NCBI GenBank assembly: GCA_964247055.1
Contig: OZ176050.1
Span: forward strand, 2,294,001-2,358,000
From: Paragordius varius
Taxonomy: Eukaryota; Animalia; Nematomorpha
DNA: 64,000 bases
Reading direction: 5' to 3'
Shown here: positions 1-64,000 of the stretch, piece after piece
Layout of the letters: every line of letters starts with the position of its first letter
Numbering within the stretch: position 1 is the first letter of the stretch
Notes under the pieces: model-generated
What the model was told of the DNA's origin: nothing
The model's input: the letters and a program-made list of their open reading frames with translations, nothing else
Database searches by the model: none
Translations under genes and position numbers: made by a program

Positions 1-3000
1 CGATCTATTTTTTTACCTCATTACATTCGCGCATGGAGAAATTAGGTCTGGAAGCATATGATCCCGCAACTAGCTTTGATGATTATATAAATAGAATGTT
101 AAAAGTGAAATTAATTCAAGGAGATGACGAAACAAAAAAATGTTATTGGCCTATATCGGTTTATCCCATCTTCCAAAGTTGAAGAAATTTTTTATCCCGT
201 ACTGTTAGAAGAAGTGGCCTGGGATGGGTAGCAGCTGGAAAAAAAGTATTTGTTCTGACATACAATGTGTTTGCAGCCAGGTTCCAGTTTACGCAACTCC
301 GAAGGGAACCCACGGAATCAGTGATGGATTATTTGATTCGGGTAAAGGAATGTGGTGCCCAGTGTAACTTTGGGCAAGATGCAATCCTAGAATCAGAGAT
401 AGGTTTGTTGGAGGATTACAACTCAAGAAATAGATTCGTTCACAAAATTTCCAGATGCAATGTGGGACCATAACGTTGGAGATGGTGGTAAAAATGGCAA
501 TGGCGTACGAAAAACAGTTGTTTGATTGATCAGAATCCCGGCAATATGCAGGTTGTGATGATAAGAAAAAAGTGTGGAAAATGTGGATACGTGCATGCGA
601 TCAACTGGTGTCCCGCTTCAAACAAAGAGTGTTATTGATGCAAAGGACGAGGTCATTTTGGCAGGTGCCGGCGAATTAATATAGTGAATGGTAACAATAA
701 TAATAATGAAGCCCGACAAGCAAGTCTAAATGGCCATTGGGTGAGGATGTTGTAAGATACCGGAGCTCAAATATCATAGATTGGGAAAAGCACGTGGCTG
801 GAGATTGGAAAGAAGATCTTAGCACCCGCGGGTCCTATAGTTGGGTTAAACCATCAAGGTGTAGATGGTAGATGTGAAATGGAACGGTATGGTCAAACAG
901 TTGGAATGTATGGTTACCAGGGAGGATTGGGGTAACATTTTTGGGTTACCGTGGATGAAAAGCTTTTAACGTAGATTTCCAGAGGCTGTAGTTGTTAAAA
1001 ATGAGTTACGTGGATTTAAATAATTTAAGGATAAGTTTTGTGAGATTGGATGTTCCACTGGACCAAAATCAAGTTGTTGCTCAAAAAGGGAGCCCCAAAA
1101 GATTTTCACCCAGGAGGGTACCTATCCAGCTTCAGTCTAAGGTGGAGAGTGAATTAAAGAGGCTTGAAAGTCTGGGTATCAGAGTCCATATACCCCTCGC
1201 AAACACGAATTAACTGGGTAACTCCGTTGGTGATAGTTAAAAAGAATAATAATGTTCGCATATATGGTTATTTTAGGGTTACTGTTAACCCAATTCTGGT
1301 TCTTGTCGATCATTTTATTCCAACGTTCGATCAATTAGTGTTCAAAATGGGGCAAAGAAAAGTTTTTACGACCCTAGATCTAAAAGAAGCTTACTGGCAA
1401 ATGCCGATACACCAAGATTACCAACATTTACTCGCGTTCAGTTCACATATAGGTCTGATTTAATAGACTGCCATTTGGAATATCTAGTGCACCCACGATA
1501 TTTCAACAAATTATGGATGAGTTATTAAAAGATTGTCCAGGTACAACGGTTTACTTAGATGATGTAATTGTTAGTGGAACAACGGTAATGGACCATAAAG
1601 ATAACTTAGAAAAAGTTTTGAACAAATAAGCTACTGTAGGTTTGGAATTAAAAAAGAATAAAATTCAATTAGCTCGTTCCTCAGTGTCATACTTAGGCTA
1701 TATAATTTCAGACAAAGGAATAAACCTGATAACGAAAAAGTTAAAGCGATTTTGAATTGTCCTACACCTACCAATAAAACATCACTTCGGTCTTTTTGGG
1801 AATGTTAAATTTTCACGCTTGTTTTATTCCATCTTTGCATGCTACGATCGCGGATTTACATACGCTCACAGGTGCTAAGAAACGGTGTTGGTCGACAAAA
1901 GAAGAGATGATTTTTGATAAAGCTAAACTGTTGGTAAGTAATGCATTATATCTAACATCGTTTAACCCAAACCTTCCGTTAGTGTTGGAAACAGATGCAT
2001 CGAATGACGGGTTCGGAGCAGTTTTATCACATATGACAAGTGAGGGAAAACGGCCGATAGCTTTTGCGTCTCGAAAATGTGCGAAGGCAGAACAACATTT
2101 CTCGGTAATTGAAAAAGAAGCAAGGGCAATTTTATATGCGCTAGAAAAATTTGAAATGTTTGTGTATGGCAGAAAGTTCATATTATTAACCGATCATAAA
2201 CCCCTGATCAAGTTGTTTGGCTTTAAGAGGGATCTAAGTAATATTAACAATAGTAGATTAGTAAGATGGATACTCAGAACATCCGATTATAATTTTACTA
2301 TACAATATATTAATGGTTCTGAAAATTTAGCGGATTGGTTATCTCGTCTACCGTATGAAGAACCGACTGAGGAAGTTGAGGAGCAATCCAGGCAAATCAA
2401 CTTTCTAACAACTGACAACTTAAGCGTGCGAATGAAAGAAAATATTTTACGGGTTGAGTTTTTGATGACAAGCGGCTCTACATCATAATGATTGGTCAGC
2501 TCCAATTTTAAATTTTTGAGTATAAGAAACGAAATACAAGAATCATATGGTTTGTTGTATTGGGGCGATCGTCTGTTTATTCCCAGGGCGTTGCGAAATG
2601 AAACGTTAAAATTTTTGCATATTGGACATTCGGGGGCTAATGTAATGAAAGAGTCTGCCAAGGCAAGGGTTGGCCAGATCCAAGACATCGAAAGTTATGT
2701 GAGATCTTGTATGGGGTGTCAGTAAAACCGTAGTAACATAAAAAGCAGTCCCACGTACAAATGGAATTTTAATACGGGTATCTGGGAACGGATACATCTT
2801 GATGTTGCCGGTCCTATTGATGGGTTTTATTGGATAGTAGCTATCGATAGTAGCTCTAGATGAAGTCGAATTGCTAAGAATTTAGATTCTGCAAACATAT
2901 TATATTGGTTAGAAATTTGGTGTGTAAGGTACGGGTTTCCTCGAATAATAGTTACCGATAATGCATCATATTTAGCATCGAAGGATTTTGTAGATACCTT

Positions 3001-3884
3001 GCATCGAGCAAACAATGCCACTGGTGCCCCCTATCATCAACGAATAAATGGACTGGTGGAGCGTGTCATTCTTAAAAGCATACTATAAATTGCTAACAGA
3101 TTCTAAGCTGATTCCTAACAAAAAAATAAATCAAGTGTTATGGGGTGATCGCTCCGCCGTACATAGCGCCACAAAAGAGTGCCCGTATAACTTATTTCTG
3201 AAAAGAAATATTAATACCTGCTTCTCTTGGCTTAGGTAAACACCTTTACCACAATTAGAGGACGACATAATACCCAATCAAGTTTGTAGTCCGAACGAAG
3301 AAGTGTACATAAAGAATGAAATCAATTCGGGGTGGAGAAAAGGTTCAATTTTTCAATTTTGGAGAGATCAGGGGTACTCTCGTACACGGTTAAAGATAGA
3401 AGTCGAACCCTTCGCAAGCATGCGGTCAATTACGGCCGACCGGAGTCGAGAACTGTGAAGAGGAGAATGATAATTTAACGATAAACCAAACTGATGAAGA
3501 TTACAACCAATAATCGGGAGGTGGGGGAGGAACAAAGCAAAGAAAACGAAAAAGACACCCAGGTTGAAATAAGAACGGAAAAGACAACTTAGAGAGAACT
3601 TGAAATGAGATATCCTCTTAGGGAAATAAAAGCACCAGATCGGCTTGGATTCGGATAAGGAGATATGATAGATTTGAATACATCAGTTTTAACCTTAGAC
3701 TAGACAAATTTATATATTAGATTTGAATCATTTTTCATGATCTTTTATATTTGAGTTAAACTATTGTATCAATTTTGTATTTAACCATGTAATTTTACCT
3801 TGATTTAACATGTAAATATTATATTCACAAAAAATGTATAAACATCGCTTTATATAGTGTAGTTTTTTCATTTTATCTCAATAA
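1..3884 (+). mobile_element. Degenerate Ty3/Gypsy LTR retrotransposon (gag-PR-RT-RNaseH-IN order), with many stops and frameshifts
   Basis: gag zinc knuckles at ~580-670 (CGKCGYVHAINWCPA..C*CKGRGHFGRC). Protease DTGA at ~757. RT in ORF 1164-1463 (LDLKEAYWQ) and YLDD at ~1551-1562. RNase H in ORF 1796-2488 (LETDAS..GAVL, TDHKPL, ADWLSR). Integrase HHCC (HIGHSG..CMGC) at 2617-2720 and core (IHLDVAGP) at ~2790-3240. Integrase downstream of RNase H defines Ty3/Gypsy. Confidence 0.93.
3666..3884 (+). repeat. Putative 3' LTR of the Gypsy element
   Basis: Purine-rich GGATAAGGAGA precedes TG at 3666. The end (ttttatctcaataa) resembles window positions 10-25 (tttttacctcattaca), which lie just before gag. 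The 5' LTR is mostly outside the window. Confidence 0.4.
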
Positions 3885-5445
3885 TTATAATTGTTTTACG
3901 GTTTCTCGATTTACCACAATAATCCACAACAAAATTTTGCTTGCATGAATAAGAACTATGTTTTTATAGTTCTCGCAATTAAATTTATCTCCCTTTAGGA
4001 TTGGGATAAACAGTAAAGTTTGCCAGTCTTTTGGCATCGACCTCCATACTTCCTGACACAATCTATGTATAACTGATATCGGTATATCTCTTATTAATTC
4101 CAAGGAATATTATCTATTCCAGAGGCTTTCCTTATTGGTATCGATTATAAAGCTTTTACTACCTCTGCTTCTAATATACATAACTCATCATCCCCATTCC
4201 CATATAAATGTCTATAGTTTGCAAGTGGGTGTGCATTATATAGCTGTTTGGTGTAACTTGCTCATCCTTTAACTTCTATTTCCGTCGTCAAGATCCTTTC
4301 ATTGTCCTTAATATTAATGTTTGGAAGTTGGTATTGATTTTTTACTCTTCTGGTTTGGAACAGAGGTTTACTTAAGCCTTTTCTGTAAGCTTCCTCAATA
4401 ATCGTCCATTGTTAATTACAGTGTTCCTCCAGGTCTTCCTTTTCTGTCTCTAGAGTCTTGAATTTTGTTTTTTAACCATATCTCTTTCTCCGCTTTTCTA
4501 GCTCTTCTACTTTCTTCAATTATTTTTATACAGTCATCTGGTAACCCTTTTTTATATGATGTTTTTTTTCTTTGGTAAATATTTGTGCTGTCTCTTGAAT
4601 TATTGTTTTTATATTATTCCATTGGTTTTCTGAGTTATTATCTATCGTAGCTAACAAATCAAATCTATTATTTACTTCTAACTTATATTTTAAGGATTTG
4701 TTCTACGTTGTATTTGTGCTCTTTTTTCTTATTCCGGTATTTTAACATATGCGTTTTAATTGTTGTTATTAATAGATGGTGATCGCTTGAGCAGTCACAA
4801 CTTTTTTTGGTTTTAGCATTTATGAATTTTCCATTTTTGTTGTCCGATAAATCTATTTAATTTTAATTTTCCCATAAGGGGAGGTCCAGATATATAACAG
4901 TCTTTTATGTTGTTTTTACCATGTATTCACAACAAACATTTGATTAATCATACAGAATTCGATCGATCGTTCACCAGATTCGTTCCTTTCGCCTAATCCG
5001 TGTTTTCCCACTATCGTGTCTTACTCTTGTCCAACCTTTCTATTCCAATCACCACCTATTATAATCATATCCTTTTTAGGTACAGAATTTATTAAGTCTT
5101 GGAGCTGTTTGTAAAATGCATCTATCTTTTCTTGTTCAGAGTCCGCTGTAGGGGCAGACACAATGATATATGTTAAATTAACCTGGCTAGCATTAAATCT
5201 GATGCTCATGATTAATTATATGAATTCTACGAATTGGCATATTTATTACATTCTTTATTTAATACACCAACATCCTCCCTCCTTATTTCACCGTGTCCCG
5301 ACATATAAATACAATTTTCTTCGGTATATAAAACACCGTTGCCCTTGTAATGGGTTTTAGTGATTCCCAAAATGTTTAATTGGATTTTTTGCATATCCTT
5401 TTCTTCATTCCAACTCGCGTTCCAGCAGGGGTTCTAACAAAAATA
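3885..5445 (-). mobile_element. RTE-type LINE fragment (AP endonuclease to start of RT), decayed
   Basis: Minus-strand WNARV..NILGI..HYKGNG (~5430-5340). ORF 5209-5021 has APTADSEQEKIDAFY..IIGGDWN (APE motifs). ORF 4103-3885 has MPKDW..FIPILKGDKFNCENYKNIVL..HASKILL (RT N-terminus of RTE/BovB-like LINEs). Confidence 0.85.
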
Positions 5446-7876
5446 TGCAATGAAACGTATAATACTAAATATATATATCTGATAAGCAAAATGTATAATT
5501 AATCGATATAAATAGACTAATGATTTATGATAATGTAGCAATACGATGAGTAAAAACCTAAAAATGACAAATGGCAATCGAGATACCGATTTTCAAAAGT
5601 CACCCAAAATTATGGTACGACATCATATTTTATTGCGCTAACAAAGCAAACGAATTAAATATGGAGAATAAGCATAAAATCTATTTATAAATTTTTGATA
5701 GTCCATAAATAGTTACTACATGACAGAATCATTTAACTGAATTAAGATTGTGATATATTCGGATATAGGGGTTAAAAAAGTAATAAAAGGCATAAAAACA
5801 ATTATTTTGGTTTTAATTGACCAATATATGAAAAGGTACTTGAAATATGGAATTAAAATTCGGATAAAGATAATAGAATTGTTTAACTTTTAACCTGAGT
5901 TGATATTTTCTATTCAACGTAAATTAGTTTAAAGATATGAGTCTCATGCAATAAAAAACCATTTGTGGTGATATAAAAAATTTCTAATCTATTCTATTAT
6001 TTTTTAAACTAAATGTAAAGTAAAAAATAAAAATATTAGGTATGAACAGGGAGATTCTATACAGGTCTTGGCATCCTTACTACCGGGCGGACAAGATGAT
6101 TGTATGATTATATATACATATAAGAATTAAAAACTGACCTTAGAAAGAATATAGATACTTGAAGTAGTTTGTATTTTAATATAAACAAATTTGTGAAGTA
6201 CAAAAAACAGAAAAAACAAAAAAGAAATATATTCGCTAAAAATTTATGCAAAAAAACACAAAAAAAGACGATGTATTTAAAAAATATTCTTCTTAATTTG
6301 AATTGAATTCCTCTGATTTAATTAGGCTAATTAAAGTTAAGTAAAAGAAAATCCAATGCTTCGCGCCACACTTGCGACCGAGCATAAAAAGAAAATTATA
6401 TAACATAATTTTAAATAGTTATTAACGTTTAATCATTTTAATCATAAAACCGTATATCTTTATTAATTTTATAAGATTAATTTAAATATTTATATGATTT
6501 AAACACGTAATTAAAAATATATAAGCTTTCTAGGTTATTACAACATTGAAAATATTCAAAAGTTAATAATTTTATAAAATGGGAAATAAATTAGTTTGAA
6601 ACAAAGTTTTTGAATAATTATTTTTCATGATAAATATATCATAAATAAAGATTAGGTTGGAAATAAAATATAATGCAAAAATTATGGTTAAATTAAAAAG
6701 AATTTAAGGACAAGTGTTCAAGGACACTCTTGAAGTACAAATGGTATTAATATCAAAACAACTAATTAGGTTCTTTAGCAGTTTAATTATAAATCGGTAG
6801 ATTTTTTTCATGTATAAATGGTCTCAAAACCAAATTATATATTTTTGGATGCCACGATAATTGAGGTGTGTTTTTGGAGATTTCGACAGGTCGACCCAAA
6901 CCATAGGCATTATCTGGCGAAAAGCAACAACTAAGTTTCGCCAACCTTTGGTTTTTTCATTCCGAATGCATACAGTTGGCTTGGATCGACAAAATGATGC
7001 GAATCAAAAAATCAATTCAAACTATTATTCCAGCCCAAAATATTGACTGACGAATGATAAGGCGGGTGATGCGTTTATAAAGCATCTATCATCGCCAAGT
7101 CTAGGTTTTCCCTGTTAGTGTTCTAAATGTCCAAATCCTTTTCATTAAGCCAGTGCTCAGCACAAATATAATCGCGGGCCAAATAATCGTCAGGCTGCAT
7201 TCGAAAAATAGATGGGCATTAATAAATTTTAAATTTTAATTCAAATTTTGTAAAAAAGGAAACAAAATATTCGATATTGACTTATCAAGATAATTAATTT
7301 AAAATATAACAATTTTACAGAATTTATGAGCATAAAACGTCCATGTACTTGGTAAGTTTCCAATTAGCGGGCCACATAATATCTTAAAGGAAAGAACCAA
7401 AATTTATTTATTTGTTTTGTTTTAAACTGAATATAAAATTATGCTGAGTCAGAAATATCGTTTATATCCACTTGACACAGTGTTAGAAGGGGCGTTGTAA
7501 TATGATTTACTTTACCGATATATTTATACACTCGAATTTACAGTATAAGTATACATTGCTAGAAAGATATTAATGATTGCTAAATAGCACATGGCTTGTA
7601 GTTTTTTTCTTTTTACATTTATTAGCTAATAATACTGCTCTTTGTTGTATATACTGTGAAATTAAGCAATGTATACTTCATAAGTAATTTTTATAAGTAT
7701 TAGTCTCATTATTTTTATTTTGCATTTATTAATTGGTGCATTGCACATATCTTCAAATTGACAATGTTATATAATCATTAAATTACAATTTTTTATTCAG
7801 TATTATATCAAATTAAGTTATCCCGGGTCTCTTAATTTAGCAGGAATAGCTGAGCGTTCATTAACATATTTTGGTA

Positions 7877-10302
7877 CTAGGTTGTTTTTACACTAAAACA
7901 ATTCCACCATTTTTTCTTTTTATTTTTGTGAGTTGTTGCATTCGGGGTGGGTGAACGACGCGGTAAAACTTGAGCAAATCTTGGGCTATTGTTGTTTGGG
8001 GGTGGTGGTCTTGGGGCAATGTTTGGCGGTTTTGTGAATCCAGTGGATGGAGAACAAGCGGGAATCGTATATCTTGGGTTGTCGTTGTTTGGGGGTGGTG
8101 GTCTTGTTGCAAAGTTTCCAGTGGATGGAGAAAAGGCGGGAATCACATATCTTGGGTTAGTGCTTGGTGGCGGCGGTCTTGGTGCTAGGTTTTGCGGTAG
8201 CGGCATTGGCGGTTTTAATGCTTTAGATGGAGAAAAAGCAGGAGTCTCATGCACACCTTGAGAAAAAGGCGGCCTATTTACTAATAAACCTTGGCGTGGG
8301 GGAAGTGGCGGCGGTTGTTGATCATGCAATTGATTGATATAAATTGGTTCGGATGGATTAGGGGGTCTATTCATCCTTAAACCTGGACCTCGGATTGGTG
8401 GCAGCTGTTGATGATTGTTAGATTGATTTATATAAATTGGTTCTGCGAAACTAGGCGGTCTGTTCATTATTGATCCTTGACGAGGGAGAAGTGGTGGTGG
8501 TTGTTGATCATTCAATTGATTTATATATATCGGTTCGGATGGATTAGGGGGTCTATTCATCCTTAAACCTGGACCTCGGATTGGTGGCAGCTGTTGATGA
8601 TTGTTAGATTGATTTATATAAATTGGTTCTAACGAACTAGGCGGTCTATTCATTATGAAACCTTGACGAGGGAGTAGTGGTGGTGGTTGTTGATCATTCA
8701 ATTGATTCATATATATTGGCTCGGATGGATTAGGGGGTCTATTCATCCTTAAACCTTGACCCCGGAGTGGCGGCTGATGATTGTTAGATTGATTCATATA
8801 AATTGGTTGTGAGGAACTAGGTGTTCTATTCATTATTGATCCTTGACGAGGGGCAAGTGGTGGCGGTTGTTGATCATTGAATTGATTTATGTAAATTGGT
8901 ACGGATGAACCTGGGGATCTATTTTTCCTTAAACCTTGACGGGGTGGAAGTGGTGGTGGCGGTTGATGATGATTGTTAGATTGATTTATATAAATTGGTT
9001 CGGAGGAATCTGTAAAATCACTCAGACTTTCATTCGTTATTGGTTTTGTTATTTTATTATTTTGATATGGGGTTGGAGCGGATAGTTTGCGCTTTGTGAC
9101 AACTTGTGTCGTTTCGTCCTTTGAAGAGTCCTTTTTCTTTTGCCTTTTACTTTCATTCTTGTGTTCTTTTGAATCAGAGGTCTTGGATTGCTTTTGTCCT
9201 TTAAAAGAAGAAATGTTTATTAAGCTTAAGAATTAGTGAAAAATAATACCTTTTATTCATTTTATCATAATTTTTAAAATATTTTGTTTAATGGCATTTC
9301 GAAATTTTATTTTAATAATAAAGCCATATATTTAGATGAAATTATTTATGTGCATGTAAAACCTTTTTTATTCGGTTTCACCACAAGATCAGTTAGAGAT
9401 TCTACTTCAAGGTCTGCATATTTTTTCACTAATTTTTGAACTATATTTTTTTCAAATTGGCGTTCTCTATACCGTTCATTTTTATACATCACATATATGG
9501 ACTCCAAGTTTTGCGAAACTTGTTGCGAATATTCCTCTAACTGTTTGCAAATTTCGGCTTCTTGGCGTAAAATCTCCTCACAATGAAGGGACGTCAACTT
9601 TTTATTTTTCTGTTGTATAGTTATGGCTGTTCCTTGTAATATACAGGGGCCAGGCTTTGTCTTTTGCCAAAGCTCAAACGGCTTAGGTCGGTATATATAA
9701 AAACTGTCATTTGGTCCATACATTTGTGGCGGTTTGTCTTTCTTTTCTCCCCTAACTGATTGATTATTTTCCGTTTCATTTTCGTGTGGATCTTTATTTG
9801 GTAAATTTTTTGTAGACTTATTATTGCGACGTTGTACACAATTGTCTAATAATATGCTAATTAATGTTTGTATGGCAAAATAGGCTATTATCTCTTGCCA
9901 TTTCCTGATTTCAGCAGTATTGTAAAAATTATTTTTACTTGTATCGTCAATTGCGGTTTTATCAGTATTTGGTGATTGTGTATTGTTATAATTAATAATA
10001 GCATCATTTTGCGAATTATTTTCTGTATCTTCATAGGAGATGATATCCTGTTCATCTGCTTCAGCTTTAAAATCACCAAGCTCTGTGTCAGAGCTGGTGT
10101 TTTCATTTGTAATAGGAGAAAATTCATTGTGAGGTGTACTAATTGCGTTTTGGGGTGAATTAGTTGTGTTAACCTGTAAAGGTGATGGAGAATGTGGGTG
10201 TAAATTGGAAGTTGCATTTGGATCTTCGTCCATGAATGGTACCAAACAGGTATTGCATTGGTTAAACGGTTTTTGACAAGTTCGGCATATTTTAAAACTC
10301 AT
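7877..10302 (-). CDS. Two-exon orphan protein (~753 aa): N-terminal CxxC-x6-CxxC, disordered region, probable coiled coil, 8 tandem PIY[I/M]NQ motifs with Pro-rich spacers, polybasic-Trp-Cys tail
   Basis: Exon 1 is 10302-9363 (ends AAA AAA G|GT, phase 1). The intron is 9362-9199 (164 nt, ..ttttaaAG). Exon 2 is 9198-7877, open to TAG in matching phase. This joins the two 318-aa ORFs plus the open stretch 9198-8834. Confidence 0.8.
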
Positions 10303-12009
10303 TATTAATCGATGTCGGGGTGTATTATTTATTGAAATATTAAAAACACAACATTAAATTGAAAGATATTTTTATATAAGATAATTTGATTGTTAATATC
10401 AATTTTAAACATGACGTATTAAACCATCAATAAAACCTCAATTTATTGTGTAAAAAAACAATAAATTAATAAACATATATATATATATCCTTTTTTAACC
10501 AAAGTTTCTAAATTGGTCGCGTTTTTTGTCCTATATTTGGAATATAAAAAAAATAATATGAGTAAATATATTGCATTAAATTAAATTTCATTAAATAATT
10601 AATATAATAAAATCCCGCTATCCATACAAAAGTCGTCAGGGCTATAATCTTTCCTACCAAGCTATCTGCCATCAACTTTTTTATGAAAAAAGTGTTGCAT
10701 TGTTATTTTTAGGTATATGTGTCAAATTCTTTTTATCTCTACACAAAAAAAGGAATAAAATGTTTAATATGCCTAGGGTTGTGCCCGTTAGTCTATGACC
10801 TAAGTCATTTTTTTTATTTTTTTATTTTATTAATTTTCGTTTTAGGAAAACAAAACCTTTATTATTTAAATATGTATTATTTTGATTTAAATATCATATG
10901 ATATACATTTTTTCTTACTTCCTCATAATGAATCAGCCTTGTGGAAATTTATAGAAAATCAAGTTACAAGCTAGAAATGCAATTGCACTATATATTTAAA
11001 TAAAAACCGAACGAAGAAACATATAAAGAAGTTTATAAAATAAATTATGACAGAAGATAAAGCAAACTAATATTTAATTTCTTAGGTTTAGTTTTATTTT
11101 CTGTTTTCAAGAAGAAAATAGCCAGAAACATTTAGCAAAATTTATTTTACATCCTCTAATTTTAACTTAGAAAAGGAACATTTCCGGATTTCATTAATAG
11201 TTTGAAATAATTATTTGAGCATAAATAGGTTCCAATAAATTCCTATTGTTAGTCTTATCTCTCTGTGATTTAAAACTTTCTATAGTCTTTATGTATGATT
11301 GCAGGTAAGATATTAATTGTAGAAATTTAAATTATCAGTATTGGTGAAAGTATACTTTTAAAAAATATACTTTATGTAAAATCTTTTTTATGTAATTTAA
11401 TCAAATTATGTATGTAGTTATTTTATTGGCAATAACATATGGGACCCCTTTTTTGAAAAAGAGGGTCAAAATAACAACCCTAAATATGCCAATTACTATA
11501 TCACTCATGTTGATATTTTTAACATATTGCCAATCCGTTGTCCGTTAACACTAATTTATATTCCTTGAAAACAATATGCATCTCTAGGTTTAGTCAAATT
11601 ATACATGCTTAAACCCTTAAATAATATGGTTATAGGTAGGTAAAGTGTTTTCGATTTAAAGCTTATTCGTAGTCAAATGTGCGCCAATTTGCTCTTGTAA
11701 AGGGATATAAAATTTTGTAATTATAATTTGTGTAATTAAATATATTTTAATAAATTTTAAAATCATTACAGTGTCCATAATTACAAGGTTCCCCTTTTAA
11801 ACTAATATGTCTGGTAAGCGTTGATTTTTCAATTTGATTGTGTAAATGGTTATTTGAATATATTCGTGCTCTAAATGGGTTTGCATTAAAGGTGATACGG
11901 ACACCAATATTATTAATTTAATAATATTAACATTTTTATGTAATGAGATGAATTTTAGATTTTTGGAAATATCAAAATATGCCCATAACTTGTTGATAAC
12001 CCATGACAT

Positions 12010-12290
12010 ATGGATATACAAATAAGCCGGTGCAATTTAGATTCGATCTGGCACATGCACATCCTGTTGGAATTTATTGATTTTAAAAACTACTCAGATT
12101 TAGACGCAATCTCTAAAGAGCATCGCAAAGAAGAAAAATATAATGAGTTTTGGCAAGATGTGCGAAACAAATATGAAAACATAAAAAAATGTGCCCAGGT
12201 TATCTTCACCGTTTTCCCTTCAACTTACATATGCTAGGCGGCATATTTAAAAATTAAATATGTCACACTTATAATCGCCTCACAGAGGTC
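12010..12290 (+). mobile_element. hAT transposase C-terminal dimerisation-domain relic (Charlie/Buster-like)
   Basis: EFWQDVRNKYENIKKCAQVIFTVFPSTYIC* resembles the hAT FW...YP.L...A...L..F.STY.CE motif. A stop replaces the Glu. Confidence 0.7.
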
Positions 12291-15200
12291 AATACGGACG
12301 ACGTATGAGTATCGGCCTATCATGAGGCTACACAAGATTTTTGTTGATTAATATTTAAATTTATTTTATTATCAAAAATTTTGTTTGGTAGTAGATATAT
12401 TTTGGGTGCTAAGTGCGACCAGAATAAATCTCGGTCTACTGATATATCTAATATTTGTAGATATTAGCCAAAAAAGATATTTTTTGGTGAGTACCACTAG
12501 TGTTAAAACAAATCATAATACTGGAATCGATTTAACTTTAGAAGAAGTGGATCTTTAGGCGTCATTCTGATCAGTGTCCAGGATTAAAGACCCTTTAAGA
12601 TGGTATTTGCGAAACGACAATTTACCAAATATAACCTGAATTCCACAATTTGCACATCTTTTTAACATATTATTCAATTTTTCCAAGGAATTAGCGAAAA
12701 TTGTCGATAATAGCAGTTATATTGCCTTCGTTAATTTAAATAGATAGGTTGACCATCTGTCATTTACACATATATTATATGTTAATTTATTTAAACGTTT
12801 TATAATTTGTAACATGTTTCAAAAACTGTGGTAACTAAACACTCTAAAAATCCTATTATTATATAATCTAAAAGTTGAATTGTGATTTTATCTTTCATGG
12901 GAGATGATATTTAGTCTATTTCAAACATTTTTTCGAAATGTGAAATATTGTGGATTGAAAATCAGTTAAAAGCAATTCAAATAATTTAGAAATGTAAAAT
13001 GAATATTTTTACAAAATGGTTAGTTTTGTAAGAATATTTTAAAATATAATATATAAACTATATAAACCATTTTCAAGTATATTACAGAGTTTTGTAAAAA
13101 AATTATTAATTGCGGTAATAGCCAATAAAAATAACTGTTTTGATGCCATAGTTTAAACAATCATATTTTAATTATAAAAAAATTGTATCCAAATCTCCCA
13201 TAAAATGTAATAGTATTTTGGTCTTTAGTATACTCATTTTATTCAATAAATCTCTCAGATTTTGGTTGTAAATAAATTTTCTTTAACTCAAAAATTAAAC
13301 CGCAAAAAATTAAAAGGCTTCCTCATCATTGCATAACGCTATTTTTTAAAAATTTTAGCACTTGTATCGTATAAAGTGCAAAAAATATGTATAAAAAATT
13401 TTAAGTAATTAATTACTCAACATAACAATTTATAAGTATATAGTTTCAGTAACATATTAATATTGATTTTCATTATTTTTTAATATTCCAAAACAATAAT
13501 TATTCCAAATCAAGCCAAGAGTAAAATATGGATATAGGGCTATGCGAAGTTCATACATTTGGCCAGTACCATATTGATTGTTATATGTGTTTATTAAATT
13601 GTCAATAGGGAAAAAAATTATATCTGCAGACAACATTAAAGATTTTTACCCTAGTAACAATCTTAAAGTCCCATATAACCAATAATAACTGTTTACCAGT
13701 TCAAGATACAACACTGATTAACTTATAACTTGATATATGGTTATCTGCATATTCAATTCTTTATCCGACTCACCTAAGACTTTAAATCAGATTCGATTGG
13801 AAGAAAATACATAACTTTGATATATCTATCACTGGATAATGTATTTTAATGGGATGTTTTTGAATTCATATGAGGAGTAATCAAATAGCTGGTAGAGGTA
13901 ATGGACGTATTAAACATTATATAAAACCTCATTACATTTATAGACTTACCAGTGAAGTAGGTGTCATCTTTCAATTAACATCGCCAAAGGTTTAGTATAT
14001 TTTAAATGTCTATCTCAAAAAATAATATTTATAAAAACTTCAAACAGCCTTTATTTATACCATATCAAATAAAACTTTTCAAAAAAATTAAGCATGCCGG
14101 GAATCACTAAGTCCATGTTGGAAAATATAGCGACCAAATAATGAAAAGGCGTAGTTAACTAAGAAAAGGTTTAAGATTACTTGACGTGTAAGATTCCATT
14201 GTTTACACGGGTTAGCGATTGTAAGGAGGGTATTGATTAGCTGATAACAGAAGTGAAGCTCACATCGCCATGCCCCTAGCATAATATTTAATCAAATTGT
14301 CATGATCACTCATAAATGGGTGATTTATGTATTATAAAAATAATAACATTTAAATACCATTTTTTTTAAAAATTATAATTTTTAAATCTGGCGCCCCTTT
14401 AACTATGCCCCCCGGTGGAACAGCCCACTTTCTCTCCCCTCTAGCTACGCCATTATGCAGATTGTTTTTGTGATACATGTAAAGCTTCGGCCAGTTACCG
14501 TTAAGTTTGAGCTGAGCCATCATCCAACAAAGCTTGCACTTGATCGTCTTCCCAGTATGTGGCCTAACAGAACGCCCATTTAACTTTAAAATCTCAACTT
14601 TTAAATTTTTGAACCCGTGCTTCACATGTTACATTTGATGGAGCATGTTTACAATATGTATTAACCACCAAACAGTAAATTTCACCACCCTTCTGATATG
14701 AGAAAAGCGATGTGTGCGGCAAATATTGTATTTCAGGCTCGAAATTCCTGTTACTAAATGGTAAAGCTTCCTTTTAATGAATTTAATGTGTGTGTGTTTG
14801 TAGTTTAGGATAATCAAAATGGGGTCTCTATCAAATTAACTATCAGCGTACTTTTTGCTACCTCTTATCCTTGTTAAAAGGACAATGAGTTATGACTACA
14901 CCTGGTACGATGAAAGTCATTTTTTATCATTTTATAGACTTTTTTGGTTAAATGAAGGATTCGGGGCAATAACGGTTATTTATATTATATTATTTTTAAA
15001 AACCAGTTATTAGGATATTTTAGGTCTTTTTATTTTGGCTAAATTATTATATTTCAAGATCAATGCAAAAAATATGAATTTAAAATTATAGAGATCTGGT
15101 ACAGACAATTTTTTATTTCTTAGGCCTAAATATAAAAATCCATATGCATACATTATGAAATGTTTAATGAAAGCTGTCCAGTAAATTACCAAAACTAAAT

Positions 15201-15929
15201 TAAATGTAATTAAATCAAGGATTAAATGGATTTAATTTATTATGTTAAATAAGGAGTAGTATATGAATATTTTCTAATGCATTACTTTGCTGAATGTTAT
15301 TGGAGATTAAAAAAATAAAATTATATAACTATAATTTTAATGGTAGATGGTTTCAAATCTCAATGTGTTTTTTATGGCATAAAATTATAATTTACTAAAA
15401 CTAGCCCTCTCCAAACACATATTTTAGTTTTAAATATTGAGGACCATCACACTATATACCGTCACCACAATTATATAATACATGTTAAAACTATGTTGAA
15501 TAGATTGAAACATTTTAGTTGTAACCCCTCATATTTCTACATTGCTTCTCTTACAATGAAACCAATTAAAAATGGACGAAAAAAGTCAAAAAATGTTTTG
15601 ATATAACTTGGATTTGGTTTTTACAATCAGCTTTGATCAATATATGTATCTAAAAAAGCTGAAAAAATAAACTAGTAAATTGAGTATTATTTTATTTACA
15701 TTGAAAAGAGTTAAGGTGGATTATTCGGATAGACCTTATATGTGCAAACTAATGCATTTTAACATAAATAGTTTTTGTCCAAGCAGCCAAAACAAATTTT
15801 GAAAAGGAAGGAGTAATTTTTTTTTAATCGGCTTTTACACATTTTGCCCACCACTCTGGTAATAGATGAATCCTATGCCAACCAAAAAAACTAAGGGAAT
15901 TTAAGGTAAACGATTTGTCAACGTCTTCC

Positions 15930-16130
15930 AAATTTAAAGTGATGCTCTGCGACTGTGTCCTATAGATGTTAAAATAGTCTGATAATGTCTAGTCAGGAGA
16001 GAACATTGCAAGCGGAAAAAATCCCCATTTCACTGGTTTTGCCATGTGAGATGGAGCCTCGTCATGTAGCAAAAACACTTTTCTACGCCACCCATTCCGG
16101 TCTGTTATGTTAGCCATAAGGTTGTATATT
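15930..16130 (-). mobile_element. Mariner transposase relic
   Basis: VFLLHDEAPSHMAKPVK ~ LLHDNARPH; FSPD*TLSDY ~ YSPDLAPSDY. Confidence 0.7.
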
Positions 16131-17484
16131 AACAATTTCACCATTCGGAAGTTTATACTCTTATTGAAGCAATTTACCATTGTTGTTGATCATGGTAAAA
16201 ACTACGACTTTTTACAAAATAAAGCCACTTACCACCCCTCACAACTTGGCGCAAAAAGGATTTTCTTGCTTGAAGGGAAGCAGGAATTCACAAGTCCCTT
16301 TTATATTCTTAACGTTATTCGTGTGGGGGCCCATTCATCGAGTTGACTGATTCATCACTTGTACACGTCTACCGATTGTTTTTGTTATACGGGTAATGTT
16401 GCCAATTGTTTCTAAGTTAGAGTCAAGCCCGTCCAATAATTCTTGCATATTATCGTCTTGATCATCTTCCCGAGGGCCCAATCTCATATTTAAATCGATG
16501 AACTGTATATTTTTGACTGCACGTTGACTTAATGATGGCAATGCGTGCCGGAAATGCTTCTTTTCACGGATGCAATTCCCCTTGATTACTTAATATAAAA
16601 ATAAGACGCTAACTTTTAGCGGCTTAAATTGTGTATGTTTATAGTTTAAAGCCAAATAAACAAAATGGGCTCGGTATCAAATTAATCGTCTGCGTTTTGC
16701 TGACTTCATCTATAACCGGTTTAGACTTGTTATTACCCTATGATAAATTCGTTTCAACTATCATTTATAAAATATATTTTATATTTTTTATAATAATATG
16801 ACAAAATTAAATAAAAAAGTAGAGAGTTTTTAGCATCCAATTTTTTCTCCCTATATAATAAGTTTATGGTAACCAATAATATTGACAAAAAATATGACTT
16901 AAAAATATATTTTGCTGTTCTGCAATAGAGAATGTATAACTTATAATATTTAAATCAAAGCAAAATAATATTTTGCAAAAAAACAAATTTTTTTTAACTA
17001 ATACAAATTTGTAAAAATTTTTAAAGTACTAAAACCCATTATTTGCTCATGAACATATATAACTTAAAAATTATTATTGTATATAAAGCATTACATAATA
17101 AATCTATATTTATGATTTGATAATCGCTGGGACCGGACCGTTAACCATAAAAATTTGATTGGTTTTTATAAACTTGATTATTTACCTTAAACTTAGCATA
17201 TTTTATGTGAAAAAATTATTTATTCTAATAAATCATATATGATAATTCTAAATTTTATGATTTGCGCACCAGATGTCATTATACATAAAAGCCGTATAAA
17301 CTTTTTCGTTTACTTGTCATATCGTTTAATCATTCAAATTATTAATAGATTGTAATGGTAAATAACGGATTGGTTAAGTTTTGTAATAACAGTTGTTAAA
17401 ATCCGTAAGATAACGATAAAGGAAAATTAAATAGAATTAAATTAAATTATAAATAAAAATTATAAACGATATGTGAAACCCATT

Positions 17485-17549
17485 GTCAATAGTATTCGCA
17501 GACTAGTTTCGTGTTGTTAGCACTCATCAGTACGACACAACTATTTGAC
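17485..17549 (-). ncRNA. Minimal type I hammerhead ribozyme, intact core
   Basis: Minus strand reads GUCAAAUAGUUGUG-UCGUA-CUGAUGA-GUG(CUAACAA)CAC-GAAA-CUAG-UC^UGCGA-AU-ACUAUUGAC. Stem I is UCGUA/UGCGA with extension AAUAGU/ACUAUU. Stem II is 3 bp. Stem III is the palindromic CUAG. GUC cleavage is predicted between 17501 and 17500. Confidence 0.85.
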
Positions 17550-17732
17550 TTGGGGTTTTCACATATCGATTTCGTATATATATCCAACTTTGCAATTTCG
17601 GTATTACAAATTTTCAGTTTAATTTTCATATATTTCATTAAAAATTTAATTTAAAATTCGTATAACCAACTGCATTTATACCAAAATTGCAAAGTTGGAT
17701 ATATATACGAAATCGATATGTGAAAACCCCAA

Positions 17733-17798
17733 GTCGAATAGTTGTGTCGTACTGATGAGTGCTAACAAGCACAAAACTAGTCTGCGATTACTATTGAC
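17733..17798 (+). ncRNA. Minimal type I hammerhead ribozyme, core variant (GAAA to AAAA, G12A at 17773)
   Basis: UCGUA-CUGAUGA-GUGCU(AACA)AGCAC-AAAA-CUAG-UC^UGCGA. Same fold as the left-arm copy, with a 5-bp stem II but without the catalytic G12. Confidence 0.7.
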
Positions 17799-18009
17799 AA
17801 AGGGTTTCACATATCGTTTATAATTTCTATTTATAATTTAATTTAATTCTATCAATTTTCCTTTATCGTTATCTTACGGAACAACTGTTAAAAAAAGCGA
17901 TTTTAATTATATAAATTTGAAAATATATGCTAAATTTTACATAATTATTTTTTTAAAATTGTATATCATGTAAAAATCAGTGTTTAAAAGGTCAACTAAT
18001 TCTAAGCTT

Positions 18010-19940
18010 TATCCAATGTTCCAATAAATCCTAAAACTCTGGTAGTAATATTTTGGTTTTATGTAATTTTAATTTTAACTTATTTAAAATATTGTCCATC
18101 AACTTCTACGCATTTCTCCCATATCATTGATAATAGATTGTAGTACATTTGCGGCGCACCATTCTTTAAAGCAGTTTCCAACGTCAAAGAATTTAGGCAG
18201 ATGGCGCCAGGTCAGGTAACTACAGTGGATGCTAAATGAAATGATGATCTTGTGAAGTTTGCCATTTCTTCTGGCCCATTCCGACCGTTTTTCAATCCAT
18301 TCATGGTGGTAATCAAATATTTGAAGAAATTGTGTATTAACGGTTGTTTACACTTCAAAAGTTTATAACACAGTGTGCAAAATTGGGGGTATTTTTTTTC
18401 TCAGGATATCATATTAAGCTTAATATGACCATTGTGACATAGACATCCTAAAAATATAAGGATAAAAAAAATTGTCAATGCAGAAAACCTTTTTTTCACT
18501 TTTTCCATATATGGATATATTCGGAAAAAATCAATTTATTTGCATAATACTTGATCAAAAATTATAAAACTTATATATAATATAAATAATATTAAATAAA
18601 TATTATTTGCAAATTTTGGCTCAATATGAATGGATAGATTTAAAATAAACGTCAATTTATTAAATCCAACTAAATTTAGCCCTTTATATTAGTAACATAA
18701 AAAATACTTGATAAAAATCAATATAGTATGCGCCAAAAATTAAGTTTAACTTTATATGTTTATATAAATATTACTTATATATAATAAAAATTAGGTTTTA
18801 ACTAAGTTAAAAATTTTTGAAATTTTTTATTTTACTAAAATAAAATTAAATTTTTTTAATATCGACCTTGCTCACATTCGTTCAAAAACAAGTAAACAAT
18901 TTGATATTATAAAAATTAAATTATATGTATTAGATTTATTACACAATGAACATAATGTATCAAAATATAATTTTCTGGTGGATGTTTGCATGTGATAAGC
19001 AAGTTTGTCTTTAAAATATGATTTTCACAATGGATTACATTGGTTTTTCATATATCTAAATTCCACAATATTTATCTATAATTATTATAAAATATACCAT
19101 CATATCAGGGTAAAGCAACAGTCAACATCATCTACAATTCAAAAATCCAGGTAAAATCCATATGGTTATATTTATAATCACCAGACATGATTATATTACA
19201 GTTGATATTAAAAAAATTTAATTTTATTTTAGTAAAATAAAAAATTTCAAAAATTTTTAACTTAGTTAAAACCTAATTTTTATTATATATAAGTAATATT
19301 TATATAAACATATAAAGTTAAACTTAATTTTTGGCGCATACTATATTGATTTTCATCAAGTATTTTTTATGTTACTAATATAAAGGGCTAAATTTAGTTG
19401 GATTTAATAAATTGACGTTTATTTTAAATCTATCCATTCATATTGAGCCAAAATTTGCAAATAATATTTATTTAATATTATTTATATTATATATAAGTTT
19501 TATAATTTTTGATCAAGTATTATGCAAATAAATTGATTTTTTCCGAATATATCCATATATGGAAAAAGTGAAAAAAAAATTTTTCTACATTGACATTTTT
19601 TTTTATCATTATATTTTTGAGATGTATATGTCACAAGGGTTATATTAAGCTAGGTATGATATCTTGATTGCACACTGTGTAATACACAATACCGCTATGA
19701 TTCCGGTAGATACAGAGCATAATTTTCTTGGGATAGCGAATTGATCTTGGTTTCGATGGAACGGCTTGGCAAGATGAAAGTGACAATTTTTTCGCCTTAT
19801 ATATAGAATAAAGACAAATCACCGGTCATAATTTGTTTGCATAAAGGTTTTCCTTTCGTGAGGTTTAAGCAGGGTTTAATAAGTTACTTTGTAATTTTGA
19901 ATTAAACGTTCATTCAAATTTATGGGACCTTTACCTAGTT
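18010..19940 (-). mobile_element. Decayed mariner element interrupted by a 1.31-kb foldback insertion
   Basis: 5' part 19860-19680 reads PKKIMLCIYRNHSGIVY. The 3' part resumes at 18368 as YKLLKCKQ..EKRSEWARRNGK, then HPL*LPDLAPS, then DGQYFK*. Candidate TIR-like ends are TCCAATGTTCCAATAAAT (~18012) and ATTTATGGGACCTTTACCTA (~19918-19937). Confidence 0.75.
18369..19679. mobile_element. Non-autonomous foldback DNA transposon with CACAGTG..CACTGTG termini and TAA target-site duplication (probably CMC/Chapaev3-like)
   Basis: TAA at 18366-68 and 19680-82. Inverted arms are ~490 bp each (~18369-18862 vs ~19202-19679), nearly identical over most of their length, around a ~340-bp spacer. No ORF. Confidence 0.85.
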
Positions 19941-20412
19941 TATTGGTCTTTCGATTACTGGGAGACGTCTGTTGATTCAGAGGCGTAGCTTGCATTTCTG
20001 GCGCCCGGTGAAACCGTGATGACGGCCCCTCCCTTTCCATGCAACCCCTGCATTTGAATAAAATTCAAACAATGCTTGGGACAAAATGTGGCTCGTCATA
20101 AACAGAAACACGTAAAACAGGCAAAACCTATTCCTTTTAAAACGATGGCTTTAGCAAGTCTATCATTAATTAATAAATGATGTTACTTTCTACCCGAAAA
20201 TTAGTTAAATATAAATGTTGTTTAAAAGCAGTATTCAAACTGAATTATAAAGCGTAATGTACTAAAAAAGATTTTTTGGAAAATGGTTTGCATCCGAAAA
20301 TGAGTGGCAATCCTTAGGTATTAAAAACATCAAAAAAAATGCGCAAAGGTTTATTACAAATTTCCATGAAAACTGTATCCCTAGGCATAAATAGCCTATT
20401 AAATATATAAAA

Positions 20413-20498
20413 CACAGTGTGCGAAATTGGGGGTAATTTTTTTCTCAGGATATCATATTAAGCTAGGTGTGATATCTTAAAATTTGTGGCACACTGTG
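20413..20498. mobile_element. 86-bp internally deleted miniature of the CACAGTG element
   Basis: CACAGTGTGCGAAATTGGGGG..CAGGATATCATATTAAGCT matches the left end of 18369-19679, and AGCTAGGTGTGATATCTT..GCACACTGTG|TAA matches its right end. Confidence 0.8.
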
Positions 20499-21706
20499 TA
20501 ATCTATATTTATATTCGTTATAAGGGTAACAAAAAAATAAAAAAACCACGAGTATGTACATGCATGCCCTAAATTGTGAAAATAAAAAGATAAACATTCT
20601 TTGTTATAACATCATTTTTAATTTGAAAGAATTTTTACATAATGAATGATTAAGCAAGCATTACATATACTAATTATGAAAGAAAATTAACACAAAATAC
20701 TCATATATTATGCAACTCTTTGTTATGGAGTTGTATTTATAAGTTTAAAACCTTTGGATCGAATGCTTATTGGTTTTAATTTGAAAAGATTTTATACCTT
20801 TAACTTTAATGTATGTGACGATGAGAAAAGGATTTTACCATTTATATTTTAACGAATTTAATATTTCGTGAGTTAGCATCTTAATAGTATTGTTATAAAT
20901 TTGTAAATAATATATCTCAAATATTTTTTCGTCAAAAGCGAAAACATAAAAATTTAGGAACTTAATGCATTTACTATTGCAGAAATATTTTCAATATCTA
21001 GTTATTAATTTTCTGGATTGAGTTTTGTAAATGTATTGTAAAAGTTATGTTACAAAAAAGCTATTAGTTCATTTATAATATTATGCTAATAAAAACGATA
21101 ACTTTGCAGGTTAAAATCTCTGGCATATGCTTGAAAAATTAATTAAAATGGCGCAAATATTTAATATGGATCATTTAATTTGTTTTGTTTACCGGCATAT
21201 CTAAAATCTGAAATTCAATGGTAATTAATTTTTGGCATTAATCGTTTTTCGATTTTGCCCATTAAAATATAAATTTGAAATATAGTTCCTTTTCTATGCT
21301 AATTAACTTGAATTGTATTAGATTTATTAAAATATTTGATTTATCTTAAACTTCACATTAAATTCTAGTTTTACGATAAAAAATTGACCCTCTCTACCTC
21401 TCATTACTTATTAACGAAAAATAAGCCCTACAAAATAATCAACCGTACTAAGGACACACCATACTGCAAATCGACATTTTTGAATTTATTATAATTTAAT
21501 ATCAATTTTTAAATAATTTTTTTACTGAAAATTATCGATAGTATATCAATATAAATCAGCTATGCATGTATACTTGATTTATGATAACCAAATATACTGA
21601 AAGCTTAATTTTGTTTAATAATATAAACTATACTTACATCATAAAACTTTTGTAAAGGTTTAAAATGTATAATTAAATCATTTATTATTCAATTTTACTC
21701 AATTTT

Positions 21707-23215
21707 TTATTCATAAATCGTGCTACTGAAAGCCGTATAGCTTGATCTTGCAAATGCCATATATGATTCAGGCGTAGATTCCGATTTTTTATCTAAAAAT
21801 ATATTAGGTTGACTTGAGCAAAAAAATATCTTTGATTTATGCCAATTACAATACATATATAAATTTTTGTTAACTAAATTTTTGATTTGAATATGGTTAA
21901 TTTTATTAAAATTTAACTCTCTGCGCGTTAATTATTTTAAATAATAAAAAGTACTATAAGCAAAAGGACTTCGCTGAGCCATGGTTTGGATAAAGAACGA
22001 AAACTTTCATTATTGTATTATATTAGTTTGATATAAAATCAATCGTCTTAAAATCACCAAAAATACTTACTTTTAAGAGTATGTTTGCCAGAAGATTTGC
22101 CGCTATCTGCGGTAGCAGACGAAGTTTTTGACGTGACACTTGACGCACTTAATGTATCACTGGCTGACTTATTATCATCGCTTGACTTTTCTAAACCGCG
22201 GCTGGAGGAACAAGTCGATGTGCTGGATTCTACTTTTTTGCTTTTAAGTTTTTTTGATTTATTTTTGATTTTGGTTTTAGAAGTTTTTCCTAAACGTTGT
22301 TTGGATATCGAACTTACTCTCTTCTTTTTGATATTGTTTGAAGAGTTTTGTGTTACTAGATTTAACTGTGGTCTAAAACAGTTTAAATATATCTTTATCA
22401 ATCAAAAATGTCCATAATATATTGAAATCAAATACAATACATCAATTTTCATAGTAAGGCCAGGAATAAATACATTAATTTTTAGTAAATATATTATTTT
22501 AGACTTTTGTCATAGATGCTTATATCAATGAGTAGCATTTAAACAAAACTAAACTCAAATTTACTCTTTTAAAGTAGTTTTAGATGATTCTTTTGATTTT
22601 AGAATGGGCTGTTTAGGTTCTGGGATATTTTTGGTAGAACTGATTGTATCTTTAGGTGGAATGGGAGGAGGCAAAACACTATATTTATCTATCCAATCAT
22701 TGTATTGAGGCGATGCATCACCGCCAATTTTTGTCGTCTAGTTATGTAATACCAAAGTCAAAATTTTTATATTTGCAATCAAATTTTTATACTTACAATC
22801 AAATTTTATTTGTGTTCAAATAATTTAGTGGAGCCCAAAATGACTAAAAAAAGCTTTAAACAGTTAAATTCTAAATCTTAACAATAAAAAATCCCCGATA
22901 ATATTAGAATACTAAAAAAATAAATTGATATGGTTTAAACAAAATCGGATGGGCCTTACATTATCTGATCAATAATTAAAACTTAACTAAAACAATAATA
23001 TCTAAAATATTTCCCCTATATATAAATATTTATAAGGTATTATTTTTTACAAATACCATTATTTTATTTTCGGCGGACACAGGAGTATTTGTGACTAAAT
23101 AGGGTGTGCGACAATGTATGGGAGTTGGTTTTATCGGTTGCAATGTATGAGAATTCAAGTTGTTATTAGGATATCGGGCTGAATTCTAAACATACAAACA
23201 AATATGCATCATTTA

Positions 23216-23251
<36 letters not shown>

Positions 23252-24383
23252 CTTCGCTAAAATAGAATTTTTACTTAAAATACTTACTAAAATATTTTTT
23301 CTTTAAATCATTCATATACATACCGGGTAAAATAATCTTTTATCTTTTCGATCTACCGGTTTCCAGTAATACGTGTTCCCTCGTTTAAAAAGCCTAGCGT
23401 GTTGAGGGCGTTCCGGATACATTTTATCATATTCAATTTCCATTCGTTTAAAGTATGTTACAGTTGGATATTTATACATTTCATCGTCAGAATCTACTTG
23501 TTTTTCTACTACTATGGATGTGTCGTTAAGAAATCCAATTTCATTATTTAGGACTAACTTGTCTTTTTTGTCATGTTTCGAATTAGTTTGGCGGTCAAGA
23601 GATTTTTTGATTCTGGAAATTTCTAAAATAATTTTTTACAATTGGTTTTATATTTGGATAGTTTGTATGATAATAATTGTAATATATTTATATATATATA
23701 TATATATAGCAAATAGGTTAAATTAAAAATATTACTTTTATTGAAATAATCATAGAATACTTGTATATATTTTGGCATATTAAATTTTTATTTGAATGTC
23801 AACATGTATAAATAAAATTTAACACATAAGGTTCTAATTTATCTGTTCTATAATTAAGAAAGTTATAAACTTTCCCTAATGAAAAGGCTTAATTACAAGA
23901 AGTGTTTGAATAGTAAATTTAATTATTATATAATAAGCTTTATCATTTTTCAAAAAATTAAATTAATCATCTCGTATATAAATCTAATAAAAAATTTTTT
24001 AATGAATTTGTGAGTAAACAACTATTTTTTATCAAACGTTTATATTTAATACGTATATATTTAGAATTGAGTTGTTTCAATTTTAAAGCCCGAACGAAAC
24101 TAAAATAAACGATTCACGCCAGTTTTTACGAAAAATAGTTGTTATTTTCAATCGATTAATCACATATAACAGCATTTTAAAGACGAGATTCCATAAAAAA
24201 TAATTTACCGGTTTTTGAAAGGGAAATTAACTCTTTTTTTGCTAAACCATATATTAATTTATAGTGCCTCTTGAAGTTTTGGTTATGAATTGATTCTCGA
24301 TATTCTGAATTGATTTTATTGATAAAAGTCAAATATATTATTATTGTTGAAAATTTTGCATTGATTAAAGTAACGAATTCCAT
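21707..24383 (-). CDS. Five-exon orphan protein (~344 aa) with possible signal peptide, Tyr-rich middle, PPPIPPK motif and Lys/Ser-rich tail
   Basis: Exons are 24383-24209, 23622-23324, 22737-22565, 22372-22071 and 21792-21707. All introns are GT-AG, phases 1,0,2,1 are mutually consistent, and the total is 1035 nt ending in TAA. The start ATG is the least certain element. Confidence 0.7.
23219..23248. repeat. (AT)15 microsatellite in intron
   Basis: Perfect AT run directly visible. Confidence 0.95.
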
Positions 24384-24859
24384 GCATTCAAAAAACTGCA
24401 ACTCTCGTTGTTAACTGATTGATATCATTTATGTGTTTTTTACACTAATTATGGGCGTAATTACGTTAAATATGTTTTTCGGATCCTTTTTATTATAGTA
24501 ATTTTAAATAAAGGTTTATGCTTCATGATGGCAATCCTTTTAATTGATTTTACCAACTAGATTAGGAATTAGTTTGGGCTAGATGTGGGTATAAGTCTTA
24601 CGCGGTTTCATGTGGTTATTAGATAAAATGTATTAGTAGTCCCTTTATAAAGCGTGAATTGAAATGAAAATAGTCAGTAAAAATCTATTAAGAAAATTAA
24701 TAATTTCTACTAATATTTCATCGTTATCCACGAAAAAATATATTTGTACCTCTCCCCTTCCAAATATACCGCTAAATGGTATCCCAAAATACTCTATGAC
24801 CCATTAGAAGTTCAGCGTTTGAACCATTTTTGCTCTGTGATGAATCGGTTATACTAAAA

Positions 24860-25147
24860 CAGGGGTGCCCAATACGCGACTTTCAGAAATATTTCTCCAA
24901 CCTGGAAGAAATTTTAAAAAATACCAAGTAAAAAATTTATAATTAAAAAATGCTATTCCAAATAAAAAAAATTGAAGTTTCTTAACAAAAATTTTGAAGA
25001 CTTGCGAAAATATTTAAAAATGAAATTATATTGTGCGGAGTCTAATGTTTGAAATCTAATTATTAATGCCCATATTCGAATGCGGCTGGTGTCGGATCTT
25101 TGACCCAAAAATGCGGTTCGCGAAGCCATTTATGTTGGACACCTCTG
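24860..25147. mobile_element. hAT (Charlie-like) MITE
   Basis: TIRs CAGGGGTGCCCAA / TTGGACACCTCTG with subterminal GC-rich CGCG/GCGG motifs. The 8-bp flanks (tactaaaa / tttaaaac) are only partly similar. Confidence 0.6.
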
Positions 25148-25561
25148 TTTAAAACATATAAATTTTTAAATATTTTTAAAAATATTATAAACAGTAAAAA
25201 TTATTATCGCGTTCAAACTGTAAAAAGCGTTGGTTAAATGGCCAATTATTTGTTATATACAAATAAAAGTTTTTTAGTTATAAATAGCGTAAAAATATTT
25301 TAATGTACTGTGTATCCGTAAATAAATTAAAAAAAAAGTTATTTTGGAATCAGATTTTATGACTTATATGACTTAATACACTAATAAATTGCATTAATCG
25401 AAAAAAATAATATATTTTATGGGTTAATTAAATAATCATTATGTTATATAGCCAATGTGTTTTTAGGATTAGTGCCATCGTTTAATTTTAATTTTGGAAT
25501 AATTTTTATACTCCTTACTAATTGGAGCTATTCATTTAATATTTTTTAATAAAAATAAATT

Positions 25562-28500
25562 ATGATAAAATCTGTATTCATCACTTGCCTAATTCTTTTA
25601 GTTAATGACAAGGAAATTTTTGGGTTTTTGGGCCGAAATGATTACAATAATAATAAAGGGACGGAATGTAAAGAAGGATATTTTAAATTCTATGGAGGAC
25701 GACAATCTAATTATGGTGCTATCTCTGCCCAAAATGGATATCACTGTAAAATATTTTAAATTACTTAACGATATTTGGAAATCGTTTGAATATAGAGGAA
25801 TTTACTGTTATTTGTAGTTTGAAAAAAAATATTTTTTTAGGGCAAGGATTATTATCTAACGGACTCAAAAGTTAAATGAAACAAATTCTACATATCTTTC
25901 ATAAAAAATTAGCTAAGGCGTAAAATCACTGTGAAAGAGTTATATCAGTAAAAATTAATTTTTTAATTAAAATAATTTCTAATAGGTTAAACGATAAAAA
26001 ATATATAAAATAATGAAATTAATAAATTTTTTAAAATACGGTTGATGGAACTATAAATGCAAGTAAACATTGAAGGATACATAAAATTGAGGTTTTAGGC
26101 CCTAAAATACATTTAGGATTAAGTATAATAAAATGCTGCAACTATAGTTTTACAGGAAAATTTCGTAATTTTAAAAGTAAATTATAAATTTTTTATTTAT
26201 TTATGAAAAACTCACTTTATAAAATCTATCCAATGTTAGGTTGTCCAATTTTGAACTGTACCCATGTTTGTTACAACGGTTATGAGTGGGATCAACATAG
26301 ATGTCCTACCTGTGATTGCAAGGGTAATTTCTATAAAAGTTTTTTTTATTCTAAATCAACAACTATCTAAACATTAAGAATAAATGTACACACTATGTTT
26401 GTAAACACAGTGTACAAAGGTAATGAAAAAATATCTTGATTAAATAAATATATTTTGTTTGAAAAATTTATCAGGATTATCATGGTGCTTTTGGTTTTGG
26501 CACTTACAAGTGATATAAGAAAATATTTAAACTTTTGTGCTATGTGCCCCCTATCAGAAAATGGCAAAATTTAACCACATTTTTGTAAAAAGTTTTTTTT
26601 GATGAAAAAAGGATTCAAAAATATCACTAAAATATATTATAAACTACGTATAAAAAGCAAAACAATATAATATTATTTTTAGATGGAGGCTCCGAAAGTC
26701 CCAAATTTTTTGCTCTTCTAAAACCGACTAGTTCCTTTAAAATAAACGAAATACCTGAATAAAAAATATTTTTAAAGCATACTTTTAGAAAAATTCAATT
26801 TTTAGCAAAATTTTGTTGGAGCGTACTTCCTAGTATTTTAGGCATGATGGAAACCGTATAAAAAAGCTTTTGGATATTTTAAAAACACCTTTTCTATATT
26901 ATTTGATGATGCTGAAAATTTTTATCACCTCAGAATTTTGATAAAATATTCGTTTGTCTTTAAATTTATGTCATATATGAATTGTGTGTTTATATAAAGA
27001 TTCTCCTAAATTTGAAACTAAACCTTTAATTAAATTTCTGAAGCAATAGAAAACAGGTTTTAAATGATATCTAAAAGCATTTTTATACCATTTCCAACAT
27101 GCCTAAAAATAGTATGAAAAGCGCTTCAACAAAATTTTGCTAAAAATTTAATATTTGGGAAAAATACATTTTTAAAATAATTATTTTTGCGTTTATTTTA
27201 AGAGAACTAGCTCATTTAACAAGAGCGAAAAAAATGAGACTTTCGGAGCACACATCTAAAAATTATAATTGTTTTGCTTTTTATAGGTAGTTTATGATTG
27301 AAATGAAGCAAGTTTTCCGCGAAAATTATAACAATGTGCTCAAATTTTACCATTTTTATGAAGCACTTACCATCAAAGTGTAAATAACTTTCTTATATCA
27401 CTTGTAAGGGCCAAAACCAAAAGCATCATGAGATTTTGATACATATTCTAATCGGAATATCATATATCATCATGACATTTTTTTGTGTACACTGTATAAT
27501 ATAACATTCAAATAATTTAGTAAAAAATCGGATCATGGCTAAAAATTATTTTTATTCGTAAAATGAGATTTTCTGTTCATAGCTTGCCCAGAAACGTTGC
27601 CAATGAAGTGTGGGGATGGATATAAACTCAATTATAAAACGACAGAAAGTGGCTGTAAATTGTGGTATTGTGAATTAGTACAAGGTCCAGCAATAGTTGA
27701 GGCATTGGTATATCATCAAAATTATCTCAAATTAGGACAATTAATGTTTTGATTAAAAATTGTTTTTAATAATAATTGATCATTATCGATAATATGACAC
27801 ATTAATTATTTGCATATGTAGAAAGTTGTTTTGGATATACAACCAATCGGGAACAATACAGTAAATAGCACAGGGCAAAATTTAACCGCAACCGGAGATG
27901 TAAGATTGCAAACTTATATAGAAATTATTTAATAATGTAACGGTATATAGTAATAAAGACCCCTCTCGTCATAAGTAGCTTTTCGATACAATCAGGCGCT
28001 AACAAACTGATTTGATACTAAATTAACGACTTTTTTAATTTTTAAATGAGGTCATACATTAAAATCATGTAAAGTTGAGCATTTTCCGCTACTTGTTTTT
28101 GAGTTTTGGACCTTTCATAATAATAAGCCAAAAATAACCAATTAACATTGTTTAATCATTTATTTTTAAATATATTTGCAAAAAAGATTAAATATTATTG
28201 AAAAAACTGAATATCAATTAGAATTCGGATTAAATTTTAGTTTTCCTAAAAAAGTGTCATGATGCAAATAAGCAATGTATTTTATTCCCATAATAGAGGT
28301 CGGGTAGTTGAAATCCACTTATATAACATTTTACATACGCGTAAATATATTTTAAACCAGATATTTAGAGAATAACAAAATTAATATTAATTTAGCTTTT
28401 TAAATATTCCAATAAATTCTTTGTTTTATATAATATAATAATGATAGCTATTTGCATTACAAAATGATGGTATATCCTCCTCAAACATTTCTCTTTTATC

Positions 28501-28957
28501 AAATGTTACTGTACCCGCTAATACAACCTTCAATGGAAATATCAATGGCAATGATTCTAATCTTTCACTTTTAAGTTTTAATCCACTTCTCTTGTTGAAT
28601 TCTACCAAGGAAATTAACAGTAGTATATGTAATGTTTCCACTTTGATGGGCGGAAATTCAATTGTTCCTTTAATTGGAATCAGTTCAACACTTGCCAATC
28701 TTTATGACACCAATTATATTGCTAATAATGCGACAACAGTCAATACGGTCCAGAATACGACAACTAGCTCATTGCCACAAATTAAATTTGGCGAGGGAAA
28801 CTCTGAGAATATGGAATTTCCGAACCAATACCCAGGAAATATGGTATGGGTGTTTAATTTTTGTTTTATTGGTACCAAATTTACATTTATAATGCACATT
28901 ATTTAGGCGGATCCTTATGGTTACATGAACGAAAATGTGGCATACAATTATAATTAA
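25562..28957 (+). CDS. Secreted cysteine-rich protein with two antistasin-like repeats and an N-glycosylation-rich Ser/Thr/Asn domain
   Basis: Exons are 25562-25745 (MIKSVFITCLILLV signal-like), 26240-26323 (CPILNCTHVCYNGYEWDQHRCPTCDCK), 27583-27707 (CPETLPMKCGDGYKLNYKTTESGCKLWYC), 28448-28843 and 28907-28957 (TAA). Phases 1,1,0,0 are consistent. An extra small exon at ~25841-25870 is possible. Confidence 0.75.
26406..27496. mobile_element. Older ~1.09-kb foldback element with CACAGTGTAC..GTACACTGTA termini, inside an intron of the antistasin-like gene
   Basis: Diverged inverted arms cover almost the whole length (e.g. ATCATGGTGCTTTTGGTTTTGGCACTTACAAGTGATATAAG ~26480 vs CTTATATCACTTGTAAGGGCCAAAACCAAAAGCATCATGA ~27392). 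TAA follows the right end. Related fragments lie at ~29480-30010, 41850-42390, 46850-47220 and 47870. Confidence 0.75.
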
Positions 28958-29084
28958 AAAATTATTTACTATATAATGAAAATAAATGGTGGTTATAGGG
29001 TATTGATGATTAAATTGTAAACTAATTATGCACGATAGCAAAATGGTTTATTTAAAATAAAATTATGGTTTCCCCAAGGCGTCA

Positions 29085-29245
29085 AACCGGAACCGAAACC
29101 CGGTTCTTAAAATTTTAGCAGGAATTGGTTTGTTAGAGCTGGAACTAACCCGGTTCCGGTTCCACTTTCTTGGGAACAACCCAGATCCCATTTCAATATT
29201 CTTAGGAAAAGGTTCCGGTTCCAACGGTCCTAGAAACCACCAGTT
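29085..29245. repeat. AACCGG/CCGGTT-rich terminal-type repeat relic
   Basis: Clustered GGAACCG/CGGTTCC motifs in both orientations. Similar stretches at ~41410-41470, 17130 and 58480. Confidence 0.45.
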
Positions 29246-32200
29246 AAGGTTTCATCTCCAAAATAAGTGGTTTAAAATAATATATTGTCTAATTATAATT
29301 TAAATTTGATGTTGAGATAAAATTTATCTAATCTCTCATCAAAATGTCTAAAATATTATTTTTTATACTATTAATCATATGATAACATTTCTTCTGGCAT
29401 CCGGTGTAAATACACCACTTTGAAAAAAAAATCATATCTACCTTTAACACTTGAAGAAAACTAAAGACATAATTTTATTTTAAGTTCACAAAATTTAGGA
29501 TATTTAAATATCGCCCTATCCCGGCATTGCGTTTATTTTAAAATAACCAGTTTATGTTTGAAGAGCAAAAAAATTGGAACTCTCGGAGCCCATAACTAAA
29601 AATTTAAACTTGATAATATTTTTTGCTTAGCGATCTCCTTTGGGTGGAAATCTAATTTTCACCAAAAAATTTATTAAAAAAAGTGCAAATTTGCTATTTT
29701 ATCATCTGGAGCACTTACCAAAAAAATATAAATAACTTTCTTAAATCACTCATAAGGGCCAAAACCAAAAACCACAAATTCTGATACATCTTCCTATCAG
29801 CATATGTATATTTCATCAGGTTATTTTTTTCTCAACTGTGCGTATGCACACAAATCGTGGAACCCAAAAACCCATAAAATATATATATTCTGAGAAAAAT
29901 GTATTTGGGTTCTCATGGTGCTTTTGGTTTTACGAGTGATAAAAGAAATTTATTACCACTATTGCGGAAATTTCTCCGCATCATAAAATGGTAAACTCCG
30001 CGGACATTTTGTTAAATAAAAAATTTTCCGTAAATTCTTGCTTCATTCCAAAATTTACCATCTGAATATATCGTAAAGTATTAAAAGCAGAAGCATATTT
30101 ATATTTATTTAATTTCACAGTTAGGCTCCAAAACTCGCAAATTTTTGGACCTCCCTATATAGGCTAGTTTTTTTGAAAAGGAATAAAATATTATAAAATT
30201 TGACTCGATATTATTTTTGAAAAATACAAGCTTTTTAAAATTAAAATTTTGCCGAATTACTGTTGAAACGTATTTATATAGCATTTGGCAGCTTGGTAAA
30301 AACGGCAAACAAAACCTTTTAAAATATTACAAAAATATCTTTTTATTATAGTGCGATGATGGTGACTATTTCTTTCACCTCAGAATACGAATTTGGGTAT
30401 ATGCACAAAGACTGTTTGACTTCTCACCAACTCTTGTTGCTAATAACATAGAAATGTTCAATATTTTATAATTATATAAAAAAGTGTTTAAAAATATATT
30501 ATAACGTTTTCTTAATGCTATAATATAGTCGGCTTCAATAAAATGTCAAAATTTGAAATTTTAAACAAATTTTTAGTTTTTTGATGTTATAAAAAATATA
30601 TTAAAAACTCTTATCTCGTAAGCTTGGCATTGCGGTAATTTTAAAATTTTAAAGTATATTTGGATTTTAAAAATTTTGCCTCAGGAGCTTACGTGTAACC
30701 TTAATCCAATTTGAATTACTTTAGCAGGTTATGATATATTAATGATTTTTGGGATTAAAAATCGAACTTTTAGCAAAATTTATATTTAAATGAGTAAGTT
30801 TTAGGATTTATCTTTAGTGAACATTTACGAAAAAATATTTCATATATTACTTAATAACAAAATGAGAATCTTGGTCTATCAAAATATATAACGGTATTTT
30901 ATACCCCGGATTTTGTCCGCAGTGTAAAAAAACCAGCAGTTCACTTTTTATCATCTGTTTCTATCATCACATCTAGAGCAAAGTTGTATAAATGTGTCCC
31001 GTTATATTCTACTAGATTAAGGTAAAAAATAAAGCACCCTTTTTTATAAGCTATTTTTAAATATCTTAATAAATTATTTTGATCATTTGAATATCAATCA
31101 ATATTTGCTATCTTTTTTAGCACAAACTAAAACAATGTTACATTTACATAAGTTAATTGAAATTCGAACCTTAATTTTAAAACCATTGTTTTTTGTTGAA
31201 CTAACGGTATTTTTCATTAAACTTGTTTGAATGGCTCTTGTTTAAGAGTTAAATATTTAATATAACAAATAGGGAATGAATGTTACAATGTGATATATAG
31301 ACAAAAATAATCAATATATATTATACAATTTATGAAAAAATATTAAGAGAGTTGTTGTATTCTTAAAATTATTTTTTTTCATCCATTTTTATATGTATAT
31401 TGTATTGTATCGTGCATAAAATTTATTGATTTTTATTTTTTCCATTAGTTGCCTACTTATTTATCGACATAAACTTAGCGTTACCAGCGCGTTATTTTTT
31501 TCAATTTTATTATCACTTTTCTAAAAAATTTCTATTTTGTTTAAAATTATTGGGGTTAGTAGATAAATTAAAGTTACGAATTTTAGGAACTTTTAATATT
31601 TTAAAAAAATTTTTTGATCACAGGTAAAACTGAATCCATTAAAATTACGGCCATCAATTTTAAAGTTTTGACATTGTCAAACCAATTAATGCCTAGTTGT
31701 GTTTTTATTTTTAATAAGATTATTTTAAGTAGTTAGAACAGTTTTTATTGACCCACAAGATGGGGGGAGTAGAATATGCTATTAAAATCAATTAATTAGA
31801 AGTTATAAAAAATTTTACATGAATACTAAATTTATAAACTGTTAAACTTCAGAATTTTTTTTATCAATTGTGAATTAGGACTTCACACATGTCGTTTTGG
31901 ATTATGTTTGATTAGATTTTTTATAGATAATCAGGCAAAAAAACATTTTTTTTTCAAGCAAAAATTAAAACCACATTTAATTGGTCAATATATCTCGATA
32001 CATATCTTATAGGTTATGCATAACCTAGCCTACCAATGCATATATATAGCGGCTTTTATCGGAGATGACCTGACAAGATAAAAATACTCATTTATCAATT
32101 TTCTTTTTAAGTGTTCTTACATGAAATTGCCGGTTACTTTGATAGCGTTTAAATATGGATTAGATCAAATATGTATATTATTTTTAAGTCAATTTGTTTA

Positions 32201-34975
32201 AAATGCAAAATTGCCTGCTATTTTTTGAAACACCAATTTTTCCATCTTAACTTTTTATCACCTTTTGGGGTAGTTTTAAATTCTAAAGCTTTTAATATTT
32301 AAATACCTTAAAAAATATTTTTTCTTGGGTCAAATTATTACATATGCTTTCTGTTTTAAGCGCATAAAATTTTTTGTGCCGCAATTTCTTTTCTTTTTGA
32401 TTATTTTAAATGTTAAATAAATGTATATATTAGTGAAAAAATATGAATAATTAACTGTAAAAATCTTTCTAATTATATTCTACCAACATTTTTTTCAAAA
32501 TTATATATTTTTTATCCGCTATTTGCTTTAATTGTATTTTGGAGCTCGCCATATTTAGGACTCTAGTAGTTAAAAAAATGTAAAAATTATAATTTTACAG
32601 GAAAAGGATGATAATTAAATTTTATCCAAGGTTACTTTGAAAACAGTGGTTTCGATTTTGAGTTCTGGGGTATAAAACTACCCGCCAATGTCATCGTCTA
32701 AATAAAATATGAAAATGTTCTAAAGTGTTAATGACTTTCTATTGACAAATGTAGCATTACACAAGCGTAGCTTTTTACCCTAATCCCATTTTTACCTCAT
32801 GGTCTGGCTCGTTTTAACTATTTTCGTTTGTTTAAAAAGTTACAATAATATAAAATTCAATCCTACCATAACTAACATCATAAGCTAAGAATTATCAATT
32901 ATTATTGTTTTTATTTAAAAATGGAACCTGAAGACATTATTTTTTGTTGTAAGGAGGAAATCGATAATTCATTAATATTGCTGGTTGTGTGTGTGTTAGT
33001 TTGTAGTTTACATAACACATGACTATACATTATCTCCCTTATTTTAGGCCAATGGACGCCACACATTCTGACCCTAAGAAAGGACCCTTGACTAATAGGA
33101 CAAATAAATAAAACATTACAATGTACCCAAATTTATTGATTTCCTTTTTCCTTTTTTCAATGTTTTTCATATTTACAAAAACATTTTGTAAAATAATATA
33201 AAAACTGGAATGTATCAATACTATATCATAAAATTGAGTTTTATTCGAATTTTAAAGTTTTTTTTAAACAATAACTTTTTTAAAAAATAATGCAAAAAAA
33301 TGCATGAATAATGATGTGATGATCTCTGTCCTATCTTGGTTATTGAGTCTCCGCTTTGACTAACTTTCATTTTTGTCCAAACCAAACTTGATCAGAATAC
33401 TTTTTATACATGATGTGTGATGTAGGATGGATCTCTTAAAATCAATAAATTATATACATTGTATAAATGCCTATTATGTTGCAAGCCATGTTACACACAA
33501 CACATTAAAAATCTAAACATTATTCTCATCATTATCATTAGAAAAAAAGACTTCAAAATTAGTACTACTAATGTGTCTGCGCAGGGAACGACATGAGATG
33601 ACACTCGTGTGTTAACATAAGTACTTACTACAGCACACTAATAATGTGTTCTGTTGAAATCCGAATTTTTTTAAAAAAAAATAAAATTATTTCATCTATG
33701 CCCCATAATCCAAATACAATGTTTGGGCAATATAACCTTAATTATTGATTACTATATATTTATTATTTGATTGATTAACTTTTTTTCTTTTCTTATTATT
33801 CAATAATTTTTTTTCAGAGCTCTCTCGTATAAGTTAGGTTTGGTCTGGTTAGGTCACTCACATTTAAACTTTGTATATCATTCATTTCCCATACAATATA
33901 TTGAATTTTATGTATGCATTAGTTCATTATAACTCCAACCAACTAAATAACTTTGGTTTTAGTATTGAAATCTTTTCAATAAAAAAATTTTTCATTTAAG
34001 GAGTAGACAATTCATAATATATAAATTTATTATTTTAATTTGCATATTATATATATATATATATTGATTCGTTTTTTTTTGGTGGTGGTAAGCAGGTAAA
34101 TATTTTATTATAACAGAGCTTTCGCCTAAATTAATAGAATTAAAAATATAATGGATAAAAATGGATAGAAAGATGTATAGATTTTACAAGTTAAAACTGT
34201 TTCTTTTTCTCTCAAAGTTAAAATACCATAAATATCGATTTTTCGTTTCATTCATATGATAGTAGATAACACATAAAAAATAATGATAATAATACTGCAA
34301 GTTATTACCTCCTTGTTTGTTGAATATCTAATTCTATTGCAGTTTTGTTCTAATATGAAACTTACTCATCATGATATATTTTCACCCAATGCTACAATGC
34401 TCTAATCCTGAATCATGAGACATCTTGATAAATTTAGATAAACTTTGAATCAGTTTTTTAGTAATGTTAAAAATCAATAATTTCTTTAAAAAATTATTTT
34501 ACCTATTAATTTTGCTAAATTTTAGAGCCATCTTTGTCACATCCTCAATTCTTTGATTCCTTGAAAACTGCGCTGTAAACAATCTTAAATACATCCTATT
34601 TTTAACCTTATATATTTATTCCGTTCTGTCGGTTTTTTTATTTGCCACATTTTTTGATACATCAATAATATAAATTAAATTCCAATCTTCCAAAAAACCG
34701 TCCGTGCTAATATATTACCTTTGGAAAATCTTTATCATTCTGAAAACTAAAATTTATTATTCTCATACTATTTCAACACATTTAGTTTCAATATGAGTTT
34801 ATACTATCATGTCCAAAACTTTCATAATGATTGCTCCTCAAGCAACATTAAATATTTTTCATCAATCATAATCATCAGTTAAGGAAACAACAATTTTAAC
34901 ACTGATACATTCATCGCCAAAAACCGCGTATTTAAGAAAAAAAACCATAAAATATAACTTCCCAAAACCAAAATC

Positions 34976-38624
<3,649 letters not shown>

Positions 38625-41600
38625 CTCTTATCTTATGTGTCATCTTTTATTACTTGCTTATATCTACCCTTATAAACAGCAACAACAACTATATATCAAT
38701 CAATTTATACCTACCTAATCTCCGCATAAAATATATATACATTCATTAACAGAACAAGAAAGTTTAGTAATACTTCGTATAATTAAAACAAAAACAATAT
38801 ACCCTTAATAATTAGCATACGTTACACCCATCTCTAAATTGCATGATCAATAAGGTACAAACGTATTATTTTCTACTCATCATTTTTTCTTTCATACCTA
38901 ATAACAAGAACAAAACAGCAAAACAATTTTTTAATTTTGTCAGGTTTTTTCCCCCTTAATTATAATAACATAATTTTTTATCTTGAAAAATATCGCGGCC
39001 ATATTACGTGTAAACTCCACGCACCGATTAAAACAAAATTATAGTTTATTTTGTTTTGTTTTGGCTTTTTGAGTGGAGCGTAACGAAAAAAAGTTCCCTC
39101 ATAACCAACCACCTTATAATTATCAATAGAAAATTGCATAGAATAGCTATGTTTACTTCCTTAACAGCCTACATATTGTCAAGTAACAAACACACACATA
39201 AAAAACATATCTTTTGTGCCTACCTTTATGCTTAAATCTTCATATGAATATTAAATTGTCAAAGTGTTTACATAATTTTTGTTCTGTTTTTACCTTCCAC
39301 ACGATATATATACCTGGTTGATTCCCACACATCTCTGTTTCTTACATACTTTATCTTTACCAAATATATTTGTGATATACAATTTATCAACATCCTTGCT
39401 TTTATCCTAATAAAAGCAAGCTAAAATTTGGTAAACATTTTTAGGGGAAGAAAATTGATGACAATATAAAATAATTATAGCCCATATATGATGGCGACAC
39501 GCAATTGAAATTTGCTCTGTCGGAAATTACTACGAAGCATGCATACTTTTTTACCTGTACTGTACTGTAGTTAAATCCTTTGTGTTAAAAATAACTTTAT
39601 TATACTTTGTGGTGAAATACGCATTTATTATGTGGGATATAGTTGAGAGAGGTTATATTATCTCTTTGTCACATGAAACATGAATGACAAACAAAATAAT
39701 GGCCTTGGAAGAACCTTTTCGAATCAACATACATACTTTCCTTCCTCGAGAACTAACTATGATTCTCCTGTGGATTATTTTTTAACACTTGTTTTATGCT
39801 CTGCTTACTCTGTTTTTGTCTATTTTTGTGCTAATAAAACTTTTCACATCACACCCATTTTTTTATTTTATTTTCAACTTTTATATTGAATGGGAGATAG
39901 ATTTTATATACTATCTATGTAATCCTTTTTTTATAAAAATCAAAATTAAATAATGTTCACAAACACACACAAAAACCGCTTTTCAAATCAGTGCCCAAAT
40001 ATGTTTCAGAAAATTAATTCTTCTTTGTTTCTAAACTAATTTAGTCTTGTATCCTTTACTTTATTTATATTTAAGATACCCATTGCCAAACAAAACTTTT
40101 AACTGTAAATATTTATAACTTTTATATTTTGATTTTTGTTTATCATTTAAAACAATTTTTTATTTTTAGCTTTCTTGCCATATATATACGTATACATATC
40201 ATGTACTGTATAAATATTTTAGTCCTATTCACATATAAACTATTCGCTTACCTTTAAATTATTTTTCAGTATTTAAACAATTGAAAAAAATATTTTTGAT
40301 AAAAATCTCGAAAGTTTGCGCTTTGAAATTGTTTTAGAGCTCTTTTGTTGAAAATAAAACTTGGAAGAGTGAGCACATTTGACTGTCCAAAATAACTTAT
40401 TTATATATAATCTGATTAGTACGAAAGCTAATTTTTATTTTTTTTCAATGAAATTTTTTTATTTTTATCATCTATAATTATTAAATGGCCATTTTATCCA
40501 TATTATATATATGTAATTAAGTATATTTCCCCTCCTTTAATTTTATCATATTTAACTTATATATAAACAACTCTATGTTAATAATCTAATTCATATTCAT
40601 ATTTTTTCATTCACATACCACAATAAATAAAACCATAAAATGAATTTTGTCATAATTATCATATCTGGTGTGTATAAAAGGGAATTTATGGTAAATAATA
40701 AGTCTAAATCTGCCCTGTAATAAATTATCACTGACCACAACTTTTCCCGCTTTTAATAGTCAGTAATAGTTATTTTATATTAGCAGTTCTCTGTAACGCA
40801 TGGATATAACTTAGTCGAAACGGTTTATCAATTTGAGATTATCAATTATAGATGACCCTTATTGAATTTCAACCATTATATGGGTTTTATTAAAATATGT
40901 TTAAATCGCTTTGTGAGGGCGTGTGGTCTCCAGTTAGAAATAACGTCCTCATTAACGCCATGCTAAATGAAATAGTTGGAGATAATATCGGATATATTTA
41001 TAAATTTTTCATAAAGCTGAAAACCATTTTATAAAAATATGTTTACTTAGGGTAAGAATAAACCCAGGGGCAATTTAAACAGGGGCTTGAATAACATGTA
41101 TCTATAAAGCTATCGATCATAGGAATATACGTTTTGGGAGAATGCTTTTGATGGTATTTATTTTAAAACGTATTTTACACGGGGCTCTACTCAGTGACGA
41201 TTGATAACAATTTTGGCCTTGGACCATTCTTAAATTTAGTTTAAGTTTGTGGCAAATTTCTTTCTGAAAACGGTAATTTTACAAACAGTTGGCTTAATAC
41301 AGTAACAATTATATAATTGAATCGACAATCCTTGGCGCATGAGCCTACACGTTTTTCTAAAAATTGCATAAACCAAGGAAGGCCTCAAAGAGGATCAAAA
41401 AAAGTGGCACCGGAACCGACCTGATTCCCAAGAAAAAACGGAACCGGGTGGTTCTTGAGCAAAGGAAACCGCGTTAGATCCATAATTTATAAAATAATTA
41501 TTTGGCAAAATATTCTTTCATTATTTTGAGGAATGATGGAAAAAGTATAACGCTTTAAATAAAATCAATTTCAATATAATTCGATAATTCTAGTTCCTAT

Positions 41601-42390
41601 CACTTTAAAATTATTAAAATATTGTCTTATTATTTATGGTAAATATAAATTTTATTTTTTATTAATCCATCTTTTAAAGCGAAGGAACTTAAAATTCTGG
41701 GGATAGAAATGTCAGTATCATCGAATTATTGCACAAAATCGGAGGTTATAAAAATATAAGATTGATATATATATATATATTCTGAAAGGAATATGTATCA
41801 AAATTATTTAAGAAAGTTATTTACACTTTTGTATAAGTGCTCTATATAAAAAAAATCAAAATTTGAGCACATTTTTTTGTATAAAATTTTTTTGATGAAA
41901 GTTAATGCTTCTCCAAAAATATCACTTAGATATATCAAAAACTACTACATATACAAAACAAAATAATATTTTAAGAGAATTAATTATTTAGATGTGGGTC
42001 CGATTTTGCGCGATAAAAAGGTTAAACATAAGCTAAATTTTGGTATTTACAAACAATATTTAAAAAATGTGTTTTGTTTTTCAAAAATTATTTTAACGAA
42101 AGTTGGTTTAAGCGTACTTCATACTATTTTTAGGCATCGTGAATGTATCGCTTCAGAATTTTAATTTAATAGTTCGTTTTAATTTTGGTGATTTTTGTAA
42201 AAAAAACAATTTTTATCCATACAGTTGAAGACGAACAAATATTTAATCAAAATTCTGAGATGATAAAAATGTTCAGCGCCATTGATTTTGAGGAAAAGTT
42301 TTTTTGTAATATCTTATGTTTTTATACCGTTTCCATTCTGCCTCATTAGAATAACGCTTTAATTTTACTAAAAAATAAATTTTTGAAATA

Positions 42391-45300
42391 CAGTATGCAT
42401 TTTAATGTCTGTTAAGTAATTTTATTGCCTGCCAAATAACATAAATGGTTTATCAAAAGCGTAAAATATGACCCACGAAATTATTTCGTAGTACACATAT
42501 GAAAGAAGATTGACGTGAGAATTAACATAGGCTTTATTGATGGATATTTAATGTTAAATTTTGGGAATATTATAGCAATTTATGTTAACATTTGTAATAT
42601 TGTTGTTACGTATTTAGATGCGGAATTTTGTGGGTTTTTATCTTTGATAAATTAATAAATAGTAAAATACGTATTTTAAGATATTTTATGTTAATTATTC
42701 CTAAATTTAATAATAAATATTTTTCAACATGCTAAATAGCTTTATTAATTAATCTTGGTATCATAATATTATATAGTTGTTATTACTAATTAAAAAAACA
42801 CAGGTAAATATATATTTGTGAAAATTTAAGTAGATTTTTGTCTTTTATGTTTTGCATTATTTTTATCAGGTAAAAATTGCGGTTTTTAATAAATTTCCTA
42901 AAAATTAAGTTTTTTTTTGTTTTTTAGGTTTTGCATTGTTAATTGAAATTAATTACTACATATTTTGGACATTATAATAAATAGAGGTAAAAATTGCGGT
43001 TTTTAATAAATTTACTAAAAATTTAGTTTTTTAGGTTTTGCATTGTTAATTGTAATTAACTACTACATATTTTTGACATTTTAATAATTACAGGTAAAAA
43101 TTGCGGTTTTTAACAAATTTAGTAAAAATTTTGTTTTTTTAGTTTTTTTAGGTTTTGCATTGTTAATTGTAATTAACTACTACATATTTTGGACATTTTA
43201 ATAATTACAGGTAAAAATTGCGGTTTTTAACAAATTCAGTTAAATTTTGTTTTTTTTGTTTTTTTAGGTTTTGCATTGTTAATTGTAACTAACTACTGCA
43301 TATTTTGGACATTATAATAATTACAAAATTTAGTAAAAAGTTAATTTTTTTGTTTTAGAGGATTTTCATTGTTAATTGTAATTAATTAATTTTGGACATT
43401 TCAATTAATAAAGGTAAAAAATGAGGTTGTTTTTATATTTAATAAAATTTAATATTTTCTTGTTTTTTTATTTAATATTGTTAATTGTAATTAATTACTA
43501 CATATTTGGAAATTTTAATAAATACAGGTGAAAATGGCGGTTTTTAACAAATTTCAAATGTAACATTTTTTGTATCTCGTATCATTGTTATTTAATTAAT
43601 TACTAAATATTTTGGACATTTAAAAAACTTGTGTAAATTGCGGTTTTTATTAAATTAGTAAATTTTATTTTTTGTTCAACCTTGCTAATTTATTTATCAC
43701 TATATATTTGTGATACATTGATATATACAGGTAAAAATTATATGACTTGCGGTTTTTTGAATTTTTTAAAATATTTTTTTTACATTGATAACTTATATAA
43801 TAAATATAGTTAACATATCTGAGTAGGTTAAAATGCATGTTACGGTTTTATGTTTGACATTTTATTTTCCATCAACTATTTATATTTTAACAAACAACTT
43901 ATGTCTCCAAAGATTGAAAATAAGATCAAGATATATAAAACATATTTTAAAGTATCTGAATATCGCCAAATATAAATAAATTTATTTAATTTTAAATGTA
44001 TAATTATACAAAATATTCATATTATGTTTGAAATTAACATTCTTCTTATTGATATTAATACAGGTAATTTGTTTATATAAATGATGTACGATGCGGTGTG
44101 CGTTCATGATGATCATATGGATTCAAGAATAGTATAAGATGTAGATAATCCTGAAAATTTTAATCACCATCATTTTTTAGGTAGATTCTATCACCTAAAA
44201 TATAAGATAATTAATATATAAGAAAATTGATACCTGGATTCTAGAATTATTTTCAACAATTGGGGGCTAAAACATTCAAAGTTGAAAGAGAACTAAATAA
44301 GGTTAACTTGGTTTTTTAACAACTAAATTTGCAAAAAAATATTTTCTTCATGATAAAATATTCAAAAATGATACTTTATGTTTTTTTTCGTTCTACCATC
44401 CTAAACTATAAATATGAAAAGGCTTATATGATTTCACCATACCAATGACGTCAAATAGAAAATAGAAACAAATAATTTTTTTCAAAAGCTTGGAATGCAA
44501 CAGCACTCCAAAAGCAGGCAACACTAACATTGTTTGCTTTGGTGAAGAATAATTTTTTATATTTATAGTTTAGGATGGTAAAACGAAAACGTAAAATAAG
44601 GTATCATTTTTGAATTTTTTATCATGAAGAAAATATTTTTTTGCAAATTTAGTTGTTAAAAAGCCAAGTCAACCTTTTGAGTTCCCTTTCAAACTATGAA
44701 TGTTTCCCCCAATATTTAATCCAGGTATCAATTTTCTAATATATCAATTATCTTATATTTTAGGTGATAGAATCTACCTAAAAAATGATGGTGATTAAAA
44801 TTTTCAGGATTATCTACATCTTATACTATTCTTGAATCCATATGATCATCATGAACGCACACCGCATCGTACATCATTTATATAAACAAATTACCTGTAT
44901 TAATATCAATAAGAAGAATGTTAATTTCAAACATAATATGAATATTTTGTATAATTATACATTTAAAATTAAATAAATTTATTTATATTTGGCGATATTC
45001 AGATACTTTAAAATATGTTTTATATATCTTGATCTTATTTTCAATCTTTGGTGACATAAGTTGTTTGTTAAAATATAAATAGTTGATGGAAAATAAAACG
45101 TCAAACATAAAACCGTAACATGCATTTTAACCTACTCAGATATGTTAACTATATTTATTATATAAGTTATCAATGTAAAAAAAATATTTTAAAAAATTCA
45201 AAAAACCGCAAGTCATATAATTTTTACCTGTATATATCAATGTATCACAAATATATAGTGATAAATAAATTAGCAAGGTTGAACAAAAAATAAAATTTAC

Positions 45301-46455
45301 TAATTTAATAAAAACCGCAATTTACACAAGTTTTTTAAATGTCCAAAATATTTAGTAATTAATTAAATAACAATGATACGAGATACAAAAAATGTTACAT
45401 TTGAAATTTGTTAAAAACCGCCATTTTCACCTGTATTTATTAAAATTTCCAAATATGTAGTAATTAATTACAATTAACAATATTAAATAAAAAAACAAGA
45501 AAATATTAAATTTTATTAAATATAAAAACAACCTCATTTTTTACCTTTATTAATTGAAATGTCCAAAATTAATTAATTACAAACAATGAAAATCCTCTAA
45601 AACAAAAAAATTAACTTTTTACTAAATTTTGTAATTATTATAATGTCCAAAATATGCAGTAGTTAGTTACAATTAACAATGCAAAACCTAAAAAAAACAA
45701 AAAAAACTAAATTTTTACTGAATTTGTTAAAAACCGCAATTTTTACCTGTAATTATTAAAATGTCAAAAATATGTAGTAGTTAATTACAATTAACAATGC
45801 AAAACCTAAAAAACTAAATTTTTAGTAAATTTATTAAAAACCGCAATTTTTACCTCTATTTATTATAATGTCCAAAATATGTAGTAATTAATTTCAATTA
45901 ACATTGCAAAACCTAAAAAACAAAAAAAAACTTAATTTTTAGGAAATTTATTAAAAATCGCAATTTTTACCTGATAAAAATAATGCAAAACATAAAAGAC
46001 AAAAATCTACTTAAATTTTCACAAATATATATTTACCTGTGTTTTTTTAATTAGTAATAACAACTATATAATATTATGATACCAAGATTAATTAATAAAG
46101 CTATTTAGCATGTTGAAAAATATTTATTATTAAATTTAGGAATAATTAACATAAAATATCTTAAAATACGTATTTTACTATTTATTAATTTATCAAAGAT
46201 AAAAACCCACAAAATTCCGCATCTAAATACGTAACAACAATATTACAAATGTTAACATAAATTGCTATAATATTCCCAAAATTTAACATTACAAAATATC
46301 CATCAAATTAAAGCCTATGTTAATTCTCACGTCAATCTTCTTTCATATGTGTACTACGAAATAATTTCGTGGGTCAGTATTTTACGCATTTGATAAACCA
46401 TTTATGTTATTTGGCAGGCAATAAAATTACTTAACAGACATTAAAATGCATACTG
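42391..46455. mobile_element. 4.07-kb foldback element, TA|CAGT..ACTG|TA (Tc1/mariner-type ends), with tandem ~107-117-bp subrepeats in each arm
   Basis: TA at 42389-90 and 46456-57. The left arm 42391-44420 is the reverse complement of the right arm 44554-46455, with a ~133-nt loop. Subrepeat heads AGGTAAAAATTGCGG lie at 42868, 42985, 43092 and 43209. No ORF. Confidence 0.92.
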
Positions 46456-46509
46456 TAATATGCCTTTTTTAAAAATATTTTTAGTTGATAAATTTAGCAT
46501 ATATACCTT

Positions 46510-46800
46510 TTGCAATTCGTATTTCACCCTTGAACAATTCAAATCACCCTAAAAATAAATTATGTATTTTCGGGGTAATATAACTCATCATTAATATGAA
46601 ATATATTTTTACGAAATATTATTATTTTATCAGCATTATATTAATTTTAAACAGTACTTCATATAAAAATATTATAAAATAAAGGTAATATTTTATCTTA
46701 AAAACACATAATCTATTTTAGGGTGAATTCGAATTGTTCGAAGGTAAATTGGAATTTTTCAAGGGTGAATTTTAATTGTTTAAGGGTGAATCTGAACACT
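46510..46800. repeat. Small element built on a ~21-bp AGGGTGAATTTGAATTGTTCA unit (tandem plus inverted copies)
   Basis: About four tandem units at 46720-46797 and an inverted copy at ~46515-46555. A related array lies at ~54480-54555. Confidence 0.6.
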
Positions 46801-48899
46801 AATTGGTATATTTAAAATATTTATCGCGCAAGCACTTTTGCGTTTATTTTCAGAATAACCCATTTGAGACTTTGGGAGTCCTCATCTAAAATTTAAAAAC
46901 TTTAAAAATATTGTGCTTTTTATATGTAGTTTGTGATATATTTTAGTGATATTTTTTGTATAGAAGCATTTTTTCACCAAAAATTAATTTTAAAAAATGT
47001 GCGCAAATTTTGCCATTTTTTGATATGGAGGACCTACCACAAAAGATTTAATAACTTCATATGTAACTCACAAGAGCCCCAAAAGCACCATGTTAATCCT
47101 TTGACATTATCCTATCAGAATATATAGATATTTTATCAGGATGCTTTTGGTTGTGTACACTGTGTAATAGATTAAAGCGTTTTTCTACCGTTTCCAGCAT
47201 GCCTAAAAATAGTTGAAGTAAAAATATCCATTTTTCCGAAAAAATCATTTTTTGATGTCAAAATTTATCATATATTTAAAATTTATATCCCGCAATCTCG
47301 GCAATTTAACATTTATTTAAACACATCGATTATTGGGGTATCTATGACCCTAGACTATAAAGTAAATTAATTTTTAATAAACTACTGAAAGAAACGGCCC
47401 CTATTTAAATTTATGCTTCTATCCTATTAAAAATTATATAAATAAGCCAAAATACTCAAATTTATTTTTAAAAAAAGGTTTTATATCAAACTACTAACTC
47501 GTTTATTTAAAAACATTTTTTGCAAAGTATCGTGTTTAGTTCATTCTAAGGCTAAAATTATGTTTACTTTTTTATTAAAATCTTATTTACCATTTATATA
47601 ATAAAAAAGTGGTATATTTTGCATTATTATTTATATTAGGCTAATGCACACATGTCATGTTGACTAAATTACCTTGAAATTTATCCATTAAATAAGTTAT
47701 AACATTTTTTTATAGTTTTTATCATATTTTGATGCACCAATGTTATATAAGTGCTAACATTTGCGATAGTTTTAATTTATTCCATATATTTAGAAATATT
47801 TGATTTTAAATAGGCCTGGTCCGAAAGACCCCAATTTGAATTAAAAGTGTGAAATAAGGGCCAAAACCAAAAGCAATATGGTAATTCTGAAGCGTGTTTC
47901 TATCCAAATATAAAGCTGTATTGATATAAACATAAAAAGTGGTTTATTTTGCAACTTTCATGTAGCTTATGCACATATGCCATGTTGGCTAAATTATAAT
48001 TCGGGTTTATCCCTAAAATAAGTAATATCAAGTTTTTTAATTGATTCTTTTTTATATATCGGATCCATGTTATATTAGTGCAAACTTGGTTTCAATTTAT
48101 GCCATATTTTTTTGGAATTTTGATACACAGGCGGGTCATCGACGACCCCAATTTGAATCAAAGTACTGTAATGTGCTGTACTTAAGTGTTAATTATAATT
48201 ATCAATCGGAAAATTATCATGAATATTGTTATTTCCTTAACATATTATTGAAATTCATTATATATGGTATATGATTTCGATATAATCTTTTTGTTGTATT
48301 ATTTAATTAACATTTTTTACATTATTTATTTTCATTGGGTGGGAGGAAGGGTATTCCTTAATTTTTTTTATTTTCCTAAACTTTGATTTGTATCTAATTT
48401 TTTAATATTTATTTTAGACTTTTTTAACATTAGGACAAAAGTATCTTTAAATTTTGTAATGCGTCACCGTTCAAAATATCTGGTCACATTAATTTAGCCT
48501 TGCTATACAAGTTTTTTTTTCATTTTTACTAGAAAATAAAATTAAATCAAATTTATTTTTATCCCATTTTATTAATTCTTTGAACTACCCTTATTAAAAA
48601 GTCATAATCACATTCAAAATGAATCTGCTTGGGTTTTGTTATATATATGTATATTTTGTGATTATGGTCATTTGCTTAAATTATGGCTTTTAGATCATCT
48701 TATAGAATATTACTTCAGCCATTGGTTCCATACGCGACAAGTATGATTAAACCGGCAAATTAATTTTTGAAAAAAAATGTCAAAGTTTAAATGATTAACT
48801 GTGAAAAATTAGATATAAAATATGATTTGTTTAATGTGTACAAATCATGACCATCAAATTTAATGCTAATCCGAATAACTTTATACATAATTGTGTATG

Positions 48900-49440
48900 C
48901 CCTCACAACGGACACCGACCAAAAAAAATAGAGGCTTTTAATGACAAACTCTAAAACTTAATTAACCCGTACCTAAAAAAATATATGATTATAATAGGTG
49001 GCGATTGGAAAAATATGGTTGGAAATCAAGAGCACGACAGGATGATTGGAAAACACGGATTAAGTGAAAAAAATCGAAGCTGATGAACTTGATAGAATTT
49101 TGTATGATTAATCTGTATGTTCTGAATGCCTAATAGAAACAACAAAAAAGCCGATTATAGTCTGGGTTCCTTTTGGGAAATTTTAAAACATAACTCAAAA
49201 TGAAAAAAGTTTTTTTTAAATGCTAAAACTGAGAGTTGTGACTGATCTAGAGATCACCTATTATTACTAACCACTCCGAACGCGCATGATAAAATTCCGA
49301 AGAAGAGAAGAGAACACAAATATAGCGAACATATCCCTTCAGAATAAGATAGAAGTAAACAATAGATTTGAATTATTAAATGAAGAGAGATAAACTTAGA
49401 AACAGAATGGAATAACATTAAAACATTATTCCTTGAAGTA
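48900..49440 (+). mobile_element. RTE-type LINE endonuclease fragment, same family as 3885-5445
   Basis: ATGATTATAATAGGTGGCGATTGG..GGAAAACACGGATTA..GAATTTTGTATGATTAATC matches the reverse complement of ~4945-5065. Confidence 0.75.
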
Positions 49441-50137
49441 CAAAAATATTAACCAAAAACTTATAAAAAATGATGTAAATTAAATACTGCTTTTAAAGCT
49501 ATTTGAGTTAAAATTTAAATACTAAACATTGTTTTTCTACATTAGATAAAAAAACTTTTATTTTTACATTTTTTTGTTTTTAAAGTCTAAAATTGGGACA
49601 CAAAAAAAGATTTAACTAAACAGCTGATTTAAAAATTAATAATATTAAGTTTTTGCTGGTAAAATGCAACTTAATAAAGTTATTATTTACATACGCCTAT
49701 TTTTAAAAATTTGAAATAACGGTCGTGAAAAAGTTTGAGATGATGATTTTTTATAATACCTAAAAGGCTAAGAAAATATTTTTAAATTTAGCCTAATACC
49801 TTAAGATCAAAGTTTAAATCGCTCTAGGCTATAAAATGGAATGTTAAAAAGGGTGCACATGGCAAGATAGATGTATTTATTAATAGGAATAGCATGGGAA
49901 ACAGGTAAGTGGATGAAAATTTTAGATATCCAGGGGATCGTATTTGAAATAAGGAATTACCTACATAAGATGGTTTTATGCCGGGTGAAGAAAAGAACTA
50001 ATTTTAATTATAACAATATTAATGAAATACCAAACACCTACTTTTATAAATTTATGTACCAATTTATATTTAATTCAAACATCTTATCATATTATACATA
50101 TCCGGATAAAAACGTTAATTTTTGAAACATCTTCGAT

Positions 50138-53100
50138 ATGTTTTCGTATTTGCCTGATGATTATGACCATGAACCAGAAAGAGATGCCTCGCTCATCGTA
50201 AATTGCGATAAACCATTCAATGCCGAACCTTTATCCAAAGATTTAGTGAAAGATTATGTTACGCCTATTAGGAGCTTTTACAAAAGAAATCACGCTCCAA
50301 TTCCATACGTCGATTTGGATAAATTTAGGTAATTTTTGACTTTTATATTCAGGTTATTGGTTGACGGCTACGTAAAAACACCAAAATTGTATAGCATAAA
50401 CGATATAAAGAAATTTGAAAAATCCACCCAAATTTCTTTTTTAATGTGCGCAGGTAACCGTAGAAATGAAATGTCATCTTTTAAAAAAGTCAAAGTAAAT
50501 TTTATACATTAAACAGCAGGGTGTAGGATGGAATCAAGGTGCTTTAAGTAATTCACAATGGAGAGGAACGTTATTAAGGAATATTTTAAATGATGTAGGA
50601 GTGCAAGTTTTGACAATTTACATAGATTAGGATGCCGCCAAACATGTTCATTTTGAAGGATTGGATTTTCATTTGAGAAAAGAACCATACCTAAAAGAGA
50701 TGCATCATTACAATTCTCAAAACGATCCAAATTTTAAGCATTATGATATTAATGCTGAGGAACAATCTGTTACAACGTACATAAAAAGCATGTTAGATTT
50801 TCACTTGGATGGATATGGTTCATCAATTCCATTAGAAAAGACATTAAATGGTGGGCATGACGATGTTCTTTTATGCTGGGAGGTTAGTGCATTATAATTT
50901 TTTAATATTAAATAAATATGGTTTTACATAATATACATTGAATAATAATTCTTTATATGTTATACAACGATATTTTAGGATTTTATTTTGTTGGCCATTT
51001 TATTATCACAAGTTAAATTAATTTTTTAATATTTGAATAATAGGTAATACACGGTTAGTTTGAGCCAAAACAGCTAAAATAAAAACTATGTAGTAATGAA
51101 ATAAACATGACACTTTTTAGAATTTTTAAGTAAAATACTTGATACCACGTTAATAAAAATTATCCCAACGCCTAAATTTAATTATCTTTAATTTATACTT
51201 AGATGGACGGACAAGAGTTAACTCCTGAACACGGATATCCGTTAAGGATTATTGTTCCAAATTACATTGGAGCACGTAGTGTTAAATGGGTTTGGCGGAT
51301 AACTCTTTCCCCGTTTGAAAGTGACAATTTCTATCAACAACGCGATTATAAACTTTTACCACCGCATGTAACACAATATTACTTTATTTTTTTCGTAGTA
51401 AATTTTGAAGGCAAGTAAATTTATTTCCTTAATTAAAACAAAAAAGGTTGATTGGGGAAATGTGGATGAATATTGGGATAAATGCCCTGCCATTCAAGAA
51501 TTAATACCACAAAGTGCAATTTGCTCTATTCGAGAATGTTCAACTAACCAAGAATGCTATGATGAATTTAAAAATGTATGTATCTTACCATCTGACTTTG
51601 CTACAAAAGAGGATATAACGAAAGAAATTCATTTGATAATCAAAGGATATGCCCTAAGTTTTGATCAAAGGTATTTCTTAGTAGAATTTTTATAGCTAAA
51701 ATTCTAATTAATATGACATAAATAGAACCAACATATGTTTTTTTAACTTAGGGGTCTCATGCATGCGGGCCGCATGGGAATCCGCATACAAAAGAAAATG
51801 AAAATATGTATGTTTTGAGAAGTCTAATATTTTATTTTTATAATTATATAAAAATCAAAGGTTGTTATTCTAAAGCATTAATTTTCTAAGTTAGATTTTT
51901 AGTTATCTTATAAACACACTATTCTCCTTTTAGAGCGACAGAAAATTTGTAAAATTATAGGTTAGCACGTCCAAAAACTAAAAATTCAATAAGGATGCGG
52001 CTTTCCAATTAAGGAAATAGTTGGTATTCTAAATGGCAAAATAAATTTTAGTGATTGTACCGTAATTTCCAAACAGTCGTTACACTAATAAATAACTATT
52101 AAACCTCTTTAATTTTAAATTTAGCCCCTGAGGGCCTACCATCAAATCTTTAATAACACTAATCTTTTTTAAAATTGGAAATTATTTTACAACACAAGTC
52201 AATTAATACATTGGCTATCTATTTTATGGTTCAATATTGGTATTTTTAATAAAAATGCAAAAAATTAAATTGTCCATTATTTTGAAGCCTTTTTTATCAT
52301 CTGTAAATATTTTACTAATTTTATTAAATTCAGCGGGACACCTGGATAATATACCATTTACACCTATTAATTTCGAATTTACCCTAAATATACTTATGTG
52401 TTAAAATTCTTTATGTCAATATTTTTAGAATTTCATTATTGTTAAAGTTTCATCGTAGAAAACATTTTCATAGGTAAAAACACATTATTCTTAGGATAAA
52501 TTGTGCGAATGTGCAGCATTTGAAATGTTTGAGGGCTAATCCGAAGTATTTAAGGGTAAATTTGAGGTGAACCATTATAATTAACTACAAATTGGTCACT
52601 TAAATAATTATGTGCGCAAAAATTTAGTAATTTGCAAGTTTGGGTCAGTCTTGATGACGGTCACATTTGGATTAAACCGGAATGCGAACGGAAAGGAATG
52701 TCCGCTTGGGTTTTATGGACTTTGCAGGCTAGCTTAGAACTTAAACACAGCAATGATCATATACCCAAAAGCATTATGGTTAAATGTCAAAACATTGGTT
52801 TATTATTAATTTTATTATTGTTGGAAATAATAATTTAGTGATTTAAAGAAGAATCCATTGCATTTATTGTAGTAATCGCGTTTCAAAAATATAATTCAAA
52901 TTTTCTTGTTTTTTAATTTATAATATTCCAAATCTGTTGTTAAGCCATTTTCTCACATTCTACATTAAAATAATTGCCAATATCAAATACCATTTGACCA
53001 AAAATAATGGAACAAAAACCGTTTTTTCATTTAAAACAACAAAATATATGTATGGTAGATGAGAATGGTAATATAATTGCCACACAACCCAAAGATATGG

Positions 53101-53192
53101 AAAAAATTTGGAATTTACGCGGAGTTATGAATAATGTAATTCACACAGTGCCAATAAAGTTAGAGATTGGTGGTGCTATTGGGAAAAAATAA
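50138..53192 (+). CDS. SUOX: Sulfite oxidase (Mo and dimerisation domains), ~454 aa, apparently without cytochrome b5 domain
   Basis: Exons are 50138-50328, 50353-50494, 50520-50606, 50631-50882, 51203-51367, 51447-51670, 52628-52797 and 53059-53192, totalling 1365 nt. Motifs: PFNAEP, FYKRNH, CAGNRR (Mo-ligating Cys at 50447-49), HGYPLR..GARSVKW, QRDYK, IKGYA, IWNLRGV. Confidence 0.93.
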
Positions 53193-54107
53193 TTTGTTCT
53201 TTCTCAAATCATTATTTCATTTATTTAACCATATTCAAGGTGTAATTTTGTACAATTAATATCCATATAATGCAATAATTTTATTTAAGAAAAGGAAAAC
53301 TTTTTTTGGATTTAATTATTTCTGTTGCTGTTGTTGTTTGCGCAATTTCAACATTTCAGCCAATTCCTATTAATGATATTAGGTAATATATAAAGGTGCT
53401 GTATAATAATACAATTATATATATATACAATTTTAAACTGATACTATTTATAATTGCAATTATTAAACAATTACTGATTTTATTATATTACACAACGTAT
53501 TTAGCATTTATAGTAATTTTATGATATAATGCTTAATATATATTAATAAATTTGAATTATTGCTGATTTTTGGTATACCTTAAAAATATTAATATTATTA
53601 ATACCTTATCGCAAAAAGCAATAATAGATATTTATTTTCGAATTAAATTATCAACAGATTAATATATACCGTTATAATACATTTACAAAGAGTTTTGAAA
53701 AATAATGATTACATAGGTCAATTAAATAGCTTTAATAAATAGAGTTGTAGCGTTCACCATAATTTCCAAAAAAAATATTTCATTATGCTTTTATGCAACA
53801 TATATTTTTTAAATTTTATTTTTAACTGGGTAGGATCGTCAACCATATAAATTTGTATTAAAAATGACTGCCTTAAATTTGTTTTATACATAAAAATCTA
53901 GAAATAATTGGTATCCGAAATTTGACAAACTAACCTACCATTACTAGCCGAAACCATAAAACTTTTCCGTTACGTTTTCTATATCTTAAAAAATGTTTTA
54001 ATACTTGTATTCCAATACATTAAGTAAAGATGTATAATAAGTAAATATCGATTAAAAAGCAAAAAGACTCTTCCAAATTAGCCTGTATAAACTTTAAAAT
54101 ATTTATA

Positions 54108-57100
54108 TCATTTTATTGATATATCCTAAAACATTTTTTATGCTTTTTAAAATATAATGAGAACAAAAATAGATTCATCGGTATAAATCAATACCTTATA
54201 TCGTATCATACATTGCAATTTATTTTTGGTGCCAACCAAGTCAGCAATCGTTTGCCAACGTTGGGGATCATCTAATTTCATGGTGCGGATGCCTTGTTCC
54301 AATAATTTTTGTTCTTCTTTCGACCATTTCGCATTCGTAGTATTAGTTTCATTTGTTTGAGTTGAGTCTATAGTTTAGGTATAAGTATTATTTTAATTTA
54401 AAACAAAATATTTATTTTTTAAAAATAAATAAATATAGGTAATTTTTAATCTTAAAGAAACACATATTTTATTTGAGAGTTAATTTGAATTGTTCAAGGG
54501 CGAATTTGATTTGTTTAAGTGGGAATTTGAATTCTTCAAAGATGAATTTGAAATGTAAATGTTATATATAATAAATCTGCATAACTCTCTATTTTCTTTC
54601 GCAACCCAAAACGATAAATTATACAAATGAACCAAGGTTTAAAAAATATAATTTTCTATAGCGCAAAAAAAATATTCATTTACGTTTTGTCTTTGTATTT
54701 TAAATTTTGTACAGTATTTTACCTTGTTGTGTTGAAGAAGTATTCACAATATTAGGAGATTCTTCGCTTACAACTGTTTGCGGTTTGACATGCGATGAAT
54801 TCAATTTCTGTTTTGTGGTTAGGCTAAGTGTTTTAACCCGTGCAATGATATCACGACTAGTTTTTGGTTTATCCCCTGAGAGTTGTCGTTTACAAACATA
54901 AGCTGTAATTTGCTCCCATCTATCATTTGTGCCTACTGGATATAATTCAGTAGCTTTAACTAAATGTTTCAATTCATCAAGCGTCCAATTACACGTTTTA
55001 AGGTTAGTTCCATTTTGAGGGATAGGGATTGAGTTATTAGTATTGGTTGTTTTTATATGTGACATTTTTTCACGATCCACATACTCTTGATATAGTTTGA
55101 GCTAAAAAGATGAAAAAGGATGAATAAAGTGTAAAGAAAGTTCCTTATTTAAAATCAGGGATGTGACACACAAATGGCGTCGTGGGTCGTATTTTTAACT
55201 CAAAAAACCCGGAGCTACGTTCGTATATATGGGTGAGTATAAATATTTTAATTTAGATTTCAAACGTAAAACTGTAAAATGCAATCACATATTATAACCA
55301 TTTTTCCTAGCTCAGTTGCCAATTAAATAGATTAATTCAGAAAATTTGTTTAAGGAATATAATTATATGATTTTGTCAGCATAATCTTGCAAATTAGGAT
55401 TTATAATTTTCGCAGGCCGCACGCAATGTCTCGAAGGGGCGCGTTTAGTCACCCCAGATTTAAATACGGCGTTTTTTAATAAAGATTAATAACCTGTTCA
55501 GTGAGTATGTTTTTGAGTTGCGTAAAATCATCCTTGTTTATTTCAAGTAAAGTATTAAGTGTTTTGAGATCAGTTAAATTTAACCAATGTAATAGTTTAT
55601 CCATTTCCTCGAGAAATAGGTAGTTTTCCTTAAATCCCATCATACCATATATGGACTCTTGAATGGAAGTGATAAATTGGTTAAATTTCTTTTTTTCCCT
55701 CTTATGTTCTTTGACAAGTTGGGCTTCTTTTGCTGACATTTCGTTAGCGGCGGCTTTTTTAATCTCATCCTCTTTAGTGGGCTAATCAATCAAAATATGG
55801 ATTAAAATAAAGATGAATTATCATAAATATAAAAACTAGTCTGCGATTACTATTGACGAAAGGGTTTCACATATCGTTTATAATTATCTTCAATTAATAT
55901 TTTATTTAAATTTCGATTATCATTATATCACGGATTTTACAACTGTTATTACAAAACATAATCAATCCGTCTACCATTACAATATCATAAATATATTATT
56001 TTCTTTAACACATAGATTATTATAAACAAATGAAGATTGGTTTAAACGTTTTAATACGCCTTTTATCGGGCTAAAGTTTAAAAAGGCGTAATGAAGAATA
56101 ATGTTATTTTTTAAAAATTATCATTTATTGATAAACGATAAAGATATATTTTCAGTAATTTTAATGAACTTCCTTAAGCGGAAAAGGTATCACCAAGTTA
56201 GGTAAACTTTTGTTCTTTTTCGATGTCGCTGTCATCTTTTATAGCTTCTATGGGTGGATATTGTTTGGATAAAGCATATGGAGGGCATATGTAATAATTA
56301 TTAAATTTTAAACTTCCTTTTAATCCTGAACATGATTTATGTAACCAATATTGACATTGGTGCATTGGATAGAGTTAAATCCCACATTTTTTAAGCATGC
56401 GCGGCATGGGTGTTTGAATATATCAGTTTTTTGTCATCTGTTATCAACCGTGAAGCTTAAGACATTTTTTCAACGTTTGAACTTTTGACTGAGATTACCC
56501 ATAAAAGCTATATCATACCTTAGAATAGGTGCAGTGATATTGAAAAAGTAGAAATGTTTACCTACCTTGGTGATACCATTTACGCTCAAGGAGGTTCATC
56601 TGAAGCCATCGAAAATCGCATAAAAATTGGTTGGGGTCGATACAACCAATATAAGCACATAATCACCAACAAACATATATCTTCAAAAAACAAAATATGC
56701 CTGATTGCGTTAGGCCTACTATAATAACATATGCCTGCGAAACATGGCAAATAATATAAAACACAGGAAAATATGCTGGATAATATGGAACACTGAATGA
56801 TAAATACCTTTTAATTGAACAATCTCTCATGATAAACAAATCCTACCAATCTCAAAATATATTATCCGTAGACTAGGCTACTACGGTCACATTCAAAGAT
56901 TAGATAACGATAATTGGATAAAAAATATTACAAACTTCAAACAAACAAAACAGAGTTAATCGTCCAACAATAACATGGGACAAAAACATTACCCAAGACC
57001 TACAGGCCAAAAACATAAAAGCCGGGGACTGGTTAAACAAAAAATCCTATGCAATGATCAAACACATAAGCCCCGTTACGACGGGATGCCAAGGGATCCC

Positions 57101-60100
57101 TTGATAACAGCCTCGTTTTTATCCCAACTATAATTAAATAAATTAGCTATCTCTACCATTTGCCAAAAAAATAAATACTTCTTGGCTTTTAAAATAAAAT
57201 ATATACTGGGTTAAAATACCAATTTTTAAGAGTTTTTATTATTAAACTAAAAATTATTGTTGAATAGTTCGTTGGCGGTATATTGGACTGAAAATCAACC
57301 TGATGATGGGAGAGTTTATTATTTTAACAAAACTAATTAGCCCGAACAATTTAAATATTTAAAACTTTAGGCAAATTTATTATTAATGTAAAAGCTTTAA
57401 AAACTGTGGGAAAAATAATAAAGAAAAACTTGACTTATCTTTTCACGTCAACAAATATTTATTATTATTAAAATATAAAATAAACAAACTCAAGTTTTTC
57501 CAGTTTCTAAAGTGCTGAGAAATGTCCGTCTACCACAATGAGCCAACGCATTAAGTAATAAAAATTTTCATATAGTATTAAAACCATTAAAATCTTTCAA
57601 AACATTTAATAAAAAGCATAAATCCAATATTGCATTTGATAAAAAAAAGATAAAAATTACATTTTGTTGACCATTAAAATAACCATCTTGATTATTGTCA
57701 TTAAATGATTGTATCTGAGCTGCTTGTTGTCGCGCCATTTTATAAGCTAATTTTTGGCGTTTTTCTTCTTGTTTAATTCGCAGGACTCGAATATCATGTT
57801 TATAGGCTAAATCTAATGGGTAAAAATAGCGCTAAGTAAATGGAAAAATGACATACCGACTAGTTTTCGAATGCGATTAACTTCATCCTTTTTGAGTTTG
57901 TTGCGTTTGACTTTGTTTTGTTTTTCAATCCAACGCCTCTCCTCCCGACTGTCCAATTTAAAAAGTTATTTTATTTTAAAATTTAATGCTTTTTTAATAT
58001 TATCAAATATTTATTTTAATAAATATTGGCATTATAAACATTTATAGACCATATGATCTGATCAAAACGAACCAAATATGTTTGAGAAAAAACTTGGAAT
58101 ATAATCTATTCATTTACTGCCTTATAATTTGTAAATACAAAAAATTTTAAATTTAAAAGTTTAATTTATACTTTTCTCCTTTGCTTTTGTCTTCCTCGTC
58201 TAGATATGAATATTCCCGCCATGATTCAAAATTATACCTAAATTAAAGATTATGCCGTTTATAAAGAAAGTGTATTAGAAAACACATAAAAAGTCTAAAG
58301 AAGTATAACACAAGTCAAAGGTATATAGCATAAAAAAGTAAATTCCAAATTTTATATTGAAAAATGACAAGTTTTACAAAATTAAACCTAAAGGTAAGGT
58401 TATAAAATTATATATATGATTACGCGAAAAATATCAACAAACCGGTTTAATTTCGTTAATGATCAGTCTAAAAGGGATTGGAACCGGACGGTGCCAAATA
58501 ATTTTCGAAAATTGGTATCAAAAAATTTAAAAATTTAGTCAAAGTCGAACCATATTTTTCGATTTATCAGCAAAAAAAGCAAATAACAATATTATAGTTT
58601 TATAAAATTTTATTCATCCAAAAAAACTGATCCCTATATTTAAAAAATGTATGAAATAATTAAACTAAAACCATTGAATCGGAAAAACCGTAATAAATGC
58701 AATATTTTAATAGAAATTTCTCAATTCGGAGTCCACATTAATTTTTTAATGCTAAAAAATATTTTAATCATTTTAAAACAAGTACAAAGGATAGATACAA
58801 AATGTCGGATCATAAGGATAAATATAAAATTGAAAGGTAGTAAAATTAAATATCAAAAGAATATGACAGGCATGCTCCTTACGGTTTTTTTAATATATAT
58901 ATTTATTTCAGTGATAATGATTTTTCATCACACACAACAGTTTTTGATCAAGCTATGCATTTAATTAATCTCAACACTTTATTCCAACTCAAGACTTACT
59001 TTAAATTATATTTTTGATTATTTTTTAACGATTAGTAAGCATTATAAATTAAAAAAAATTTGGAGTTTTTAATTGATAATTAATTAATCGAAATGCACAT
59101 ACAGTTTATCGACCAACGGGATGCATATTTAGTGCCGCTGAATTATTCATAATTGTATATTGTAAGATTGTTTGAAAATATATATATATATTCTACGGAT
59201 AATATATTTTGGATATTTATTTATTTTTTAGTAATTAAGAAAATATACTCTTTTTAATATTTTTATTATTTCTGTTTACATGCGCATGTTGTAAAAAAAA
59301 TCAATGAAGTTGTTCAAAGAAATTCCAAAGAAAGGAATTTGACAAGTTCTGCCAAATAATTATAGGCTTAAGTTAAATTTACTGTTCTCAAGCGACCATA
59401 TTTGAAAACGATGATGGAAATCGCTTAGACGCCCATAGAGACATAAGATAATATTGGCTGTAAATACCAGATTTGCCAAGTATAAAAGGTTTGAAAAAAT
59501 AATTTAATTACCAAAATATTTTTATTTAAACTAAATGGCATAAGAGTCATTACTGAGATTTATGTGCGACCCGAAGTATTAATTTAAAGTAAAAATATCT
59601 GCATATGAAACAAAAGTGATGCAATTTTTTATCCGTATTAAATGGAGTAGAGCCCTTGTGACAAAAAATAATTTATTTGGTTCTTCAAAATTTTTGGTGA
59701 GTGCCACTGCTTTGAAGCCCTATAATTATAGACATAAACAGAAATTTTCAATTGAATGTTGTGACTTTTAACTAAATAGGTTTGTACACTGACAATGTCT
59801 TGCCCTTTATTAAGGATGTTTAGAAAGGTGACATGTTAACCCATGATTAGATTGAAAAATTGTTATCAGGATAATCGATAACCGTGACTAATCAAGAGGC
59901 CAAGTCCTCCTTAAAACAGATAAAATAAATATTGATTTAGCTAGACTTCGGAATTTGTAGACGACCTGCATCAGGCGAACTCCGATTCAGGATAATAAAA
60001 AAACACACTTTTGTTTCTTAATTATAAGATTTAATTTTTCCAAAAGTCATATATAGCTTGTCGGTGCCTACTTCTATAAAATACACCCGTTAAACCCGGG

Positions 60101-61243
60101 TCTTTGTTAATTAATCCTTTCGCGTTAAAATTTAGTTTCAAAAAAACACGCACTTACATATGCCGTCAAGGTTCGCAATACTCATCAAGCTTCGTGTTGA
60201 TGGCATAATATATTATAATATACTAAATAGAAACTCTGCGTTTTGCTACAATGTTTAATCCGTAGAAGAGAGAATTCAACACTGTTGAATGATAATTGGA
60301 GAACCGTAAGCGGGCAAATACCACGACTGAAAGAAAAAACCTTAACTTGAGAAAAGACGGGTGGGGTCAATATTTACATATTTTGTTGTCTGTTTCATAA
60401 TAATTACAAATCTAACTTAAATATCTTTGATCATTGGCGAATTTAGATTGTATTCCGGAAAAAAAGAAACACGTCTTAAAACTTGTTAAAACAAATAAGG
60501 GGGGTAAGAAGCATGTCTTTAATGACGTTTTTATATAGCATTAATAAAAAAATTTAAGGAACAAGGTTCAGTAAATATAAAAAGTACCAGAAATCATAAA
60601 ATGACTCAACATATTCTTTTGAGGCGGTAAATAAACCCAACATAGGCACCGGTTGATTAAAAGACCATCTAAAATTTTAAAATAAAATAAACCTACTATT
60701 TCTTTCAAAGACTGGATGGAATTCTTGATAAAAATGTTGATAAATATGAACATCAGATTTGGAATCCAAAGGATTATAGTTTTCAGGAATAGCGTTATCA
60801 AAAGTGGGATCAATACTATCATAAGATCTTCTTCTCCCAATATCACTTAATATTTCATATGCTATTTATGTATAATTATCGATATAATATTTATTATAAT
60901 ACCCTTTACAATGCAAGGAAAATAATTGGGTTCTTTTATGGTTTTATTTTTATCCGGATGATGTAACAACACCTTTCGCCTATCTAAACATGAATATTAA
61001 AGATGTAATACAGGCTCGTTTAATGTCTTCGTCATCTGCGTTGTGCCTTAGATTTTCAAGGCCTAAAATTAGATAATGATCGTGTTCTTTCCAAGCAACC
61101 GGGTCAAGTGTCACGTAATAGCATAATTCTTTATCTTTGACAAATTTTTGAAATTTTTTAAGTAAGAAATTATGTCGTTGTTTAAATATTGGATGTTTTT
61201 TAAACAAATCGTCGTTGAATTTGGTGGATACTAATAAATTCAT
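54108..61243 (-). CDS. DNAJC2: DNAJC2/zuotin/MPP11 ribosome-associated J-protein with two C-terminal SANT domains, ~576 aa
   Basis: Exons are 61243-61012, 60983-60903, 60861-60693, 60668-60588, 58237-58172, 57948-57857, 57812-57661, 55781-55494, 55101-54723, 54367-54195 and 54125-54108 (1731 nt, in frame). Motifs: [49 protein letters not shown], and [13 protein letters not shown] / [11 protein letters not shown]. The first ATG and last exon are uncertain. Confidence 0.93.
55156..55457. mobile_element. Possible degenerate hAT MITE in DNAJC2 intron
   Basis: CAGGGATGTGAC at the left and GTCACCCCAG at the right, with a GC-rich subterminal GCAGGCCGCAC. A similar hAT-like terminus lies at ~51748-51790. 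Confidence 0.35.
55832..55985 (+). mobile_element. 5'-truncated third copy of the hammerhead-bearing repeat, in DNAJC2 intron (antisense to host gene)
   Basis: AAAACTAGTCTGCGATTACTATTGAC..GGGTTTCACATATCGTTTATAA..ACAACTGTTATTACAAAAC..CCATTACAAT matches 17773-17890 and the reverse complement of 17350-17510. Confidence 0.85.
56185..57060. mobile_element. LINE RT C-terminal fragments in inverted-then-sense arrangement, with PHD-like Cys cluster
   Basis: Minus strand ~56535-56185 reads [45 protein letters not shown]. Plus strand from ~56535 reads [45 protein letters not shown]. Confidence 0.75.
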
Positions 61244-62199
61244 GCGCGTAACACCAAAAAATATTGATCATGTGTTTGAATCATATTTATCGCGAATTTC
61301 GCATAGTGCCCTGCGCTTTTAACACTTCATTACCTTTATATATAGTTATTAAATTAATCCCTAAATTTCTAGTAAATAAATTTTATAAAACAAATATGCC
61401 AAATGCTAAATATAGAAAATTTACAATAATTTATTAAAATTTTACAGTTTTTCAGGGTATAATATATATGTATCCTAAAATAAATGAGAATTAGAAATTA
61501 TTTTAATTTTGGCTTTGAAATACTACCATTTTTGTGGTAAATGTTTCAAATCTAAATATGAAATTGGCACACACTTATGCCATATAAATTTAAGTTGAAA
61601 GCTTATGCTTCGCTTGTAACATTAAAATAAATATGTTAAAGGCAAAATAATGTCTTTAAAAAATCATAAATTTAGATGTTAGTCTCGAAATTAATATGCC
61701 GAAACGCGATAATTAAAGATGTTTATAGGTGAGATTTGTGAAATGAGTTTTATGGATTTTAAAGGATGTTGAAAACGGTACACCTTTCAATCTTTTGGGG
61801 TAGCTATTACAAGAGTGATTTTAATTTGGTTTATTAAGGTATTAGGTCACCTTTTAGTGGTATGAATTTTAAAAAATGTGTATTAAAATCCTTATCTCAA
61901 ACTTTTTCGCAGCCATTTTTTTTTAATATTTTTAACTTTATCACCTTTTCACTTTTTTGTCATACCTTACATTTTGGGATAAATTTATATTAGTCCAATT
62001 TTGTAAATAAATTACACTTTCAAAAGTTAATTGTTCTCATGTATTGGAAAAAAAAATATTTTTTATAGTTTAGTAACTTCTAGAGTATAAATGTGGTACA
62101 GCTCAAAAACACAAGTAAAACATTAGCTGATATGAAAAATTATCAAGTTTTTACTGTTAAATGTAGTCTAAGTCTTTATGAAGTTAATTTACATTTTCC

Positions 62200-64000
62200 A
62201 TAATATACATTTAATTGCCCGGTGCATTAACATTTGGATAGAACACATTCATTTCAATCCTCCGATTCAAATTGGTAGTTGGATATCCCAGAGCTATTTA
62301 AAATAATATAATTCAAAAATACGGAATGATTTGAAACCATGGCAAGAATTTGCACTATATAACATTAATGAACCAAAATATATAAAAAGGTTCTATCAAA
62401 AATACTTGATATAATTTTAAGCTAAAACCGCAAGGTAAAAATTTAGTCAACATGACATGTGTGCACTAGCTAAATATATAAAAAATACAAATCAAACCAC
62501 ATTTTTTGTTTCTATAGATGTGATTTAAAGAATTAGCTTTAATTTTGGCTATAAAATCAACACTTGGATACACACATTCGTTTTAGTCCTTCGATTTAAA
62601 TTGGGGTAATTAAATACGCCAGGCCTGTTCAAAATTAAATTCTTTAAAGTATATGGAAGGAATCGATACCACGGCAAAATTTTGCACATATAACATTAAT
62701 AAACAAAAATATATAAAAAATTAAAAATACTTGATATTAATTATTTGCAGCTAAACCCAAAAAGTAAAAAATTAGTCCACGTGACACCTGTGCAATGTTT
62801 AAATTGAAAAACAATACAAAATAAACCGCTTTTTATATTTCTACTAATGTTAAATGTAATATATATAAAAAATTACCTTTAAAATACCCTTAAAACTATA
62901 AGACGATATTTTACAAAAAAAATTGTGAAATAAAAATTGCGTCGAAGTAGTTTGACATGAAACTTTTTTTTTCAAAACAAAATTTTATTTAGATATTTTG
63001 GAATATTTATATATGGAAGCATAAATTTAAATTAGGACAGTTTCCTTTAGTAGTTTTTTAAAAATCCTAACTCAAATAGTCTGGGGTATTTAGATACCCC
63101 AATTTGAATCGAAGTGTTATATAAACACGATATTTTGCAAATATGTAGCAAAAGAAAAATGGCGTCGAACCAGTTTGATATGAAACTTTTTTTTCAAAAT
63201 AAAATTTTATTTTGAATCGGCTTGTTTATATAATTTTTATTGAGATAGAAGCCTAAAATTAAAGTGTGACCGTTTCTTTCTGTAATTTTTGAAAAATATC
63301 AACTTAAATATTGTCTGGAGTAGTTAACTCAAATTCGAATCGAAGTGTTAACGATTAAAAAAAATGACGGCAAAAAAGTTTGACATGAGGATTTTTTACA
63401 ATTTTAAATTTTGAAAATGTATAATGTGCCTAAAAGGATAGCCTATTTTGATTTTTGGCTGAATACCCGATATCCTTAGATATTCAAATTGCAGTTGGCT
63501 GTTTAAAAATACCCATAAGATAATGCAGTGTTAAATCGCTATAGAAATAATCAATCGAATTATATACAAAAACCGTGTTTATCATATTTTAATGGGTCTT
63601 TATTATTTCATCATGGAATAAATAATTATTCACCAAAATTTTGCTAAATCATCTAATACATTTTGGGGTAGTTTAATATCCTAGACCGATTTAAAATTTG
63701 AATATTTTAAAAAGAATTCAACCCATCGAATTTTACAAATTGTTTTTTAGTCTTTTAGGAGCATTAAAAAAAATTAACACTTCGATTCAAATTGGGGTAT
63801 CTAAATACCCCAGACTAAATTTAATTTAGGATTATTAAAAAACTACTGAGGGAAACACTCCCAATTTAAACTTATAGTTTTATCCTAATAAAAATTATAT
63901 ATATACAAAATATCTAAATAAAATTTTGTTAAATAGAATTTCTATGTCATACTATTTAGACGCCATTTTTATTTTACAAATTTGCAAAATATCGTCGTCA
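62200..64000. repeat. Complex repeat: tandem ~350-bp duplication, tandem ~210-220-bp units and an inverted copy
   Basis: 62230-62530 resembles 62570-62850. The motif GTTTGACATGA recurs at ~62950, 63173 and 63379. 63780-63990 is the reverse complement of ~62930-63120 and shares the hairpin GGGGTATTTAGATACCCC. The repeat probably runs past the window end. Confidence 0.7.

What the first reader, a model, noticed from the sequence alone, without database searches (positions are those of the whole stretch)
50138..53192. Animal sulfite oxidase apparently lacking heme domain and mitochondrial presequence (plant-like architecture)
Seen: the ATG at 50138 sits 12 nt after an in-frame TGA (50123-25) with no AG between them. 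The protein starts directly at DYDHEPERDASLIVNCDKPFNAEP, and I found no HPGG-type b5 exon upstream. The SO-specific Arg (KRNH), Tyr (RDYK) and Arg (WNLRG) are retained, so it is not a nitrate reductase. Known: animal SO has an N-terminal cytochrome b5 domain passing electrons to cytochrome c, while plant SO is heme-less, peroxisomal and reduces O2. There is no PTS1 here (ends GAIGKK). Inference: heme-domain loss, gene fission, or horizontal acquisition followed by intron gain, implying a different electron acceptor or compartment.
Basis: partly seen in the sequence, partly recalled or inferred. Interest (0 to 1): 0.7.

Follow-up and report, generated by a model that had tools for sequence, protein, structure and literature searches.

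The report
Hairworm heme-less "plant-type" sulfite oxidase
This is an intact horsehair-worm gene for a sulfite oxidase with no heme domain, and it belongs to an old heme-less branch of the enzyme that several other animal phyla also keep, so it is an ordinary though little-noticed member of a known family.

Summary
Window 50138-53192 (+) carries an intact 8-exon gene for a 454-aa protein made only of a molybdenum-cofactor (Moco) domain and a dimerisation domain. All sulfite-oxidase pocket residues are present. There is no b5 heme domain, no presequence and no PTS1, and nothing b5-like in the 64-kb window.

The proposed origins (recent heme-domain loss, gene fission, or horizontal transfer with intron gain) are not supported.
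- The closest relative is a heme-less 488-aa protein of the hairworm Gordionus. It has the same N-terminus, the same seven intron positions and two shared lineage-specific inserts.
- In a careful ML tree, heme-less and b5-bearing sulfite oxidases form one split (100/99). The window protein sits in the heme-less clade with echinoderm, priapulid, placozoan and tardigrade proteins, plus amoebozoan and plant ones.
- All seven introns match introns of the Trichoplax, crinoid and priapulid genes, six exactly and the seventh in phase only. This indicates vertical descent.

A b5-less eukaryotic SUOX family is already published (PMC6400420). This is therefore a new member of a known kind.

What is particular to hairworms is the two inserts and the missing peroxisomal tail. 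I found no RNA for this gene. I could not test whether a canonical SUOX exists elsewhere in the genome. Earlier notes of this scan had already called this genome a hairworm and noted its tiny introns.

The parts
50123..50125 (+). In-frame TGA stop 12 nt upstream of the start codon, with no AG between them
   Evidence: Read directly from the sequence
50138..50328 (+). Exon 1 (aa 1-63 plus 2 nt): start codon, PFNAEP motif, KRNH motif (R50, H52)
   Evidence: The best PDB match is plant SO 1OGP, query 6-59 to chain 7-60, 57 bits, against 37 bits for chicken SO. Gordionus exon 1 also encodes aa 1-63.
50353..50494 (+). Exon 2: start of the Moco domain, with the Mo-ligand Cys96 (TGC at 50447-50449) and R101 in CAGNRR
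   Evidence: PF00174, E 1.2e-08; alignment
50520..50606 (+). Exon 3: Moco domain, GVGW (W115)
   Evidence: PF00174, E 2.5e-05
50631..50882 (+). Exon 4: Moco domain, including hairworm-specific insert 1
50670..50813 (+). Insert 1 (about aa 154-201): roughly 42 extra residues after FEGLDF, shared only with Gordionus
   Evidence: Alignment. The matching stretch of the Gordionus model has low confidence, pLDDT below 50 at residues 159-182.
51203..51367 (+). Exon 5: end of the Moco domain, GARSVKW, RDYK (Y273)
   Evidence: PF00174, E 2.9e-16. All 6 variants seen here in DNA contigs are synonymous.
51447..51670 (+). Exon 6: start of the dimerisation domain, including insert 2
51528..51599 (+). Insert 2 (about aa 307-330): Cys-containing, roughly 20 extra residues after QSAICS, shared only with Gordionus
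   Evidence: Alignment. It is modelled as beta strands in the Gordionus ortholog.
52628..52797 (+). Exon 7: dimerisation domain
53059..53192 (+). Exon 8: WNLRG (R431), C-terminus GAIGKK, TAA stop at 53190-53192, no PTS1
   Evidence: PF03404, E 6.3e-05; C-terminus comparison

Best explanation
The gene is the horsehair-worm (Nematomorpha) ortholog of the ancient cytochrome-b5-less branch of eukaryotic sulfite oxidases, the branch whose studied member is plant peroxisomal sulfite oxidase. It was inherited vertically from early animals.

Shown: an intact 454-aa protein with a Moco-binding domain and a dimerisation domain, and with the Mo-ligand cysteine and the Arg/Arg/Arg/Tyr/Trp sulfite pocket.

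Inferred: it forms a homodimer and oxidises sulfite to sulfate at the molybdenum centre. Having no heme domain, it cannot hand electrons to cytochrome c. It most likely passes them to O2, giving H2O2, as plant SO does, or to another small acceptor. With neither a presequence nor a PTS1, it probably works in the cytosol rather than in mitochondria or peroxisomes.

Two hairworm-specific inserts have no known role. One is in a surface loop of the Moco domain and one is in the dimerisation domain.
For: Gene model and domains. Pocket residues invariant.

Exon 1 matches plant SO at the same N-terminal position.

The best full-length relative is heme-less Gordionus XP_065319909.1, 42.5% identity over q2-443. 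It shares two inserts and seven introns at the same places.

Heme-less proteins with only PF00174 and PF03404 occur in echinoderms, Priapulus, Trichoplax and tardigrades.

The careful tree separates heme-less from b5 at one split, 100/99. The window protein plus Gordionus pair at 100/99, inside the non-plant heme-less subclade at 98/97. The AU test against canonical SUOX gives p=0.004.

Intron positions and phases are shared with Trichoplax, Antedon and Priapulus.

Of the exonic variants listed in the DNA contigs, 7 are synonymous and 4 are conservative.

The Gordionus ortholog models as an SO fold, TMt 0.90 to chicken SO and 0.87 to plant SO.

A spliced hairworm-type SO contig is present in an RNA-like run.

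A b5-less eukaryotic SUOX cluster is published (PMC6400420).
Against: No transcript of this exact gene was found. The two small RNA-like runs hold none of it.

The branch is long (0.91), and the inserts could alter function.

Most members of the clade end in a PTS1-like tripeptide. This protein and Gordionus do not, so the compartment is unknown.

O2 as acceptor is carried over from plant SO (PMC10574614) and was not tested.

The AU constraint also forced the canonical animal rows together, which adds to its cost.
Confidence: 0.78

Rival explanations
1. A canonical animal mitochondrial SUOX that recently lost or split off its b5 domain in this lineage.
For: The organism is an animal, and no b5 exon is found in 64 kb. 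A separate small cytochrome b5 gene is noted elsewhere in the genome (s1-257458), but such genes are universal.
Against: The 100/99 split puts the protein in the heme-less clade. The AU test gives p=0.004. The N-terminus aligns residue for residue with plant and other heme-less proteins. The intron set is that of the heme-less genes of other animals.
Confidence: 0.03
2. Horizontal acquisition from a plant, protist or bacterium, followed by intron gain.
For: The architecture is plant-like and exon 1 is closest to plant SO in the PDB. Relations inside the non-plant heme-less subclade are unresolved.
Against: Six of seven introns coincide in aligned position and phase with those of Trichoplax, Antedon and Priapulus, and the seventh agrees in phase. 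The gene has host-type 24-25-nt introns and host GC content. The ortholog in Gordionus lies on a 54.6-Mb chromosome-scale record.
Confidence: 0.03
3. The true transcript starts further upstream, possibly outside the window, and splices a b5 exon onto this gene.
For: No RNA evidence exists for this gene's 5' end. Hairworm introns can exceed 20 kb.
Against: There is an in-frame stop 12 nt upstream with no acceptor in between. The only AGs inside exon 1 follow a purine-rich stretch. The start aligns with the starts of all heme-less homologues, including the RefSeq Gordionus model. The 5' end of the spliced X5 contig falls at about the equivalent of this ATG.
Confidence: 0.04
4. A diverged paralogue that is silent, or that has shifted to another substrate or role. 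Under this reading, the better-conserved SO-type transcript seen in run X5 would be the working copy.
For: This gene is absent from the RNA-like runs, while a different hairworm-type SO contig sits there at depth 44. That contig keeps AWHRV where the window has VIHTV. The branch is long and there are two inserts.
Against: The reading frame is intact across 8 exons and all pocket residues are kept. The listed variants show an excess of synonymous changes, 7 of 11. The inserts are shared with Gordionus, so they are old. The X5 contig may simply come from another species filed under the same label.
Confidence: 0.12

Closest known systems
Gordionus sp. m RMFG-2023 uncharacterized protein LOC135927681 (XP_065319909.1, 488 aa)
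   Same: Heme-less architecture. The N-terminus starts at the same place, and exon 1 encodes aa 1-63 in both. There are seven introns at the same positions. Both hairworm-specific inserts are present. Neither protein has a PTS1. The locus GC content is about 27.5%.
   Different: Identity is only 42.5% overall, or 51% on conserved columns. Gordionus has two further low-confidence inserts. Its gene spans about 62-74 kb with introns up to 22 kb, against 3.06 kb here with 24-25-nt introns.
Plant peroxisomal sulfite oxidase (Arabidopsis At-SO, PDB 1OGP)
   Same: Moco and dimerisation domains only. The N-terminus is at the same position, and all pocket residues are kept. Both lie in the heme-less clade in the tree.
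   Different: Plant SO ends in a PTS1 (SNL or SKL type) and is peroxisomal. Plants form a separate subclade (100/100). Plant SO lacks the two inserts. Its use of O2 as acceptor has been shown in plants and is only inferred here.
'Sulfite oxidase-like' heme-less proteins of other animals (Antedon, Lytechinus, Diadema, Apostichopus, Priapulus, Trichoplax, tardigrades)
   Same: Same domain architecture, the same 98/97 subclade and a shared intron set. All have the LMCAGNRR motif.
   Different: They are about 377-402 aa and have no inserts. The echinoderm, priapulid and placozoan proteins end in PTS1-like tripeptides (AKL, SKI, SKV, SKY, AKF, SRF). None appears to have been characterised in the papers I could search.
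Vertebrate and insect mitochondrial SUOX (chicken 1SOX, Drosophila shopper)
   Same: Same catalytic fold and pocket. The modelled Gordionus ortholog matches the chicken Moco and dimerisation fragment at TMt 0.90.
   Different: The canonical enzyme has a presequence, a b5 heme domain and a tether, and reduces cytochrome c. It lies on the other side of the 100/99 split.

Membership tests
Sulfite oxidase family (Moco plus dimerisation fold) | Oxidored_molyb (PF00174) domain followed by Mo-co_dimer (PF03404) | tested here: met
   Exons 2, 3 and 5 pass the PF00174 curated cut-off (exon 4 hits only weakly, 15.3 bits), and exon 8 passes the PF03404 cut-off. The full spliced protein aligns end to end with SO proteins.
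Sulfite oxidase family (Moco plus dimerisation fold) | Mo-ligand cysteine and a sulfite pocket of three Arg, Tyr and Trp, which separates it from nitrate reductase | tested here: met
   C96, R50, R101, R431, Y273 and W115 are invariant in the alignment. The tree places the protein among SO proteins.
b5-less eukaryotic SUOX (plant-type) clade | No cytochrome b5 domain; protein starts a few residues before the D/E-Y-x-x-E-P-x-R motif | tested here: met
b5-less eukaryotic SUOX (plant-type) clade | Phylogenetic placement on the heme-less side of the split | tested here: met
   100/99 support, 33 heme-less against 18 b5 rows
b5-less eukaryotic SUOX (plant-type) clade | C-terminal PTS1 and peroxisomal location | tested here: not met
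   The protein ends in GKK and Gordionus in ISP, whereas most clade members end in S/A-K/R-L/I/V/F/Y. This feature describes the plant enzyme rather than defining the clade. Tardigrade members lack it too.
b5-less eukaryotic SUOX (plant-type) clade | O2 as electron acceptor; no cytochrome c activity | not testable with these tools
   Needs an enzyme assay. The plant data are cited from PMC10574614.
Canonical animal mitochondrial SUOX | N-terminal presequence plus a cytochrome b5 heme domain (HPGG) | tested here: not met
   The N-terminus is acidic, with an in-frame stop upstream. There is no b5 in the window.
Canonical animal mitochondrial SUOX | Groups with b5-bearing animal SUOX in a tree | tested here: not met
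   (AU p=0.004)

The most novel reading that the evidence does not exclude
Hairworms are known for heavy gene loss. They may have lost the canonical mitochondrial SUOX and rely only on this heme-less enzyme, which has no PTS1 and carries two inserts. That would make them animals whose sulfite detoxification runs through a cytosolic, O2-linked (or new-partner-linked) plant-type oxidase instead of the cytochrome c route. The two hairworm-specific inserts could then be adaptations to a new partner or compartment.
Probability: 0.2. Interest if true: 0.55.

Novelty: new member of a known kind. Interest (0 to 1): 0.3.

Why it matters
Reviews of sulfite oxidase treat the heme-less form as the plant enzyme and the heme-bearing form as the animal enzyme (PMC10574614). 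This gene and its relatives show that animals inherited both forms and that several phyla still keep the heme-less one, often with a peroxisome-type tail.

None of these animal proteins appears to have been characterised. Their electron acceptor, compartment and role alongside mitochondrial SUOX are open questions, and ordinary enzymology could answer them.

For genome annotation, the locus is also a clean case of 24-25-nt introns that standard gene finders would miss.

Tried and rejected
- RNA evidence. The look-up of sequencing runs gave only DNA holders (X1-X3) and tiny RNA-like runs. Read laying found no contig of this gene in X4 or X5, so the splicing and the 5' end remain unconfirmed.
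- Whole-protein searches. The spliced 454-aa protein has no reference, so I did not type it into any tool. Searches were run on exon pieces by reference, and the full model was compared offline with the fetched proteins.
- The look-up of encoding contigs for P0059 found nothing. The alternative Gordionus model P0151 gave the locus.
- Organism identification. A word search with the neighbouring 126-aa ORF (54703-55080, minus strand) found no candidates. The organism is instead inferred from the Gordionus sister relation and from the scan notes.
- Exon 6 alone has no PDB sequence match, because insert 2 interrupts it.
- Canonical b5-SUOX. I could not test whether one exists elsewhere in this genome or in Gordionus. 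The protein searches list only the top hits and have no taxon filter, and only this window is readable.
- PTS2 and mitochondrial presequence were considered for the N-terminus and rejected by inspection, since the first 16 residues hold six acidic ones.

Full report
**Observation**

The ATG at 50138 follows an in-frame TGA at 50123-50125. The 12 bases between them hold no AG, so no acceptor can bring in an upstream coding exon there.

I built an eight-exon model with canonical GT..AG introns of 24, 25, 24, 320, 79, 957 and 261 nt. It gives a 1365-nt CDS and a 454-aa protein ending GAIGKK-TAA.
- Exons 2-5 hit Pfam Oxidored_molyb (exon 4 only below its cut-off), and exon 8 hits Mo-co_dimer.
- The Mo-ligand Cys96 and the pocket residues R50, H52, R101, W115, Y273 and R431 are all present. 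They are invariant across a 14-protein alignment.
- Nothing b5-like exists in the 64-kb window. A regex finds one chance HPGG at 1107. An HMM built from 13 SUOX b5 domains scores at best E=0.61 on all six-frame segments. tblastn gives only noise.
- Only one SO copy lies in the window.

**Organism**

The window has 27.8% GC and tiny introns. The closest relative of the protein comes from the hairworm Gordionus, whose locus has 27.5% GC and whose genome has 26.9% (10.1101/2023.06.26.546503).

Earlier notes of this scan had independently called this genome a hairworm related to Gordionus. One rests on a nematomorph-type mitochondrial genome (s1-252886). The other rests on 22-33-nt introns (s1-310042).

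**What the protein is**

Exon 1 alone matches plant SO (1OGP) better than chicken SO, 57 against 37 bits. It does so at the same N-terminal position, query 6-59 to chain 7-60.

A full-library phmmer search with exon 1, followed by an offline BLASTP of the spliced model, gave the best full-length relative. It is XP_065319909.1 of Gordionus sp. m RMFG-2023, 488 aa, heme-less, 42.5% identical over residues 2-443.

The two proteins start at the same place. They share two inserts found in no other sequence:
- about 42 residues after FEGLDF in the Moco domain;
- about 20 Cys-containing residues after QSAICS in the dimerisation domain.

The CAGNRR-to-WNLRG spacing is 332 aa here and 370 aa in Gordionus. 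It is 257-306 aa in every other protein examined.

The Gordionus gene also has eight exons, with exon 1 encoding residues 1-63. Its introns reach 22 kb where the window has 24 nt.

**The wider family**

A word search with the Gordionus protein found many heme-less proteins of 377-402 aa carrying only PF00174 and PF03404. They come from:
- echinoderms (Antedon, Diadema, Lytechinus, Apostichopus, Holothuria);
- Priapulus;
- Trichoplax;
- tardigrades (Hypsibius, Ramazzottius, Paramacrobiotus);
- Nuclearia, dictyostelids, other protists and plants.

These appeared beside the b5-bearing SUOX of arthropods, vertebrates, cnidarians, oomycetes and green algae.

I ran a careful IQ-TREE analysis on the shared domains (51 rows, 391 columns).
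- The 33 heme-less and 18 b5 rows fall on either side of one branch, with 100/99 support.
- The window protein pairs with Gordionus at 100/99.
- That pair sits in the non-plant heme-less subclade at 98/97.
- Forcing the hairworm pair together with canonical animal SUOX costs 56 log-likelihood units and is rejected, AU p=0.004. The constraint also forced the canonical animals together, which adds to the cost.

**Intron evidence**

I mapped exact splice junctions in the loci of Gordionus, Priapulus, Trichoplax, Antedon, Ananas and Hypsibius. The table gives alignment column and phase.

| Gene | Intron positions (column.phase) |
|---|---|
| Window | 85.2, 136.0, 166.0, 257.0, 312.0, 389.2, 500.1 |
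| Gordionus | 85.2, 136.0, 167.0, 257.0, 312.0, 388.2, 484.1 |
| Trichoplax | 85.2, 120.0, 136.0, 166.0, 244.2, 257.0, 281.2, 312.0, 389.2, 480.1 |

Antedon has the same ten introns as Trichoplax, within one alignment column at three of them. Priapulus has nine of them.

So six hairworm introns match placozoan, echinoderm and priapulid introns in position (within one alignment column) and in phase. The seventh matches in phase, inside a gappy stretch of the alignment.

The hairworm gene therefore keeps a subset of an ancestral animal intron set. This argues for vertical descent and against transfer followed by intron gain.

**Is the gene alive?**

The frame is intact and the catalytic residues are kept.

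DNA contigs from a second haplotype or a close relative (runs X1 and X3) cover the exons. Among the variant positions that read laying listed, 7 are synonymous and 4 are conservative replacements. All six in conserved exon 5 are synonymous. This is a partial list, but it points to purifying selection.

No RNA of this gene was found. The RNA-like runs filed under the same species label are tiny and hold none of it.

Run X5 does hold one 1365-nt contig at depth 44. It matches only two conserved stretches at about 85%. It is collinear with the spliced CDS, 1015 nt against 1030 nt between the two anchors. So it carries inserts of hairworm size. Its flanks translate to ...KFPIVTSNVT before the CAGNRR region and ...AWHRVTFTK-stop at the end. 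Its 5' end falls at about the equivalent of this ATG.

The contig is either the ortholog from another hairworm filed under the same name or a paralogue. It shows that this kind of SO is transcribed and spliced in hairworms. It gives no sign of a b5 extension, although a contig end is not a transcript end.

**Mechanism**

Shown: a Moco and dimerisation protein with a complete sulfite pocket.

An AlphaFold model of the Gordionus ortholog has mean pLDDT 81.9. It matches the chicken SO Moco and dimerisation fragment at TMt 0.90 and plant SO at 0.87. Insert 1 is modelled with low confidence. Insert 2 is modelled as extra beta strands.

Inferred from what is established for plant SO (PMC10574614): without a heme domain the enzyme cannot reduce cytochrome c, and it most likely passes electrons to O2.

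Most members of the heme-less clade end in PTS1-like tripeptides: SNL, SKL, AKL, SKI, SKV, SKY, AKF, SRF and ARL. The two hairworm proteins and the tardigrade proteins do not. So the ancestral location was probably the peroxisome, and the hairworm enzyme is probably cytosolic. This is inference only.

**Comparison with what is known, and novelty**

[quoted passage not shown] Public annotation already lists 'sulfite oxidase-like' heme-less proteins in several animals. The finding is therefore a new member of a known kind.

I found no paper that discusses or characterises the animal heme-less enzymes. The SO review treats the heme-less form as the plant one. So the family is under-noticed rather than unknown.

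Specific to hairworms are the two inserts, the missing PTS1 and the extreme compaction of this copy: 3.06 kb against about 62-74 kb for the ortholog.

**Limits**

- I could not search the rest of this genome or the Gordionus proteome for a canonical b5-SUOX, Moco-synthesis genes or peroxins.
- The spliced protein could not be handed to the search or folding tools because it has no reference. The structure evidence comes from the ortholog.

Noticed in passing
window 50329-50352, 50495-50519 and 50607-50630, against L001 10190-32258 and 32412-42946: Orthologous introns differ about a thousand-fold in length between the two hairworms. They are 24 and 25 nt here, against 22,072 and 10,538 nt in Gordionus. 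The whole gene is 3.06 kb here, against about 62-74 kb there depending on the model. All seven positions are conserved.
   Followed up: partly
window 47400-48040, 48400-48600 and 49600-49730: High-copy dispersed repeats lie upstream of the gene. In the DNA contigs of X1 and X3 the summed depth there is 10 to 1000 times that of the gene, with many alternative joints. This suggests a MITE-like transposon family.
   Followed up: no
proteins P0158, P0165, P0167, P0170, P0159, P0183, P0294 (not in the window): Heme-less 'sulfite oxidase-like' proteins of echinoderms, Priapulus and Trichoplax end in PTS1-like tripeptides (AKL, SRF, SKV, AKF, SKY, SKI). This suggests that a peroxisomal plant-type SO was present in early animals. 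I found no paper describing them.
   Followed up: partly
run X5 contig (1365 nt), touching window 50440-50475 and 53106-53136: A spliced, better-conserved hairworm-type SO transcript sits in an RNA-like run filed under the same species label. It is only about 85% identical at the two most conserved stretches. It is either a paralogue or a mislabelled sister species.
   Followed up: partly
proteins P0001, P0010, P0011, P0012, P0021: A further group of exon-sized ORFs starts directly at LDYSHEP...PFNAEP...FCR(S/N)HGP with no b5. They come from unidentified genomes. They may mark heme-less SO genes in yet other animal groups.
   Followed up: no
window 54703-55080 (minus strand): A 126-aa ORF that looks by eye like a SANT/Myb-type domain of a DnaJ-C-like protein. 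The word search found no candidate sharing three 5-residue words, which fits fast-evolving hairworm proteins.
   Followed up: partly
window 36507-36725 (+): An exon that looks by eye like a highly conserved G-protein beta subunit, which marks the contig as animal. I did not send it to any search.
   Followed up: no
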